Shown in pieces: positions 1 to 64,000 of a DNA stretch of 64,000 bases. Positions within the stretch are counted from its first letter, which is position 1. Each line of letters opens with the position of its first letter. This DNA comes from Promethearchaeota archaeon (GTDB lineage: Archaea > Asgardarchaeota > Lokiarchaeia > Sigyniarchaeales > SOKP01): positions 11,977 to 75,976 of the forward strand of contig JAEOTS010000122.1 in assembly GCA_016839745.1 (NCBI GenBank), given 5' to 3'. The notes beneath the pieces are model-generated. The model made no database searches. It was given only the letters and a program-made list of their open reading frames with translations, and was not told the DNA's origin. A program made the position numbers and the translations under genes.

Positions 1-42
1 ATTATAGTGGAACATTACACTAAAGAGTCTAAGAATGAATCC

Positions 43-615
43 TTAGATTGATTTAATTAATTCCTTAATTATTTTTATTAGTTTATCTGCTTCAACTTTT
101 AGTGTTCTCGTTAAATTTATTTCGAAGAAAGGTAGATCGATATTAATAGAACGTTCTTCAAGAGTTAAAGAGTCTTCTTTGTAAAGTTTTAAATCTTTAA
201 ATCCCTCTAAGCTTTCAGGAACAAAACCAATCATAAAAACATTCAAATTGGGTAATTTTTCTACAATTAAATCAATTACAATGTGGACGGGGATTGTATG
301 AGTAGAAATTGGCACATATTCCTTAATAACCTCACGCTCCAATATAGTTATCGTTCCCGGTGGTTTCTTTACAGTACATGTATCAATAAGGATTAGGCAC
401 TCTGGTTTGAAATTAACAACATCATCAATTCTAGCCATGGGATCTGTTCCTGCGTTTATGAATAGAAATTTTTCTTTATCGGAAAAAGATAGAAGTTCAC
501 TAATAATATAAGGTCCAACACCGTCATCACTTAGTTTCTCTTCTCCAATCCCCATAAAAACTATACTTTTAACTCCGCTAAGTCTATTTAAAAGTAAGGC
601 GTTAAAATCTCCCAT
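43..615 (-). CDS. Hydrogenase maturation protease (HycI/HybD family)
   Basis: GIGxxxxxDDGVG motif, LIDT and STH motifs. The start is more plausibly the ATG at 615 (MGDFNALL) than the ORF-track start at 687. Confidence 0.8.
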   Translation of the reverse strand: MGDFNALLLNRLSGVKSIVFMGIGEEKLSDDGVGPYIISELLSFSDKEKFLFINAGTDPMARIDDVVNFKPECLILIDTCTVKKPPGTITILEREVIKEYVPISTHTIPVHIVIDLIVEKLPNLNVFMIGFVPESLEGFKDLKLYKEDSLTLEERSINIDLPFFEINLTRTLKVEADKLIKIIKELIKSI

Positions 616-731
616 AAGTAAATTATTAATTATTTGTTTGAAAATTAATTTTTGTGTTTCAAAAAAAAAGTATATATGTGTTAACATAGAGATAAAATTA
701 CAATAAAAATTTAATTAATAAAAAGTGATAA

Positions 732-2093
732 ATGTTGTCAGATAACAGAAAAGATAGATTAAGTTCTCGTAATCTATGGGGATATGCAATTGGGGCAATC
801 CCTGCAGGATTATTGGCGTATGTGTTTAGTCTCAAGTATGTGGAACTATTTTACGATGATTTACAATTACAACCAATGTTATTCATTATAGGGCAAGTTA
901 TATATATGACTATAAATGCTTTAAATGACCCATTATCCGGTCAATTGTCTGATCGTACAAATCGTAAGAGATGGGGAAGTCGTAGAATAATCTACATTAA
1001 ATATGGCGCACCAATTTGGGCTCTAACCTTTTTACTTGTGTGGTTTCCATGGAGTTTTGATGATCAAATTGTTATATTTGTTCATTATGTCATAAGTATA
1101 TGCTTATTTGATACACTTCTTACTCTAGTAGTTCTAGTTTGGATGGCTTTATTACCAGAAATGACTTCGGATCTTGATCAGAGAAATAAAGGAAATTTTC
1201 TATCATTAGTATTTGGTGCAATATTCGTCGTTCCATTTTTCCTAATTCTTGGAGACATGAAGCCTACTTCTCAGAGTTTTCAAGTCTTAATGATAATAAT
1301 AGCTATAGTATCAACTATTTTTCTATGGCTCACAGCATATTTGTGCGAGGAAAAACCAGAGTATCAAAAAGATAAATCATTTACATTATGGAAATCAGTA
1401 AAAGAAACATTAAAACTAAGATCATTCTTGATCTTTATAGGATTTAACTTTTGTAGTGTCTTCCTTACCTCAATAGGCTTGAGTTATTTATTTCTCTGGA
1501 GTTTTATTCTTGGTGCGGGAGCAACCTATATCTATTTTGGAATATATATTATTGTAGGTTATGGATCAAATATCCTATGTATGAGATTACGTCCTAAATG
1601 GGGCACAAAGAAGATTATATTGAGGTTCGGAATAATAAGGGTAATAGGTTTAATCATATCATTTATAACATTAATTCTTATTCAAAATTCATTGATTGCT
1701 ATTGTTGGTCTCATAATCTCAACTTTTTTTGGGGGGTATAGTGTATTTATTGTTCCTATAATGTACTTATCTGCGGATGAAGATGAAATCAATCACGAAA
1801 CCCGTAGAGAAGGAATGTTTTTAGGAATGAATGCTCTTTTTACAAAACCAGCAGCGAGTTTGGGACCAATTATAGCGACAATAATATTGGAACTATACCT
1901 TTATGCCCCTGGATCAGAGATTCAATCACCTACCACATTAATTGGAATAGATATTTTGTTCTTACTTATACCAGCAATCGTTACCGCAATTAGTCTAATC
2001 TTTATGTATTTCTATCCACTCCACGGCGAAAAACTAAATGATATGAGAGAAAAATTAGAAGTCATCCATAATGCAAAAAAACAGAAGATTTGA
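732..2093 (+). CDS. MFS transporter, GPH (MelB-like glycoside-pentoside-hexuronide:cation symporter) family
   Basis: About 12 hydrophobic segments; NDPLSGQLSDRT..RWGSRR, ALLPEMT and RREGMFLG are typical GPH motifs. Confidence 0.85.
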   Translation: MLSDNRKDRLSSRNLWGYAIGAIPAGLLAYVFSLKYVELFYDDLQLQPMLFIIGQVIYMTINALNDPLSGQLSDRTNRKRWGSRRIIYIKYGAPIWALTFLLVWFPWSFDDQIVIFVHYVISICLFDTLLTLVVLVWMALLPEMTSDLDQRNKGNFLSLVFGAIFVVPFFLILGDMKPTSQSFQVLMIIIAIVSTIFLWLTAYLCEEKPEYQKDKSFTLWKSVKETLKLRSFLIFIGFNFCSVFLTSIGLSYLFLWSFILGAGATYIYFGIYIIVGYGSNILCMRLRPKWGTKKIILRFGIIRVIGLIISFITLILIQNSLIAIVGLIISTFFGGYSVFIVPIMYLSADEDEINHETRREGMFLGMNALFTKPAASLGPIIATIILELYLYAPGSEIQSPTTLIGIDILFLLIPAIVTAISLIFMYFYPLHGEKLNDMREKLEVIHNAKKQKI

Positions 2094-2152
2094 AATTAAT
2101 TCAGATTAAAGATTTTAGTTAATTTTTTTTTTTACTCTACTATTTTTTTATT

Positions 2153-3034
2153 ATGGAAATTTTAAAAGGGAAAACCATAGTAATCACAGGTAGTGGAAGA
2201 GGCATTGGAAAATCTGTTGCTCTTGCTTGTGCTAAAGAAGGTGCTAATGTTTGTCTTACGGCCAGAACGCTTGATGAATTAAATGAAGTTAAAGACGAAA
2301 TTATTAAATTGGGTACTAAAGTTAGGGTTTTAGTTAAAACTGCAGATGTTACAAAATATGAAGAAATTGAGAGCGCGTTTAAGGCATTTTATGAAGATTT
2401 GGGAGAATTTAACGGAGTAATTGCCAATGCAGGCTATTCACGGATGTGGGATAGTCATGATTTTGACAGTAATAAATTTTCTGAGATAATTAATATAAAT
2501 GTGTCAGGCGTGTTTTTTACATTCAAAGCAGCTTTTTCTTATTTAAAGAAAGATAACAAGAGCGATAAAGCAAGATTTATTATAACTGGAAGCGCTGCTT
2601 TCACCAATCCTATGCCAAGATTCGCAGCTTATACCGCAAGTAAGTATGCTGTCGTAGGATTGCAGAATTCTCTTGCTCTAGAGTATAAGAAGGAGAATAT
2701 TAATTTCAACATGATTCTGCCCACTATGGTAGACACTCGAATGGCGAGAGGTAGGAAAGCTGGAGATGGCAATAAGCCTCCGAACGTTATGAATCCTCAA
2801 GAGCTTAATCAATATTACATATTTCTTCTGAGCGATGATGCATATAGGACTGATAACGCTCTAATATTTATTAACGATTTCGAGGAAGTTAAGAAGTTTT
2901 TATCCGAAGCTCCTCCCGGAAAGAGTGAGAGTTGGGATGTTTTTAAGGATTATCTAGAAGAAAACGCTCCGAATATATATTCCAATGTTAAAAAACTAGG
3001 AAAACTAGTCGATTTTATAATAAAAACATCCTAA
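2153..3034 (+). CDS. Short-chain dehydrogenase/reductase (SDR)
   Basis: TGSGRGIG Rossmann motif, NAG, catalytic YTASK (YxxxK). Confidence 0.9.
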   Translation: MEILKGKTIVITGSGRGIGKSVALACAKEGANVCLTARTLDELNEVKDEIIKLGTKVRVLVKTADVTKYEEIESAFKAFYEDLGEFNGVIANAGYSRMWDSHDFDSNKFSEIININVSGVFFTFKAAFSYLKKDNKSDKARFIITGSAAFTNPMPRFAAYTASKYAVVGLQNSLALEYKKENINFNMILPTMVDTRMARGRKAGDGNKPPNVMNPQELNQYYIFLLSDDAYRTDNALIFINDFEEVKKFLSEAPPGKSESWDVFKDYLEENAPNIYSNVKKLGKLVDFIIKTS

Positions 3035-3128
3035 TGGTATTTTTACTGGTGTAAAAATCTACTCATATAGCCTCTTTCACTTAAAGAATTAAATTCTTTA
3101 ATTATTGTGTGTTTTGATAGTATAGAAC

Positions 3129-3737
3129 ATGAACGAAATATCGAATGAAAAAGCAGAGAAATCTCAATTTGAAGGAATTATTGAGAATGGAAATGTAATA
3201 ATTTCTAACAAGGAAGGCATTGAAGAATTTTATAATAACTCCTACATCGGTACTTTAGATAAAAATAGTGATAATGAAGAAATTTTGATTTTAGGACCAG
3301 TAGAAGTTTTATTATTATGTGAGAGACATCGTATCCTATTATATTCAAATAATAATAAAGAAGACGACAACTTATACGATTTTGAGGGTTTATTGACATA
3401 CTTCACACAATTTGACGATCGCCTATGGCAAAAATATATTATATACATGGATTTGCGGAAGAGAGGTTATATCGTTCGAGACGGATATGGAGAAGGTATT
3501 GATTTTCGAGTTTATAAGAGAGGGGCTGATTTTGAAAAAGATTCAGCAAAATTTCTAATATATCCTGTTTTTGAGGGTTATCCAATAGATTTGAAGGAGC
3601 TTGACAAAATGTCTCGGGTAGCCATGAGCTCACGAAAAGATCTTGTCGTAGCTACTGTTGATAGGTTGAGTAAACCAATATATTATAGCGTAAATAAATT
3701 TGAAATTATGAATAAGGTAGAAAAAAGCGAAGATTAA
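3129..3737 (+). CDS. endA: tRNA-splicing endonuclease subunit, possibly the structural (non-catalytic) subunit
   Basis: YxDLRKRGYIVRxG..G.DFRVY and R.A.SSRKDLVVA match the EndA C-terminal domain; the catalytic His position appears to be Ser. Confidence 0.8.
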   Translation: MNEISNEKAEKSQFEGIIENGNVIISNKEGIEEFYNNSYIGTLDKNSDNEEILILGPVEVLLLCERHRILLYSNNNKEDDNLYDFEGLLTYFTQFDDRLWQKYIIYMDLRKRGYIVRDGYGEGIDFRVYKRGADFEKDSAKFLIYPVFEGYPIDLKELDKMSRVAMSSRKDLVVATVDRLSKPIYYSVNKFEIMNKVEKSED

Positions 3738-3738
3738 G

Positions 3739-5400
3739 ATGCCTAATAAATTTGCTTGTGACACATCAGTAATTTTCAATGGTATTATTTTGAATTTAAT
3801 AATCGATGGCGATTTAGGAGGAAAGCCAGAAATTTATGTCTCCAATGTTGTCGTAGCGGAAGTTGAATATCGAACTAATGTTCAAAAAGAAATTGGTTAC
3901 TATGGCCTAAATGTGCTCAAAGAATTAAGAAAGTTAAATAACGAGGAAAAAATAACTCTTCATATTGTGGGAAAACGCCCTACTAGAGAGGAGATAAAAA
4001 TGAGCCCTGGAGGAGAACTTGATGCACTTATTAGAAAATCAGCTTTAGAACACAATGCATCCTTGATTACAGCAGATAGAATACAAGGAGATGTTGGTAT
4101 TTTTGAGGGGCTTGAAGTTATGTACGCGAAAGAAAAAGGGATTCCTATAAAAACTGAACCGCTCTCGCTTAAGTTGCTTGATTACTTTGACGAGACTACT
4201 ATGAGCGTACATCTTAAACAAGGGTTACCCCCTTATGCTAAGAAAGGTAGCCCAGGAAATTGGTTTCTGGAAAAAATAGGAGATGAACAATTATCTGCCA
4301 AATTAATAGAGGAAATTGCTATCGAAATAATAGAAATGGTCAGAGAGGACGAGCATTCCTTCGTCGAGATTGAAAAAATTGGTGCCGTTGTTGCTCAATT
4401 AAGAGAATTTAGAATCGTAATAACACGCCCTCCATTTTCAAATGATGTTGAAATTACAGCTGTGCACCCTCTTGTTACTCTTTCATTAGGAGATTATGCC
4501 ATTGATGCTCGACTTCATAAAAGATTAGAAAAAGCTGAAGGAATTTTAGTAGCGGGAGCTCCAGGGGCTGGAAAAAGCACTTTTTCAGCGGCTTTAGCCA
4601 ATTTTTATTTAGAACAGGGTAAAGTCGTAAAAACATTAGAAAGCGTTCGAGATTTGCAGGTAAAAGAAGAAATCACGCAATATACTAAATTAGAAGGGAG
4701 TCTTGAAAATTCTGCTGATATTTTACTGTTAGTAAGACCTGATTTTACTATTTTTGACGAAGTACGCACAACTAAAGATTTTCAAATTTACGCTGATTTT
4801 CGCCTTTCTGGTGTGGGTATGGTTGGAGTTGTTCATTCGTCGTCTGCTATCGACGCAATTCAGAGATTTATCGGCCGAATTGAACTTGGAATGCTCCCTT
4901 CAATAATAGATACAATTGTATTTATTAAGGGTGGAGATATATCTACTGTATTAATTATTAAAATGACGGTAAAAGTTCCACATGGATTTAGAGATAAAGA
5001 TTTGGCAAGACCTGTGGTTGAAGTCAGAGATTTTAAAACTGACCGCCTTGCTTACGAGATTTATTCTTTCGGTCAGGACATAGTAATTAACCCGATAAAT
5101 CCAATTGGCCATACAAGTTCTTTTGATTCGAAAGAACAATATAGGTTAGATAAATTTAGTAGAAGGAGAAAAGAAAAACGAATTGAGTTAGATATTGAAA
5201 TCACTAAACAGAAAGTAATTCTTAAAGCAAGTCCTGAATACGCTAGTAGCAATATTATTGTTTTTTCTAACGGTCAAGAAATTTTTACAGGTTCCTTGAG
5301 TCGCTCTAGCATCATAACTCTCTCTCTTTCAAACAAAGAAGGAAGAAGAGTTCTTAAAGAATATGATAGAAATAAAAATTTTTATGGAATTTTAAAATAA
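3739..5400 (+). CDS. PINA-type ATPase (PIN domain + VirB11/PilT-like ATPase)
   Basis: N-terminal DTSVI PIN motif, SVHLKQG, Walker A GAPGAGKST, FDEVR, GVVH, DLARPVVEVRDF. Confidence 0.88.
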   Translation: MPNKFACDTSVIFNGIILNLIIDGDLGGKPEIYVSNVVVAEVEYRTNVQKEIGYYGLNVLKELRKLNNEEKITLHIVGKRPTREEIKMSPGGELDALIRKSALEHNASLITADRIQGDVGIFEGLEVMYAKEKGIPIKTEPLSLKLLDYFDETTMSVHLKQGLPPYAKKGSPGNWFLEKIGDEQLSAKLIEEIAIEIIEMVREDEHSFVEIEKIGAVVAQLREFRIVITRPPFSNDVEITAVHPLVTLSLGDYAIDARLHKRLEKAEGILVAGAPGAGKSTFSAALANFYLEQGKVVKTLESVRDLQVKEEITQYTKLEGSLENSADILLLVRPDFTIFDEVRTTKDFQIYADFRLSGVGMVGVVHSSSAIDAIQRFIGRIELGMLPSIIDTIVFIKGGDISTVLIIKMTVKVPHGFRDKDLARPVVEVRDFKTDRLAYEIYSFGQDIVINPINPIGHTSSFDSKEQYRLDKFSRRRKEKRIELDIEITKQKVILKASPEYASSNIIVFSNGQEIFTGSLSRSSIITLSLSNKEGRRVLKEYDRNKNFYGILK

Positions 5401-5431
5401 GACTATATTTCTATAAAAAACTTCAATTCAA

Positions 5432-5812
5432 TTATTTGGCTAATGCATTTCGAGCTCTTTTTATGTCATCAACTCCAATAACTAACTTATTATGTTCAGC
5501 TTGATAGATTAGGTCAATATTAACACCAACATTGCCTATTTTACGGGCCATCTTCCCACCAGATCCGGGTTTTCCTGCAATATGACCAATATCCATGACA
5601 AGCACCTCACGTACAGCACTTACTTTAAAACCTGCTGATTCGAGTACATACTGAGCAACAGTTTCATCTTGAACCAAAATATGAATGACACCTTCATCAT
5701 TAAGAGGAATTCCACATAAACCTTCCATATTTATCCCATTTTTGCCTAGAATCTCTCCCATATCAGCTAGTGCTCCCGGTCTATTTTCCAAAATAACAGC
5801 TATATCTTTCAT
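5432..5812 (-). CDS. Tandem ACT-domain (amino-acid-binding) protein
   Basis: LENRPGALA..LGKNGINM and GKPGSG..IGNVGVNIDLIY form two ACT repeats. Confidence 0.8.
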   Translation of the reverse strand: MKDIAVILENRPGALADMGEILGKNGINMEGLCGIPLNDEGVIHILVQDETVAQYVLESAGFKVSAVREVLVMDIGHIAGKPGSGGKMARKIGNVGVNIDLIYQAEHNKLVIGVDDIKRARNALAK

Positions 5813-6027
5813 TTTATGTTTTCTCTTTTTTTTATTTATTTTTTTTATAAATTTGATTCTTTGGTGATTTTTTCCTAATGCTTAATTATGTCATCTCAAT
5901 ATTTAAGTTTTCTTTTGAAATTACATCAGATTAGATATTTTACCCCTTAAATGCTAAATATAAAGAGTTTGATATTTTTAATATCAATTTTGCTCGAATT
6001 TATCATAATTATAATCTGAAACAAAAA

Positions 6028-7923
6028 TCATTTTGAAATATCAAGTGTAAATAAGACTTCTCCATACTCTACAGATTTTGACTTCATAGGATATCCACTG
6101 TTATTAAGAATATAGAGCATGGGTTTGTTTTCAAGAAGAATTGATCCGGTAAAATATTTGTAATTAAGTTCTCTAGCTATTGTAATTAAGTAATCAAGTA
6201 GAAATTTAGCTATTCCCGTTTTGCGAAAATTTTTCTTAACAACTATGCCTAATTCAACAGTTGATGGTTGATGTGTTTTAAAAAATGCTGCTGAAGCAAC
6301 TATTTTCTGTTCACCTTCTTCAAGAGATTCTCCTACCAAAATCATGTCAGTTTGATAATCTATGTTAACTAAGGGTTGTACAAACTTATGAGGAAATTTG
6401 CGATCATGTGAGAAGAATCTCAAATATCTATCATCTTCATCTAATGAGTAATAAAGTCCTTGCAGTAATCGTTCATCAGTAGCTTTGATAGGTCTAATTT
6501 TAAGCATTTTGCCATTTTTCATTTGATAATTCGTCTCATATTTATCAGGGTATAAGCTGACCCTACCATTTATAGAAAGTGGTAATTTCTGATCTGAATA
6601 AACATAATTTATTTTTTTCGCATATTCTAAAAGTTCTTCTCTAAAATCCGGATGAGCAATATTTATCATTTGTAATACTCTTTCACGTATACTTTTTCCA
6701 AAAAGATAAGCAATTCCCCATTCAGTAACAACATAATGAATATCACCCCTTGTTATAACTACTCCCGAGCCTGGTTGAAGATACGGAACAATTCTCGAAA
6801 CAGTTGTACCATCTTTAAGTGTTGCAGTGCTAGGGAGGACTGCTATAGGTTTTCCGTCTTCAGAGCGATTGGCACCTCTGACAAAATCTACTTGCCCACC
6901 TATACCACTATAAAATAATGATCCAAGCGAGTCAGCATTAATCTGTCCCGTTAAATCAATTGTAAGCGCCGCGTTAATAGCCACTTGCTTTTTGTTTCTG
7001 CTAATTATATAAGGATCGTTGCAATAATTACAGGGATGAAATTCGACAAAGGGATTGTTATCTACAAAGTTATAAAGCCTTCTGGAGCCCATGACAAAAG
7101 AACAAATTATTTTACCTTTATGAAGTGTTTTTTTTTTACATGTTATTACTCCCTTTTCTACGAGATCAACAATTCCATCCGAGAAAACTTCACTATGCAC
7201 TCCTAAATCTTTTTTATCTTCTAATTCGACTGATAATGCATTAGGAATATTCCCAATTCCCATTTGAATCGTAGATTCGTCTTCAATAAGGGATGCGACA
7301 TATTTTGCAATCTTTTTAATGGATTCATCTGGGGGATCGTAAGTAAACTCAATAATATCGTGATCTGATATAATATAAGCATCTATATCATTCATGTGAA
7401 TGAATGAATTACCCAGTGTGCGCGGCATCTTAGGATTAACTTCCGCAACCACATATTCAGCTGCCTCTGCTATAGGTTTAGCTATATCAACGTTAATACC
7501 ATAACTACAAAATCCAAAATCATCGGGAGGACTTACCTGAATTAATGCTGTCTTTAAGTGCATTTGTCCCCGTTCAAAAAATTTTGGGATGTCTGAAAGT
7601 AGCATTGGAGTGTAATCTGCTAAACCCCCTTTCACAGCGCCTCGAAGATTTTCACTAATAAAAAAAACATTGTGCCGAAATAAATCTTCTTTACCTCCAG
7701 CTGATTTATAATAATCCAGATCGGAAAGACTTATAAAATGTATCATCTCTACGTCAGTAAGCTGAGGACCGAGTTCAATAAGTTTTGAAGTGAGTTCGAT
7801 TGGTTCAGCACAACCTGAATCAATAAAAACTCGGTCGCCAGGTTTGATATATCTCTTGATTGCATCTTCTATATTTACATGTTTCTGTTTATATTTTTTA
7901 ATATTACTCAAATCATTTGTCAT
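6028..7923 (-). CDS. Acetyl-CoA hydrolase/4-hydroxybutyrate CoA-transferase fused to a C-terminal GNAT acetyltransferase
   Basis: QMGIG, HSE, SGIGGQVDF and VVTEWGIA in the CoA-transferase part; IRPI..DE, YLRFF and FRKTGIA (acetyl-CoA-binding motif A) in a Pat-like GNAT part. Confidence 0.88.
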   Translation of the reverse strand: MTNDLSNIKKYKQKHVNIEDAIKRYIKPGDRVFIDSGCAEPIELTSKLIELGPQLTDVEMIHFISLSDLDYYKSAGGKEDLFRHNVFFISENLRGAVKGGLADYTPMLLSDIPKFFERGQMHLKTALIQVSPPDDFGFCSYGINVDIAKPIAEAAEYVVAEVNPKMPRTLGNSFIHMNDIDAYIISDHDIIEFTYDPPDESIKKIAKYVASLIEDESTIQMGIGNIPNALSVELEDKKDLGVHSEVFSDGIVDLVEKGVITCKKKTLHKGKIICSFVMGSRRLYNFVDNNPFVEFHPCNYCNDPYIISRNKKQVAINAALTIDLTGQINADSLGSLFYSGIGGQVDFVRGANRSEDGKPIAVLPSTATLKDGTTVSRIVPYLQPGSGVVITRGDIHYVVTEWGIAYLFGKSIRERVLQMINIAHPDFREELLEYAKKINYVYSDQKLPLSINGRVSLYPDKYETNYQMKNGKMLKIRPIKATDERLLQGLYYSLDEDDRYLRFFSHDRKFPHKFVQPLVNIDYQTDMILVGESLEEGEQKIVASAAFFKTHQPSTVELGIVVKKNFRKTGIAKFLLDYLITIARELNYKYFTGSILLENKPMLYILNNSGYPMKSKSVEYGEVLFTLDISK

Positions 7924-7955
7924 TGCTTCGACCCATTATTAATAATATTAATAAT

Positions 7956-8711
7956 TTAATTTACATTCATCATTTCTTTTACTCTCTCAACGATAGGAGG
8001 AATTATTTCTCCAATCGCTTCAAAGAACCTCAAGTCAGCTTCATCATCGTACGGAGTTTCACCCTGATTTAAAATGATTAATTTTGCACCATTTCTCCAA
8101 GCATACCCCGGCATATTTGCCGCAGGAGTCACAACGAGAGAAGAACCAATTACAAAAAAAACATCAGAACTTTGAGATCGTCTTATAGATTCTTCAAGTT
8201 CGTCTATCGGTAAAGGATCGCCAAAATTAACAATACTTGAGATAAGTCTTCCTTCACAATTTGGACAATTTGGTTGGTTTTTGCGAATTCTACCAGTTCT
8301 GTATCCCTGTCCCAATTTCTTTTTATCCCATCCTGCTTCCTCAAATGTTAGTTTCTTTCCACAAGCTAAACACTTCATGAAATACATGTTGCCATGTAGT
8401 TCAGCTAATTTTTCAAATGGAATTCCCGATTTTGCGTGAAGTCCATCCACATTCTGAGATATGAGGTAATCTAATTTACCCAATTTTAATAATTCTACAA
8501 TTTCATAATGACCTTGATTTGGTTTAACTTGATCCCATGGAGGTGATTTTGGGGGTGGCAATCCAGCATCACGCCTTGTCCACACACCATCAGGACCTCT
8601 GAAGTCTGGTAATCCACTCTCTGTCGAAATTCCCGCACCTGTGAATATAACAAGGCGATTAGACTCGAAAATCCATTTTGCTGCTAATTCAATTTTATCT
8701 TCCAATTCCAT
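7956..8711 (-). CDS. Sir2-family NAD-dependent protein deacylase, class IV (SIRT6/7)-like
   Basis: [22 protein letters not shown], ELHGN, CxxC...CxxC zinc site, GSSL. Confidence 0.92.
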   Translation of the reverse strand: [251 protein letters not shown]

Positions 8712-8925
8712 ATAAATAAGATGAATTTCTGAAAATAAAAATGTATTTTATTTGATTTCTATTATTCGCTTTACGGTAATGAGTCGATATTTTGACACTA
8801 TTATCTAAATTAAGCACTTACTTTATAAAGGTCTATTCTAAATCTTTTATAGAGTATAAAATTTTCACAAATCTTTATACTCTTGTTGGTTGAAGTATTT
8901 ATAGGATTAAATAAGTTGGATTTAT

Positions 8926-9318
8926 ATGACATATGCACTAAACTTCAATAGGGAAGAACTTTTGAGCATACAAATTGATTATGCCAAAATTAATTTTAAG
9001 CCCGAGCAGTTGTCTTTAATAAAAACTATATCAAAACTCATTTGTGAGCAAATTTCAATCCCGCATTTGGCAATGAGAAGCACAGCATGGTTCGCTCTAA
9101 TCGAATGGTAAAAAAGGGAGAACAAATTGATTTCAGAAATCCCAACTATGAGTATGGCAAATAAATTAAAAGCTACTAAGGAAATTTTTAATATTGGAAA
9201 GGAAAGATTAAAAAACATACTCAATTATCCAAAAGAGCAGAGTGAAATTTTGTTGGATATTTGTTTTGAAAGAGCATTTAAGTGCTATTTAGAGCATCTC
9301 AATAGAATTCGGAGATAA
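8926..9318 (+). pseudogene. Hypothetical ~130-codon gene interrupted by one in-frame TAA at 9109-9111
   Basis: ORFs 8926..9111 and 9127..9318 are in the same frame, joined by TGG TAA AAA AGG GAG AAC AAA TTG. Confidence 0.55.
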
Positions 9319-9324
9319 ATGAAA

Positions 9325-10074
9325 TTATTTATTTAAGTAAGTAATTCTTTTAAATTCTAAAGACGCTATTAGAGCTTCAAGATTTTCTCCTAATTTGTAA
9401 AATTCTATCATTTTTTGTGGACTTTCAATATCATTCAAACTTGAAATGTGGTGAGAATCACAACCAATTGATACTTTAATATATTTCTCTTTCAATTTGT
9501 TAAAGAAGATATCATATTTCGGAGAGTAAAATTGTGGATAACTTGAATTGAACTCCACGATAACATCGTATTCTTTTAGGAATTCTAATAATACATCCAA
9601 ACCCCTAGTAATAAAAAATGAAGGATCGAAATGAGCAAGTCCTATTAGAGGAAAATCACTATTATATTTCTTCTTCCAAAAATTTAGAATCTTCTTAACG
9701 AAAGCTATTCCTTCAAAACTTTCGAGGTATTCGAATAAAATAAAATCATACTTGTTTGGAACTATATTGTTAATTATAAACTTCTCAGAACTACTTAAAT
9801 CTATCTCTATTCCCTTAAAAAGGGTCAATTTTTTATTTTCATTAACAAGAAAATCTTTACACCTTGATAAATCTTCTAAATATCTCTTAATTTTATCAAT
9901 ATTGTTAAGATTAGGGATATGATCGGCTTTCCATGAATCTGTAAAATGATCTGTAATGCAAATATAATCTAAATCCTTTTTCAGCGCACTATTTACAATT
10001 TCCTCTATGGAATTTCTTCCATCTGAATATTTTGAGTGGATATGTAAATTTAATTTAGGAGATTCTATTTTCAT
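9325..10074 (-). CDS. PHP-domain phosphoesterase
   Basis: HIHSKYSDG, ITDH, GIEID, LAH and GCDSH metal-binding motifs. Confidence 0.88.
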   Translation of the reverse strand: MKIESPKLNLHIHSKYSDGRNSIEEIVNSALKKDLDYICITDHFTDSWKADHIPNLNNIDKIKRYLEDLSRCKDFLVNENKKLTLFKGIEIDLSSSEKFIINNIVPNKYDFILFEYLESFEGIAFVKKILNFWKKKYNSDFPLIGLAHFDPSFFITRGLDVLLEFLKEYDVIVEFNSSYPQFYSPKYDIFFNKLKEKYIKVSIGCDSHHISSLNDIESPQKMIEFYKLGENLEALIASLEFKRITYLNK

Positions 10075-10120
10075 AACTCTATCTTTTAAAATTTTTAAAA
10101 GATATTATATTTTAAGCTAA

Positions 10121-11992
10121 CTAAATCCCTAGTGATTTTATTTCTTTATTGCGAAACCAAGATAAAATTCCGAAAATGAAGAGAATTATTCCAAAAATAA
10201 AAAGTACTGAAGTAAAAAGAGTTGTCCCTGCGAAACCTGGGATGTTCGTAATAGATGTACCGATATTAATAAATATATCCTGTATCGAGACGAAATTATT
10301 TACGAACATAAACACTATACTAAAAATAACAACTCCCGAGATAAATAGCAAAACATCTATTATCAGATTTATAGTATGGATTAATTTAGATTTTTTTTTT
10401 CCTAAATCAATGATCTGAGCATTCCCGATATTAATTGCGACCCTCTCTTTATCAACAAACTTAACAAAATAATACGCTAACTCTCTCAGAGGCAATAAAT
10501 CGAGAATAACTGTTATAACTGTAAACACACACACTATAATTAAAACTCGATTTATTATTACTAAATCAGGGTTAACATCTGAAAAATTATTTATCGCCCA
10601 TATAAAGAGCCCTATTATAATAGAAAAGAAGAATTTAATACCGGTTAGTGTCAAATTTATTGAGGGTTTATCAGTTATGGCTAACAAGTGATAGGTAAAG
10701 CCAATTACTAATATTATCAGTCCTAAAACTAAAGCTGGGATTGAAATTATAATACCTAGTATCACAGCAAAAACTAAAAAACAAATAAAAATAAAAATTG
10801 GTAAAAAAGGAAAGAAAGGCGCCTTAAACGGGCGATCTAACTCCTTTCTCTTTCGTCTTAATTTTACAGCAGCGTAATTTACAAAAGCAAGAGCAAAAAA
10901 GTATATGAAATTAGTAATTTCAGCTGTTAATCCAATTCCCGCAAAAATTGTGAATAGTAGAACTAAAATAACAGAAATAATTAAACCCAAAACAGGTAGA
11001 TCTGATTTTGTTTTAGTCTCTCTAATTTTTTCATGAACAAATCGATCTCTTGCTAAAGCAGTAATTACAGCTACTGCTGAACCCAATGCTGCATTTATAG
11101 CGATTAACGTTGAAATAATAGCAGCAAAAACCATAAAATAGAAACCAAATGTTCCAATAACGCTTTCAAATACATCAGCTAATAATACGGGATTATCACT
11201 TAAATCAGCGGGATTTCCTCCTATAACTAATAAAACTACAAAAGTAATTGATAAATATATAACTAATGTTATAATTATCGCATATATAATTGTTTTAGGG
11301 ATGTTCTTTGAAGGGTTTTTTAATTCGGGGTTTAAATAAGCTATGTTTGAAGTTATTGAGGTAAAAAAAATAAATAATAATAAAAAGCCCGGAATAACCC
11401 CCTCAAATTTAATTGGAGGAAGAAAAAAATTAGGATTTGTGAATGGTGAGATTAATAATCCAGAAATAATAAAGAACGCAAATAAGCAAATTAATATGAA
11501 GGTTAGCAATAATAACGCTTTGATAGCAATTTTTTGCGTCCTGAAAATTATAATGCTTGTAAAAAGTACAGGCAAGATAGATATAATTGTTACTATTATA
11601 TCTGAAATTGGAAGGTTAAATTTAGTAAAAACTTCATTAAACACAGATGCAAATATTTGTGCCGAAAATGAACATGTTGCGATATTTGCTATCCATAAAA
11701 AGAAACCAATTATAAAAGCTAAGAATCCACCAAGACCCTCTTTGCTAAAATTATAAGCACCTCCAGCAATTGGAAGACTTGTAGAGAGTTCAGCATAATT
11801 TAATCCCGTAAAAAAAATTAATATCCCCCCTAAAAGGAGACTTAATAATAAACCCGATCCGGCATATTCAATACCTAATCCTAACAATATGAATATGGAA
11901 CCACCTATTCCACATCCTATACCATATATTATCCCTTGAGATAACTTCAGTGTCCTTTCTTGTACAACTTCTTTGGGTTTTATCTCATTCAA
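10121..11992 (-). CDS. APC-family amino acid permease with extra C-terminal TM helices
   Basis: GIGGSIF, YAELSTSLPIAGGAY, ELKNPSKNIPK, RPFKAPFFP. Confidence 0.88.
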   Translation of the reverse strand: MNEIKPKEVVQERTLKLSQGIIYGIGCGIGGSIFILLGLGIEYAGSGLLLSLLLGGILIFFTGLNYAELSTSLPIAGGAYNFSKEGLGGFLAFIIGFFLWIANIATCSFSAQIFASVFNEVFTKFNLPISDIIVTIISILPVLFTSIIIFRTQKIAIKALLLLTFILICLFAFFIISGLLISPFTNPNFFLPPIKFEGVIPGFLLLFIFFTSITSNIAYLNPELKNPSKNIPKTIIYAIIITLVIYLSITFVVLLVIGGNPADLSDNPVLLADVFESVIGTFGFYFMVFAAIISTLIAINAALGSAVAVITALARDRFVHEKIRETKTKSDLPVLGLIISVILVLLFTIFAGIGLTAEITNFIYFFALAFVNYAAVKLRRKRKELDRPFKAPFFPFLPIFIFICFLVFAVILGIIISIPALVLGLIILVIGFTYHLLAITDKPSINLTLTGIKFFFSIIIGLFIWAINNFSDVNPDLVIINRVLIIVCVFTVITVILDLLPLRELAYYFVKFVDKERVAINIGNAQIIDLGKKKSKLIHTINLIIDVLLFISGVVIFSIVFMFVNNFVSIQDIFINIGTSITNIPGFAGTTLFTSVLFIFGIILFIFGILSWFRNKEIKSLGI

Positions 11993-12054
11993 GTTTAATC
12001 GTTCTGTATTGTACTTTTCTTGTTAGGATATCTTAAGATCAAAACTATACTCAT

Positions 12055-13506
12055 TTAAGATTTTTCAAGATGAAAAACTCCACTAGCGACTGAAAAAACT
12101 CCCGCAATTATTAGGATAAGAAAAAGTAAGATTTCCATTTCGCTAAAATTTATAACTCCGGCGAAACCGAGTAGTACCAATATTATTATTAGTATTCCGA
12201 CACCAATAAGAATACCGCCGAAAAATTTTGATAATCTATAAACTAACGAGAGGAATTCTAATCTGTGAATTCTACTCTCTTTATCTCGAATTTCTTCCTC
12301 TTGAGTTTCAAGTTCTAACTTTAGTTTTTGAAGGAGAGTTTTAGCGTCGTTGGTACTTTGATCAATAACTTCTTTAGATTTTACAAGTTTTTCATGTTCG
12401 GCATTCATATAATCTAGTTTCTCTGTAATAGAGTTTAATCGTTCTTCTCTTTCAGCATATTCAAGATTGGTGGTTTCAATATCTTTTTTGATATCTTCTA
12501 ATCTAGTTTCGTTTGCTTTGATTAGACTTTCTTGACTCGATATTTGTTCAACAATAGATTTAGTAGCTTCGTTATGTTGTTGTATTTGTGATTCGACTTC
12601 GATCAAATGTTCTTGCTTTTCTGTGAGTTGGATTTTATATTTTGCAATAAGTTCTTCGTATGTTTCTCTTTGTTTTTCCATTTCTGGAAAACCGTCTTTG
12701 TAATCCTCTATATTCTGTTCAATAATTTTAATCCGAGTCTCATTTTTCTCAATTTGCTCAGTTAATAGCTTCTTTTCTTCCTCTTTCGCTTCTATTTCTT
12801 TGTTAGTATGTTCTAATTCGAATTTATTTTTACCTATTGAAACTTTAAGTGTTTCGTTTTCAGCTGTTTGACTTTTTATCTTTTTTTCTAAAGCCTCGGC
12901 AGTTTCTCTTTGTTTTTCAAGTAAGTTCTCTTTTTCTTGTATTTCTTGATTCAATTTTGTAATACTATTACGGAGTTCCTCTTGATTAGTTACTTTCTCT
13001 TTTACACTATCAGTAAGAACAATTAAATCTACTTGTCTCGTTTCAAAAGTATGTACTAACTGTTCATTATTTTTTAGTAATTCCTTATATTCAACTTCTA
13101 AATTTTCTTTGCTCTCCTTAATTATTTCAAATCGTTCTTCTAAATTTTGCATATCTTCATTTTTATGATTATATCTTTCCTCAAGCGCCTTAATGGTTTC
13201 TTCAACAGCAGTTAAATATTCCTCTTTATCTTCAACTTTACTTTGAAATAATTCTAACTTTTCTTGAGCTTCTCGGATTTCTTCACTAATCTTATCACTT
13301 CTTCTTTCTTTTTTGTCCGGTTCTGTGTCACCATCTTTAATTGTACCAGAAATATCTTCAATACTATTTTCAAAAGTTCTAAGTTTCTTGTCAATCAAAT
13401 CTCTTGAATTTTTAGCTTTTGATAAGTATTCTTTATCAACTTTTTCAACATCTTTTTCTGATTTATCCTCTGTTTTTTCCGGTTCCTCTTTGATCTCGTC
13501 AGTCAT
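12055..13506 (-). CDS. Long coiled-coil protein with a C-terminal two-helix membrane anchor
   Basis: About 400 aa of E/K/Q-rich heptad sequence, no Walker motifs, and two hydrophobic segments at the extreme C-terminus. Confidence 0.75.
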   Translation of the reverse strand: MTDEIKEEPEKTEDKSEKDVEKVDKEYLSKAKNSRDLIDKKLRTFENSIEDISGTIKDGDTEPDKKERRSDKISEEIREAQEKLELFQSKVEDKEEYLTAVEETIKALEERYNHKNEDMQNLEERFEIIKESKENLEVEYKELLKNNEQLVHTFETRQVDLIVLTDSVKEKVTNQEELRNSITKLNQEIQEKENLLEKQRETAEALEKKIKSQTAENETLKVSIGKNKFELEHTNKEIEAKEEEKKLLTEQIEKNETRIKIIEQNIEDYKDGFPEMEKQRETYEELIAKYKIQLTEKQEHLIEVESQIQQHNEATKSIVEQISSQESLIKANETRLEDIKKDIETTNLEYAEREERLNSITEKLDYMNAEHEKLVKSKEVIDQSTNDAKTLLQKLKLELETQEEEIRDKESRIHRLEFLSLVYRLSKFFGGILIGVGILIIILVLLGFAGVINFSEMEILLFLILIIAGVFSVASGVFHLEKS

Positions 13507-13945
13507 AGTAAGATTTTTATTTTAGGAATTTTAGATTTGCATTTAATAAAAGGAGAATTTGGAATTTATAATTTAATATTTATTTAAATACAAAAAATAT
13601 ATTTTATCTTGCTTAACCATATGTTGACACAAATAAATATTCATTTTCTACATCAAACAAACTTCTTTATAAAATATACTCAACACAAATATTTAAACTT
13701 TTGACATGATTTTATTTAGGGGGTTTTTCGTTGCTAGATCAAGCAATAAATTTATATAAGAGTATCTATAGAAAGATAGAAAAAAAAGATTTTTCAACAG
13801 CTTAGATTACGGTATCAATAACCCCAACCGTTATAGTTCTTACAGAATAACATCAAAATTAAGAATCTAAGAATTTTCTTAATATATTAGTTCATTCTAT
13901 TCTGATCCTGACTAAATATTCTTGAAAATATTGGGATCGTATTGA

Positions 13946-15415
13946 TTAGCTTTCATTGATTAATCTAATCTTAATATTGATGAAAAAAGTTCTAGGCCCA
14001 AAAGTTACTAAAGCATAATAATTCTCACGGCTCCCAACTTCTAATTTTCTATCAACAATAGGTAAGATTAATTGACGGTTTCCATAAGTGCTTGCCAATT
14101 CATGATCATAATGGTTAAAATCGGCACGGTTTTCAAGTGCTGTTACTGTATGTAGAAATTGGGAACTGTCCTTAGAGGAAATTTCAGCAAACATATAATG
14201 CAAATCAATATAATTTCCGTACTCATGTTCATTCATAATTAAGCTTACGGTTGTATGATATGACTTAACAAGTAATTCCCCATTTTTTAAATTCGGATTT
14301 GCTTCTAAGCTTAAGTTTAACACTTTCTCAATTACATTTGTAATATACAGTAATTGGGTTATAGCATAACTCCTCAACTTTACTTTATATGTTAAAGTTA
14401 ATTCATTTTTATTTTCGACTCGACTAATTTCTTTAATTTCTTTCATAGAATTAAACATCGAAGGATCTTTACTAGGTGAGAAGTTTGTCGGATTTAATCT
14501 ATTTAGGTTTCTATATCCCCAACTTCTTAAGATATTTTTTTGTGAGAATTTTAAAGTTTCCGTAGCTTCCAAAAATCCTCTTACCATTTGGGATATTTCT
14601 AAAGTTGGAGTAGCACTTCCAATTATAATTCTGTGCCATGAATTTTGTAAAAATCCCTGTATTGAAAACATTTGAGAGAAAGCACTAGTAGGTGTCATAC
14701 CCCCAAAAGTTCTCGGATCAATTTCGACCCACACATTATTGTAGAGTTTTAGAAGCTGATAGTATAAATTAAAATCTCCAGAGATATCTAAACCACTCAA
14801 AATTGTAACGATATCGGAATGTTGTGATAAAAATGACTTAATTTTATCGTATGTAGTGTATTCCGTGTTGTTCTCTGGGAGATTAGTATTTCCTATATCA
14901 ATTTTAAGGAAATAACCCTTTTCCTTACAGTAATTAATTAAATCATTAAAGTTATTGTTGTCTGCATCAGTTATGTCTAGTTTTAAAAAAGAGGGATAAA
15001 CTACTACTCCAACGACTGGAATTTGATTTTGGATCGATTTTATGAAGGGTATGGCGCTATTGCTAAGATCAAAAGATAAAATTGCTTTAAACAAATTAGG
15101 CTCCTTTTTTACAACTGTGATTACATCCTCATTAGTAATTCCGTAATCCCTATGCAAATCCATTGCCTGGATCAGTCCATGCTTGATATTTGAGATAAAA
15201 AGCTCTATTTTTTCATCTTCTACACTAATTTTTCTACAATAAAAATAATTTTTCCCATCGTTATCTTGAAGCTTTAAAAGAGTTGCTAGAGCATTAGAAG
15301 GCTCAATATCGTTAAATATCGGCCAAATTAAGGAATCTATTTGACCGTAGATAAAAGCATTTGCGTAATTTGCTCCAAATATAGAACTCAAGTCTGGTTG
15401 ATATAATCTTTCCAT
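13946..15415 (-). CDS. Degenerate amidohydrolase-like barrel fused to a YjbQ/UPF0047 domain
   Basis: C-terminal HTTVSLIMNE...HELASTYG..LILPIVDRKLEVG..GPR matches YjbQ. The N-terminal part (VYP, YNNVWVE, RIIIGSATP, YRNLNRL) has the layout of Amidohydro_2. Confidence 0.6.
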   Translation of the reverse strand: MERLYQPDLSSIFGANYANAFIYGQIDSLIWPIFNDIEPSNALATLLKLQDNDGKNYFYCRKISVEDEKIELFISNIKHGLIQAMDLHRDYGITNEDVITVVKKEPNLFKAILSFDLSNSAIPFIKSIQNQIPVVGVVVYPSFLKLDITDADNNNFNDLINYCKEKGYFLKIDIGNTNLPENNTEYTTYDKIKSFLSQHSDIVTILSGLDISGDFNLYYQLLKLYNNVWVEIDPRTFGGMTPTSAFSQMFSIQGFLQNSWHRIIIGSATPTLEISQMVRGFLEATETLKFSQKNILRSWGYRNLNRLNPTNFSPSKDPSMFNSMKEIKEISRVENKNELTLTYKVKLRSYAITQLLYITNVIEKVLNLSLEANPNLKNGELLVKSYHTTVSLIMNEHEYGNYIDLHYMFAEISSKDSSQFLHTVTALENRADFNHYDHELASTYGNRQLILPIVDRKLEVGSRENYYALVTFGPRTFFINIKIRLINES

Positions 15416-15522
15416 AGTAATTTCCTCTTTTTACAAATCGAACTTTAAATATTAAGCACTTTAAATAAAATATTTTAATGTAAGAAACCAAATAATAATT
15501 ATTAAGTTAATTCCTCTAATTT

Positions 15523-17523
15523 TTGAATTTTGCATTTATGATTGATTTAAAACTTGGAAACTATCCTATTATTATATCCCCTAATATTGGAAATCCTATT
15601 TTATTAAATTTAAAGGATTATCAAGATCGAGCTCAATTTCCCATAAAGAACTTGTCTTTTAGGGCTCTAGTAATTGCTTCTAAATCTCATTCAGCTCAAA
15701 AAATTTTGGAAAACTTTCATCAAAATTTATTTATCCAACCAATATTGAAAGAAAACGGTGAGTTTTCAAAAAGACGAGGAGATTTAATAGACTTACATCT
15801 TGTCGAAATTGAAAAAATTGAAAAATTAGATTTCAGAGACCAACCAGTTTTAGAGGAAGAGAATTGTATAGTATGGGACATTAATAATTGCGTTTTTCAA
15901 TTTGACGATGTTTTTGGAAAAAGAGAAGCTCTTTATAGAGTAAGATTAGAAATACGCGAACTTGTAACAATAGAAAAATTATTAAAAAATTCTAACCGAG
16001 ATTTTCTATTGTTCGATATCGTTCATGATATCCCCAATCTGAGCGAGAATAAGGTAAATTATCATAGTATCGCAATATTCGATAAAGATTGGAAAGATTT
16101 TAACTTTATTCACGCTACAGATTTTCACATTGCAAGGAGAAACGACTTTATATTACACTACTTAAGGGAAAAAGTAAGATCCAAGGTTGATAAATTTGGT
16201 TCTAAAGTTAAAAAATTATCTAAAATTGATAAATTTGTTTTAACCCGAGACTTTGAATTTAAAGAAGAATTCCAAGAGAATAGATACGAGGAACTAAGGA
16301 CTGCAAAATACAATTTTAATTATAATTTAAGAAAATTAATAGAATTTGCAAACAATAGAGCTTCGAAAAGAAATCTCGATTTTATGTTTATGACAGGGGA
16401 TTTAATAGACTACTTAAACATAGCGAGAGGAAATTATCAATATGAGAATAATTTTCAAGTTTTTTTAGATATTTTACTTGGTTTGAATAAAGGATTAGAA
16501 AATCCTCCATATTTAGGAGCTGATGAGGAATTTGTCAATAAACAAGAGATTATGGTTCCAATTTTTACAACAATTGGAAATCACGATTATCGCAAAGAAC
16601 ATTATGGGATGAGATTTGGTCAAATTCACAAAATTTTCGGGATGACTCATTCAGATGTAAAAGGATATTATGACATTAAATTCTTTAACTACATTACTGC
16701 TCTTAGGTCTGATGATAAGTATTTGAAGGATTATTTTAGATATATTAACCCTAATCTTAATTTTAACCTAAAAATTGGTGAAAAGTATAATTTTATTTTC
16801 CTTGATACTGGACAGGATTCGATAGCAGATATGCATGACTTATTAAAAGGGGGTCCGAGTACTAAAGGGATTAAAGAGTATCAAGTAGATTTATTGCGTG
16901 CTTATATAAGATTAGCTCATAATGAAAAAGTTATTGTAGTTATGCACACGCCCCCCATTTCCCCTAATCTTAATGCAAATAAAAGAAGAAAATATAAAAA
17001 AAAATTGAATATCAAGAATAGAAAATTAGAATGGTCCGATTTCTACGAACAAAATTTAAGAAGATACGTTGGAACTGGAAGGTTAGACAAGATATTAAAC
17101 TTAAAATACCAAACAATCATGTATAATTGGTCCACGCTTCTAAGAATTTTTACAGGCTCAGATAAGATCATTAGAAGGAAAGTTGATATTGTAATGTGTG
17201 GACATACACACACTTTAAAGGAATATCGTTTAAAAGAAGCTAAAAAAACCGAGCGAATAAATTTTGGTTTTTGGTTTTTCCCTATTTATATAGAAGTACC
17301 GTGTGAAGTTTATACTTCGCTTTATCGAGATAAATTTAAGGAAATCAAGGATCCTCTAGATTTACAAGTCTGGTTCGATGTAAACAAACCATTTATATTT
17401 CAAACACAAGCTGTGGGACCACTTTCGGCGCACTTCAAATTTAAACCGCCCGGCTTTAGACTTTACACCATAAAAGATAATCAAATGACTAATGCTAAAG
17501 TATTTTCATTACACCTAAGGTGA
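15523..17523 (+). CDS. Large calcineurin-like metallophosphoesterase
   Basis: TDFH, TGDLID, GNHD, MHTP and GHTH motifs in order. The start may be the ATG at 15538. Confidence 0.82.
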   Translation: MNFAFMIDLKLGNYPIIISPNIGNPILLNLKDYQDRAQFPIKNLSFRALVIASKSHSAQKILENFHQNLFIQPILKENGEFSKRRGDLIDLHLVEIEKIEKLDFRDQPVLEEENCIVWDINNCVFQFDDVFGKREALYRVRLEIRELVTIEKLLKNSNRDFLLFDIVHDIPNLSENKVNYHSIAIFDKDWKDFNFIHATDFHIARRNDFILHYLREKVRSKVDKFGSKVKKLSKIDKFVLTRDFEFKEEFQENRYEELRTAKYNFNYNLRKLIEFANNRASKRNLDFMFMTGDLIDYLNIARGNYQYENNFQVFLDILLGLNKGLENPPYLGADEEFVNKQEIMVPIFTTIGNHDYRKEHYGMRFGQIHKIFGMTHSDVKGYYDIKFFNYITALRSDDKYLKDYFRYINPNLNFNLKIGEKYNFIFLDTGQDSIADMHDLLKGGPSTKGIKEYQVDLLRAYIRLAHNEKVIVVMHTPPISPNLNANKRRKYKKKLNIKNRKLEWSDFYEQNLRRYVGTGRLDKILNLKYQTIMYNWSTLLRIFTGSDKIIRRKVDIVMCGHTHTLKEYRLKEAKKTERINFGFWFFPIYIEVPCEVYTSLYRDKFKEIKDPLDLQVWFDVNKPFIFQTQAVGPLSAHFKFKPPGFRLYTIKDNQMTNAKVFSLHLR

Positions 17524-17543
17524 AATATTTTGAGAGAGCACTA

Positions 17544-18512
17544 TTACTTATTGTTCATTAATTCGATTACTTCCTCATACGATGTATCTGGCATGGGTCC
17601 GAAAAATTGAACTTTTAACGCTCCAGCCGCGTTTGCAAACATTCCAACTCTTTTTAAATCCCAACCTGCTAAATAACCAACAATAAAAGCGCCATCAAAT
17701 GTATCACCTGCTCCTGTTGGATCTATTTCCTCAACTTTAAATCCTGGAACCTTTATACCATCTACCAATCCAGAAGTAAAAATAGTGCACCCATCTTTTC
17801 CTTGTTTCAAAACAACTAGTTTTAAACCTTCTTCTAATAATTTCTTACACGCTTTTGATTCTCCCTTCACACCCGCAAGCATTTCTGCTTCTTCTCCACT
17901 TGGGAATAGTATGGTAGTCCCTTCTAAAATTGGTTTAGAAATTTCTATGATCGTCTTTATATCTAGCATTTCTGGTCTTAAATTTGGATCGAATGAAATA
18001 ATTACTTTTGGATTTAATGATTGTGCAATTTTTATTGCTTTATAGCATGATTCCCGAGAACTTTCACTAATTGAAAGAGAACTTCCCATAATGTGAAGCG
18101 CTTTTATGTTTGAAAAGTATTCCTTTTCAATATCATCTGGAGAAGTTTGTCCTGCCGCTCCAGCAGCAAAAATGAATTTACGCGTGCCATCTGAATTATA
18201 TTGATTAAAGGCTATTCCAGTAGTTCTTGAATTGTTAATCCGAATTTTAGAAATATCGACGCCGTCAGATTTTAATTTATTAAAGATTACTTTTCCAAAT
18301 TCATCATTTCCAACAACACCGATAAAACCTGTAGATAAATCAAACGACTTAGACATTCGAGTAACAGAGTCTATAAAGATGGCAGGAGCTCCACTAGGAA
18401 ATGGTCCCTTATAAGAAGCCCCAACCATTCCATGAGGAGTATCTTTTTCAGATCTCATAACTTCAACTAATAATTCTCCCAAACAAATGATATTAGGTCC
18501 CATTGTGATCAA
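17544..18512 (-). CDS. PfkB-family sugar kinase
   Basis: SGAPA, GNDEFG, FDPNLR, KQGKDG, DPTGAGDTFDG. Confidence 0.92.
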   Translation of the reverse strand: MITMGPNIICLGELLVEVMRSEKDTPHGMVGASYKGPFPSGAPAIFIDSVTRMSKSFDLSTGFIGVVGNDEFGKVIFNKLKSDGVDISKIRINNSRTTGIAFNQYNSDGTRKFIFAAGAAGQTSPDDIEKEYFSNIKALHIMGSSLSISESSRESCYKAIKIAQSLNPKVIISFDPNLRPEMLDIKTIIEISKPILEGTTILFPSGEEAEMLAGVKGESKACKKLLEEGLKLVVLKQGKDGCTIFTSGLVDGIKVPGFKVEEIDPTGAGDTFDGAFIVGYLAGWDLKRVGMFANAAGALKVQFFGPMPDTSYEEVIELMNNK

Positions 18513-18650
18513 CTTCTATTTATAACATAAAAATTCATTTTTATTTAAATTTTTTAAAACAAATTTTCCTTTTATGAGAAGCGTACTTTTTTTTATATTT
18601 TAAATCTATATAATAATCAATAATTTTATTGATAAAATTAGGTGTGAAAA

Positions 18651-18890
18651 ATTAACAATAGGAAAAAAGTTGAATTAATAGCTGAAATTTTAGATAGATA
18701 CGACGATGGTGAATGTTTGTACTGTGGTGGAACTCTAAATGGCGATTTGGAAAGCGATGATTTCGATGATGGATATTCCGATGATTGGTGTGATAATTGT
18801 GCTAAAGAAATTGACCCTCATGACGACTGGGAAGATGCTTGCTTAATTGCAATAGATAAAGTTATTCACGATAAACCATTCAAGGCTTAA
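18651..18890 (+). CDS. Small acidic Cys-containing (probable Zn-binding) protein, 79 aa; not in the ORF track; probable ATT start
   Basis: Stop-free frame (I/M)NNRKKVELIAEILDRYDDGECLYCGG...WCDNCAKEIDPHDDWEDACLIAIDKVIHDKPFKA*, with two CxxC pairs and an SD-like AGGTG at 18640-18644. Confidence 0.7.
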   Translation: MNNRKKVELIAEILDRYDDGECLYCGGTLNGDLESDDFDDGYSDDWCDNCAKEIDPHDDWEDACLIAIDKVIHDKPFKA

Positions 18891-19070
18891 AATCTATTTA
18901 GTACCCTATTTCTATTAGGAAATAATTGAAATGGAAGATGGAACAAGAGAAATCGACCCATGTGATTTTATAGCATATTTTATGTCTAAAGTTGCCATAT
19001 AGTTTCCATGGATAAAAATGAGCATACCAATGTTATGGCCCTAAACCAAAGACTAAACTGTTGACATTAT

Positions 19071-19808
19071 TTAATGATTATGTCCAATAAATGAAAAGAT
19101 CAAAATCATAATAAGAACTCCGGCCAGAATTAACACTAATTGCTTAAGTGTATGTTTTAAGCCCCACTTCTGATGTAGCTCAGGGGCTAAATCTGATAAC
19201 GCTATATATAAGAAACTTGCTGCGGATATAGCCAGGGCGTATGGTACTATAAATGATATAGCTCCTAATACAAAATAACTAATTATCGCTGCAGGTATGG
19301 TGGTTAAACTTGATAATACATTATAAGAAAACGCTTTCTTCTTTGAAAACCCTCCATGCAAAAGAATTCCAAAATCTCCAGTCTCCTGAGGAATTTCATG
19401 AGCAATTATGGCAATAGCTGCGGCTAATCCTACGGTAAAATTCGTAAGGAATCCAGCGGTAATGACAATTCCGTCTATAAAGTTATGAAAAGCGTCTCCT
19501 ACTAATACGATAGGTCCAGCAGCAGCGTGAACATCACACTCCTCGTCAGTACAATTGCGCCAAATAATCAATTTCTCTAAGAAGAAGAAGAAAAGAATGC
19601 CACCTAACACATACGGCATTACAATATGAGATTCTCCTCCAACACTCTCAATTGCTTCAGGGATTAATCCAAGTAAGGCTGTAGTAAGTAGGGTCCCCGT
19701 AGCAAACGAGATTAATGTTGAAACTAACGCCTTTTGAAGTCTTTCTGCTAATAATACAAAACCGGCTGCTGCTAAAATAGCTCCTATACTGCCCAAAATA
19801 CTAAACAA
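19071..19808 (-). CDS. ZIP-family divalent metal transporter
   Basis: GDAFHNFIDG and AHEIPQETGDF signature motifs; multiple TM helices. Confidence 0.92.
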   Translation of the reverse strand: MFSILGSIGAILAAAGFVLLAERLQKALVSTLISFATGTLLTTALLGLIPEAIESVGGESHIVMPYVLGGILFFFFLEKLIIWRNCTDEECDVHAAAGPIVLVGDAFHNFIDGIVITAGFLTNFTVGLAAAIAIIAHEIPQETGDFGILLHGGFSKKKAFSYNVLSSLTTIPAAIISYFVLGAISFIVPYALAISAASFLYIALSDLAPELHQKWGLKHTLKQLVLILAGVLIMILIFSFIGHNH

Positions 19809-19969
19809 AATTATCCATCCAAGAACGGCGAATCCACCACAATTTTACTATTGAATTAGACATTTGATAAGTTATAAAAATATAATATTAACATCCTTAA
19901 TTATTATTCGCAACCCATTTCCATTAAATTGTAAAGATGATGAAATTATTATTGCAATTTGATTGAAAA

Positions 19970-20575
19970 TTATTCTTCTGATTCAAAAGGGATGAAAATT
20001 TTATTAAAAACTTGAGGTAAACCATCGATTATATTCTTTCTTGAAGCTGTAATTAATACTATTGAAAATACAGCAGCAGTTATAAATTGGAAAAAGTTAC
20101 CAGGCATTTCAACTAGAGCTATAGCAATTCCAAGTCCAAGTATAAATGCTTCATATATAAAATAACCTAGGGGAATGAGAATTCCACCAGTAATTACAGC
20201 TAATATATCACGATAAGAAATTCTTCCAACACAATCTCTAGGATTTGAAATTAATCCAATCATGAAGCCTTCAATCCCTTTAATGATAAGCGTAGCAGGC
20301 GCATAAATTATATATGGCGAGAAAATGTCTGCCATCATCGGACCCACACCACCAGCAACGCCACCAATGATAGGGCCAAATAAAAGTGCCGCGAACATAA
20401 CTGCAGTGTCCCCAATATTAATGTATCCTCCGGTAGCAGGAATTGGAATCTGGATCCAATATGTTACTACAAAATTTAGAGCTGTAAAAATAGCTATAAT
20501 TGAGATCGTCAATGCATTATTTGGTAAGAGATAACCTCTAAAATTTGGATCCTCTACTTCTCTTTTTCTCTCCAT
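19970..20575 (-). CDS. ECF transporter substrate-binding (S) component
   Basis: QIPIPATGGYINIGD, LLFGP..G..AGGVG..MAD, APATLIIKGIEG. Confidence 0.88.
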   Translation of the reverse strand: MERKREVEDPNFRGYLLPNNALTISIIAIFTALNFVVTYWIQIPIPATGGYINIGDTAVMFAALLFGPIIGGVAGGVGPMMADIFSPYIIYAPATLIIKGIEGFMIGLISNPRDCVGRISYRDILAVITGGILIPLGYFIYEAFILGLGIAIALVEMPGNFFQFITAAVFSIVLITASRKNIIDGLPQVFNKIFIPFESEE

Positions 20576-20792
20576 TATCTAAATCACTTACATAAATATT
20601 CTTTATTTAATTTAAAAGTTATCTCTTCTTTAATTAGGTTCATTTTTGAAAACTGATTGAAAAAATCGGATTGAAGATCATGTTGAAGGGGATACTACAA
20701 AATGGAATAAGTGCTTTTTACTAATACTCGAATTTACAAATTCCTTTTAAAAATCAATAAATCTTATTATTTGCAAAGAATAAATTATTCAT

Positions 20793-23387
20793 ATGTTTAT
20801 ATGTGTAAATAACTTAATTCAAACTGAATTAATTGCCGAAGAAGTTTTAATTCTTCCAGAACCACTTCATTTTAAGTTATTGGATTCTAAATTATTAAAG
20901 ATTAGTGATAACTCTTCAATTCTAACAAATTTACCTAAAGAAGATTTATCTATTATTTATCAATTCAAAGAACAACTGAAAGAATTTGGATTTAAAGAAA
21001 AACTAGATATTAAGTTGGATCATGAATTTCCTCATGTTTTTAATAAAAATTCGATTTTAGAATTATGTGCAAGTTATTTTCCTAAATTAGAGATTAATAA
21101 TCTAATGCAAAGTAGCTGTGCAATTGAACAAGGGTATATCATAGTTTCAAACAAGTCAAGATTATACTTAGAGGCGGATTCTTTGCAGGGATTATTTTAT
21201 GGCATTCAAACGCTAATTCAATTATTGAATTCCAATTCAAATAAGGAATTATTTCCTCAAATAGCAATAATAGATTTTCCTCGTTTAGAAATAAGGGGTG
21301 TTTCGGATGACATTTCAAGAGGTCAATCCGCAACGATAGATAGCCTCAAGAAATTTATTAAAATTCTAAGTCATTTTAAAATTAATCATTATTATTTAGT
21401 TTACATGCAAGATATGTACAAGTTTGAAGGTCACCCTGAAATAGGAAAGGGAAGAGGAAGTTATTCGAAAGAAGAAATAAAAGATTTATTTAAATTTGCG
21501 AAAGATCATTTTGTAGAATTAATTCCAATATTTCAAACTATAGGACATTGGGAGAATATATTGCATAATGAAACATATTGGCAATACGGAGAATTTCCTG
21601 GATCAAATAGTTTAAATATTGCGAATGAAGAAATTTATCCTCTTTTAGACAATATGATAAAGAACTTAAGTGAAGTATTTAAATCAGATTATTTCCATAT
21701 AGCTGCAGATGAAAGCTGGGACGTAGGAAAAGTGGGTTCTAAGGATTACATCGAAAAAATAGGAATCGGTAATGCATACCTGAAGCATTACAAGAAAGTT
21801 TATGAGATCGTTAAAAAACATGGATATAAAAAAATTGTCATATATCACGATATCCTTTGTAAATACGAAGAAGTTCTTGAGGGGTTACCCAAAGATATGA
21901 TTGTTATGTATTGGAAGTATAATACAAAAGAAAACCACCCACTTATTGATAGAATAAAAGAATTTAAGCTACCCTTCATCGTTAGCCCTTCTATTATAGA
22001 TTACAATCGAGTTTTTCCGTCACTAATGCGGGCTGAAAAAAATATGACAAATCTAATTAGAAATGGATTTAAAAATGGAGCAATAGGTGAAATAACATCT
22101 AGTTGGGGAGATTATTATAATAAAGAAATTAGAGAAAATAGATTGTATGGATTTATTTACTCCTCGCAGTTAGGATGGAATCCACTTAAGGAAGTTATAA
22201 TCGCAAATTACTGGAAAAGTCTTTTAACTTATTTATTTGGTATATATGATGATAGATTGTTTAAAATAATTAGAATCCTAAGGTCTATAGAAGTTAATAA
22301 ACGTTTACATACCAGGCCTACTTTTTACTATAATCATTTTTTTAGTCATCCCTATAATAAGAATAGTAAGATGTATAGAAATAATCTAAAAACTACTAAA
22401 TTCGAGTTAGTAATTAAAGATATGGATGAAATTATTACTATTTGTCAAGATTTAGAAACAATAGTATTAAGAAATAGAGAGAATCTTCAAAATCTTGCTT
22501 TCATTGCTCAACACATAAAATTTTATTGTAAAAAGCGAATAAATTCTAAGAAACTCGTCGGTTTTTCCCCCAAAGCAGTAAAAGAAGACTACAAATTGCA
22601 AATAATTAAGGAAATCGAGTCTTTAATAAAGGATTTGAGTTCTCTCTTAAGAGAATACGAATTTCTATGGATGGATGTCGCAAAGAAGGAAGGTTTTGAG
22701 CCAATAAAAACGAAATACATATGGTTACTAGAATTCTATAAGAGTAAAGTTGAAGAAATAAAAAATAATGACGAATGGCAAGACCCTAATATACTTAGCG
22801 AAACAATTTATCTTGATGTAAGAAAAAAGCATCAAATTAGTACAACACATTTTAAAAAAATCATTACCGTTAGCGAAGAAATTGAAACTGCTTACTTACA
22901 AGTAGTTGGAGGGACTTTTGCAAAAATTATCGTTAATAATAATCATATTGGCCATGTAATTTCTCGTCATTCGTTAAACTATATAATTTTAGAAAATAAT
23001 ATTAAGATTTTTGACATTAAGGAGCATTTAAAAATGGGAGATAATCTAATAATTATTGAAAATACTGATTATAGTGGTGGAATTGGGTTGGTTAATATAT
23101 TTGGTGAAATTAAGTTGAAATCAAAACAAAAAATTCAAATAAAATCAGATAAAACGTGGTTAGCAGTAAGAAACCTTGAAGAACATTGGAAAAAAGTTAG
23201 AAGTTTTGGTTCCCCTCCTAAGATTATTGGAGGATTATGTTATCCTGATTTTGAAAATAATAGACACTCATTAGAAAGCGATATGATGACTACTTTTAAC
23301 GCTTTAATTGGTCGTATTCCTAAAAAATTATATTGGTTTTTAAAGTTGGTTATGAAACTATTTAACCGTTACAACATAATAGAATAA
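20793..23387 (+). CDS. GH20-family beta-N-acetylhexosaminidase with a C-terminal beta domain
   Basis: [31 protein letters not shown] and catalytic HIAADE. Confidence 0.85.
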
Positions 23388-23442
23388 AATCCTCAAAAGA
23401 ATTAAATACAGATTTAAAAATTTAAATAAAAGAATAAAAAAG

Positions 23443-24096
23443 TTATTTATATTTCTTTAAAAATTCTGGTTTAGTTTTAGTAACTCTTTTTGTTATCTTT
23501 GCTTGAATTTCTAACACGACTTTAGAATTACCTTCGGAGGGAATTGATAAATTGAACTTGTAATTTGGTTCTTCAATTTCAGAGGGTTCTGGTTCAGATT
23601 TAATAAAAGTTACATCCTTAGTTTGCTTAAAATCTAATGTAAGTTCTATAGGATTATTCAGTTTGTTTTCAATATTAATTTTACGTGCTATCTTGTCATA
23701 CCTCGTTCTAACTTCAATATGTTGTTTAGGTTCAATAGCATCTTCAAATGTGATTTTTGGTTCTCCTTCTTCAACTTGGACTATGTCATCATCAATAACT
23801 ATATCATCATCAATTAGTTCTTCAGAATTTATCTTATTTCCTACAGTTTGAGCAGTATTAAGAAATAGGAATGGCAGGTTATCTTTATATAGCGTCATAG
23901 GAGAATTAGCCGGAAGATCAATATTTTCTCCTTCTTTAATTAATATATATTTAATAACAGCATCCCATTTGAGTTTATTTGATGAAACTGAATGCTCTGT
24001 ATATTGGATTTCAATTTTACGTTCAACATTGAACTGACTATTAGCTTTAAACCATTTTAACTTTATTTTTTTCCTTGTTGGCACAGTCGCTTTCAT
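23443..24096 (-). CDS. Hypothetical protein, probably the C-terminal half of a split DUF4139-type protein
   Basis: Beta-rich; KINIENKL.NPIELTL and YKFNLSIPSEG...V pattern; 13 bp downstream of the DUF4140-like gene. Confidence 0.5.
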   Translation of the reverse strand: MKATVPTRKKIKLKWFKANSQFNVERKIEIQYTEHSVSSNKLKWDAVIKYILIKEGENIDLPANSPMTLYKDNLPFLFLNTAQTVGNKINSEELIDDDIVIDDDIVQVEEGEPKITFEDAIEPKQHIEVRTRYDKIARKINIENKLNNPIELTLDFKQTKDVTFIKSEPEPSEIEEPNYKFNLSIPSEGNSKVVLEIQAKITKRVTKTKPEFLKKYK

Positions 24097-24109
24097 TTTT
24101 TCACTCTCC

Positions 24110-24847
24110 TCATAATAATTGTTTAAAACGTTGGGTTCTTTTCATTGGACCCTTTTTAGCACTTCTAAGGACATTTAATTCGTTCATAATACCTTGACTC
24201 ATCTGTTCAGGCGCGTTATCTGTTTGATAGTCAATAATATCAGATGTTGGTGTAGGTAACTCAAATATAGCAAATCCTAATTCGACATTTTCGTATGTGA
24301 AACCTGTTTGATTGTCCACAACGATAAAACCTTCAATTTCTGCGGTTTTTCCATCTTCATTAATATTTACCTGAAGTGTGGTGTCCCATTTTATCCTTAC
24401 ATCGGATAAGAAATAAAGGATTTTTACTATAATTTCACCTTCTTTTGTGGAATTTATTATAAAATTGAACGTTCCTTTCATGTCAGCAAAAGTTTTATAG
24501 GAAGATGCCTCACAAATACTCGATACTTTTTCTCTCATTTCCCTTGTAAAATCTATAGCATACGAGATAATGCTATTAGCTGCTGATTTTTCCCTGTCTA
24601 TGATTTGCTGGGAATTATTATAATCTGGTAAGGTTATTATCGTTTGTTGTAATGTGATTAAATCTATATCCTCGGGATTAAGATGCTCCAATCTAATATC
24701 AGCAGAGTTGGGATCAAAACTGGCGGGAACATTTTGAATTTCAAACTCATTTATTCCTTGTTGAATGGATAATTTCATTTCTCTTTCAACAATTCCCCCT
24801 CCACCATTAAAAATTACTAAGCTTTTTACTTTAGGGTCGATTAGCAT
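24110..24847 (-). CDS. DUF4140/DUF4139 N-terminal-type protein
   Basis: VIFNGGG.IVERE...GINEFEIQNVPASFDPNS and Y....IKW...VDNQTGFTYENVEL match the N-terminal half of this family. Confidence 0.65.
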   Translation of the reverse strand: MLIDPKVKSLVIFNGGGGIVEREMKLSIQQGINEFEIQNVPASFDPNSADIRLEHLNPEDIDLITLQQTIITLPDYNNSQQIIDREKSAANSIISYAIDFTREMREKVSSICEASSYKTFADMKGTFNFIINSTKEGEIIVKILYFLSDVRIKWDTTLQVNINEDGKTAEIEGFIVVDNQTGFTYENVELGFAIFELPTPTSDIIDYQTDNAPEQMSQGIMNELNVLRSAKKGPMKRTQRFKQLL

Positions 24848-25005
24848 TTTAGATTCAAATTCATTTTTTTAGTATTATCAAATAAGTAAACTTAGTTATT
24901 TAAATTTTTATTAAATTCAAATTGAATATTGAATTCGGGAAAAACCAATAGTAAATATTCAATAGAAATAAAAAAAATTGAAGAAATTGAATTAATTAGG
25001 ATGGT

Positions 25006-25965
25006 TTAGAAATTTGAATAAATCATAAATTTATTCGCTGAACCTAAACTATATATCTCAAACTTGGTTCCCTTCTTAGTTTCACAGAACATTTGTATCA
25101 TCGGGAATAAATAGATTTGTGTAGTAATTTGAGCATCCTTATCTTTTGAGTAAGTTTTATAGTCGCTTCCTGCTGTACCTATCGTTTTTTTAATATTTTT
25201 GTTCCAATAACCTAACGAAGGTTCTGCCTTAGACTCCAAATCTTTAAAATCGTTAAATCTTATACCTTCAACCTCCTCGATCATTTGGTGAAGGTCACGT
25301 TCAATCTCTTTCTCATATCTCGTCTGTGCGCTACTAGTCAATACTGGAATTCCTGTAACAACAGTTTTAAAAGGGACTGGGAGAATTTGGTATTTATACA
25401 TATTTTTGTGACCTCCACAATCCCTGCATTGCTCTTTGCTTGTACCAGTTCCATAACATACGCCGCAAGGATAAGAAAATAGTTTATCCTCTTTCTTTTG
25501 ATCTTCTCCTGATAGTATAGTTAATTTTTCTTCGATTTTTCCAGTCCCTTTACAAGTTTTGCACCTACCTTCAATATATCCTTTACCGCTACAGTTTTTA
25601 CAGGATATCGTTTGTAGCGTCTCATATGTAGGAACTTTATCATCGCCTTTCCAATTGTCCTTATTAACGTTAGATTTCCCTTTAAATGAATAAAATGTTT
25701 CTCTTGGTACTCTAGGAGCAAGAACGATTTTTTCTTCCGTTCCTTTTGGTACAGCACCCACAGTCTTTTTTATAGCAAAATAAATTGCAGCTTCCTTTTG
25801 GGTGTCTTTAACATATTCTGCAGCACTCACGGCATCTAAAGAAAAAATCGCCCCTTTAGTTCCGAATTGCTTTTCCATCTTTTTTTTATCACTTCTTATA
25901 GAGCGTTGCTTCCACTTCTCAAAAATCTCATCTAAATTTGGTGTTTTAATTCTTACATCTGGCAA
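25006..25965 (-). CDS. DnaJ-type CxxCxGxG zinc-finger protein without a J domain (SSUH2-like)
   Basis: CKNCSGKG, CKTCKGTG, CGVCYGTG, CRDCGGHK; no HPD motif; TTG start with SD AGGTGA 7 nt upstream. Confidence 0.75.
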   Translation of the reverse strand: MPDVRIKTPNLDEIFEKWKQRSIRSDKKKMEKQFGTKGAIFSLDAVSAAEYVKDTQKEAAIYFAIKKTVGAVPKGTEEKIVLAPRVPRETFYSFKGKSNVNKDNWKGDDKVPTYETLQTISCKNCSGKGYIEGRCKTCKGTGKIEEKLTILSGEDQKKEDKLFSYPCGVCYGTGTSKEQCRDCGGHKNMYKYQILPVPFKTVVTGIPVLTSSAQTRYEKEIERDLHQMIEEVEGIRFNDFKDLESKAEPSLGYWNKNIKKTIGTAGSDYKTYSKDKDAQITTQIYLFPMIQMFCETKKGTKFEIYSLGSANKFMIYSNF

Positions 25966-25972
25966 ATGAAAA

Positions 25973-25978
25973 TCACCT
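25973..25978 (-). promoter_or_regulatory. Shine-Dalgarno-like AGGTGA
   Basis: TCACCT on the + strand, 7 nt upstream of the TTG at 25965. Confidence 0.6.
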
Positions 25979-26092
25979 GAAATAAATTTGAAATTATTTT
26001 TATTTTAATACTACTAAAATTATAAAAATATAAAATATATCTATTTTATATAAATTATATCAAAATAAAAACAAAACAGATTTTAATTTAAC

Positions 26093-26260
26093 ATGTCAGC
26101 AGAAGAACGTCAAGCAGTGGAATATTTTAAGCAATGGATGGACCCCAATGGTGGAGGCCTTGCCCAATGGATCGAACATTTTTTAAATCAGGGCGATGAA
26201 GCTAAGCTAAGACAAATTAAAGAAGTTTATGATAAAATTAAAACTGTTTTTGGATTTTAA
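26093..26260 (+). CDS. Small hypothetical protein, 55 aa (below the ORF-track cutoff)
   Basis: ATG-initiated MSAEERQAVEYFKQWMDPNGGGLAQWIEHFLNQGDEAKLRQIKEVYDKIKTVFGF*; clearly more GC-rich than the flanking AT-rich DNA. Confidence 0.7.
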   Translation: MSAEERQAVEYFKQWMDPNGGGLAQWIEHFLNQGDEAKLRQIKEVYDKIKTVFGF

Positions 26261-26309
26261 ATTCTGATTTTCTTATTTCAGCAATAAACTTAAGTTTTTT
26301 ATAGGCTTA

Positions 26310-28988
26310 GTGATTTTTCTTTTGATTACCATTTCTAGGGATTATTTTATAGTTTTTGACAAAAATTGGGATATTAAAAAAGAATTATCATTCAATGTTA
26401 ACTTCTTTTATTTGAAATCTTTCAAGAAGAAAAATCAAACTTATTCTTATATAAAAAAACCTTTTTTCAGAGGCACTGTTCTCTTTGGATTAGACTTTAA
26501 AGATAGAATTCGTCCCGTTGGTTTTTCTAAACTTGAAAATGATGGAAATTTAGAGCCTATTAATCCTAGACTTCTTAAAAAATTTCTTATTGATAAAAAA
26601 AATAAATTTATCGCTTTTTCTAGCCAAACTAAACCCGAAGATTTCACACCAATTAAAGAAATGCTCAAGAATCTTCAATATGATCAAGATAATATCATAA
26701 ATATGACTTTTTGCAAATCCTGCTTAGATAATAAAAAATTTACAATTCTAAATGAAAAATCCAAGATTAAATCGTTAAGGCATCAATTTATTTGTTCTGA
26801 TTGTGCATTAGATGTTGTAGTAAAACAAGTTCAAGTTGCAGGACTTATTTCTTCTGGTAAACTTAATCCGAAACTTAAAAATTTTTTTAATCACTTAATT
26901 TTAAAATTTCGGGACCTAAATAAAATACTAAACTCTTTTAAGGTTGATTTCAATCCCGTAAAAAATAAAGAGATGACACTTTATGATATCGAAAAAAATC
27001 CACCAATTAGTAAGAAATATCTAAATTATACGATTGATAACTTAGAAATCCCCAAAGATTTTAAGGAGTTACTAAAATCACTCAAAATTATGAGGTTATT
27101 GCCGATACAAGCAATCTCAATAGAAACAGGATTATTAAAAGAGCAAAAAAGTCAATTGGTTATGGCGCCGACATCAGCAGGTAAAACTCTAATTGGTGAG
27201 TTGGCAGGGATTTCAAGAGTTCTGAAAGATAATCGCAAATTGCTTTATCTAGTGCCTATCAGAGCGTTGGCAAGTTTAAGGACGGAAGAATTTAAAAATA
27301 AATATAAACCATTAAATTTGCAAATAATAAAAAGAATAGGAGAATCTATATTAGAGAAGAAAGAAAAGGAAGATTTAGAAGAATTGATAAAGGCAGACAT
27401 TATTATAGCTACTTATGAGGCTATTGACTATATTTTAAGAAGTGGTAATAAAAATAATTTGGGATCCATTGGGACAATAATTATTGATGAAATTCAAACT
27501 TTGAGTGATCAGGAACGTGGATTTATTTTAGATGGTTTAATAGCACGGCTAAAATCAATATTTAAGGGGATTCAATATTTATATTTAAGTGCTACAATAG
27601 GAGAACCAGTAGCTTTAGCTAAAACATTAGATTGTGTTTTGATTAATTACAATAATAGACCCGTTCCAATCGAACGACATTTAGTACTATGTCTTAACGA
27701 AGCAATAAAACTTAAAAATATAACAAAATTAGTGCGATCTGCTTACTTAGAAACCTCAACTTATGGATTTAAAGGCCAATCTATAATATTTACAAATTCA
27801 AGAAAAAAGTGCGAGTCTCTGACGACTTATTTACAAAATAAGGGACTCAGAGTAAGATCTTACCATTCTGGATTAACTAATGAAGAGAGGTTGATAATAG
27901 AAAGGGAATTCCAGAATCAAACTATTTCAGCAGTTGTAGCAACCGCAGCACTAGCTGCTGGTGTTGATTTACCTGCAAAACAGGTGATTTTCGAATCATT
28001 AACAATGGGTATAAACATATTAACAGTCGCTGAATTTGAGCAAATGTTAGGAAGAGCTGGAAGGTTAAAAAAACACGACCTTGGATTGGTATATCTTCTA
28101 ATTGAACCTGGAAAGATATATTCCCATAGAACAAAGGTTTCCGAAGAAAATATCGCCATTAACTTACTTAATGGAAAAATTAAAGATTATGAATTACATC
28201 CTGATGGGGATAAATCCCTAACTGAACTGCTCGCTTTTATCTCGATGTATAATGAAGGTATTGTAAGAGATAAGATATATAAATTTAATGAATATTTAAT
28301 TAATTCTAACTATGAGCTAGAAGAATTCTTGAAAAAGCTAACAAATTATCGACTTGTCCGCATAGAAAGCAATATTAAATATAGTGCTACATATTTAGGT
28401 CAATCTATAGCAAAATCCTTTCTAACTGTTGAAAAAAGTTTGGAAATTGTTGAGATATTAAGAAAGAAAGAAAAAAAGATTATTGAAATTGTTCTTGAGT
28501 TAAAAGCACTAAAGAATGTATATTTAACAAAGAAAGTTGTTGCAGACTTGTCAAAGCACAGAGCAGCAAAATATTCCTCAAATAATTTCTTTAGCGCGAG
28601 CGTTCTTTCGCTCATGGATGCAAACTATGTTAAGAAGAGAAAATCCTTTTCAGATGAATTTATAGAATATGTTGTAAAATGGACAGGAGAAATTTTTAAT
28701 TGCGATTGTAAAGATAAACCTTATTGTGAATGTGGGAGAATTAATCTAGAAAGGATAATTTTAAATTTACGGATTGAAAATAAGTTCTCAATTAGAGAGA
28801 TTAGTGATTATCTCGAAGAGGAGCTAAAAATCTTAATCTATAAGGGAGATATCACGGATTATTTAGAAAATTTGATTTATTCTTTCGAAAGTGTACTAAA
28901 TATTTCAAAAGGAATCTCTAATTTAGATCCCGATTATGAGAAGGAGCTATTAGATATACCCAATATTATTGAAAAAATTAGAAGTTGA
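26310..28988 (+). CDS. Archaeal Ski2-like SF2 helicase (ASH-Ski2/DUF5814 type)
   Basis: APTSAGKT, DEIQ, SAT, YHSGL, QMLGRAGR; N-terminal CxxC pairs; C-terminal CDCKDKPYCECG. Confidence 0.85.
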   Translation: MIFLLITISRDYFIVFDKNWDIKKELSFNVNFFYLKSFKKKNQTYSYIKKPFFRGTVLFGLDFKDRIRPVGFSKLENDGNLEPINPRLLKKFLIDKKNKFIAFSSQTKPEDFTPIKEMLKNLQYDQDNIINMTFCKSCLDNKKFTILNEKSKIKSLRHQFICSDCALDVVVKQVQVAGLISSGKLNPKLKNFFNHLILKFRDLNKILNSFKVDFNPVKNKEMTLYDIEKNPPISKKYLNYTIDNLEIPKDFKELLKSLKIMRLLPIQAISIETGLLKEQKSQLVMAPTSAGKTLIGELAGISRVLKDNRKLLYLVPIRALASLRTEEFKNKYKPLNLQIIKRIGESILEKKEKEDLEELIKADIIIATYEAIDYILRSGNKNNLGSIGTIIIDEIQTLSDQERGFILDGLIARLKSIFKGIQYLYLSATIGEPVALAKTLDCVLINYNNRPVPIERHLVLCLNEAIKLKNITKLVRSAYLETSTYGFKGQSIIFTNSRKKCESLTTYLQNKGLRVRSYHSGLTNEERLIIEREFQNQTISAVVATAALAAGVDLPAKQVIFESLTMGINILTVAEFEQMLGRAGRLKKHDLGLVYLLIEPGKIYSHRTKVSEENIAINLLNGKIKDYELHPDGDKSLTELLAFISMYNEGIVRDKIYKFNEYLINSNYELEEFLKKLTNYRLVRIESNIKYSATYLGQSIAKSFLTVEKSLEIVEILRKKEKKIIEIVLELKALKNVYLTKKVVADLSKHRAAKYSSNNFFSASVLSLMDANYVKKRKSFSDEFIEYVVKWTGEIFNCDCKDKPYCECGRINLERIILNLRIENKFSIREISDYLEEELKILIYKGDITDYLENLIYSFESVLNISKGISNLDPDYEKELLDIPNIIEKIRS

Positions 28989-29114
28989 TCTTTTTATTCA
29001 ATTAAAAAAAAATTAATGGTAAAAATTTAATAAATAAAATATTATTCGATAATTAATTAGTTGTTAAAATCTCTGGTAAATATTTAAGAATTAAAAACAC
29101 ATCTCTGTATCTAT

Positions 29115-30074
29115 ATGATTTACTCCATTTTTCTTTATCAAAGTCCAACAGGTTTATTGATATACGACAAGAGTTTCCAAGAGATCAGTTCTGGAAAGAT
29201 GGAAATGTTTAGTGCTTTTTTTTCTGCAATAAAAACTTTTGTTTCTGAACTCGTATTAGGCGATTCGTTAGATCGTTCAAAAGAATTAACAAATATAGAA
29301 TTAAAAGATTATATCGTTTTGGTTACTTCCCTATCTAAAATTAAAGTTGATATGGTCATCATTGCCGATAAAGAAGATACAAAATCTATTAATAAAGTTA
29401 TTCCAAAATTGATTAAACTATTAAATAAATACGAGCAATTATTTCTTTCATGGGATGGGAATAGAGATGAATTAAAAATACTAGATCACCCACTAACAGA
29501 ATTAATTGCAGCTAATATAAAAGTTGTAAGAAAATCTTTGCTGGAACATCCCGATCAAATGTTAAAATCAATTTGGGCTCATAAAAAGCAACTTTCAAGA
29601 GAAAATGTCGAAAACTTAATTCAAGAAAGAGATCTTATTATATATAAAATTGAAAATACTGCGAATCTTACTAGAAAAATAGCTATGTCTGAAACTGTAG
29701 TAGAATTATCAGAGAAATTAAAAGACGAGACAACCTTTCTAAAATATCAAAAAGAAGTAAATAAATTAAAAAATGAAATAAAGGATGTAAAATTTAAATT
29801 GAACTATTATTTGGAAAAAACAAGAGAAGCTCTAAGCGAGGCTATTAAAAATTTAGATAATAAACCAATTCATCAAGGAGATTATAAAAATACCTATCTA
29901 AATTTGTATTCCTTTAGTACAAAACTAAAATTGATAAAAGAAAACGGTTGGGAAATTTACCGGGAATTAGCAAGTAAACTCATTGAAAAAGATGCATTAA
30001 GTGATAGTAATCTTTCTGAACTTATCCAGAATTTATTAAAAATGAGTTCTAATATAGAAGATTATTTGAATTAG
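29115..30074 (+). CDS. Longin-like N-terminal domain + helical C-terminal region
   Basis: MIYSIFLY..TGLLIYDKSF...MFSAFFSAIKTFVSEL is the pattern typical of Asgard longin/roadblock-like domains. Confidence 0.6.
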   Translation: MIYSIFLYQSPTGLLIYDKSFQEISSGKMEMFSAFFSAIKTFVSELVLGDSLDRSKELTNIELKDYIVLVTSLSKIKVDMVIIADKEDTKSINKVIPKLIKLLNKYEQLFLSWDGNRDELKILDHPLTELIAANIKVVRKSLLEHPDQMLKSIWAHKKQLSRENVENLIQERDLIIYKIENTANLTRKIAMSETVVELSEKLKDETTFLKYQKEVNKLKNEIKDVKFKLNYYLEKTREALSEAIKNLDNKPIHQGDYKNTYLNLYSFSTKLKLIKENGWEIYRELASKLIEKDALSDSNLSELIQNLLKMSSNIEDYLN

Positions 30075-30101
30075 TAAAAAAAGTTTACATTGTTCTGTTA
30101 C

Positions 30102-31298
30102 TTATTTTATATGTAATTCGATTATATCATTTTCTTTTAACTCGTAATCTAAACCAACTTTTTTCTTCTCTTGTCTAGCGTCCTTCCGAATAATTGTTGC
30201 GTAATCGAGTGATTCGAGGAAACTTCTGTGGATCTTTATAGCTACATTCCGCACTGTTGGGTGAATATTGTCAATTAATAGTGGTTTTTCAGCCACAACT
30301 CCCTTATGCATTGTATAAACCTTGATTTTTCCTAAAAATTTTAATACAATTTTTCCAAAATCCTCAGGTATTTCCTTTTTGTTTACACTCGTTCCAATTA
30401 CTAATGGAAATTGTTCTGAATAATAATTTTCTAGTTCCAAAAAAGAATTTTTTGTAAGAGATAAGTCTCCCTTGGTCCCTAAGATAATAGATTTTTTGTA
30501 TGTCATGGAAGGATTTAGTGTATCAACGACTTGTTCAAGATTTATCTTCCCAAAAACCTTAACAATGCCATTCCGTATGCCACCTGCTTTAGTTATTTCT
30601 TTAATTCTCTCAGTTAATTCTTCAATGTTTTTATTTTCTTTAGCTTCGCTCGTTAAATAAAATACTTGAATCTTATTAGAACCTGTCTTCTCAATGGTAA
30701 TTGGAGGTGGTGGAACATTAAGGCGTACATGGGATTCCTGTAATTCCTTTAATAGCAAATTCATTTGTTCTTTATAATTACGCGATAAGTCTATGCAAAA
30801 GCATATTAGATCGCAAGCTCTTAATTGAGATATTATTTCTTTACCGTTTCCTATCCCATTTGCAGCCCCCTCCATAATTGAGGGCATATCAACAATTTGA
30901 TAACGAACTTTATTATGTTCATAAATACCAATTTCAGGAAGAGGAGTAAATTTACCTATCTTTTCTTTTGCAGCCCCGGTTAATAAATTCAGAAGGGATG
31001 TTTTCCCAACACCGGGAGAATGATAGTCACTTATTAGAATTAGTTGGATTCCTTCTTTTTTTATTGAAAAAGGACTAACTTGTTTACCCATAGACTTAAT
31101 GCGATTTTTTTGCGCTTCTTGTTCTCTTCTAAGTTTTGCAAGGCGCGATTTGTTTAGGGCGACTATTTTTTCAGTAGCTTTGTGTTTAGGAACTAAGGAT
31201 AGATACTCTTCTAGACGCTTTATCTTTTCATCAATGGTAGTGGCTTCCAAATATTTTTGATATGCTGCTTGCGCTTCTGGTCCTATATTTGAACTCAT
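30102..31298 (-). CDS. DRG/RBG-family (OBG class) GTPase with a TGS domain; G motifs divergent
   Basis: PKHKATE, GVGKTS, DMPSIMEGAA.G.G.G; TGS-like VAIKIHRSF...KVGLDYELKENDIIEL. Confidence 0.82.
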   Translation of the reverse strand: MSSNIGPEAQAAYQKYLEATTIDEKIKRLEEYLSLVPKHKATEKIVALNKSRLAKLRREQEAQKNRIKSMGKQVSPFSIKKEGIQLILISDYHSPGVGKTSLLNLLTGAAKEKIGKFTPLPEIGIYEHNKVRYQIVDMPSIMEGAANGIGNGKEIISQLRACDLICFCIDLSRNYKEQMNLLLKELQESHVRLNVPPPPITIEKTGSNKIQVFYLTSEAKENKNIEELTERIKEITKAGGIRNGIVKVFGKINLEQVVDTLNPSMTYKKSIILGTKGDLSLTKNSFLELENYYSEQFPLVIGTSVNKKEIPEDFGKIVLKFLGKIKVYTMHKGVVAEKPLLIDNIHPTVRNVAIKIHRSFLESLDYATIIRKDARQEKKKVGLDYELKENDIIELHIK

Positions 31299-31326
31299 TA
31301 AAAAAAGCCAACTCTTAAAAAATAAT

Positions 31327-31782
31327 TTAGAAAATCGATCGAAACCTATCTTCTGTTTTTAGTTTTAAATCTCCTATAATTTTATCAATTCTGGCTTCAA
31401 AATTCTTGAAAAATTTTTCTTTTTTCGAAAAAATATCGTTAAGAGAGTATCTATTTAGAAAATGAGAATTAACTTCACTTAACTGTTTTTTGACGATACT
31501 TGAATCCGTTTCTTTCTCAGTTATAGCAAAGGAAATTAATGGCTGCTTATTTAATTCATCGCTTGGTAAAGATATTAAATCGCAATAGCAAACTAGTTTA
31601 AAAGAGGCTAAAGATATAACATTTATATCATCTCCAAACACTTCTGATGTAAAACTTTCGAGTGCAGAGAGAAATCCTGCTCTTAATTCTGGATCTAAAC
31701 CTACTCCTGTATCAGAATCGTAGTATTTTATATTCAAAAGGTTTCGTATACCTAAATTTATGCCAAGTTCTAAAATAGCCAT
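31327..31782 (-). CDS. Small longin/roadblock-like protein
   Basis: LRAGFLSALESFTSEVFG..I..I motif and C-terminal FLNRY..F..FE..ID helix pattern. Confidence 0.6.
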   Translation of the reverse strand: MAILELGINLGIRNLLNIKYYDSDTGVGLDPELRAGFLSALESFTSEVFGDDINVISLASFKLVCYCDLISLPSDELNKQPLISFAITEKETDSSIVKKQLSEVNSHFLNRYSLNDIFSKKEKFFKNFEARIDKIIGDLKLKTEDRFRSIF

Positions 31783-31896
31783 CTTTCAATGTGAGTCAAT
31801 TTTTAATCCTAACCTTATAAGGTTGTAAGTATATTTAATAATTTCACTTTAGATTATTTGTTTTTTTTTGATAAATAATTCGTCATATTAAGAGGA

Positions 31897-32754
31897 TTAC
31901 AGCTTAAAGTGGTTTTTATAGGTAAAGAATGTGTTTTGGAGTAAAAAGCTTACTGTCATCGGTCCAACACCCCCCGGATTTGGAGTAATCCAGGAGCACT
32001 TGTCAAAAACTCCTTGATAATCAACGTCTCCACATGTTTTTCCATTTACTTTACTGATACCCACATCTATTATAACCACACCTTCTTTTATTTTTTCTTT
32101 AGTGATGAAGTTTGGTTGACCGACAGCGGTTATTAAAATGTCTGCATTCATAATGTAATCATTTATATTTACCGTTGATGTGTGACAAATTGATACTGTT
32201 GCGTTTCTTTTTAAAAGCATGAAAAATAATGGTTTTCCAACTAAATTTGATCGGTTTATAATAACAGCATGTTTTCCCTTGATTTCTATATTATAGTACT
32301 CTAGAAGCGCTATAATCCCTTTTGGAGTACAAGGCACGAGATCTTCATTGTAGTCAAACAATTTGCCCCTATTGATTGGATGAAGCCCATCTACATCCTT
32401 TAGAGGACTGATTATTTCATTAAAATCTTTAGTGAAAGGTTTTAATTTTTTTGGAAGAGGTTGTTGCAATATTATCCCATGAATGGTGTTATCTGCGTTT
32501 AACCTTTCAATTTCATTTATTAACGCTTCTTTTGTAATAGCTTGCTTTAAATTTACTAAAATTGATTCAATTCCAATTTCAGTGCACCTTCTTCTTTTTA
32601 TGTTTAAATATAATTCCGACGCAGGATCATTACCAACTAGAACACCCGCTAATTTCGGTTTTACACCAGTTTTTTCTGAAATCAATTTTATTTTCTTTTC
32701 TAATTCAAAATTTAATTTCTGTGATAATTCTTTACCATCTAATATTTTTCCCAT
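31897..32754 (-). CDS. folD: Methylenetetrahydrofolate dehydrogenase/cyclohydrolase
   Basis: ILDGK, KDVDGLHP, PCTPKG, RSNLVGKP, VIIDVGI, TPNPGGVGPMT. Confidence 0.95.
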   Translation of the reverse strand: MGKILDGKELSQKLNFELEKKIKLISEKTGVKPKLAGVLVGNDPASELYLNIKRRRCTEIGIESILVNLKQAITKEALINEIERLNADNTIHGIILQQPLPKKLKPFTKDFNEIISPLKDVDGLHPINRGKLFDYNEDLVPCTPKGIIALLEYYNIEIKGKHAVIINRSNLVGKPLFFMLLKRNATVSICHTSTVNINDYIMNADILITAVGQPNFITKEKIKEGVVIIDVGISKVNGKTCGDVDYQGVFDKCSWITPNPGGVGPMTVSFLLQNTFFTYKNHFKL

Positions 32755-32867
32755 AATAATCTTGACTTTTCAAGTGATAAACTTAATTTTAATCAAATAT
32801 ATGTAAAACAAGGTATTCATTGAAATAAATAAGTATTATTATATGCTTATTAAATGATAAAAAAAGT

Positions 32868-33977
32868 TTAAATTCTTCTCCTACGCAAAATTAAGTAAAC
32901 AACTAATACGATTACTCCTATAACTGTAAGTACAATAATCAAGATTAAAAAATTAAGCTCGACCATGAAAATATCTTCGTTCAATAAATCTAGCGATCCA
33001 AGGATTTGTAAAATTTTGAAAGCAGAATAGGATGTACTAATAGAAGAGAGTCTTTGATTGATATCTTCATTCCAATCACTAAAACCACCATCGAGAAAAC
33101 TTTGATGTTCTAATACCCAATTGGAAGTTGCGACTCTATTTAATTCAGTCTCGTCTATTAATCTAATTCCTTCAACGCAGAGGTATGTACTACTTAATAA
33201 TGGAGTTTTAGCGTATAAATCAGGTAAATAACCACCGTAGTGTTCAAGATTATTAGAGTCTCCGATATAATGTGATTTAAAGTAATTTAAAGTTGCAGTT
33301 TGATTAGCTAAATCATTTATTGAACCTAATTCACTAAATAAATTAACCGCAAAATATGTAGTAGTCAATGTAGATGATAAAGATTGGTTTCCTCCATACC
33401 CTCCGTCTGTATTATTGCACGATAATACCCAAGTTTTATGGATTGTTTCATTTTCAACCGGTTCATCGATTATGGTAAATATATTATATATATAGTAAGT
33501 TGAAGCCATGTTTGCAGCATTAGATATGTTTGTAGGACTAAAGCCACCTCCGATCTGAATGGTGTCATTTATGTACGTATAAATTTGATCACGTAAAACT
33601 GAATTTAAAGAAGTTTCTAGGGATTCCAGCATGTTTAATGTTTCTAAAAGATAGTATATTTGGTAGATATCAATTTCTCCTGTCTCAAACATAGTTCGAA
33701 TTTGTTCTTGTAAGTAAGCCTTTAAACCAGTTATACCAACGCTTCTAATCTCCTCAAATAAGACTTCAATAAGATAAGCATTATAAAAGTCCAAAATTTC
33801 TATTGCGTTAGCTGTGTCTTGGGGTGATATGCCAAAACTTTCGTTTGCTTTTTGATTTTCGTAAATAAAATCGACTAAATGACTCTGACGGGTTTTTGCT
33901 AATGCTATTGGTGTAATACTTAGCATTAAAGTAATTAATAATAAAGCAAATGTTAAATTCCGAACTCTGTTTTTCAA
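32868..33977 (-). CDS. Exported, membrane-anchored prenyltransferase/squalene-cyclase (PFTB) repeat protein
   Basis: Signal peptide; repeated W/Y..s.Q..DGGF/Y...ST.TY.A units; C-terminal TM helix followed by RRRRI. Confidence 0.7.
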   Translation of the reverse strand: MKNRVRNLTFALLLITLMLSITPIALAKTRQSHLVDFIYENQKANESFGISPQDTANAIEILDFYNAYLIEVLFEEIRSVGITGLKAYLQEQIRTMFETGEIDIYQIYYLLETLNMLESLETSLNSVLRDQIYTYINDTIQIGGGFSPTNISNAANMASTYYIYNIFTIIDEPVENETIHKTWVLSCNNTDGGYGGNQSLSSTLTTTYFAVNLFSELGSINDLANQTATLNYFKSHYIGDSNNLEHYGGYLPDLYAKTPLLSSTYLCVEGIRLIDETELNRVATSNWVLEHQSFLDGGFSDWNEDINQRLSSISTSYSAFKILQILGSLDLLNEDIFMVELNFLILIIVLTVIGVIVLVVYLILRRRRI

Positions 33978-34123
33978 TTAAAAAAAAACCCCAATCTGGT
34001 TTTAACTAAATTTTAATTTTTTAAATTTAACGTGTAATTAAAAATTAACGATCTTTTGAGTTTTTAGTTAGATTATCATGTAAACTATAATAAAAATTAG
34101 AAATAAATTGATCAAAGTTTGAT

Positions 34124-35650
34124 CTAAAAAATATCGCTAATATTCTTATATAACGCAGCACTATTGGATTGAAATTCTTCGTGGGTTACAAATAGATTTT
34201 GAAAGCTCGGCAAGCTCCCGAGTATACTAGCGCCATTAAATATAGCAAACTGTAAGTTTTCTGGTACGAAGAATCTTACTACCTCTTCCGATGACTCGTA
34301 AAAACCAGAAAATTCTCTAGCAGGTGGAGTATTCTTAACGATCTCAGGAGGTACCTCTGGTATCTCTGTTAATGGAAAACTTTTTCCACAATAAGGACAA
34401 AAAATCGAATCTTCATCTTCAACTTTCTTTTTGCAATTAGGGCAAATTCTCTTTCCTTTTTCACTTTTAGAATTTGTGCCTAGTTTAATGCTTCCAATTG
34501 AAAGCTCGGGTAAAATCATTCTACCATTACAAGACGGACAGAACTCTTTACCATCAGTTAGATCTACTAACGTACCACAATGTGGACAAGTATCTTCCTT
34601 CTTCTGTGATTTTTCTTTTAATTTCATTTTTTGCCTTTCTTCCCGTGAGGCTTTCACAATCTTAGGTTTTGGTATTTTTCCCAGCTGTGGGATTAATTGT
34701 GCTAGTTCAGATCGTAGTCTCTCTTCAAATCCAGAATATGAAAGATTTCCACCCGATATCATAATATGTGAAAGAAGATCGCTCCAATAATATTTGTCAA
34801 TTCCTTGCAAGCTATTTATAACCGCTTGTGGAATGTTAAGGATATTATACCCTAATAAGTTAGGTTTAAATAATACTTCTGGTGCTTCATGGAAGATATA
34901 ATTTGGTATATTAATATTAGATCCATCTGGCATTGTAAAACTAAAACTATCATCTAACTTTGGAGGGTGTTCAGGATCTAAAGCGAAAAAGCAGTTTTTT
35001 TCTTTGATATCTTTAATTATTTCGTCGACTGCACTTGATTCAATATTAATACCTTCTCTCATAAGTAAATTCTTTAAATGTTGATTTACATCTGTACCAG
35101 CTAAAGTTAATTTTTGCACCGATTGATCAACAATTTCTCCACTCAGAATGGGGCATACCCAAGTGATTCCATCTCCACTCTCTATAACTGTACCAGTTGT
35201 TAACCCTACACTAAATAAAGACAGTATAGGGGTAGGAATCATTATTAAACTTCTGACTTTATGGGTTTCATATAAAACTCGAGCAATATATTCCTTAGTC
35301 TCCCGCTGGACAAACGGAGGTTCAGTGTATAGCACTGGATAATTAGTAAGATTTTCAATTCTTAATAGCGAATAGAAAATATAATTTAAGATTTCATAAT
35401 AATCGTTCCAATCCATTATTGCACCCCGTTCGATAGGGTGTTTTATTTTTAGAACTCCTCGCATTTTTGAAGCGTCTGATCCGATATATATATTTCGGGC
35501 GCCAACATCAACCATTACAGCTTTATATTTTTCAGTACCGGTGATGGTGGGGAAAACAAACCTAGGACTAGGCTCTCCCGCGAAACCTATCTTAGTGTAG
35601 GCTGAACCAATGTCGACGATAATCGGGGTTCCCGGTAATGGTACTGCCAT
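34124..35650 (-). CDS. Actin-related protein with an inserted double zinc ribbon
   Basis: IVDIGSAYTKIGFAGE..PRFVFP, PIERG, LYTEPP, TTGTVIESGDG, IKEK.C, MPDG, APEVLFKP, ISGGN, GASILGSLPSFQ; insertion carries four CxxC pairs. Confidence 0.92.
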   Translation of the reverse strand: MAVPLPGTPIIVDIGSAYTKIGFAGEPSPRFVFPTITGTEKYKAVMVDVGARNIYIGSDASKMRGVLKIKHPIERGAIMDWNDYYEILNYIFYSLLRIENLTNYPVLYTEPPFVQRETKEYIARVLYETHKVRSLIMIPTPILSLFSVGLTTGTVIESGDGITWVCPILSGEIVDQSVQKLTLAGTDVNQHLKNLLMREGINIESSAVDEIIKDIKEKNCFFALDPEHPPKLDDSFSFTMPDGSNINIPNYIFHEAPEVLFKPNLLGYNILNIPQAVINSLQGIDKYYWSDLLSHIMISGGNLSYSGFEERLRSELAQLIPQLGKIPKPKIVKASREERQKMKLKEKSQKKEDTCPHCGTLVDLTDGKEFCPSCNGRMILPELSIGSIKLGTNSKSEKGKRICPNCKKKVEDEDSIFCPYCGKSFPLTEIPEVPPEIVKNTPPAREFSGFYESSEEVVRFFVPENLQFAIFNGASILGSLPSFQNLFVTHEEFQSNSAALYKNISDIF

Positions 35651-35808
35651 GCTTGATCAATTAAATTTTTTAAAGGTTTATGTTCTTTTATATAAATCTC
35701 TAAATTTAAGTATTAGTACAATAATATAATAAAATGATTTTCCTTAATTAAATAATTTTTCCAAAAGAGGAAAGATAAGTTAGAATATTTTAATTACCAA
35801 GATCCATA

Positions 35809-36231
35809 TTAATCGATTTTTAAAGATTTTTCTAGCTTCTTTTCAATTCCTTCTAATTCGGTTAGGAGATTTTTATAAGTTTTCAGTAAATACTTGCCCC
35901 AATCGTTTAGTTTAACCCATCCCCCTCCACCAAGACCTCCTTTTCTAGTTTCTACAGGTGTTTTTCCTGATCTTTCTTTTATTTTATTTAAAATGTTCCA
36001 CGCATATTTGTATGAATAACCGCACTCTTTTGCTGCTTTTGTTAAAGATTTGGGCTCGTTGTTATTAGCGTCATCAATACATTCAAGTAAATTAGCCCAT
36101 CCTGACCCTAAAATATTTTTACGACCCTCATCTTGAAATTCTAGCCAGAATTTGATTCCAAAACTAATTTTACCTTTTAATTTTTCGATATTAGAGTTAT
36201 CCTCCAATTTTTCACTAGAAGGTTCTTCCAT
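35809..36231 (-). CDS. ModE-like winged-helix transcriptional regulator
   Basis: ILGSG..LL..ID, SLTKAAKECGYSYKYAW, RKGG.GGGG..L...GK.LL. Confidence 0.85.
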   Translation of the reverse strand: MEEPSSEKLEDNSNIEKLKGKISFGIKFWLEFQDEGRKNILGSGWANLLECIDDANNNEPKSLTKAAKECGYSYKYAWNILNKIKERSGKTPVETRKGGLGGGGWVKLNDWGKYLLKTYKNLLTELEGIEKKLEKSLKID

Positions 36232-36332
36232 ATTATTTAATTGACTTACTTAATTTTAATTGTTTTTTATAAGAGTAAAGAGAAAAAGATTAAAGTTAAG
36301 TCGATTTTTTTTTTGTAAAATAACTACAATGA

Positions 36333-37091
36333 ATGAAAATGTTTTTTCCTGATACAGAGAATTCAGTAAAATTAGGACGAGAAGTTACTGAAGATATTTA
36401 TCATTTTGAAGAGAACCCGATGTTGGATTGTAATCAGTTTATAATTAACGACAAAAGTACTGGTGAGTTGGCGCTATTTGATTCTGGAAATGGACTTTCT
36501 TTAAAGAGTTTGTTCGAAGGTATGAATAATCTGGGTTTAGATTATAGAAAAATAACTAAAGTATTTCTAACTCACGAACATGTAGATCATGTTCTGGGCT
36601 TGTACCCGCTGATAAAAACTCTAAAAAGTAATCCCCCTGAATTATATGCTTATGGTGAAACAGCGAAAATATTAAGAGAAGGCATTGAATCAAAGATTTT
36701 TCCCGGTAATCTCGGGATCAGTCCAAAAATGTTTGGTTTAGAAATAATTCCTTTAGATGTCAAGATTCTGAATATTCATGAGACAATTAACATCGGTTCA
36801 GAATTCACTTTTAATATTTATTACACTCCAGGTCACTCTCAAGGTTCAATTTGTTATTATGAATCTAATAAAAAAATCTTAATTCCTGGAGATTTAGTAT
36901 TTACGGGAGGGAGTTTTGGAAGATACGATTTTCCAGGGGGATCTCTGGACGCTTTAATTGAATCGATAAAATTTGTTAATAATTTGGATGTCAAATATTT
37001 ACTTCCGGGTCATATGGGGATAAGCGATAACGGAAACCCGCAAATTGACTATTCCTATAAAATGGTTCAGTCAATAAAGAGCTTTTTTTAA
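36333..37091 (+). CDS. MBL-fold metallo-hydrolase (glyoxalase II-like)
   Basis: THEHVDH, TPGHS.GS, GD, PGH. Confidence 0.9.
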   Translation: MKMFFPDTENSVKLGREVTEDIYHFEENPMLDCNQFIINDKSTGELALFDSGNGLSLKSLFEGMNNLGLDYRKITKVFLTHEHVDHVLGLYPLIKTLKSNPPELYAYGETAKILREGIESKIFPGNLGISPKMFGLEIIPLDVKILNIHETINIGSEFTFNIYYTPGHSQGSICYYESNKKILIPGDLVFTGGSFGRYDFPGGSLDALIESIKFVNNLDVKYLLPGHMGISDNGNPQIDYSYKMVQSIKSFF

Positions 37092-37254
37092 TTTTTATTA
37101 ATCAAACACATTTAATTCTATCAGTAGGGATTTTACAAAATCTAATTTCTTTACCCATTTGATATTTAATTGATAAGAACATTTTTTAACCTAAGATTCT
37201 ATATTGAAGTTAATCACTTCATTTAAAATATAAAAAAAGAACAAATTAAAATTT

Positions 37255-37914
37255 GTGATTAAAATGTCTGATAAATCAATAGACGAAGTTTATTTAAGGT
37301 CTTACCCAAAAGTTATATTTTTCTGGCCTATGGCGCTCTTTTCGTTTGTATTATGGCTGTTGCAATTGCTTTACCCTGAACCTCTTGCAATATTCGGTAA
37401 CATCTGGCTTATTGTATTTTTCATTAACATGTTTATCGTTGCTTTCGATTTTAGTAGTACGAAATTTTTCGTTTTAATTCTCGTTGTCGTTGTTGTAGTT
37501 TTACTTCTTGTTTTTCTCGTACCAGGAATGTTTGCTGCTCTTCCAGGAGGAACCTTTAATCCGGGTTTAACAGCAGAATTTTACGTAGTAGTTACTATTA
37601 TAATGGCGTTTATTTTAGGACTCGTTGTTTTGGGATCGAGATTTGATTACTGGAAAATTGAAAGAAACGAAATTTATCATAAAAGCGGAATCTTCTCAAG
37701 CGCAGAAAGAATTCCTACAAAAAGTTTAAGAATCAGGAAATCCATCCCAGATGTGTTTGAATTCTTTATCTTGCGTGCAGGATCAATCACACTTATGCCA
37801 GGCCAAGGCGACGTAATCCCACTTCCTACAGTGCTAAACATAAACAAGAAACAGAAGCAGATTGACTATTTATTGAGCTATGTATCAGTAGAACCGGACG
37901 AACTGGACGGGTAA
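37255..37914 (+). CDS. Four-TM membrane protein with a C-terminal soluble (bPH-like) domain
   Basis: Four hydrophobic helices followed by YWKIERNEIYHKSGIF...AGSITL. The start is likely the ATG at 37264. Confidence 0.6.
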   Translation: MIKMSDKSIDEVYLRSYPKVIFFWPMALFSFVLWLLQLLYPEPLAIFGNIWLIVFFINMFIVAFDFSSTKFFVLILVVVVVVLLLVFLVPGMFAALPGGTFNPGLTAEFYVVVTIIMAFILGLVVLGSRFDYWKIERNEIYHKSGIFSSAERIPTKSLRIRKSIPDVFEFFILRAGSITLMPGQGDVIPLPTVLNINKKQKQIDYLLSYVSVEPDELDG

Positions 37915-38151
37915 TTTAGAGCCAATTGAAATTCAAAGCCTAAGATTAATATGTTTTTTTTCCTTTTTTAAAATCTATATTTTTTTACAAGTTTTTGTTT
38001 TTTGTAAACAACAATAGTTATAAAATGAATATAGTCCAAGCCTCTTTAATACATTAAATCCATCTTTTGTTAAATGATACGCCTCGGCTTTTATAGTTGA
38101 GAAAGATAGCGGATCCATACCTAAATGTTTCCCAAAACCTTCTATGATGTG

Positions 38152-38226
38152 ATAAACAAAAAAAAGAAACAGATTGACAATTTATTGAGCTATGTATCAG
38201 CAAAGCCAGATTAATTAGATTACTAA
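38152..38226 (+). repeat. Diverged copy of the last 75 nt of the upstream gene (37840-37914), with a premature stop
   Basis: Ungapped alignment gives 59/75 identical by hand count; INKKKKQIDNLLSYVSAKPD*LDY* versus INKKQKQIDYLLSYVSVEPDELDG*. Confidence 0.85.
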
Positions 38227-38312
38227 ATTTTATAAGAAGAAAGTAAAAATAATTATTTTTTTTTTTGATTTTCATTAGATTTAAGAAGTAAACTATATTT
38301 TAAGTAATACTG

Positions 38313-39038
38313 ATGACACATCCTCTAATTTTATTATTCGACTTTGATGGTGTAGTAATTACTCAACGAGCGCTTGAGTTTACTGCTTTATTGTACTTGA
38401 AAAAAGGATTCTATAATTGGAAAAACACCAAACAATTGAGATTAATTGATATTGCAAGACTTTTTGAGGAAGCAGATTCGAGTAACAGATTGAAAGCATT
38501 TTTTAATGTTTATCGTGTATATAAAAATTACATCCCTAATCGATGGAAGCGGATTTTATTTTTTATCAAATTTAGAAGAACTTTTCCTAAATACGAAAAA
38601 TATGAGACTCTGAAACCTAACTTGGAGGGCATTCTAAAAGAATTAAAAAAACGGGGAGTCATTTTTGGAATTGTTTCAAATACAAGTGGAGAAAGATTAG
38701 AGCTATTTAGAAATAGATTAAATTTAGATGATTTTTTTTCTGTTTTTATTTCCCGTGACGATACAGCAATAAGAAAACCTCATGGATATCCTGTTATAGT
38801 TGCGTTAAGGCAAATTAAACAGATTTTAAAAGTTCCTATAGATAAGGACAAGGTGTATCTAATAGGAGACCTTCCTACAGATATTGAGTGTGCAATCAAC
38901 GCAGGAGTGAAAAGTATTGCATTACTTTCAGGTCATGGTACTAAAATTGATTTGGAAATGGCTAATCCAAGCATTGTTCTTCAAGAAATTAAGGATATTT
39001 TAGAAGTTGACCCTTTCAAAAAATTATTATTGGACTAA
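38313..39038 (+). CDS. HAD-family hydrolase (phosphoglycolate phosphatase-like)
   Basis: FDFDGV, VSN, RKP, IGDLPTD. Confidence 0.88.
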   Translation: MTHPLILLFDFDGVVITQRALEFTALLYLKKGFYNWKNTKQLRLIDIARLFEEADSSNRLKAFFNVYRVYKNYIPNRWKRILFFIKFRRTFPKYEKYETLKPNLEGILKELKKRGVIFGIVSNTSGERLELFRNRLNLDDFFSVFISRDDTAIRKPHGYPVIVALRQIKQILKVPIDKDKVYLIGDLPTDIECAINAGVKSIALLSGHGTKIDLEMANPSIVLQEIKDILEVDPFKKLLLD

Positions 39039-39057
39039 ACATTAAATTTCGTTAACA

Positions 39058-41793
39058 ATGTTTAATTTGGAAGAGTTTGAACAAGATCAAGTAATTTACC
39101 CCCTAGTTGAGAAACTCGATAAGTTACTTGATAAAAGTAAGACTGAAAAAGTAGAAAAAGTAATTAAACAACTAGAGGAACTATTAGTAGAACAAAAACA
39201 TGCGATTCTTATTTCCTATATTTTGAGTATCTTAGCAGAAAGTGATTTTAACCTAATAAACGAGAGCGTCATTAAGAATTTGGAAAGTTACATAAATACA
39301 AATGATCCAAAATTAAAGGTTAATACTCTTATAGTAATTGGATTTGCTATGCTCTCAAAACAAAAGTATCTAGATGAATATTGTCCGAAATTCATTGAAA
39401 ATTTAGGTGACTTAAACAAAGATGTACGAGATAATATCTATTATTTTTTACAGGAGATTGGAGAGAAAAATCCCAAATTACTATGCGTATATAAAAAAGA
39501 ATTCATAAATGCTTTATTGACTGAAGACGCTGAAGAAAATCTAATTTCTATAATGAGTTTTCTAGAAAAGTGCAGTGAATTTGATTTTGAACAGTTATAC
39601 AGTTTAAGGGAAGTCTTGAAATCACTCATAAATCAACATTTTACTAAAGATTCCTCCAAAATTTATTCAAAAACATTAACCTTAGTTAAAATTATTTTCC
39701 CATCTGTGAAAGATTTAGGTATTGAAGAATTTGGATTAAAAGAGTTATTAGAAACGATTCAGAATATTTTTTTGATGAAAAAATACAATTTTACTGAAAT
39801 TTCTAAGGAGACGGGAGTAGGTTTAAAAGATTTTGTTAAAAGTATGAGTATAAAAAACCAAAAAGATTGTAAGATATATTTCTACACTAGCAATAAAGGA
39901 CAAGAAAATGTCTATTTTTATGAAATCGAGAAAGAAAAACTGATAAATATATTCGGGAAGGAAGAAAAATTACAGAAGAAAAACATCCTTAAAATTTTTT
40001 CCCCTATTATTCGTACTGAACAGGAATTGAGATTATTTTTAAATACCTTAATTAAGTTGGGGCACATTAAGGGGCATTATTCAAAATTGGGTTATTTTTA
40101 CTCTTACAACTACATAAAATCAGATCTAAAAGACTCATTTCATAATAATGGGATGGTAAATCTTAAAAAATTTGATTATCTGCCTCCTGATTTTATTAAT
40201 GAAATTATAAGAGATATATCGAATCTAACTAAACAGGTTTTTCTGACAGGAAAAGATAATGCTGCGTACTACTCCTTGAAAAGCATTCAGCAACAAATTA
40301 ACACTGAAGCAGCAAAAAATACTGCAATTGATTTAAAATCATATAGAGAACGCTTAACGGAGAAAGATTTTATTAAATTGATTAAAAATTTACCAAAAGG
40401 TTATTTAACTTATTTTAGAACAGGAACTCAATGGTTGACTAATGTAGGATTATTAAATGTCAAAAAAGAAATTGAAAATTCTCGATTAATTGGTTATTAT
40501 TCAATTCCAATGCTCTCAGATAAGTTAAATGTAAAGAGAGAATTGTTAGTTCAGATTTTTGAAAGTTTTATTGATATTAGGAGCGGAATATTTGACAAGA
40601 ACAAAGAAATTTTCTATTATTCAAAATTTCTAAATCAAAAAATCGAAGAAATATACTCAATAAAGAACCAAAATGAAAGAAATGTACAGATAAATCTGAT
40701 AGCTAAAAATTTAAACATCGATAGAAGCCATATACTTACAAAATTAGACGAAAATTTAAAACTAATAGGAGAAGAAATAAAAGGAATGGATTTGATTCAA
40801 ATCGAAGATTACATTGAAAAAACAGGCATGTCATATAATTTGTTTATTGAATTTATCAATAATTTAGGATTAAATTATTTCAAAAAAGGAGAATTCCTCA
40901 TCTTTAACGAGAATAAAATCGAGGAATCCAAAAAAGAGATAAAATTGGAATTAATCGACAAATCTAGATCTGAGAATGTGATTTATTTGGGAGATATAGA
41001 TGTTACTTCTAGTATTGTTGAGAATTTGCTTAAAGAGCTCCAAAGCGATGAAAAAATTAAGGGCATTTTTCATATTCATGAAGGGGAGCTAGTCTTTTAC
41101 ACAGAAAAAGGAATAGAAAATTTGATGCTAGATAATAGTTTTATGTTTTCTTTCAATGATTTTTTTTACGGGAAGATTCTAGATGATAAGGATAAAGAGA
41201 TTTTAACATCTATTTTTAATAATTTATTGAGTAAAAATCTGTTGAAAGGTACTTTTGACGAAGAAACATTAACATTTGCTAGTTCAGAAGTAGTTTTTGC
41301 ACAGGATTATAATATAATATTATTTGACTTTTCGAAAATGATAATGGAATACATAAAAATATTCAATACTGAGTTCGAAAAAATTAAAAAAATCTTAACA
41401 AAACAGAACGAGACAATATATCCTCAAGAGGTTCGGATGATTCAAGGAATAATTGATGTAATTAACGAAAAATATATCCATTGGAGAAACGGAGTAGAAG
41501 CGTTCGTGAGAAAAGCTAATACTTCACTTTTAAAAAAACAAGGGTATACTGTTAAAAAATATAAATCTATTTCACTTTCTACAGGAAAAAAAGAAGATGT
41601 AAAATTATTTGAAGAGGATCCGGAAGTTATAGATCTAATATCAAAATTTAACAATTGGGTTAAATTATTTAATGAATTAGAGCTTAAATATGGAAATGTT
41701 ATATTTTATCAAAAAAGGTTAATAAATGATGCAGGAAATATTGGAAATCAAAAAACCTTAAATGATCTGTTAGAAAGATTAAATCTAACATAA
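39058..41793 (+). CDS. HEAT/ARM-repeat + multiple winged-helix (PCI/UFL1-like) protein
   Basis: N-terminal helical repeats (LGDLNKDVRDN); recurrent LI..G.IKG..../YS..Y/F units; LLKGTFDEETLTF resembles a PCI wing. Confidence 0.5.
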   Translation: MFNLEEFEQDQVIYPLVEKLDKLLDKSKTEKVEKVIKQLEELLVEQKHAILISYILSILAESDFNLINESVIKNLESYINTNDPKLKVNTLIVIGFAMLSKQKYLDEYCPKFIENLGDLNKDVRDNIYYFLQEIGEKNPKLLCVYKKEFINALLTEDAEENLISIMSFLEKCSEFDFEQLYSLREVLKSLINQHFTKDSSKIYSKTLTLVKIIFPSVKDLGIEEFGLKELLETIQNIFLMKKYNFTEISKETGVGLKDFVKSMSIKNQKDCKIYFYTSNKGQENVYFYEIEKEKLINIFGKEEKLQKKNILKIFSPIIRTEQELRLFLNTLIKLGHIKGHYSKLGYFYSYNYIKSDLKDSFHNNGMVNLKKFDYLPPDFINEIIRDISNLTKQVFLTGKDNAAYYSLKSIQQQINTEAAKNTAIDLKSYRERLTEKDFIKLIKNLPKGYLTYFRTGTQWLTNVGLLNVKKEIENSRLIGYYSIPMLSDKLNVKRELLVQIFESFIDIRSGIFDKNKEIFYYSKFLNQKIEEIYSIKNQNERNVQINLIAKNLNIDRSHILTKLDENLKLIGEEIKGMDLIQIEDYIEKTGMSYNLFIEFINNLGLNYFKKGEFLIFNENKIEESKKEIKLELIDKSRSENVIYLGDIDVTSSIVENLLKELQSDEKIKGIFHIHEGELVFYTEKGIENLMLDNSFMFSFNDFFYGKILDDKDKEILTSIFNNLLSKNLLKGTFDEETLTFASSEVVFAQDYNIILFDFSKMIMEYIKIFNTEFEKIKKILTKQNETIYPQEVRMIQGIIDVINEKYIHWRNGVEAFVRKANTSLLKKQGYTVKKYKSISLSTGKKEDVKLFEEDPEVIDLISKFNNWVKLFNELELKYGNVIFYQKRLINDAGNIGNQKTLNDLLERLNLT

Positions 41794-41810
41794 AAGTTTA
41801 CAATATTTCG

Positions 41811-42113
41811 TTAAGACTTCCTTTTATTTTCAATTTGAGATATTATTCCCTCAATATCGATTTTTTGGACCGATTTAATTTTATACGATTTAGGAGAATA
41901 GGTGCCGTTCATCTCCAGAATACCTTCCTTTGCGAGATAATTAAGAGATCTCCAAATAAAATTTATTTTGGAGCGATTTGAGGCTTTGATATTATTACAT
42001 CTTCTTATACTTTTAGTAGTGACTAAGTTGATGTTATTATCTATTAATTTATTAATCGCCTCTATAGTTTCCCTTAAATTTCTTGAAAAGAAGTCCATAA
42101 AATCCTCGCTCAT
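41811..42113 (-). CDS. Small basic winged-helix-like protein
   Basis: VTTKSIR...FIWRSLNYLAKEGILE...PKSYKI helix-wing pattern. Confidence 0.55.
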   Translation of the reverse strand: MSEDFMDFFSRNLRETIEAINKLIDNNINLVTTKSIRRCNNIKASNRSKINFIWRSLNYLAKEGILEMNGTYSPKSYKIKSVQKIDIEGIISQIENKRKS

Positions 42114-42261
42114 TAAAAAAAGTATTTTACTAATTAGTGTATTAATTTATTCATACGGATTTAAAAACTTTTTTTCTGTTGAATTATAAACGCTCATAAG
42201 AATTAAAATTAAATGATCCTATTCTCTATCGATACCCAAATCAAAATTTAAATTAGATTTC

Positions 42262-43860
42262 TTAATGTCGAAAAACTCTTTTACCGCAAAAGACTAATGC
42301 GCAATTTAATTCATCTGCACGCTTAATAATTGCATCATCGCGAATGGAACCTCCAGGATTGATTATAGCCTTAGCACCTACATCCACAGCAGCTTCTAAA
42401 CCATCAGGAAATGGAAAGAAAGAGTCAGTACCCATAACAGAATCCTTTAATTCAGTTTCGTGACCAAATTCTTGTGCTTTTTGTGCTGCTAATTTAACTA
42501 CATGGACTCGACTTTGTTGTCCAGCCCCAATGCCAATGGTATAAACTCCATTTTCATAAATTTGAGCAAAACAAGCTGAATTAGATTTCGTCCATTTTGA
42601 AACTTTATAAGCAAATATTAGAGCCTCTTTTTCTTCATTGGTTACTTGCTTTTTGCTTACAACATTCCAATCTTTAATTATATGTTTATGGTCATATTCT
42701 TGAACTAAAATTCCTCCCAATACACCTCTAATTTCATGATTTCTATAAATTATTTCTCGTTTGTCCAATAAATCGCCAAATTCTATTATCCTCATATTTT
42801 CTTTTTGTTTTAGTATCTCAAGCGCTTCATTTTCGAAAGATGGTGCCAATAGGACTTCAACAAAAATTTTTTCTTTATTTACAATGAAATTTGCTGCATT
42901 TGCGGTCAATTCCTTGTTTACACCCCAAATTCCCCCGAATGCAGATAAGGGATCTGTTTTGAACGCCATTTTAATAGATTCTAATTGGTCGGTTTTATCG
43001 ATAGCAATCCCATTAGGACTTGTATGCTTTAAAATAGCCGTTACATAATGGTTTCTATCAAAATCTAGAAGCATTTGAATACACGCATCAATGTCTAAGT
43101 AATTGTTGAAAGAAATCTCTTTTCCTCCGAGTTGTTTTAGATTATGAAGCCCATATTCACAGGATAGATCTCTATAATAAGCAGCAGCTTGATCCCAGTT
43201 TTCTCCATAACGACAATCTTGAACTTTTTCATACGTATTAATTATATTAGTTTTCATGATTTGATCTGGGTGATAATAGCTTTGTAAATAATTTGAAATT
43301 GCTGCGTTATAATCAGCCATTATTGTAAAGACTTCTTGAGCTAATGTTGCTCTCGTTTCATCGCTAATTCCCCCTAATTGTTCCAATTCTTCGATTATTT
43401 TATCATAATGCCTAGCATTAGGCACGACAACAACATTTGGAAAATTTTTTGCTGCTGCTCTTATCATTGTAGGACCGCCTATATCGATCATTTCCAATGC
43501 ATCAAGTAAAGTAATATTAGGTTTTGAAATTGCTTCCTTAAATTGATACAAATTACATATCACCATATCTATAGGTGGAATATTGTATTTTAGAGCATCT
43601 TCAGAATCTTTTTTTAGTTCTCGTCGAAAAAGTATTCCTCCTTCGATTTTCGGATGTAAAGTCTTAACTCTACCATCAAACATTTCAGGAGAACCGGTAT
43701 AATTAGAGATTTGTTCAAAATTAATATTGTTTTCCTTTAATAGCCGCCCGGTTCCTCCTGTAGATAGAATTTTAATTCCAAATTTACTTAACGATCTTAC
43801 AAATTCAGCAATGTTATTTTTATCAAAGACACTGACGATAGCTCTTTCAATTTTTTTCAT
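42262..43860 (-). CDS. purH: Bifunctional AICAR transformylase/IMP cyclohydrolase
   Basis: STGGT, GRVKTLHP, IDIGGPTMIRAAAKN, RYGEN, SFFPFPD, PGGSIRD, RVFRH. Confidence 0.96.
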   Translation of the reverse strand: MKKIERAIVSVFDKNNIAEFVRSLSKFGIKILSTGGTGRLLKENNINFEQISNYTGSPEMFDGRVKTLHPKIEGGILFRRELKKDSEDALKYNIPPIDMVICNLYQFKEAISKPNITLLDALEMIDIGGPTMIRAAAKNFPNVVVVPNARHYDKIIEELEQLGGISDETRATLAQEVFTIMADYNAAISNYLQSYYHPDQIMKTNIINTYEKVQDCRYGENWDQAAAYYRDLSCEYGLHNLKQLGGKEISFNNYLDIDACIQMLLDFDRNHYVTAILKHTSPNGIAIDKTDQLESIKMAFKTDPLSAFGGIWGVNKELTANAANFIVNKEKIFVEVLLAPSFENEALEILKQKENMRIIEFGDLLDKREIIYRNHEIRGVLGGILVQEYDHKHIIKDWNVVSKKQVTNEEKEALIFAYKVSKWTKSNSACFAQIYENGVYTIGIGAGQQSRVHVVKLAAQKAQEFGHETELKDSVMGTDSFFPFPDGLEAAVDVGAKAIINPGGSIRDDAIIKRADELNCALVFCGKRVFRH

Positions 43861-44012
43861 GGTAATTCATTCTTTTATATTATGATATAAAAATCAAAAT
43901 TGGTATTACTAAGTAAGAAATAATGCTGTTTTAAGTTAATTAATAGGGATTTAATAAAATTACAATCAATTGAATTTATATTATTGGATGGATTAAAAGG
44001 AAGAAATAATCA

Positions 44013-45491
44013 TTAATACCTGCTAAGTAGGTCGTGAGGTCTACTTTCACGCTGCCCTACATAAGAAACTACGCCAACTTTTGCCTTCTTCATCTCATCT
44101 ATAGTTTTTGCTCCTGCGTATATCATACCATTTAAAAGTCCTTCTTTTAAGGACAATAATACGCCTTCCATGTCTCCAACAAAAGGAACATAATCACTTA
44201 CACCTTCTGGAAGACTTTTTGAGCCTTCTGTATATCGATCTGCTACATATCCAGATGTCCTTGCTTCTTTGGAACCCATTCCTCTGTAAATTTTCACTTT
44301 TCTACCTTGTATTGTATCGACATATCCTGGACTTTCTGTTGATCCCGCAAAAAAGTGTCCAGACATTATTAAATCAGCACCTGCAGTAAACGCTTTGGGT
44401 AAATCTCCCGGATTTTTAAAACCACCATCTGCAATTAAACTAATTTTTGAATTATAATCTATTATAGCATCAGCCACTTGAGCAGTTGCAAAAAGAGTTG
44501 GAGCCCCTACACCAGTTTGAATGGATGTAGTGCAAATTGATCCCGATCCCATCCCAACTTTTAATCCAATGAATTTATCCTCATTAAAATTACCTTTTGT
44601 AATTAAATGTTCAGCGGCTTCATAAGTTCCAATGTTTCCTAACACAAAATCGGAATCTAGAAAATCCATGAGTTTTTTAGTGCCTTTAATATCTGATGTT
44701 TTATAGAAATCTGCTACATCAATAAAGAAGATATCTACATAATTCTCGATTTCTTTTAATAATTTTTGAGCATGTGTCGATTCTGGAAATTTAGGAGATA
44801 AAGCTAGAGCGCAAATCAAATGACCTTCGCTATCCATGGATGCTAAAGGAAATTCTGGAGCTAAATCCTTTTTAGTAATTAATCCCTTTAAGTTTCCTCC
44901 TTTATCTATAATAGGAAGTTTCTCTTTACGAGATTCAAAAAGAACTTCTAACGCCTTTTCTCTAGAAGCCCCCGGTTCGATGGATATCACATCCTTTGTC
45001 ATAAAATTCTTTACTTTACCGTTGTTAATATCATTTTTTGAGAAAGGTATATCTCTTTTAGTGAAAATACCACATACTTTGTTTTCTTCGTTAACAACAA
45101 CAATTCCACTAATATTATAGTTGTCCATCATATATTTTGCTTTAGAAACGGATTCATCAGGCTGTATCGTGGCTACATCATCAATAACAAATGATCTTGC
45201 TCTTTTTACAATCCTCACCATTTCTAATTGTCGTTCATAGGAACAATTTCGATGTAAAACGCCTAATCCGCCTAATAATGCCATTTTAATAGCCATCAAT
45301 TCTTCGGTTACTGTATCCATCGCTGCAGACATTATAGGTAAATTGAATTTATATGATCCTAGATTAGAAGACATATCAACTTCAGAAGGTTCAAAGTTAG
45401 TAAATCCTGGTTGAATTAGGACATCATCGAATGTAGCAATTATTTCGTTATATTTAACTTTGCTTCGATAATAATCTGTCATTTTCTGCAC
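44013..45491 (-). CDS. guaB: IMP dehydrogenase with a CBS pair
   Basis: TFDDVLI, SAAMDTVTE, GMGSGSICTT, IADGG, YRGMGS, PEGV. Confidence 0.93.
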   Translation of the reverse strand: MQKMTDYYRSKVKYNEIIATFDDVLIQPGFTNFEPSEVDMSSNLGSYKFNLPIMSAAMDTVTEELMAIKMALLGGLGVLHRNCSYERQLEMVRIVKRARSFVIDDVATIQPDESVSKAKYMMDNYNISGIVVVNEENKVCGIFTKRDIPFSKNDINNGKVKNFMTKDVISIEPGASREKALEVLFESRKEKLPIIDKGGNLKGLITKKDLAPEFPLASMDSEGHLICALALSPKFPESTHAQKLLKEIENYVDIFFIDVADFYKTSDIKGTKKLMDFLDSDFVLGNIGTYEAAEHLITKGNFNEDKFIGLKVGMGSGSICTTSIQTGVGAPTLFATAQVADAIIDYNSKISLIADGGFKNPGDLPKAFTAGADLIMSGHFFAGSTESPGYVDTIQGRKVKIYRGMGSKEARTSGYVADRYTEGSKSLPEGVSDYVPFVGDMEGVLLSLKEGLLNGMIYAGAKTIDEMKKAKVGVVSYVGQRESRPHDLLSRY

Positions 45492-45670
45492 GGTTAAAAT
45501 TATATTTTAATAGTATTATGAAAAATATTATTCTTAACATTGAAATTTAAGTATTAGTAATAAAGACAATTTTGATTTTAAAATTTTAGGTATTTAGTCT
45601 ATGGAAAATATATATTTTTTCATAGTATTTTATTATACTATTGAAGAGATAAAAAAGAGAAGGAGCTGGA

Positions 45671-46579
45671 TTACATTTGGGTCAAATTTTTCCGTGGTAA
45701 ATTTTTTATTTTTGGGTCATTGATGTAGGAATCGAGCGTCTTAATGAAAGCATCTCTATCAATTTTAATGTTTGAAGATTCTAATGAACAATAGTTACTG
45801 ACATGATCGTTGAACACTTGGGAGGAAACATTTTCCCCTAAATTAGCAATAATATTTCGTTCTTCAATCAGATTTTCTACGGGAGATAATAATTCAAAAT
45901 CTCCATTCTTCCAGTCCTTCCAAAGCGGAGTGTTAGGCATTAGATTTAAAGTTCTAAATCGGAAAATTGTAGGGTTTATTTCAGTGAGTACTCCAGCTGT
46001 TTCTTTAATGTGTTCCTCTGAAAATTTTTTCCCTCCTAAGCCTAAAATAACATATAAACTTAGTTTTATGCCCGAATTTAACACCCTTTTTCCAGCTTTA
46101 ATCATTGATTCTGCATTGGTACCCTTCTTCATAAGTCGTAGAATTTTACTACTTCCACTCTCTAATCCCATATATACTATATCTAATCCCGCTTCTGATA
46201 ATTTTTTTAATTCTTCATCAGTCTTCCTTAGAATGTCTAAAGCTTTCGCATAACAACTTACTCTTGGTACATTTTTCATTCTTAATCTGACATATTCAAT
46301 TATCTTTACGAGGTAATCTGTAGGTGCTGAAGTGGGATTACCTCCGGCCAGAAAAACAGGATATCCATGATAATTTTTATCAGCATAGAGATCAATATCC
46401 TTCAGCACATCTTCTAGTGGGCGTACTGCATAATCTTGAGTTGTTCCATAGATCCCTTTATATGTTCCACAAAAGCGGCATTTATTCCAATTACAGCCCC
46501 CTGTAACAGCTATGAGTACACTGTATGCTTCAACAGGAGGTCTGATAATAATTTGACTTGGGGGTACTTTAAAAACCAT
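45671..46579 (-). CDS. Radical SAM protein
   Basis: RPPVEA.S, CNWNKCRFC, YMGLESG, DHVSNY. Confidence 0.88.
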   Translation of the reverse strand: MVFKVPPSQIIIRPPVEAYSVLIAVTGGCNWNKCRFCGTYKGIYGTTQDYAVRPLEDVLKDIDLYADKNYHGYPVFLAGGNPTSAPTDYLVKIIEYVRLRMKNVPRVSCYAKALDILRKTDEELKKLSEAGLDIVYMGLESGSSKILRLMKKGTNAESMIKAGKRVLNSGIKLSLYVILGLGGKKFSEEHIKETAGVLTEINPTIFRFRTLNLMPNTPLWKDWKNGDFELLSPVENLIEERNIIANLGENVSSQVFNDHVSNYCSLESSNIKIDRDAFIKTLDSYINDPKIKNLPRKNLTQM

Positions 46580-46774
46580 ATCTCATCAAGGATATATATT
46601 CTCGATTATTAATTTGCTATGAACAAAACTACTAAGTTATTTTAAGCATTTTTAGAATAAAGATTTTAGTATTATATTTTAACACTAAATTGATTAAATT
46701 TTTCTTGTAGCATTAATTTAAGAAGTTATTAGCTTAAATCAAAATCTAACTTATTAGAATAATCGGTATTTTAA

Positions 46775-47380
46775 TTGATCGACACATATACTCAGGGAAA
46801 AGAAATCTTATTTACTTTTAAAACCGTAATAGTTGGTCCTCCTAGCGCAGGTAAAACTTGTCTTTTTAACCGTTTTTGTTTTAACTCTTTTAATTTCGAC
46901 ACTTCACTCACAATTGGAGTTAATTTTCACTCCATCGATCTAAAAATCCGTTCTAAAGATGAAATTAAAAACCCCAAAGAAACTTATAATGTGCAATCAA
47001 TTTTTGATTTTGGAGGTCAAGAAAGGTTTAAAGCTTTAATTCCAAAATTTTTAGGAGGAGCTAATGGTGTTCTATTAGTATTTGATTTAACAAGTAAAAA
47101 TTCATTCGAACAGTTAGAATTCTGGTATAACCAAGTATTAGAACATGCTAATGGCTTAAATCTTCCAAAATTATTAGTTGGAAGTAAAAGCGATTTAATT
47201 TCATCTACCATCATAGAGAACCTTGTTACAGAAGAAGAAATATGTAATTTTATCCAAGAAAAGAATATGGATGGGTTTTTTAAAACATCAGCCTTACAGA
47301 ACCAAAATGTATTGACTGTATTTAAAGAGCTAAATAATTTGATGTTAAAGCATCAAAACACTCAATATGTTGTATGCTAA
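46775..47380 (+). CDS. Rab-like small GTPase
   Basis: GPPSAGKT, TIGVNF, DFGGQERF, LLVFDLT, GSKSD, KTSA. Confidence 0.88.
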   Translation: MIDTYTQGKEILFTFKTVIVGPPSAGKTCLFNRFCFNSFNFDTSLTIGVNFHSIDLKIRSKDEIKNPKETYNVQSIFDFGGQERFKALIPKFLGGANGVLLVFDLTSKNSFEQLEFWYNQVLEHANGLNLPKLLVGSKSDLISSTIIENLVTEEEICNFIQEKNMDGFFKTSALQNQNVLTVFKELNNLMLKHQNTQYVVC

Positions 47381-47397
47381 TATTCTTCTTTGTAAAA

Positions 47398-48471
47398 CTA
47401 AAATTCTCTCATATACATAAAGTCGGAGAATTCATTGAAGAATGTTTTCTGATTTTTGTTAAGATCTGGATAAATATTTCTAAGCGACACTTTTGCTTGG
47501 TTTATTAGATTTTTAGAGAAATGCTCTGCTATTATCACAGCGTTAGTTTCGGCAAAAATTGTCTCAACAGTCTTAACATCACTTTTACTTAAATCTTCTA
47601 AATGATATATTTCATTTAAGGTCTTTGATTGATTTTCATCTGTATTTTGAACAGCAAATATGTATATTATTTTTTTCTTCCTTGCTTTAATATCACTTTT
47701 AATATCAATTATATCATCTCGGATCGCAAATGCCTGACCCATTAGGTTCATAGCATTACTTAAAGGTTCAATTTGATAATGAAAATTGCCTTTAGCCAAG
47801 ATAGCTCCAATTTTTACAGATTTTTCAAGCAGACTTGCTCTTTGCATCTCTGCGATAGATAAATATTGCTCTAAAGACATGGTAATATTGTGATAATTCA
47901 TATATTCTTCTATAATTTGCCCTTTCATTAATCTATCCATTGCTGCTGTATATTCATTTATAGCCTGCAATTTTAAATTATCGGAAAATCTCGAAGTTTT
48001 AAGAATGTTTAATCCTAAAAGATATCCCTGTGTTCCACCTAATATACTCATGTCTCTCCCATACATCTTAATTATTTCTTCTTTATTCGGAAGTTCTGTA
48101 TTATTGTATACTTGGTTTAATTCATTTTCGAGTTGAACATGAAAAGTGGGTTTACCTCTTCTCTCCAAATCAGCATCAATAAGATCGTCATATATTAAGT
48201 ACCCACTATGTAGCAACTCCACCGATAAGGAGACTTTCCTGATTTGATGTAATTGAGTATCCATATTAATAGGATTTACAATACCTACAAATGCAGCAAT
48301 CAATAGAATTGGATGAAGTCTCTTTGCTTTCTTATTTAGAATGAAATCTTGAAGATGAGCAATAAAATCCTTTAATAGAATCTCTTTTTCTATATCGTTT
48401 AAATAAGAGAAATAATCTTCTAATTCATTATCAATAGCTTCTTTCTCAGATTTCAGGAATTCTTCTATCAT
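47398..48471 (-). CDS. Polyprenyl (GGPP-type) diphosphate synthase
   Basis: KAKRLHP, ELLH...DDLID...RRGKPT, KGQ, GQAFAIRDDIID. Confidence 0.88.
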   Translation of the reverse strand: MIEEFLKSEKEAIDNELEDYFSYLNDIEKEILLKDFIAHLQDFILNKKAKRLHPILLIAAFVGIVNPINMDTQLHQIRKVSLSVELLHSGYLIYDDLIDADLERRGKPTFHVQLENELNQVYNNTELPNKEEIIKMYGRDMSILGGTQGYLLGLNILKTSRFSDNLKLQAINEYTAAMDRLMKGQIIEEYMNYHNITMSLEQYLSIAEMQRASLLEKSVKIGAILAKGNFHYQIEPLSNAMNLMGQAFAIRDDIIDIKSDIKARKKKIIYIFAVQNTDENQSKTLNEIYHLEDLSKSDVKTVETIFAETNAVIIAEHFSKNLINQAKVSLRNIYPDLNKNQKTFFNEFSDFMYMREF

Positions 48472-48599
48472 TTTTAATCATTGCCTTTGTTTAACTAATT
48501 CCTATTTATAATAATTAAATGATAATTTATTTACTTGTGTAAACAAGATTTTTATTATTGTTCTTCCAATATTTCTTAAATCTGTAAAGTAAAATAAAA

Positions 48600-48605
48600 A
48601 GGTGA
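48600..48605 (+). promoter_or_regulatory. Shine-Dalgarno-like AGGTGA
   Basis: 7 nt upstream of the ATT at 48613, the same spacing as at 25965. Confidence 0.6.
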
Positions 48606-48612
48606 TTTTAAT

Positions 48613-49122
48613 ATTCTAATAGCAGTTTTCTCAGATTCACACGATCATCGAGATAATATTTTAAAAGCAGTTTCTATAATAAACGATAAAAAAGTAGATG
48701 CATTAATTCATTGCGGTGATTACGTTGCACCTTTCGTTAAATTATGGTTCAATAAACTCAATGAATCAATAAAAAAGCAATTTTTTGGCGTTTTCGGAAA
48801 TAATGATGGAGAAATTCTATACCTCACACAAAACTTAGGTCAAATTTGTGATTTTGCAAAAAATGGTCATGAGTTAATAATTGAGTTAGGAGGAAAGCGA
48901 ATTTTTGCTTCACACATGCCTAAACAAGAAACCATTGATGCATTAGCAGAATCTGGAAAATTTGATATTATCTTATCTGGTCATACCCATAACATGGTAA
49001 ATCGGAAAGAGAATGGGGTGTTAATAATAAATCCCGGTGAACTCTGCGGATATTTAACGAATAAATCAACATTTGCAATTATTGATACTGAAACTATGAA
49101 TGCTGAAATTATTGAAATTTAG
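48613..49122 (+). CDS. YfcE/MJ0936-family metallophosphodiesterase; full gene about 169 aa, probable ATT start
   Basis: The frame of ORF 48916..49122 extends upstream through (I)LIAVFSDSHDH, HCGD, GNND and SH to a TAA at 48595; GHTH and INPG follow. Confidence 0.85.
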   Translation: MLIAVFSDSHDHRDNILKAVSIINDKKVDALIHCGDYVAPFVKLWFNKLNESIKKQFFGVFGNNDGEILYLTQNLGQICDFAKNGHELIIELGGKRIFASHMPKQETIDALAESGKFDIILSGHTHNMVNRKENGVLIINPGELCGYLTNKSTFAIIDTETMNAEIIEI

Positions 49123-49187
49123 TAACAGTTCAATTTATTCGTTTTCTTAATTTTTTTATAGCAGTAAGCTTTAATCTATATTATATT

Positions 49188-50405
49188 ATGAGTCTCCCCT
49201 TAGAAGGTAAAGTTGTTATTGACCTTGCTCGGATGCTACCTGGACCATATGCCTCAATGATATTGGCAGATCTTGGTGCAGAAGTTATAAGAGTTGAGGA
49301 TCCTAAGTATCCATACGCAAGTCCTCCACCATTTTTTCAGAAAGGTAGGTATCGTGAGAGTGCATTTAATTCAGTTATAATGAGAAATAAAAGATCTATA
49401 GCACTTGATTTAAAAAAAAGTCAAGCTTTAGAAATATTCTATAAATTAGTAGAAAAAGCAGATGTTATATTAGAAACTTTTAGACCAAAAGTTACAAATA
49501 AATTAAAAATTGATTATGATACATTATTTAAAATTAATAAATCAATAATTTATTGTTCATTGACAGGGTATGGTCAATACGGACCTTACGAACAAACAGC
49601 GGGTCATGACTTAAATTACATTGGAATTTGTGGGATATTAGATTTAAATAAAGAGAGAGAGTTAGAAGAGAAAAAAGATCAAGAAAGAAAACCTATTCTC
49701 CCTGGCGTGCAAGCCGCTGATATAGGAGGAGGATTGGTTTCAACAATTGGAATACTTGGAGCTTTACTTGAACGAGAGAGAAATCCCAAAAAAGAGGGTC
49801 AATATATTGATGTTTCTATGACGGATTGCGTTTTTTCTTTTATGCCTATGGCGGCTGCTTTTCAATTTTCTAAAGGTAAAAACGACGGTATGACTAAACC
49901 AAGAAATCCTTTGCACGGGGAAGTTCCATTTTATTCAATTTATAAAACCAAAGATAATAAGTATATGTCTGTCGGTGCGATTGAGGTAAAATTTTGGCGT
50001 GGTGTATGCAAGGGGCTTGGGCGGGAAGATTTAATACCAAAAGGAAATGTGTTGGGAATAGAAAAAGAGGAAGTATTCCGCGAAGTTCAAAATGAATTTT
50101 TAAAGAAAACCCAAAACGAATGGATGGAGATTTTTTCAAATATTGATGCTTGCGTTATGCCTGTAAAAACTTTCAGTGAAGCATGTGAAGATCCACAAAT
50201 TAAATCGCGAAACATGGTTGTTGATATGAATCATCCAAAATTTGGTAAAATTCAAAATGTAAACTCGCCAATTAAATATTCCAGAACACCTTTAACAATA
50301 AGGAGTTTAGCACCGCAAATTGGTCAAAATACAAGAGAAATTCTGAAGGAGCTTAACTACTCAGAAGAAGATATTAAAAATCTTAAAAAATCGGGAATAA
50401 TTTAA
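49188..50405 (+). CDS. CaiB/BaiF (family III) CoA-transferase / alpha-methylacyl-CoA racemase-like
   Basis: LPGPYASMILADLGAEVIRVE, RNKRSIALDLK, GYGQ.GP, GHDLNY. Confidence 0.92.
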   Translation: MSLPLEGKVVIDLARMLPGPYASMILADLGAEVIRVEDPKYPYASPPPFFQKGRYRESAFNSVIMRNKRSIALDLKKSQALEIFYKLVEKADVILETFRPKVTNKLKIDYDTLFKINKSIIYCSLTGYGQYGPYEQTAGHDLNYIGICGILDLNKERELEEKKDQERKPILPGVQAADIGGGLVSTIGILGALLERERNPKKEGQYIDVSMTDCVFSFMPMAAAFQFSKGKNDGMTKPRNPLHGEVPFYSIYKTKDNKYMSVGAIEVKFWRGVCKGLGREDLIPKGNVLGIEKEEVFREVQNEFLKKTQNEWMEIFSNIDACVMPVKTFSEACEDPQIKSRNMVVDMNHPKFGKIQNVNSPIKYSRTPLTIRSLAPQIGQNTREILKELNYSEEDIKNLKKSGII

Positions 50406-50505
50406 AGTTCAAATTTTTATTTAAACATAATTTTATTTAAGAAAATTATCATAATAAAGTAAAGAGGTTAGTATTACCTCATCTGAGTTTATATAAGGCA
50501 AAATT

Positions 50506-52038
50506 ATGACTGAAGAATCGCGTAAGAATGAAGATCGTGATAATGTTGAAAGGAAAGAAGCCACACAAGATAAAGATAGCGAAATAAAAAGGGGTAAACC
50601 CGTAGTTCTCAAAGCAGAGGCATATAAAACAATAATATTATATGCTAGTAGATACGCAAATCAAGCTATACCTTCCGAAGACTGGAAAGAAATATACGGT
50701 CTTTTAATCGGATTTTACGACGATGATTTCTTATATGTCGAAAGAGCAATTCCAATGACATATGGTCACGACACAGATGTAGAATTTAGCGAAACCGATT
50801 ATGGGGATGTTGAAAAAATACACGAGGAATTAGATAAAGAAGGCAAAGGATATTTTATCGTTGGATGGTTCCATTCTCATCCAGGTTTGACCTTATTCTT
50901 TTCATATATTGATCTTATTAATCAACTTGGATTTCAGGGCAAATTTAAGGATGCTATAGGATTGGTTTTCGATCATACTCTTCTTGGAAAGAAAAGGGAA
51001 GAGAAAATTGATAACAATATTCTAACTAAATATGACACGGGATTTGAGATATATCGGTTAACTGATGTAACAATGGATTCTAATTCCGTTGAGTTTGAGA
51101 CTAATTATCATAAAATCGATTATATTGTTGAAGGATTAAATAAATTCTTTTTTGCAAATGTTCTCGCGGAGTTATCTTCTTTAGCTTCAGCAGGAAAACC
51201 ACTTCAAGAAGCCTTTAAGGAGCATTATAGGCTAGAATCAGATTATAAAGATATTGATGGAGTGTTAGAGGACTCAAATATTGAATTATCACAAGAAAAT
51301 CTTGTCGATATCCCTTTATCAGAAGATATTAAATTCAACGTTGACGATATTTTTTATGAGACTATTATTGATAGCGATAAAATAAAGGAATTAGCGGATA
51401 AAATTATTTACGAAGGAAATCAAGCTTTTAAAAACAAAGATACTTTTACGGGTATAGAAAAATATCGCCGGGGCATTGAAAAATATAAAGAAATCAATGA
51501 TGTGAACCGGGTAATGGATTTGTTAAGAAAAGTATCAAGATCTTGCATAGCCAACAATCATCTAGTGATTGCCAGAGAATTCGCTGATGAATTATTTAAT
51601 CTAGCAGAATTTAACAATCAAATTTTTTATAAAGGTATAGCAAATTATATAATAGGTTATATTATCGTAAGAGAAGGAGACATAGACGTATTAGAATATG
51701 GTTTGAAAAAAATTGAAGAAGCAGCTGTAGATTTTATAAAAGTTAAAGATTTTGCTGGCGCTGGAATGGCTTTTAATAAAATTGGATTGAGTTATGAGAA
51801 AAAGATTAAACAAATTGGAACCGCATGCCTTTTTTATCGGGAAGCTATAGAAAATTACAATAATGGCTTGAGTTATAGTCACCCGCTACGAATTACCCCA
51901 TGGAGCAAGCCAGAAGTTCTGATTGAAAAAATAATAGAATTGAGAGATATCATTGATGTTCTGTTACCAGATATAGAAAATTCTGAGATAAAAAAGAAGG
52001 TTGTTAATGATCTGAAATCCATTCATTATAATTTTTAA
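50506..52038 (+). CDS. JAMM/MPN+ metallo-isopeptidase with a C-terminal TPR-like helical region
   Basis: EIYGLLIG and VGWFHSHPGLTLFFSYID give a complete E...HxHx7Sx2D motif; the C-terminus shows TPR-like A/G/Y periodicity. Confidence 0.82.
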   Translation: MTEESRKNEDRDNVERKEATQDKDSEIKRGKPVVLKAEAYKTIILYASRYANQAIPSEDWKEIYGLLIGFYDDDFLYVERAIPMTYGHDTDVEFSETDYGDVEKIHEELDKEGKGYFIVGWFHSHPGLTLFFSYIDLINQLGFQGKFKDAIGLVFDHTLLGKKREEKIDNNILTKYDTGFEIYRLTDVTMDSNSVEFETNYHKIDYIVEGLNKFFFANVLAELSSLASAGKPLQEAFKEHYRLESDYKDIDGVLEDSNIELSQENLVDIPLSEDIKFNVDDIFYETIIDSDKIKELADKIIYEGNQAFKNKDTFTGIEKYRRGIEKYKEINDVNRVMDLLRKVSRSCIANNHLVIAREFADELFNLAEFNNQIFYKGIANYIIGYIIVREGDIDVLEYGLKKIEEAAVDFIKVKDFAGAGMAFNKIGLSYEKKIKQIGTACLFYREAIENYNNGLSYSHPLRITPWSKPEVLIEKIIELRDIIDVLLPDIENSEIKKKVVNDLKSIHYNF

Positions 52039-52141
52039 TTTTAAAATAAATTTAAATATATAATTCCTATTTTGGAAGGGAACAATCAAAAAAATTAAAT
52101 TTTAGGATATATTTATTTTATTACATACTTCTTTTGGTTGG

Positions 52142-52828
52142 TTGACTATTCCACGTAAAAAACAAAAAATAAAATTTTCTCGCAAATTTGCTTGTAAACA
52201 TCTTACTCCTATGGGAGATATCGCAAATAGTTTACAACCATTATGCAGTTGCCCAGAAAGAGATTTAATTCTTGGTAAAAAAGCCTATGTCTGTCAAGTT
52301 TGCACACTTTATGTGCAAACCGGTCAGAAAGTTTCAGAAGTTTATGAAGAGAGTAGAAAAGGTGCAGAAAAAAAAATAAAAGAGAAAAAAATAGAATTAG
52401 AAGCATTTGAACTAGCCGAACTTAAAGGTGACAACGATCTCGACTTAACAATTGACGAATTTGAAGAAGAAGAGGAGGAAGAAATTCCACTAAAATTTGA
52501 AAAGAGAAAATTGGTAAAAGATGAGGTAGAAGATGCTGAGGAATTTACTGAGGTTGAATGCCCATTTTGTGGAGAATTATTTGATGATCTACGAGCCCAC
52601 TTACCAAATTGCGAATTTGCTCCCGAAGACGCAAGCATAGATGATATTATGCCTAGTAGAAAGAAGAAGAAAAAAGCAAAACCAGCTTCAGAAAAGGATA
52701 CTAAAGAAAAACAGGTTTGTCCTTATTGCGGAAAAGAATTTGTTCGATTAGGGCGTCATCTTACATCCTGCCCAAAAAAACCTGAAGATGTTGATGAAAA
52801 GGAAGAAAGCGGAAAAAAAAAAGCCTAG
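52142..52828 (+). CDS. Zinc-finger protein: N-terminal Cys cluster, acidic linker, two C2HC fingers
   Basis: CPFCGELFDDLRAHLPNC and CPYCGKEFVRLGRHLTSC; N-terminal CKHL..CSC..CQVC. Confidence 0.72.
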   Translation: MTIPRKKQKIKFSRKFACKHLTPMGDIANSLQPLCSCPERDLILGKKAYVCQVCTLYVQTGQKVSEVYEESRKGAEKKIKEKKIELEAFELAELKGDNDLDLTIDEFEEEEEEEIPLKFEKRKLVKDEVEDAEEFTEVECPFCGELFDDLRAHLPNCEFAPEDASIDDIMPSRKKKKKAKPASEKDTKEKQVCPYCGKEFVRLGRHLTSCPKKPEDVDEKEESGKKKA

Positions 52829-52913
52829 GAAGATGAATGAGAATACTAAAATTTCCTTAATTTAGTTTGTACTTTATATATTTTATATCCCTGGTCTTAT
52901 CTTACTAATTATT

Positions 52914-53840
52914 ATGACGCATAATGAAAGAATCTACTATTGTGAACCAGTATTTCGCCCCCCCTCAGAACATAATTCTCTATTAATTCAATTAACTGAA
53001 GGATGCACTTTCAAATGCGATTTTTGCATGTCAAATCTTAGAAAAAACTTTAAAATTAGATCAATTAAAGAAGTTAAAAAAGATTTGGATATAGCAGCGA
53101 ATAAACGGTTTAGTTCTTCCATAAGTAAACTTTTCTTTTTAGACGGAAATGCAATGGTAACCCCAACTGAAAAGCTCTTAGAACTTACTAGGTATGCTAT
53201 TAAAAAACTTCCAAAATTGAAAAGAGTGGGGGTTTATGCTCATGCTAAGGATATTTTGAAGAAATCGGACAATGATTTGAAAGAGTTATCAGATGCTGGA
53301 TTAAAAATTGCTTATGTAGGGTTCGAAAGCGGATATGATGTTCTACTTAAAGACGTTCATAAACATGCTACGAAGGCGGATTATATTAACATTTCTAAAA
53401 AATTATTTAAAGCCAACATCACCCTATCTGCTACCTTCATTAATGGCCTTGGTGGAGCAGGAAACGAGGATGTTTCTAAAGCTCATGCTCTTGAATCGGC
53501 GGATTTAATAAATCAAATTTGCCCCAATGATGATAGAATATGGTATATAGCATTTTTATCACTTATGATACCCCCCGGAACCGTTATGTATGAGAAGAAA
53601 ATAAGGGGTGATTTCATAGAAATGAACTCTAATGAGATTTTAAACGAATTGAAGATTTTCATTGAAGCGATTAACTTTAAAAATAAAGGTGCTAATTGTA
53701 TTTTTAGGTCGAACCACGCTTCTAATTACTTACCAATAAAAGGAACTTTAGAAAAGGATAAAGCCAAAATCTTAGAAGTTATTGATTTTGGATTTCATCA
53801 TAAGGAAGCATTAAGACCTGAATATTACCGTGCGTTATAA
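52914..53840 (+). CDS. Radical SAM protein (paralog of 45671..46579)
   Basis: FRPPSE..SLLIQLTEGCTFKCDFC, GFESG, FRSNHASNY. Confidence 0.88.
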   Translation: MTHNERIYYCEPVFRPPSEHNSLLIQLTEGCTFKCDFCMSNLRKNFKIRSIKEVKKDLDIAANKRFSSSISKLFFLDGNAMVTPTEKLLELTRYAIKKLPKLKRVGVYAHAKDILKKSDNDLKELSDAGLKIAYVGFESGYDVLLKDVHKHATKADYINISKKLFKANITLSATFINGLGGAGNEDVSKAHALESADLINQICPNDDRIWYIAFLSLMIPPGTVMYEKKIRGDFIEMNSNEILNELKIFIEAINFKNKGANCIFRSNHASNYLPIKGTLEKDKAKILEVIDFGFHHKEALRPEYYRAL

Positions 53841-53848
53841 GATTAATT

Positions 53849-54595
53849 TTACTTGTTAAAAATCACTATGTTATTGTATTTTGTGTATTGTTTAATAGGA
53901 CTTCTCTGTTTGTTAATAATTAAATTAATAATATCTTCAACCCTCTCAGGAGTTATTGATAACATTTCAGAGATTTCTCGTAATGACAATCTATCGTAAT
54001 TCTTAGACATTAAGTTAAATTGAATAAAAAGCAGATTTTGGAAAATAGTTGAAACTAAATATTTCAAATTTGGAAAGCTATCAACTTTATAATCTTTAAC
54101 GAATTTTATAATTTTCCCAGAAGCATCGTAATAGTTTAGAACTTTATAAGAACTAATGATAGTATACAATTTCTTAATAAAAGTGAAATATGTAATGATA
54201 TTATCTCGTAAATCGTAAAGATTATACTTGTTTAAATTGTCATCTACCTCATTTTTGAGCATTGCTAACAATTTTAAGAAGTCTTCCAAATTAGTCTCAG
54301 TAAGGGATTCCTTCAAAAGATTATTATATCGCCTAAGGTAAATATTACGATGGGTATCGAATTCACTAAGAACCTTCTGCCGGATTTCACTAAATTCTTT
54401 TAGCTCATGTTTTAAATCGAAGTAGGATTGAAATTCATCTATTAAAGTTAAGGCAGAATCTATTTTCGTTAAAGCAGATTTGAAATCCTCAATATCTATT
54501 TTTTTTGACACAATTGATTGATAAATATTTAATTCTTCAATTAGCTCCTTTTTCTGCTTATATTTAGCGAAATTACTATTAGAGGTCATATTCAA
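53849..54595 (-). CDS. Helical protein with a C-terminal PCI-like winged helix
   Basis: C-terminal YDRLSLREISEMLSITPERVEDIINLII...NIVIF resembles the PCI consensus; the N-terminus looks all-helical. Confidence 0.6.
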   Translation of the reverse strand: MNMTSNSNFAKYKQKKELIEELNIYQSIVSKKIDIEDFKSALTKIDSALTLIDEFQSYFDLKHELKEFSEIRQKVLSEFDTHRNIYLRRYNNLLKESLTETNLEDFLKLLAMLKNEVDDNLNKYNLYDLRDNIITYFTFIKKLYTIISSYKVLNYYDASGKIIKFVKDYKVDSFPNLKYLVSTIFQNLLFIQFNLMSKNYDRLSLREISEMLSITPERVEDIINLIINKQRSPIKQYTKYNNIVIFNK

Positions 54596-54729
54596 TTAGG
54601 AAAAAAAGGCTTTACGTATACCTATAATAACATTTATGATCAATCACTAATTTAAATTTTAAGATGAAAAATAATGGTTATATTAATTTCAAAAAGAAAA
54701 ATAAAAATTTTTATATTTTTATTAGTTTC

Positions 54730-55551
54730 TTAATCATCTTCAGTTTTGTTTGTTTTGTTTTGATCTTTTTCTGTTGCTTCTTCAAGTTTTTTTGCGTCAT
54801 CTTCAAGGGCTTCTACTTCTTCCTCTAATTCTTCTACTTCTTCCTCTAATTCTTCTACTTCTTCTTCTAATTCTTCAGCTTCTTCTCCTAATTCTTCTGC
54901 TTTTTCTTCTAATTCTTCTGCTTCTTCCTTTAATTCTTCTGCTTCTTCTTCTATTTCTTCTGCTTTTTCTTCTAATTCTTCAGCTTCTTCTTCTAATTCT
55001 TCTACTTCTTCCTCTAATTCTTCTACTTCTTCCTCTAATTCTTCTGCTTCTTCTCCTAATTCTTCTGCTTTTTCCTCTAATTCTTCTGCTTCTTCTTCTA
55101 ATTCTTCTGCTTTTTCCTCTAATTCTTCAGCTTTTTTTTCGATTTCTTTTGCTTTTTTCTTTGCTTTCTTTATCTTTTTCTCAATTTTAGCTTCTATTTC
55201 TTCTGCTTTTTCTTCCACTTTTTCTTCTAGTTCTTTAGCTTTATCCTCTACTTTCCGATCAAGTTTTTCAGCTTTTTTCTCTATTTTTTCATCAATCTCT
55301 TTTGCTTTAGCAAGAAATCCGGGTTTTTTATTACCTGGCCATGCGATATTTACAAAAAGCCCGAGGGAGACTATTACAACAGCTATAATAATATAAACGA
55401 TTAAATTATCTCGAGGAAAGAATTGTAAAACATACTCCATCCAAATTATCATAAATGTTCCCATCGGACTTACAATTGGGTACAAAAAGGTCAAAATAGC
55501 TGCAACTATGTCGGCAATAACTTGGATAAAATCGATAAGTAGGAGAATCAT
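54730..55551 (-). CDS. Membrane protein with an acidic repetitive coiled-coil tail
   Basis: Hydrophobic N-terminus, then 11-mer and 7-mer (A/V)EELEE(E/K) repeats. Confidence 0.8.
   Translation of the reverse strand: MILLLIDFIQVIADIVAAILTFLYPIVSPMGTFMIIWMEYVLQFFPRDNLIVYIIIAVVIVSLGLFVNIAWPGNKKPGFLAKAKEIDEKIEKKAEKLDRKVEDKAKELEEKVEEKAEEIEAKIEKKIKKAKKKAKEIEKKAEELEEKAEELEEEAEELEEKAEELGEEAEELEEEVEELEEEVEELEEEAEELEEKAEEIEEEAEELKEEAEELEEKAEELGEEAEELEEEVEELEEEVEELEEEVEALEDDAKKLEEATEKDQNKTNKTEDD
54796..55131. repeat. Coding tandem repeat, 16 x 21 bp
   Basis: Units like TTCTTCTAATTCTTCTGCTTC encode heptads from AEELEEK to VEALEDD; 336 bp = 16 x 21. Confidence 0.9.
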
Positions 55552-56063
55552 GATGAATCATTACCTCCTGTATCTTTTTTATATCTTTTTTCTCGAATTT
55601 TTTCTCGATTGAGAACGAAGTCAAAGAAATCATATCCTTTTAGAAGTATGGTAAGAAAATAGACTCCCATGTAGAGCATTACCATATTTTGAACATTTAT
55701 AGAAACAAAACCGACATTAATTATTTCAAATACTATTTCAAAACGTATTTCAGTAGCTCCACTAAATTTATACGACCATATATATAGACAGTTTAAAACT
55801 ATTTGTACTAAAGCGAAAGTTCCTTTTCTTACTGACTGTTTGGGTGATGAATAGTTAAAAAAAGCTGTTGCACTAATAAGAAGTCCGAAAGCAGAAATCC
55901 AAAAAATAATGTTCTCATAATCGTGTTGAGTTAATACAATGTCGACCCCTAAAATTGATAGATTCCTTACCCAAGTAAAAGTGAGAAAAGGAATAACCAT
56001 CGTGGTTACGATATAAACACCCATATAAATAATCCCTTTAATAATGTTGAAAAATCGTCCCAT
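55548..56063 (-). CDS. Four-TM hypothetical membrane protein
   Basis: Four hydrophobic helices; its stop overlaps the next start (ATGA at 55548-55551). Confidence 0.7.
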   Translation of the reverse strand: MGRFFNIIKGIIYMGVYIVTTMVIPFLTFTWVRNLSILGVDIVLTQHDYENIIFWISAFGLLISATAFFNYSSPKQSVRKGTFALVQIVLNCLYIWSYKFSGATEIRFEIVFEIINVGFVSINVQNMVMLYMGVYFLTILLKGYDFFDFVLNREKIREKRYKKDTGGNDSS

Positions 56064-56074
56064 TTAAATCACCC

Positions 56075-56608
56075 TCATGGATAATGCCCCAATGATACAT
56101 TAATTATAGCAACTGTAAAGGTATAGAGATTTAGTGAATAAGAAGCTCTAAATACAAGACCTGCGTAGAAATCTAATCCATAAGCCAAATTCACATCAGT
56201 AAGCGGTAATGATCCTGAATAACTATAATTCGCTTTGAGAGTTTGTCCTGGTAACACTGAACCATAAGATTGATATATATCAAAAATTTGAATAGTCTCA
56301 GTGGCATTACTATTCGAAATATTTGCGAAAGCCATATCGAGTTGAAATCCTAGAAATATGTTGGATAACTCATATATGCCTCCATTTGAAATATTAAAAG
56401 GAACGATAATTTCTATAGTTGAATTACCAATATCAGGATTAACTATTATAGGTCCATCGGGAACATTAATGTCGTCACTACCGGGATTCAAAATGGTTAC
56501 AGCAGACCAACCTCCCAATATAGACACAGCTGATAATGATAGCGTAAAAACCAATAAGAAAGCTCGAACAACCCACCTAAACACTCTAGACGGTCTCATA
56601 ATCACCAA
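56075..56608 (-). CDS. N-terminally anchored, exported beta-rich protein
   Basis: One N-terminal TM helix and several N-x-S/T sequons. The likely start is the ATG at 56599, after a GGTGA motif. Confidence 0.65.
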   Translation of the reverse strand: MVIMRPSRVFRWVVRAFLLVFTLSLSAVSILGGWSAVTILNPGSDDINVPDGPIIVNPDIGNSTIEIIVPFNISNGGIYELSNIFLGFQLDMAFANISNSNATETIQIFDIYQSYGSVLPGQTLKANYSYSGSLPLTDVNLAYGLDFYAGLVFRASYSLNLYTFTVAIINVSLGHYP

Positions 56609-56908
56609 TCTTTACAAATACTTTTTTATTAGATTTAGTAAGATAACAATAATTAGATAGGCATAAATATAAATTTATGGTCAAGTTTAACAAAAAAGGG
56701 AACTCTTTAAATACAACACGAGCAGTAATTTTAGCTGTTCATGTAAAATAAATTCCACTGCTCCATTTGAAAAGATGTTTTAAACAACCATCAGCAGTAT
56801 CATTTTTTTATGAGCTTATATTAACTTATATATAATTTATAACACTATTATTTATCTGAAATACTTAGTTTAATATTTTAATATAAAATTGAAAAAAATG
56901 AAGAAAAA

Positions 56909-59761
56909 ATGACGGAAATAAAACAGATTAGCGCACACTCGGAGAATGTTGACAAAGTTATAGAAGCATTTGGTACTTCAATTCAAAGAGGTTTGTCTGA
57001 AGGGGAAGCACAGGCTAGGCTTGAAAAATATGGGAAGAACGAATTAGTTAAAGAAAAAGGAAAAACTGCTCTTCAAATTTTTATTGGACAATTTAAAAGC
57101 TTCTTAGTCTACTTACTACTTTTTGCAATTGCAATCTCCTTTATAATTGGAATTTGGGAGAGTAGTCAGCCTGGTGCTGAAGAGTGGTCTTCGGAATATA
57201 CAGATGCGATAGTAATTTTAGCGATTTTAATTGTAAACGCAATTTTAGGTTTTTACCAAGAATATCAAGCTGAAAAGTCTATGGAAAGCTTAAAGAAGCT
57301 AGCACCTCATTTTGCTAAGGTTCGCCGAGATGGCAAGGTGATTGAAATTGCAGTAGAAGATGTAGTTCCAGGAGATATTGCTCTTATTGAGGATGGGGAT
57401 AAGTTTCCAGCAGATCTAAGATTCATAAAAGAATTCTCTCTCTATGTGGACGAAGCTATTTTGACAGGAGAATCAAAACCTGTTAGAAAACAACTCGATA
57501 TCGTAGATGAAAAAATGATTTTGGCCGATAGAACTAATCTTGGATATATGAATACTATAATTACCCGAGGAAATGCAGAGGGCGTTGTAATTGGAACGGG
57601 AATGAATACTGAAATAGGTAAAATCGCTGAAAGCCTGCAAAAAGAGAAAATAGAACCTAGTCCTTTTCAAGTAGAAGTAAACCGATTTGGGAAGTTATTA
57701 GGGATAATTATCATATTAATTTGTGCGGGTGTATTCATTACAGAAATAATTATAATACTAGCGACAGAGGGTTTAGTATTTTCTCCAACAGAAATAGAAG
57801 AAATTATTGAAGCACTAAAAATTTCTATAAGTTTAGCGGTGTCGGCGGTTCCAGAGGGTCTTGTCGTTGTTATTACTGTGGTTTTAAGCATAGGAATGAA
57901 AAAAATGGCTGCAAGAAACGCGTTAGTTAGGAATTTAACAGCTGTAGAAACTCTAGGTCGAGTTAATGTAATTGCATCAGATAAGACAGGTACGCTCACG
58001 AAAAACGAAATGACCGTAGTAAAAATGTATTTAAACGATACTGAGTTGGATGTAGAGGGTGTTGGATATAATTTAACAGGTGAAATTAAAGAAAATGGGA
58101 ATTCCGTTGTTATGAATGCCGATCTTAGACGTTTCTTGGAGATTTGTCTATATTGCAATAACTCTAATGTAAATATTCTCGATCAAAAAACTGGTGAAGT
58201 TAGTGTTGTCGGTGATCCTACCGAAATTTCAATGAAAGTGCTCGCTTTAAAAACAGGTTTAAACGAATCTTTTGAAAAAATAGACGAAATTCCTTTTGAT
58301 TCCGATCGGAAAATGATGAGTGTAGTAGGTAGAATTGACGGTAAAACATTTGCGCTAATAAAAGGAGCCCCAGATGTACTGCTGAGGAACGCTTCTTATA
58401 TATTGGAAAATGGGGATAGCAGACCAATTAGTTCCGCTAGGGATAAATTATCGAATAAAAATGAGGAGTTTGCTAAAAATGCTTTAAGAGTTCTGGGAGT
58501 GGCTTATAAGGAATTAGAGCCGGGGTATGATCTTAACGAAGTTGAGAAGGATTTTACTTATATAGGTTTAGTAGGAATTATTGATCCTGCCCGCGATGAA
58601 GTCAAATTAGCAATTCGCGAAGCAAGAATGGCTGGAATTCGCACTATCATGATTACGGGAGATCATAAGATTACTGCTATAGCGATAGCTCACCAGATTG
58701 GTCTAACAGAATCAAATGAAGCTATAACGGGCGTTGATTTAGAAGCCATGGATGACGACGAGCTATTAGAAAGAGTAAAAACTACGGATGTTTTCGCGAG
58801 AGTTACTTCTGAGCATAAACTGAGAATTTTAAAGAAACTAAAAGAACTCGGTTTAATAGTTGCAATGACTGGAGATGGAGTTAATGACGCTCCAGCTGTA
58901 AAAGGAGCTCATGTAGGTGTAGCAATGGGTTTGAAAGGGACGGAGGTTACTCAAGAGGCTTCGGACATGATCCTTATCGACGATAATTACGCTACGATCG
59001 TAAACGCTATCGAAGAAGGGAGAGGTATTTTTGAGACGACCAAAGGATTCTTCCGCTACATGCTAAGTACGAATTTTGATGAAATATTTCTAATTTTAGT
59101 AGCATATATCTTAATGAAATTATTCGCAACGAGTTTTATTGGAATCCCTGTTGAGCCAATTCAGATTCTCTGGTTAAATATAGCAACAGACGGCATCCCA
59201 GCAATGGTATTAGGTTTCACACCTACGGATCCCGATGTTATGAAAGCACCTCCGAGAAAAGGATTTACGTTACTTAAGGAAATTAAAGGTCCTGCATTGT
59301 TTTTAGGCTTGTATACTTCAATCACAGACATTTCGCTTTATATTATTCTTTGGACAGTCCTTATTCCTGCGTGGAGCATAATTGATCCAAATTTAGCTAA
59401 TTATGCCGTTGCTGGTCATCCAGATCAAATATATGCCATTAGTCTAGCACAGACGATTTTATTCACAAATTTAGTAATATGCGAGTTACTATTTGTCTAT
59501 ACATGTACAAGCAATATAAAACCGTTTTACAAATTTCCTAATAAGCATTTATTCTGGGCTACAGGACTTTCACTTGGCTTGCAATTATTAATACTTTACA
59601 CACCAATGGGCATAGCGTTTCGTGTTGTACCATTAACGGAATGGTATCACTGGGTAACTCTATTTCTTGCCGCATTTAGCGTTTCTGTTGTAGACGAACT
59701 GAGGAAATTTAGAATAAGGTTGAAATTAAAGAAGGATCCTAATTATCTGCTTAAATCTTAA
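56909..59761 (+). CDS. P-type ATPase, type IIA (SERCA-like Ca2+ pump)
   Basis: TGES, VPEGL, DKTGT, KGAP, TGD, GDGVND; M5 STNFDE, M6 WLNIATDG and an M8 Glu fit two ion sites. Confidence 0.93.
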   Translation: MTEIKQISAHSENVDKVIEAFGTSIQRGLSEGEAQARLEKYGKNELVKEKGKTALQIFIGQFKSFLVYLLLFAIAISFIIGIWESSQPGAEEWSSEYTDAIVILAILIVNAILGFYQEYQAEKSMESLKKLAPHFAKVRRDGKVIEIAVEDVVPGDIALIEDGDKFPADLRFIKEFSLYVDEAILTGESKPVRKQLDIVDEKMILADRTNLGYMNTIITRGNAEGVVIGTGMNTEIGKIAESLQKEKIEPSPFQVEVNRFGKLLGIIIILICAGVFITEIIIILATEGLVFSPTEIEEIIEALKISISLAVSAVPEGLVVVITVVLSIGMKKMAARNALVRNLTAVETLGRVNVIASDKTGTLTKNEMTVVKMYLNDTELDVEGVGYNLTGEIKENGNSVVMNADLRRFLEICLYCNNSNVNILDQKTGEVSVVGDPTEISMKVLALKTGLNESFEKIDEIPFDSDRKMMSVVGRIDGKTFALIKGAPDVLLRNASYILENGDSRPISSARDKLSNKNEEFAKNALRVLGVAYKELEPGYDLNEVEKDFTYIGLVGIIDPARDEVKLAIREARMAGIRTIMITGDHKITAIAIAHQIGLTESNEAITGVDLEAMDDDELLERVKTTDVFARVTSEHKLRILKKLKELGLIVAMTGDGVNDAPAVKGAHVGVAMGLKGTEVTQEASDMILIDDNYATIVNAIEEGRGIFETTKGFFRYMLSTNFDEIFLILVAYILMKLFATSFIGIPVEPIQILWLNIATDGIPAMVLGFTPTDPDVMKAPPRKGFTLLKEIKGPALFLGLYTSITDISLYIILWTVLIPAWSIIDPNLANYAVAGHPDQIYAISLAQTILFTNLVICELLFVYTCTSNIKPFYKFPNKHLFWATGLSLGLQLLILYTPMGIAFRVVPLTEWYHWVTLFLAAFSVSVVDELRKFRIRLKLKKDPNYLLKS

Positions 59762-59903
59762 TAATTATTTTTTATTTTCAAATTATTTTTTTTTAAGATT
59801 TAGAACAAATTTTTAGTTCTTATTGAAAACTTTTAAGTATTACGAGTAATAGATAAAAATAATAGAATTATTATTCACAATTCATACATTAAAGTGATAT
59901 TAA

Positions 59904-60917
59904 GTGGGAATTGATATATCAGATGGTATCGAAAGTGGTAAAGTAACTGTTAAAGTTCTGTCTACAAATGAAATATCTCTTACTTTATTAACTGAAGATA
60001 AATTTAATGGAAAGGTTATTCATCCCGGAGCTACTGCGAATAGGGCTATAGGGGAACATGGATTAGCATTAAGCATTAGTATAGAAGATAATGATGAAAG
60101 ACATCTCTTTCTACTAGATACTGGAGGTTTATCTCAAACTATAGTTAATAATAGTAAACAATTAGGAGTGAATTTAAATGAAGTTGAAAAATTTATTTTA
60201 AGTCATGGGCATTTTGATCATTTTGGCGGTATATCAGAAGTCTTCCCGTTATTTGATAAAGGTACAGAAATTTATTTAAATCCTATTTGTTTTAATCAAA
60301 ATTATATTGCGGTTATGAAATCTGGGGAAGAAATTCCAGCTGATGTGTTAGGAGAAAATTTACGAACATTAAGTAAAGAGGGGAAACTTAGTGTTAACAA
60401 AAAACTACCTTTACTCGGTAAAAACATGATTGATAATCTTGTAGATCAATACGGATTAAAACTTATAGAGACAAAAGATCCACAAAGATTATTTAAGGGG
60501 ATAGTAACAAGCGGCGAAATTGAATTATTTGATAAAAGTGAAAGAACGAAAGGGATTTACATTCAAAAAAGCAGAAGTGAATTCGTAGATCATTATTTTA
60601 GAGATGAAACATCAATTTATATAAATGTTAAGGACAAAGGTTTAGTTGTTATAACGGGATGCGGACACTGCGGTATAATAAACACTATCAAACATGGTCA
60701 AAAATTAACTGGTATAGATAAAATTTATGCGGTAATTGGTGGATTCCACGAGGAATGGAATCCAATTGAGAAAATTGAGGAAAAAGTAAAATATCTTGAA
60801 ACTTTAAACCCAGAAATCACATGTGGAATGCATTGTACAGGTTTTAAATTTAATAAGCTTATGTCTAGACACCCATCACATACTTTAGGAATCGTAGGGA
60901 CAGAATTCCGTCTATAA
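59904..60917 (+). CDS. MBL-fold metallo-hydrolase (MJ0301-like group)
   Basis: EHGL, LDTG, SHGHFDHFGG, DE, TGCGHCG, GGFH, HCTG. Confidence 0.85.
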   Translation: MGIDISDGIESGKVTVKVLSTNEISLTLLTEDKFNGKVIHPGATANRAIGEHGLALSISIEDNDERHLFLLDTGGLSQTIVNNSKQLGVNLNEVEKFILSHGHFDHFGGISEVFPLFDKGTEIYLNPICFNQNYIAVMKSGEEIPADVLGENLRTLSKEGKLSVNKKLPLLGKNMIDNLVDQYGLKLIETKDPQRLFKGIVTSGEIELFDKSERTKGIYIQKSRSEFVDHYFRDETSIYINVKDKGLVVITGCGHCGIINTIKHGQKLTGIDKIYAVIGGFHEEWNPIEKIEEKVKYLETLNPEITCGMHCTGFKFNKLMSRHPSHTLGIVGTEFRL

Positions 60918-60941
60918 AAAAAGCTTTTTATCCTATTCCAT

Positions 60942-62030
60942 TTATTTATTCTCTTCGATGTGTTTAAAAAATAAGCCAATTCCTATTATCTTAAAAGTAT
61001 CTTGAACATTTATGTTTCGTAAAGCGGAGGTTTCAGTGAAAAAACTTTTCAATTCTTGCGCTTTTTTCAATCCCTCTTCTTTAGTTACGACTCTATCTTC
61101 CTCTAAATCAATCTTATTACCAATAAGAACGAAGGGTATATTACCTAATTCCTTCTGTGCGTCTTTTAGCCAGAAATCGACTGCTTCGTCAAAAGACTCT
61201 CTTCGAGTAACATCATAAACGATAAACGCGCAGTTTGCTCCTTTATAGTAATCACGCCTAACGCGTTTAAAAAAACTTTGTCCTGCTAGATCAAAAATTA
61301 AAAACTTAATGACATCTTCTTTAAAACCTTGAACGTAATAACGTTGCGTTGAAATTGAAATACCTAGAGTAGGGCGATAATCAATAATATCTTCTTTTTT
61401 TAAAAATTGATTCACTAATGTAGTTTTACCTACTGCAGCTGAACCAAGCACAATTAATTTAAAAAGTTTTTCTATTTGTTTACTTTTCTGAAATTTGTGA
61501 GTAGGGGTTACGCCATTTATTATAGAGTCTGATTCATGGATTGAAAACTTGTCTAAACCTAGAGAAAAAGAGTCGTATACACTTAAATCTGGTATTTCAA
61601 GAGAATTAAATTTAAAATCAAAGCTATTTTCTAGTAACTGAGCGATTTTCTCAACAATAAGATAAGCCATTGGAAAAAGAGAGTTTAAATTTGTATCGTA
61701 ATCGCACACTAATAATAGAATTGCTTCAGATCCCGCTTCTAAGTATATTATTCGATTATCTTCAGTTTCAAATGAACCACTACCATAACGTCCTGTTTTA
61801 TATTCTAAGCTAATTTTATCTAGAAGATTTTCTACTATCGCAGTAAACGCTCCATAGATATCTTCTGATTCTTTATCTTCTTGAGTTGTTTCTTCAGATT
61901 TATTATATTTTGATAATAATAATCCTTCATTTGAATAAATAAAAGCTAGTATAACATCATCTCGTGATTCTACAAAATTTTTTAACAGAATCCGAAGATT
62001 TTCCTCTTTTGTTGCTGCTTTAGTTTCCAT
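60942..62030 (-). CDS. Roadblock-domain / Rab-like small GTPase fusion
   Basis: N-terminal AFIYSNEGLLLS roadblock-like domain; GSAAVGKT, YRPTLG, DLAGQ, YYKGA, GNKID, ETSA. Confidence 0.85.
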   Translation of the reverse strand: METKAATKEENLRILLKNFVESRDDVILAFIYSNEGLLLSKYNKSEETTQEDKESEDIYGAFTAIVENLLDKISLEYKTGRYGSGSFETEDNRIIYLEAGSEAILLLVCDYDTNLNSLFPMAYLIVEKIAQLLENSFDFKFNSLEIPDLSVYDSFSLGLDKFSIHESDSIINGVTPTHKFQKSKQIEKLFKLIVLGSAAVGKTTLVNQFLKKEDIIDYRPTLGISISTQRYYVQGFKEDVIKFLIFDLAGQSFFKRVRRDYYKGANCAFIVYDVTRRESFDEAVDFWLKDAQKELGNIPFVLIGNKIDLEEDRVVTKEEGLKKAQELKSFFTETSALRNINVQDTFKIIGIGLFFKHIEENK

Positions 62031-62207
62031 TATACAGATAAAATATAGATTATTGATTGATTTCTTGGTGTGGGTTTTTTTTTAGAAATTAGGGTTTCTT
62101 TTCTTTAAAAATACTACTCGTTATATTTAAATTTTTTTTATAACTTAACTAACTATTATAATTCTTAAACCTTAATTTTTAAAAAGATAATTTTTGAGAT
62201 AATTGAA

Positions 62208-62906
62208 ATGAACATTCCCGAATTGTTGAAAAATAAGCTTGAATCAAACCAGACTGTACTTACTGAATTTGAGTCAAAGAATTTACTAAAGGAAATTGGA
62301 ATCCCCATTCCAGACCAAGAATTAGCGACTTCTATAGAAGAAACCATTGCAATTGCTAAAAAAATAGGTTTTCCCGTAGTATTAAAACTCATGGCTGAAG
62401 ATATAGTACACAAATCTGATACTGGAGCAGTAAAACTAAATATTAAAAATGAAGATGAGACTGCTCAAGCCTATGATGATTTAATGAAGATACCATCACA
62501 GAGTGAGAAATCCATTAGTGTACAAAAAATGGCTGATGAACCTATAACCGAATTAATTATAGGAATGACTACTGACGCCCAGTTTGGACCTGCACTAATG
62601 TTTGGGATTGGAGGTATTTTAGTTGAGCTTCTAGAAGATGTAAGTTTCAGAATTGCCCCAATTACAGAATATGATGCCCGAGAACAGATACACGAGATAA
62701 AAGGATTTCCCATCCTAGATGGATATCGAGGAAAACCAAAAGCGGATATAGACGCAATTGTAAATACTTTATTAAAGATTTCAGATCTCGTGACAAAATA
62801 CGAAGAAATCAATGAAATGGACCTAAATCCAGTTTTCATCTATGAAAAAGGACTAATTTGCGTAGACGCGAGAATTATTCTGAAAAAACCGGAAAAACAA
62901 GAATAA
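62208..62906 (+). CDS. ADP-forming acyl-CoA synthetase beta subunit (ATP-grasp)
   Basis: LTEFESK, GFPVVLK, HKSDTGAV, FGP..MFGIGGI.VE, EMDLNP, VDARI. Confidence 0.92.
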   Translation: MNIPELLKNKLESNQTVLTEFESKNLLKEIGIPIPDQELATSIEETIAIAKKIGFPVVLKLMAEDIVHKSDTGAVKLNIKNEDETAQAYDDLMKIPSQSEKSISVQKMADEPITELIIGMTTDAQFGPALMFGIGGILVELLEDVSFRIAPITEYDAREQIHEIKGFPILDGYRGKPKADIDAIVNTLLKISDLVTKYEEINEMDLNPVFIYEKGLICVDARIILKKPEKQE

Positions 62907-63080
62907 TTTTCAATCTTTTTTTATATAAATTTTTAGAAAAACTTTATTAAACTCGTTTTTACATTATAAAAAAATTCCCATATTCGCGCAGATTTAATGA
63001 GAAAAAAAGTAATTTTAAATTCATATTACAAGATTATTATTGCAATAACATATACAATTAGCAATAAACTTTTGATAAAT

Positions 63081-64000
63081 ATGATTAATTTTAAATCTAA
63101 CAAAAAAGCTAAAGCGATTCTACTTATCTTCTTAACATTTACGCCTATACTCGCAAATCTGAATATAAGCTTACTATATTCGAACTACTTTACTAAGAAT
63201 CAAGATAATACTGATATCTTTTCTGACGAGAATGAGATCGACTTTCAAGAAAGACTTCCAAAAGCCTCTCAAATTCTAACTTATGACGGTAATGGTGAAG
63301 ATCTGAACGTAACCCTACATCAATCGTTATTAAATACTTCAACTATAGAGTTTACTAATTTAGATAGTTCCAATAGCTTTACGGAACCATTTCCAAATTT
63401 TAATGGATACAATACTTCTTATGTGAATATCACAGTTGAAGATATTTATGCTCCTAATAAATCGCTTATCGTTGAAGATGCAGAAATTGCCAACCAAGTC
63501 AACTTAGGAAATTATTATACTTCATTTGAAATTAGGGGAGATTGTTGGCTAGAAAATGTTTCTGTTTTTATTTATACTACAGGTATAGCCACAACATTCA
63601 CATTTGATGTGTTTGCTGCTGATGAAGTAAGCGGTTATCTCAAATATGACTTGACAAAGGATCTTACAGGTGCGGGCAATTTAGGTACTTTCTATAACGA
63701 CTCAACAACTAACTTTTGGTATAATCTTACGAATCTACATATTGATCTTGATGTTGATAATACAGAAAATAATACATTTTTTATACGAGTTTTAACGGAT
63801 AATGGTCAAGGTCGTTGGCGTAGTGAACCTGAGACCAATAATGGGGGTAATGACGATACTATTGTATGGGATGGAAATTTTGGTATAGTCCCCGAAGCTA
63901 ACACCGATTTAACGTTAAAGATTGGTTTAAGCCCGAAAGATGAAACTCCAGCACCATCAGTTATAAAACTTGTAATAAATGGTACAGCTGTAAGTGACCA
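63081..64000 (+). CDS. Large exported/surface glycoprotein, N-terminal part (runs off the window; absent from the ORF track)
   Basis: ATG at 63081; MINFKSNKKAKAILLIFLTFTPIL signal-like N-terminus; open to the window end; N/T/D-rich with many N-x-S/T sequons. Confidence 0.78.
   Translation, partial: MINFKSNKKAKAILLIFLTFTPILANLNISLLYSNYFTKNQDNTDIFSDENEIDFQERLPKASQILTYDGNGEDLNVTLHQSLLNTSTIEFTNLDSSNSFTEPFPNFNGYNTSYVNITVEDIYAPNKSLIVEDAEIANQVNLGNYYTSFEIRGDCWLENVSVFIYTTGIATTFTFDVFAADEVSGYLKYDLTKDLTGAGNLGTFYNDSTTNFWYNLTNLHIDLDVDNTENNTFFIRVLTDNGQGRWRSEPETNNGGNDDTIVWDGNFGIVPEANTDLTLKIGLSPKDETPAPSVIKLVINGTAVSD

Follow-up and report, generated by a model that had tools for sequence, protein, structure and literature searches.

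A compact SIRT6-like sirtuin of a Promethearchaeota archaeon and its short-loop relatives in Asgard archaea, bacteria and eukaryotes

SIRT6 and SIRT7 are chromatin sirtuins linked to genome stability and ageing, and their class, class IV, is to our knowledge still commonly described as restricted to eukaryotes. A prokaryotic lineage of the same compact build bears on the origin of the eukaryotic histone-deacetylation toolkit. Such a protein had been predicted, from the sequence alone, for a gene at 7956..8711 on the minus strand of a 64,000-nucleotide stretch of a Promethearchaeota archaeon genome (GenBank:JAEOTS010000122.1, positions 11,977 to 75,976; hereafter the window). The locus thus raises the questions of whether its product is related to class IV sirtuins, where similar proteins occur and how they are related by descent, and which reaction the protein would catalyze.

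The sirtuin gene and its reduced helical module

The ORF list and translation gave an open frame with an ATG start, 251 aa and a stop codon. The product, designated P0001, consists of the catalytic core alone, with neither an N- nor a C-terminal extension, and it matched Pfam SIR2 (PF02146) with an E-value of 2.6e-33 (115.9 bits; cut-off, 24). The NCBIfam CobB-type models (NF040867/PRK00481) matched P0001 below their cut-offs, the best of them in two stretches with 201.4 bits versus the 320 required. Base composition around the gene was ordinary for this genome, and a promoter/terminator scan, in which a bacterial consensus was applied to the DNA of an archaeon, found no sites above shuffled controls.

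The catalytic, NAD and zinc motifs were all complete in P0001, and their columns were invariant or nearly so in two alignments, one with 18 and one with 42 relatives. The Rossmann-fold NAD-binding motif GAGIS (residues 25-29; 8625..8639, minus strand), in which G25, G27 and S29 were invariant in the 42-sequence alignment, aligned onto the same motif in SIRT6. The catalytic block QNVDGLH...LAELHGN (residues 86-108; 8388..8456, minus strand) contained the invariant residues N87, D89, H92, H106 and G107; Asn87 and Asp89 are predicted to bind NAD/nicotinamide ribose and His106 is the predicted catalytic His, while Q86 was invariant in the 18-relative alignment and nearly so in the 42-sequence alignment. 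A zinc-binding module, Cys114-x2-Cys117 ... Cys149-x2-Cys152 (8256..8372, minus strand), had all four Cys residues invariant in both alignments. Between the two Cys pairs lies a 20-residue insert that is common to part of the prokaryotic short-loop sirtuins, its W-D...G-x-G-Y-R-T pattern being present also in P0122, P0131, P0136 and LoSIR2b (see below).

Residues 35-68 (8508..8609, minus strand) form a reduced helical module, in which the PDFR segment is followed by a Pro-rich loop, with 17 residues between residue 45 and KPNQGH (from residue 63). Pfam SIR2 matched P0001 in two pieces and skipped profile positions 25-57; for the remaining two sirtuins of the genome, the match was a single piece over profile positions 1-180. 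Direct alignment revealed that canonical sirtuins carry ~18 more residues at the position of the P0001 loop. The distance from PDFR to QNxD, which is 51 residues in P0001 and 51-52 in eukaryotic SIRT6-type rows, stayed within 49-52 when the Asgard orthologs and the bacterial set described below were included, as against 67-70 in canonical prokaryotic sirtuins. An AlphaFold2 model of P0001, based on the 42-sequence alignment (mean pLDDT 94.7, pTM 0.90), contained a single short helix (residues 43-48) in this segment. The split Pfam match, the alignment, the loop spacing and the model thus bear out the original prediction that the helical segment is absent, and the motif strings quoted there were all found as written in the translation of 7956..8711.

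Comparison with PDB sequences (phmmer) ranked human SIRT6 first (E = 2.9e-49), with P0001 residues 2-243 on SIRT6 29-268 and no gap across the loop (SIRT6 61-95). Lower ranks were taken by Sir2Af2 (1.2e-41), Sir2Tm (1.3e-38) and SIRT7 (5.8e-27), and SIRT1-3 and SIRT5 were far below SIRT6 (SIRT5, SIRT3 and SIRT1 at 1e-16 to 1e-21). The two paralogs of the same genome served as an internal control; their top PDB ranks went to Sir2Af2 (4.6e-67) and Sir2Tm (2.7e-49), and SIRT6 scored no better than about 1e-27. A Foldseek search of the PDB with the P0001 model likewise placed human SIRT6 chains at the top (TM 0.85, rmsd 2.6 Å, 37% identity), compared with a TM of 0.67-0.74 for Sir2Af2 and Sir2Tm. 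The resemblance to SIRT6 that had been put forward therefore stands, SIRT6 being the best solved relative both by sequence and by predicted fold. The loop shortening and the likeness of P0001 to SIRT6 are no chance resemblance.

The class U/III sirtuins Sir2Af2, Sir2Tm and CobB share with P0001 the fold, the chemistry, a size of ~250 aa, the stand-alone build and the CxxC...CxxC arrangement, but unlike P0001 they keep the full helical module. In human SIRT6 (class IV; PDB 3pki, 6xv6, 8g57) this module is reduced as in P0001, and the two proteins agree in their N-to-H spacing of 19 and in their motifs. They differ in that P0001 begins at about SIRT6 residue 28 and ends near SIRT6 268-273, the SIRT6 extensions being missing from it; that the insert between the two Cys pairs is longer in P0001; that Lys55 of P0001 takes the place of SIRT6 F82; and that the third and fourth zinc Cys form a CxxC in P0001, whereas 10 residues separate them in SIRT6. 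This last spacer has 8 residues in the eukaryotic row P0247 and 4 in the eukaryotic row P0135.

Distribution of the short-loop form

A search of 5.8 billion proteins showed that many Asgard MAGs, labelled Lokiarchaeota, Promethearchaeota, Hodarchaeota, Hermodarchaeota and Thorarchaeota, encode orthologs 75-92% identical to P0001, and this abundance at such identity indicates purifying selection. Some of the orthologs carried the automatic JGI name 'mono-ADP-ribosyltransferase sirtuin 6'. When 201 genomes of the phylum of the window were scanned, strong matches (full length, E ≤ 1e-60) were present in 62 genomes belonging to 7 of 27 families, at 44-100% identity; in the remaining 20 families sampled, including f7 (43 genomes) and f12 (19 genomes), no strong match was found. 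The weaker matches (38-46%) were considered as possible divergent short-loop forms, an interpretation that was rejected for nine of the ten checked, which proved to be canonical long-loop sirtuins (in families f7, f9, f12, f13 and f15, and as a second copy in f19); the sole short-loop form among the ten was L090 of family f5. The short-loop sirtuin gene is therefore widespread yet patchy across Asgard archaea.

At locus L095 (G199:C181:5960-6890, family f27), the codon for the conserved Trp of GPDGVWT was seen to be an in-frame TAG instead of TGG, in an ortholog whose frame is otherwise intact; the orthologs of genomes G144 and G058 have one TAG each within the match. Recoding was considered for the L095 codon and set aside; either a nonsense mutation or an error of sequencing probably accounts for the TAG in these three orthologs.

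The genome under study encodes three sirtuins, the other two being of the canonical Sir2Af2/Sir2Tm type: paralog 1 at G000:C35:8367-8900 (plus strand; ORF 1414..2199 of L001) and paralog 2 at G000:C82:7689-8222 (minus strand; ORF 1333..2109 of L002). A set of three paralogs has likewise been described for Lokiarchaeum ossiferum.

The compact SIRT6-like form is not confined to Asgard archaea and eukaryotes. Among the species-representative genomes scanned, 16 bacterial loci (L009-L022, L034 and L036) had the short loop and 50-55% identity to P0001. They belong to four phyla, namely Chloroflexota, Acidobacteriota, Actinomycetota and Desulfobacterota, with hosts comprising Dehalococcoidia and other Chloroflexota, Blastocatellia, Pyrinomonadaceae, Actinomycetota including Rubrobacter, and Syntrophaceae and other Deltaproteobacteria. 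Their GC content was 44-70%, compared with 28-36% for the Asgard loci, and several of the bacterial contigs were 0.6-1.8 Mb long, which excludes misbinned archaeal DNA as their source. P0001 is nearer to this bacterial set than to the eukaryotic SIRT6-type proteins (about 36-45%).

Among representatives of 50%-identity clusters, a few prokaryote-like proteins ranked first, followed mostly by long single-stretch matches at 36-45%. Those with names were eukaryotic (vertebrate SIRT6, a lycophyte, a glomeromycete, Mantamonas, Euglena and Anaeramoeba), and three unnamed ones that were checked preferred SIRT6 over SIRT7 in the PDB; the eukaryotic rows within the best 150 representatives were of the SIRT6 type alone, without a true SIRT7. 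Three prokaryotic short-loop sirtuins, P0121 (408 aa), P0128 (537 aa) and P0130 (481 aa), have N-terminal extensions of ~160-290 residues, in which a Pfam search gave no match; P0128 and P0130 fall within the bacterial short-loop clade.

Phylogenetic position and possible origins

A careful maximum-likelihood tree was calculated from 90 rows and 238 columns under LG+C20+F+G4 by PMSF, the rows including 36 eukaryotic SIRT6-type proteins and 17 canonical proteins of class U/III type, the genome's own paralogs among them. In this tree, which like the quick tree below was built without class I, class II, true SIRT7 and LoSIR2b and with the root assumed among the canonical sirtuins, the 17 canonical long-loop rows were split from all short-loop rows with a support of 100/96, and P0001 fell on the short-loop side together with the 36 eukaryotic rows. 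Grouping with class U/III, which would have spoken against the original prediction, did not occur. Within this sampling, P0001 appears to be a prokaryotic protein genuinely related to class IV sirtuins. Its relationship to SIRT6/7 holds for the class IV-type loop, for the fold and for the side of the tree; it does not extend to a place inside the eukaryotic class IV clade, since the eukaryotic rows formed one clade without any prokaryotic row (100/100; stem length, 0.63), as they also did in the quick tree (SH-aLRT 100).

The association of Asgard sirtuins with this class has a precedent, in that Grau-Bové et al. (2022; bioRxiv 10.1101/2021.11.30.470311) report SIRT7 as the well-supported sister of a clade made up of sirtuins from Lokiarchaeota and Heimdallarchaeota. 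In tying an Asgard clade to class IV, that work agrees with the 100/96 split obtained here, but it puts the clade beside SIRT7 specifically, whereas all eukaryotic rows that were checked here prefer SIRT6 and none of our rows is a true SIRT7. We found no mention of a bacterial sister clade in the part of that paper available to us.

The order of branching on the short-loop side was less firmly given. The backbone of the careful tree was a polytomy of the eukaryotic clade, Asgard groups and the bacterial group, in which the bacteria were joined by one of the Asgard rows, a Helarchaeota sequence (88/93). AU tests rejected neither a single Asgard clade (p-AU = 0.465) nor a clade of Asgard plus eukaryotes (p-AU = 0.259). 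The quick tree, with more Asgard rows from seven families, had the form (eukaryotes, (bacteria, Asgard)); its prokaryotic nodes reached SH-aLRT values of 82-90, Asgard archaea being one clade (88) sister to one bacterial clade (82). The original prediction had offered an Asgard relative or ancestor of SIRT6/7; kinship is supported by the 100/96 split, and the polytomy and the AU tests leave the choice between the two undecided. The link specific to eukaryotes and Asgard archaea that it implied was not upheld, as bacteria of four phyla share the compact form. Widespread bacteria as the closest homologs had been named as a sign of recent transfer; this sign is present in part, a bacterial clade at 50-55% identity being found.

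It may tentatively be proposed that the compact Asgard lineage was the direct vertical forerunner of SIRT6/7, acting on tailed histones before eukaryogenesis, and that the bacterial copies stem from one ancient Asgard-to-bacteria transfer. If this is true, class IV would be an Asgard-derived chromatin eraser and not a eukaryotic invention. Our trees neither demonstrate such a descent nor reject it, as the p-AU of 0.259 for Asgard plus eukaryotes indicates. The bacterial clade, the patchiness and the order of the tree nevertheless caution against reading the gene as a simple Asgard-to-eukaryote heirloom, and the same data bear on a different history, in which the compact sirtuin passed by horizontal exchange between Asgard archaea and bacteria of sediments (Dehalococcoidia, Desulfobacterota, Acidobacteriota and Actinomycetota), so that its likeness to SIRT6/7 would be uninformative on an Asgard ancestry of class IV. 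Such exchange would fit the closer identity of P0001 to the bacterial loci than to eukaryotic SIRT6-type proteins, the location of these loci in truly bacterial DNA, the grouping of bacteria with the Helarchaeota sequence, the presence of the gene in only seven of 27 Asgard families, and the position of eukaryotes in the quick tree as sister to bacteria plus Asgard archaea and not within the latter. We nevertheless consider it unlikely: within the seven families the gene tracks the families in the tree, as one Asgard clade with a bacterial sister, the composition of the window around the gene is ordinary, and neither Asgard monophyly nor an Asgard plus eukaryote clade was rejected in the AU tests. 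The single Asgard clade and the AU results require at most one ancient transfer, in either direction.

Predicted activity and gene neighbourhood

P0001 is very probably a functional, stand-alone NAD+-dependent lysine deacylase, most likely a deacetylase, of the short-loop lineage that among prokaryotes comes nearest to eukaryotic class IV. This assignment is based on the intact ORF with its complete motifs, the confident model, the rankings with SIRT6 first, and the assayed protein LoSIR2b (GNAMCCOK_01652) of Candidatus Lokiarchaeum ossiferum B35. Judging from the conserved residues and known sirtuin chemistry, NAD+ would be bound by the Rossmann fold via GAGIS (residues 25-29), Gln86, Asn87 and Asp89, and the acyl-lysine would enter a cleft that has the Rossmann fold on one side and the small zinc module (Cys114/117/149/152) on the other; with His106 as the putative general base, the expected products would be nicotinamide, O-acyl-ADP-ribose and free lysine.

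A July 2026 preprint deals with the three Lokiarchaeum ossiferum sirtuins and gives their sequences in a supplementary table (bioRxiv 10.64898/2026.07.02.735847). According to that study, LoSIR2b had the highest activity of these sirtuins towards acetylated peptides from Loki histone tails, deacetylated yeast H4K16ac as well, was strictly NAD-dependent, and showed robust peptide deacetylation comparable to that of human SIRT1 in a fluorogenic assay; moreover, Loki/Hod SIR2 domains fused to the targeting domain of yeast Sir2 restored silencing in sir2-delta yeast (bioRxiv 10.64898/2026.07.02.735847). LoSIR2b, a member of the 'SIR2b' clade, is compact like P0001, has the catalytic core only and stands alongside two canonical paralogs. 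The two proteins have in common the short loop (...QPNSGH in LoSIR2b), SQNVDGLH, the ELHGN block, the W-D...G-x-GYRT insert (WGNGYRT in LoSIR2b) and CPxCxGRLISSxVNFGDP (CPxCGGRLISSVVNFGDP in LoSIR2b), and they share a Q-to-E spacing of 18 residues, whereas LoSIR2a, LoSIR2c and the paralogs of the genome under study have 16 and a long loop. As judged by eye from the printed sequence, identity between the two was roughly 55-60%, LoSIR2b being longer by ~8 residues at the N terminus and by one in the loop; a search by short motifs did not find LoSIR2b among the proteins compared here. By this inspection P0001 appears to be of the same type as LoSIR2b, although the latter has been assayed in vitro and P0001 is known from its sequence and model.

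The kinship of Asgard sirtuins with class IV (2022) and the deacetylase activity of this type (2026) are thus already published, and P0001 is one more ortholog. What goes beyond the published accounts that we found, in so far as their available parts extend, is the sizeable bacterial clade of compact sirtuins, the occurrence in about a quarter of the Asgard families, and, with the present sampling, the placement of eukaryotes as sister to Asgard archaea plus bacteria and not within the former.

Being apparently of the same type as LoSIR2b, P0001 would by analogy have acetylated lysines on Asgard histone tails as its likeliest substrates, and probably acts on other proteins too; the evidence in the preprint comes from in-vitro peptides and a yeast chimera and does not extend to substrates in living cells. 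The original prediction had also mentioned long-chain acyl groups, and it can be asked whether P0001 is mainly a long-chain fatty-acyl deacylase or a mono-ADP-ribosyltransferase, as SIRT6 is, with deacetylation as a minor activity. Its fold and loop architecture are indeed nearest to SIRT6, the JGI names of some orthologs point to ADP-ribosyl transfer, and, at several positions that we take to line the acyl channel of SIRT6 (PDB 3ZG6), P0001 has the same hydrophobic residue or a conservative substitute (F64 to F37, W71 to W44, F86 to W59, V115 to V88, I185 to I160 and W188 to F163). Most of these conserved hydrophobic positions, however, are general to sirtuins, F82 of SIRT6 has given way to Lys55, and the N-terminal extension of SIRT6 is missing. 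Binding of long acyl chains, moreover, does not discriminate between classes, because the canonical Sir2Af2 binds myristoyl peptides too (PDB 4twj). LoSIR2b is, in addition, a robust peptide deacetylase on a par with SIRT1, while SIRT6 is weak on such peptides. A long-chain deacylase role of P0001 therefore has no specific support, and a protein working mainly in either of these two ways seems quite improbable to us.

A different role is suggested by the genes next to the sirtuin. Downstream, 32 nt away and in the same direction, lies a gene (6028..7923, minus strand) for a 631-aa protein in which an acetyl-CoA hydrolase/transferase (PF02550 + PF13336) is fused to a C-terminal Pat-type GNAT, and beyond it, also co-directional, is the gene of a 126-aa ACT-pair protein (5432..5812, minus strand). 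Pat/CobB pairs are an established bacterial paradigm, and by this model the sirtuin would be the eraser of an acylation switch formed with the fusion and ACT genes, targeting metabolic enzymes rather than histones. In favour of it are the co-direction of the three genes with the short gap between the first two, the matches of the fusion C-terminus to GNAT families and to the mycobacterial Pat model, the ACT pair in the small protein, and the same gene order at loci L085 and L086 (sirtuins 83-89% identical) and in genome G071. However, the sirtuin and the fusion gene are on different contigs in 11 further genomes of this family that carry both of them, four from the same genus being included; at the Asgard loci L005-L008 and L014 the fusion gene was not within 6 kb of the sirtuin; and each genome has 2-3 paralogs of the fusion gene elsewhere. 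A conserved operon with the fusion and ACT genes was consequently rejected, since adjacency was seen only in the closest relatives (L085, L086 and G071). The limited adjacency and the fusion paralogs make the arrangement look like a recent juxtaposition, and an acylation switch of this kind is an explanation that we regard as having little probability compared with deacetylation of histone tails and probably other proteins.

The fusion gene itself is conserved across the family, and its second copy in the genome under study is at G000:C41:17026-18846. Upstream of the sirtuin, the window contains a gene for a PHP-domain protein (9325..10074, minus strand) and one for a 623-aa amino-acid permease (10121..11992, minus strand); L085 and L086 share the synteny of this PHP/permease block, and L007 does so in part.

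What the first reader, a model, noticed from the sequence alone, without database searches (positions are those of the whole stretch)
34124..35650. Actin-related protein with a double zinc-ribbon insert and altered hydrolysis residues
Seen: a complete actin fold with a full-length D-loop-equivalent (TGTEKYKAVMVDVGARNIYIG). About 130 aa are inserted between the RLRSELAQL helix and the VRFFVPE strand (roughly 34285-34680), carrying CPHC/CPSC and CPNC/CPYC (34388-34588) plus basic and Pro-rich linkers. Aligned to actin from recall, Q137 is T (IPTPILSL), H161 is W (GDGITWVCP), D154 is E and H73 is R. Established: Q137 and H161 support ATP hydrolysis, and Arp2/Arp3 also have insertions in this subdomain-3 loop. 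Inference: not the filament-forming Lokiactin but a hydrolysis-poor nucleator, capper or adaptor whose zinc ribbons recruit partners, membranes or nucleic acid.
Basis: partly seen in the sequence, partly recalled or inferred. Interest (0 to 1): 0.8.

Follow-up and report, generated by a model that had tools for sequence, protein, structure and literature searches.

The report
Asgard actin relative with zinc-ribbon insert
This is a real, strongly conserved gene of one order of Loki-type Asgard archaea for an actin-like protein that lacks actin's key ATP-splitting residue and carries two zinc-binding modules on flexible tethers in a surface loop. Its job is untested, but it is probably a low-copy accessory or anchoring factor rather than a filament builder.

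Summary
Window 34124-35650 (-) encodes a 508-aa actin-fold protein. A 131-aa insert with four invariant CxxC pairs sits between the equivalents of actin K326 and K328. Actin Q137, H161, D154 and H73 read T, W, E and R.

It is not a misassembly: over 115 homologues have the same design, and an independent contig spans the insert without a difference.

Insert-bearing orthologues occur in all four families of one order, which includes Ca. Lokiarchaeum ossiferum. I did not find them in 7 genomes of sister orders or about 220 genomes of other Asgard classes.

They form their own clade (support 100), apart from Lokiactin. The L. ossiferum orthologue is UYP44711.1, an unnamed 'ARP' in a published tree. 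I found no paper describing the insert.

Clade-wide features are loss of Q137, H73R and the insert position. H161W is specific to this family, and the ribbon number is 1 or 2.

In published L. ossiferum data the orthologue is about 47-fold less abundant than Lokiactin and is not among the proteins enriched by Lokiactin co-immunoprecipitation.

Function is inferred: a nucleotide-locked adaptor, most likely at filament ends.

This scan found the same family before in many other genomes.

The parts
34124..35650 (-). Whole gene for the zinc-ribbon actin-related protein (508 aa plus TAG stop)
34673..35650 (-). Actin core, N-terminal part (residues 1-326, aligning to actin residues 8-327 over query residues 10-326)
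   Evidence: Pfam Actin 9-339; phmmer to 1yag and 9wc4; AF2 pLDDT mostly above 90
35480..35542 (-). D-loop equivalent (residues 37-57), full length, hydrophobic tip VMV
35426..35428 (-). R75, the equivalent of actin H73; R throughout the clade
35231..35233 (-). T140, the equivalent of actin Q137; S/T/A throughout the clade
35180..35182 (-). E157, the equivalent of actin D154
35159..35161 (-). W164, the equivalent of actin H161; invariant W in this family only
34598..34672 (-). Insert, part 1 (residues 327-351): conserved entry motif LPQLGxIPxP, then a Lys-rich linker predicted disordered
34517..34597 (-). Zinc ribbon 1 (residues 352-378; CPHC...CPSC)
   Evidence: pLDDT about 73
34454..34516 (-). 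Linker 2 (residues 379-399), variable, predicted disordered
34376..34453 (-). Zinc ribbon 2 (residues 400-425; CPNC...CPYC)
34280..34375 (-). Pro-rich linker 3 and conserved A-x-E-F return segment (residues 426-457)
34127..34279 (-). Actin core, C-terminal part (residues 458-508; aligns from actin 327 to the C-terminal region, matched 327-367)
35690..35697 (-). TATA-like TTTATATA about 43 nt before the ATG. This is a consensus look-alike only, in an AT-rich genome
32868..33977 (-). Conserved downstream neighbour: a prenyltransferase-like alpha/alpha-toroid protein with signal peptide, C-terminal membrane helix and basic tail
35809..36231 (-). Conserved upstream neighbour: a 140-aa winged-helix protein like the ModE N-terminal domain

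Best explanation
The gene encodes a lineage-specific actin-related protein that binds nucleotide but does not run actin's polymerisation-coupled ATPase cycle. It works as a low-copy structural adaptor of the Asgard actin cytoskeleton rather than as a filament builder. The actin core supplies actin-type docking surfaces: a D-loop on the pointed face and an intact groove on the barbed face. These would let it sit on or at the end of a Lokiactin filament. The 131-aa insert leaves the core at the K326/K328-equivalent loop of subdomain 3, next to the 322-325 longitudinal contact. It presents two zinc ribbons on disordered tethers that tie the bound filament end to a partner not yet identified. Shown here: the architecture, its conservation, the residue changes, the taxonomic range and the separate clade. 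Shown in a published data set: protein-level expression of the orthologue at about 1/47 of Lokiactin. Inferred: slow or absent hydrolysis, binding to Lokiactin, action at filament ends, and the partner-recruiting role of the ribbons.
For: The core is a complete actin fold with high model confidence. The phosphate loops and adenine pocket are kept (D13, G15, K20, G159, G161, G300/G301). Q137 is replaced in every orthologue and H161 is W in all 115 members of this family. The nucleotide-site columns are the best conserved set (mean score 3.09 against 2.56 overall). The D-loop keeps actin's length, and the groove residues are 70-81% similar across the clade and to Lokiactin. The ribbons are conserved (66% identity, 8 invariant Cys) while the linkers are not (42%) and are predicted disordered. 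That is the pattern of tethered binding modules. K326 and K328 contact tropomyosin on the filament surface (abstracts of PMC5902318 and PMC13316180), so the exit point is solvent-exposed in a filament. The L. ossiferum orthologue (my assignment to GNAMCCOK_01005) was detected in 16/16 proteome columns at mean log2 16.12 against 21.69 for Lokiactin. That level fits a substoichiometric regulator. It is also transcribed at a level below Lokiactin (PMC9834061). It is found throughout the order under strong purifying selection.
Against: No binding to Lokiactin has been shown. In the stored Lokiactin Co-IP table (sorted by ratio, kept down to log2 -1.06) the orthologue does not appear. The paper lists profilin, gelsolins and an ARF GTPase as enriched, with no ARP among them. 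The filament-contact sets are no better conserved than the core average, and no single face stands out. The ribbons are generic DZR-type modules with no known partner. The conserved neighbours are a surface protein and a winged-helix protein, not cytoskeletal genes.
Confidence: 0.4

Rival explanations
1. It forms its own homopolymer, a second and minor actin-like filament system, with the zinc ribbons displayed on the outside of that filament.
For: Hallmark elements of both faces are kept: the D-loop, the groove, and a plug that is hydrophobic and conserved within the clade (LLGYN.M.I). The insert exits at a position that is solvent-exposed in F-actin.
Against: Q137 is lost in every orthologue, and H161 in most but not in L. 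ossiferum or part of family f32, so polymerisation-coupled hydrolysis is unlikely. Abundance is about 47-fold below Lokiactin. The subdomain-3 contact loops next to the insert are the least conserved interface set (mean 1.90; 93% of random sets score higher). Lateral-contact residues differ from those of Lokiactin.
Confidence: 0.15
2. It is a non-cytoskeletal scaffold, as nuclear Arp4 and Arp8 are in eukaryotes. In this reading a nucleotide-locked actin fold holds a partner helix in its groove, and the ribbons bind nucleic acid or another protein, possibly together with the adjacent winged-helix protein.
For: The catalytic residues are lost while nucleotide-binding residues are kept. It is not enriched with Lokiactin in the Co-IP. 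The ModE-like winged-helix neighbour is conserved in two families. Large insertions are typical of nuclear ARPs (from recall).
Against: The ribbons are neutral to acidic rather than basic. The basic linker of this family is replaced by acidic linkers in other families, so no nucleic-acid-binding surface is conserved. The full-length D-loop is kept.
Confidence: 0.2
3. It works with the downstream alpha/alpha-toroid surface protein, for example by positioning or anchoring it from the cytoplasmic side, independently of Lokiactin.
For: The toroid gene lies directly downstream on the same strand in 17 of 19 loci from all four families, while the rest of the synteny decays. The two genes are also adjacent in every genome listed in both searches, about two dozen. 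In L. ossiferum the toroid protein is about as abundant as Lokiactin (log2 21.46).
Against: The cytoplasmic tail of the toroid protein is only 5-7 basic residues. Related toroid proteins occur in another Asgard family that lacks this ARP. A roughly 40-fold abundance difference and an intergenic T-rich tract plus AT-rich box point to separate transcription.
Confidence: 0.1

Closest known systems
Ca. Lokiarchaeum ossiferum actin homologue UYP44711.1, one of three unnamed 'ARPs' in Rodrigues-Oliveira et al. 2022 (PMC9834061)
   Same: It is the orthologue. It is the best match in that genome (40% identity), and the published primer for UYP44711.1 lies inside it. It has the same insert position, entry motif, Q137 loss, H73R and downstream toroid gene.
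   Different: It is 499 aa with one zinc ribbon instead of two, an acidic linker and tail, and H161 kept. The paper reports only its place in a tree and its RT-qPCR signal, not the insert.
Lokiactin, the conserved Asgard actin (own copies P0122 and P0123; solved relative 9wc4 'HC1 actin')
   Same: It has the same fold, is 35-37% identical, gives the best solved match (2.3e-73), and has a D-loop and groove.
   Different: Lokiactin has no insert, is about 381 aa, keeps Q137, H161, H73 and D154, is found in all Asgard classes and is far more abundant. It forms a separate clade.
Arp3 of the Arp2/3 complex
   Same: Both are actin-fold proteins used as a template rather than as polymer. From recall, Arp3 has an insert in the same alphaK/beta15 loop. 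Daughter-filament actins dock on the barbed faces of the Arps (PMC9295785).
   Different: I found no ARPC2 or ARPC4 in this genome, though that search was uninformative. Arp2 and Arp3 keep the catalytic Q and H (recall). They have no zinc ribbons. Relatedness could not be tested because no eukaryotic sequences were available by reference.
Arp11 and Arp1 of dynactin
   Same: This is a precedent for an ARP that ends a short actin-like filament. Arp1 scores nearly as well as actin against this protein (231.8 against 236.8 bits), and some homologues are labelled 'centractin' by JGI.
   Different: There is no specific affinity: Lokiactin scores higher (250.6 bits). There is no dynactin context and no zinc ribbons.
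Nuclear ARPs with large insertions (Arp5, Arp8, Arp4)
   Same: They are nucleotide-bound actin folds with little or no hydrolysis that serve as structural modules, with insertions that contact partners (recall).
   Different: Their insertion sites and content differ, and their partners are chromatin remodellers absent from archaea. Not tested here.
DZR, double zinc ribbon (Pfam PF12773 and Zn_ribbon_3 PF13248)
   Same: The insert's two C-x2-C-x11-12-C-x2-C units match these models above their cut-offs. The nearest sequences outside the family are generic DZR proteins.
   Different: Here the pair is spliced into a loop of an actin fold. No function is known for DZR modules, so the match does not name a ligand.

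Membership tests
Actin family (Pfam PF00022) | Actin/ARP fold and sequence profile above the curated cut-off | tested here: met
   240.4 bits against a cut-off of 27. Foldseek TM to actin chains is about 0.9 when normalised on the target.
Lokiactin | Groups inside the Lokiactin clade | tested here: not met
   The ZnR clade has support 100 and the Lokiactin clade 96. An AU test rejects ZnR plus same-order Lokiactins, p 0.0002. The group was named after the tree had been seen.
Lokiactin | Keeps the residues that position the hydrolytic water (Q137, H161) and H73 | tested here: not met
   They read T/S, W and R in 115/115 family members. The genome's own Lokiactins keep Q, H and H.
Lokiactin | About 380 aa, uninterrupted, present in all Asgard classes | tested here: not met
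   508 aa with a 131-aa insert, and confined to one order among the genomes searched.
Arp2/Arp3 (Arp2/3 complex) | Accompanied by ARPC subunits | tested here: inconclusive
   PF05856 and PF04045 were not found in the genome (89% complete). The controls rang nowhere, so absence is not shown.
Arp2/Arp3 (Arp2/3 complex) | Phylogenetic grouping with eukaryotic Arp2 or Arp3 | not testable with these tools
   No eukaryotic ARP sequences could be brought in by reference. The published tree places the orthologue among 'ARPs' without naming a group.
Arp1 (centractin) | Closer to Arp1 than to actin | tested here: not met
   Arp1 scores 231.8 bits, yeast actin 236.8 and Hodarchaeal actin 250.6.
DZR / zinc ribbon (PF12773, PF13248) | Two pairs of CxxC per ribbon and a profile match above the cut-off | tested here: met
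   Zn_ribbon_3 scores 41.5 against 27 and DZR 29.5 against 27.3. The 8 Cys are invariant. Zinc binding itself was not tested.
WH2 / beta-thymosin motif (considered for the LKKT-like stretch in the probable P. syntrophicum and L. ossiferum orthologues) | Match to the Pfam WH2 or Thymosin profile | tested here: not met
   No hit at E up to 10 in the insert tails. The tail helices are modelled with only pLDDT 56-66. The resemblance is from recall only.
Nuclear-type scaffold ARPs (Arp4/Arp8-like) | Binds a partner helix (HSA-type) in a multiprotein complex | not testable with these tools
   No partner is known.

The most novel reading that the evidence does not exclude
The protein is a self-contained archaeal filament-end factor: an actin-fold template or cap whose tethered zinc ribbons anchor Lokiactin filament ends to a membrane or surface partner. 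In the probable P. syntrophicum and L. ossiferum orthologues, an LKKT-like basic helix followed by an acidic, aromatic tail might contribute. That would be an origin of ARP-based control of filament ends independent of the Arp2/3 complex and of capping protein.
Probability: 0.12. Interest if true: 0.8.

Novelty: new variant of a known kind. Interest (0 to 1): 0.55.

Why it matters
[quoted passage not shown] So far only profilins and gelsolins have been characterised; the 'ARPs' are names on a tree. This one is kept by an entire order, including L. ossiferum and probably P. syntrophicum, which are the cultured strains in which crawling motility and Lokiactin dynamics can now be observed. It has a design not described for any ARP: zinc ribbons spliced next to a filament-contact loop, with the catalytic glutamine gone. 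If it acts on filament ends, it would show that ARP-based control of actin arose more than once. If it does not, it is a clear case of an actin fold recruited as a nucleotide-locked scaffold in a prokaryote. Either answer is within reach, because the L. ossiferum orthologue is expressed in culture.

Tried and rejected
1. Misassembly of the insert: rejected. Over 115 homologues have the same length and design. A 1066-nt contig from another sample spans 34051-35116 with no difference.

2. Recent in-order duplicate of Lokiactin: rejected by the AU test.

3. Complex prediction of this protein with the genome's Lokiactin: the job was not folded because of a rule of the tool, so there is no result. 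I did not try another route.

4. Insert-only search of 1.8 billion representatives: it found only generic double-zinc-ribbon proteins and a few more actin+DZR proteins, with no lead to a ligand. The ESM Atlas by features gave the same, with scores no higher than 0.83.

5. WH2/thymosin reading of the LKKT-like stretch in sister-family orthologues: no Pfam hit, and a low-confidence model.

6. Test of which filament face is conserved: pointed 2.57, barbed 2.37, core mean 2.56, so no significant difference. Only the subdomain-3 loops next to the insert trend low. The residue sets came from my recall of F-actin structures.

7. ARPC2 and ARPC4 in the genome: nothing found, but the controls were silent too.

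8. Transcription in the environment: only small contigs in RNA libraries. X19 has 233 nt at 98% identity, and X20 has relatives at 85-94%. DNA carry-over is not excluded.

9. Literature: no paper combined Asgard, actin-related protein and zinc ribbon. Liu et al. 2021 is not held. I could not verify the Arp3 alphaK/beta15 insert from the papers I opened.

10. Co-distribution of the toroid neighbour with the ARP: not exclusive, because weaker relatives occur in another Asgard family.

Full report
**The observation**

The ORF at window 34124-35650 on the minus strand encodes 508 aa.
- Pfam finds Actin (3.6e-71). Between two actin pieces it finds zinc-ribbon models above their cut-offs: Zn_ribbon_3 at 41.5 bits and DZR at 29.5 bits.
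- The phmmer match to solved actins is split. Query 5-326 aligns to actin up to residue 327, and query 458-502 resumes at actin 327.
- About 131 residues (327-457, window 34280-34672) are therefore inserted between the equivalents of K326 and K328.
- The printed alignment to yeast actin gives Q137->T140, D154->E157, H161->W164 and H73->R75.
- The D-loop equivalent has the length of eukaryotic actin's D-loop.

**The gene is real and conserved**

A search of 5.8 billion proteins returned more than 120 homologues at 61-94% identity. Nearly all are 501-511 aa, and nearly all carry both Actin and zinc-ribbon domains.

In an alignment of 115 members:
- all eight Cys, W164 and R75 are invariant;
- position 140 is T or S;
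- E157 is present in 113;
- insert length varies only from 123 to 133 aa;
- identity to the query is 77% in the core, 66% in the ribbons and 42% in the linkers.

A 1066-nt contig from a marine-sediment sample, not flagged as the source of the window's DNA but from the same study as the flagged ones, spans the whole insert and both junctions with no difference.

**Structure**

An AlphaFold2 model built on 108 sequences has mean pLDDT 80.7.
- The core is mostly above 90.
- The ribbons are at about 71-74.
- Three linkers (333-348, 381-398, 428-445) are below 50.

The ribbons are thus folded beads on disordered tethers. Foldseek finds actin chains first.

**Taxonomic range**

The genome has five actin-family genes:
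- two ordinary Lokiactins of 381 aa that keep Q137, H161, H73 and D154;
- a 371-aa ARP;
- a divergent 398-aa ARP;
- this gene.

Among 301 Asgard genomes, matches that run into the insert occur in 68/68 genomes of the window's family and in the sister family. All other classes give only Lokiactin-type matches, covering query 5-326 in frames of about 385 aa.

Further searches filled in the picture.
- Insert-bearing orthologues are in all four families of the order.
- None was found in 7 genomes of the other orders of the class.
- One genome of the sister family (6.03 Mb, one contig) carries an exact match to the published primer for L. ossiferum UYP44711.1, inside its orthologue.
- Another (4.4 Mb, one contig) is probably P. 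syntrophicum MK-D1. That is my inference from size and kinship only.

**Family versus clade features**

Features shared by all orthologues:
- the insert position after an LPxLGPxP motif;
- H73->R;
- Q137->S/T/A;
- an acidic E-F/Y motif near the end of the insert.

Features that vary:
- the number of ribbons: one in L. ossiferum and family f32, two elsewhere;
- insert length, from 98 to 209 aa;
- linker charge;
- the H161 position: W here, H in L. ossiferum, S/T in the MK-D1 group, F/H/Y elsewhere;
- S14, which is E or Q outside this family.

Loss of Q137 is the clade trait.

**Phylogeny**

A tree of 64 Asgard actin-family proteins (381 columns, insert columns dropped as gappy) gives three clades: the insert-bearing proteins (SH-aLRT 100), Lokiactins of all classes (96), and the second ARP group (99). 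Their mutual order is unresolved.

An AU test rejects uniting the insert-bearing clade with the Lokiactins of the same order, at p 0.0002. Two caveats apply: I chose the group after seeing the tree, and the stem is long.

I could not include eukaryotic ARPs. The published tree places UYP44711.1 among 'ARPs'.

**Gene context**

Three genes travel together: a ModE-N-terminal-like winged-helix gene upstream, this gene, and a prenyltransferase-like alpha/alpha-toroid gene downstream.
- The toroid protein has a signal peptide, a C-terminal membrane helix and a short basic tail ending in RI.
- It is directly downstream on the same strand in 17 of 19 loci from all four families, although only 25-29% identical at that distance.
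- The two genes are adjacent in every genome listed in both searches, about two dozen.
- The wider synteny (FolD, a longin-like gene, a DRG-like GTPase) holds within the family and partly in L. ossiferum.
- Weaker toroid relatives exist in another Asgard family that lacks this ARP.

**Expression and interaction data from the literature**

In L. ossiferum all four actin homologues were detected by RT-qPCR, with Lokiactin severalfold higher (PMC9834061).

In Supplemental Table 2 of preprint 10.1101/2025.11.30.690169 I assigned the orthologue to GNAMCCOK_01005. The basis is that its neighbours' masses match the table: 31.95 against 31.93 kDa, and 41.90 against 41.88 kDa.

Mean log2 proteome intensities:

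| Protein | Locus tag | Mean log2 |
|---|---|---|
| This ARP's orthologue (16 of 16 columns) | GNAMCCOK_01005 | 16.12 |
| Lokiactin | GNAMCCOK_03343 | 21.69 |
| Toroid neighbour | GNAMCCOK_01004 | 21.46 |
| Winged-helix neighbour | GNAMCCOK_01006 | 16.59 |

The orthologue is therefore about 47-fold below Lokiactin.

The Lokiactin Co-IP sheet is sorted by ratio and held down to log2 -1.06. The ARP is not in it. The paper names profilin, five gelsolins and an ARF GTPase as enriched.

So the protein is made at a low level and was not seen to co-purify with Lokiactin under those conditions. The rows below -1.06 are not held, so it may have been quantified there or not detected at all.

**Mechanism**

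The nucleotide site is the best conserved set of columns, while the residue that positions the attacking water is gone. I infer nucleotide binding without actin-like hydrolysis.

The filament-contact elements are conserved at about the core average on both faces:

| Residue set | Mean score |
|---|---|
| Whole core | 2.56 |
| Pointed face | 2.57 |
| Barbed face | 2.37 |
| Groove | 2.72 |
| Subdomain-3 loops beside the insert | 1.90 |

I see no significant one-face signal. This only weakly echoes the 'cap' reading of earlier notes in this scan.

The insert exits between the K326 and K328 equivalents. In F-actin these residues touch tropomyosin on the filament surface, whereas residues 322-325 just before them take part in the longitudinal contact (my recall of F-actin structures). 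The insert would therefore be displayed outward, but close enough to the next subunit's docking site to hinder or replace it.

Together with the low copy number, this fits a substoichiometric end-binding or anchoring adaptor best. I put that at about 0.4. The Co-IP result and the non-cytoskeletal neighbours keep three rivals alive: a scaffold role, its own polymer, and a link to the surface protein.

**What I could not do**

The ribbons match only generic DZR modules. The LKKT-like stretch in sister-family orthologues has no profile support.

**Novelty**

The gene is in public databases, and its L. ossiferum orthologue appears unnamed in a published tree. My searches found no description of the insert or of the residue changes.

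This scan has met the same family in many other genomes, and earlier follow-ups reached the same identification. I reached mine before reading them.

Noticed in passing
window 32868-33977 (-); L073 (G309:C1:1223555-1224703): The conserved downstream neighbour is a secreted, C-terminally anchored prenyltransferase-like toroid protein. In the L. ossiferum proteome table it is about as abundant as Lokiactin (log2 21.46 against 21.69), so it may be a major surface protein. Its layout of a motif, a membrane helix and a basic ...RI tail recalls archaeosortase-type sorting signals (my recall).
   Followed up: partly
L001 (G000:C80) and L002 (G000:C190): The genome has two Lokiactin genes, 81% identical. 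The second sits on a longer branch (0.23 against 0.012). This is either a real paralogue pair or a second strain in a bin with 5.8% contamination.
   Followed up: no
L012/L018 residues about 440-500; L011 insert tail: Sister-family orthologues, including L. ossiferum and probably P. syntrophicum, carry a conserved basic helix ending in L(L/I)KKT, followed by an amphipathic helix and an acidic stretch with F/Y. By eye this recalls WH2-central-acidic regions. There is no profile support.
   Followed up: partly
window 35809-36231 (-): A 140-aa protein matches only the N-terminal winged-helix domain of ModE (E 8e-07), with no molybdate-binding part. It is kept upstream of the ARP in two families.
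   Followed up: partly
L042 (G301:C314) and L052 (G305:C23): Other orders of the same class have further long actin-fold frames (834 and 487 aa open frames, about 30-33% identical). These may be other fused or insert-bearing ARPs.
   Followed up: no
Supplemental Table 2 of 10.1101/2025.11.30.690169: GNAMCCOK_04085 (56.41 kDa) tops the L. ossiferum proteins in the held part of the Lokiactin Co-IP sheet (log2 ratio 4.53), above Lokiactin itself (4.44). I did not identify it; its mass does not match the ARP orthologue (55.64 kDa).
   Followed up: no
window 34046-34123 and 33978-34045 (-): After the ARP's TAG stop come T-rich tracts and then an AT-rich box before the TTG start of the toroid gene. 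This suggests separate transcription units despite the conserved adjacency.
   Followed up: no
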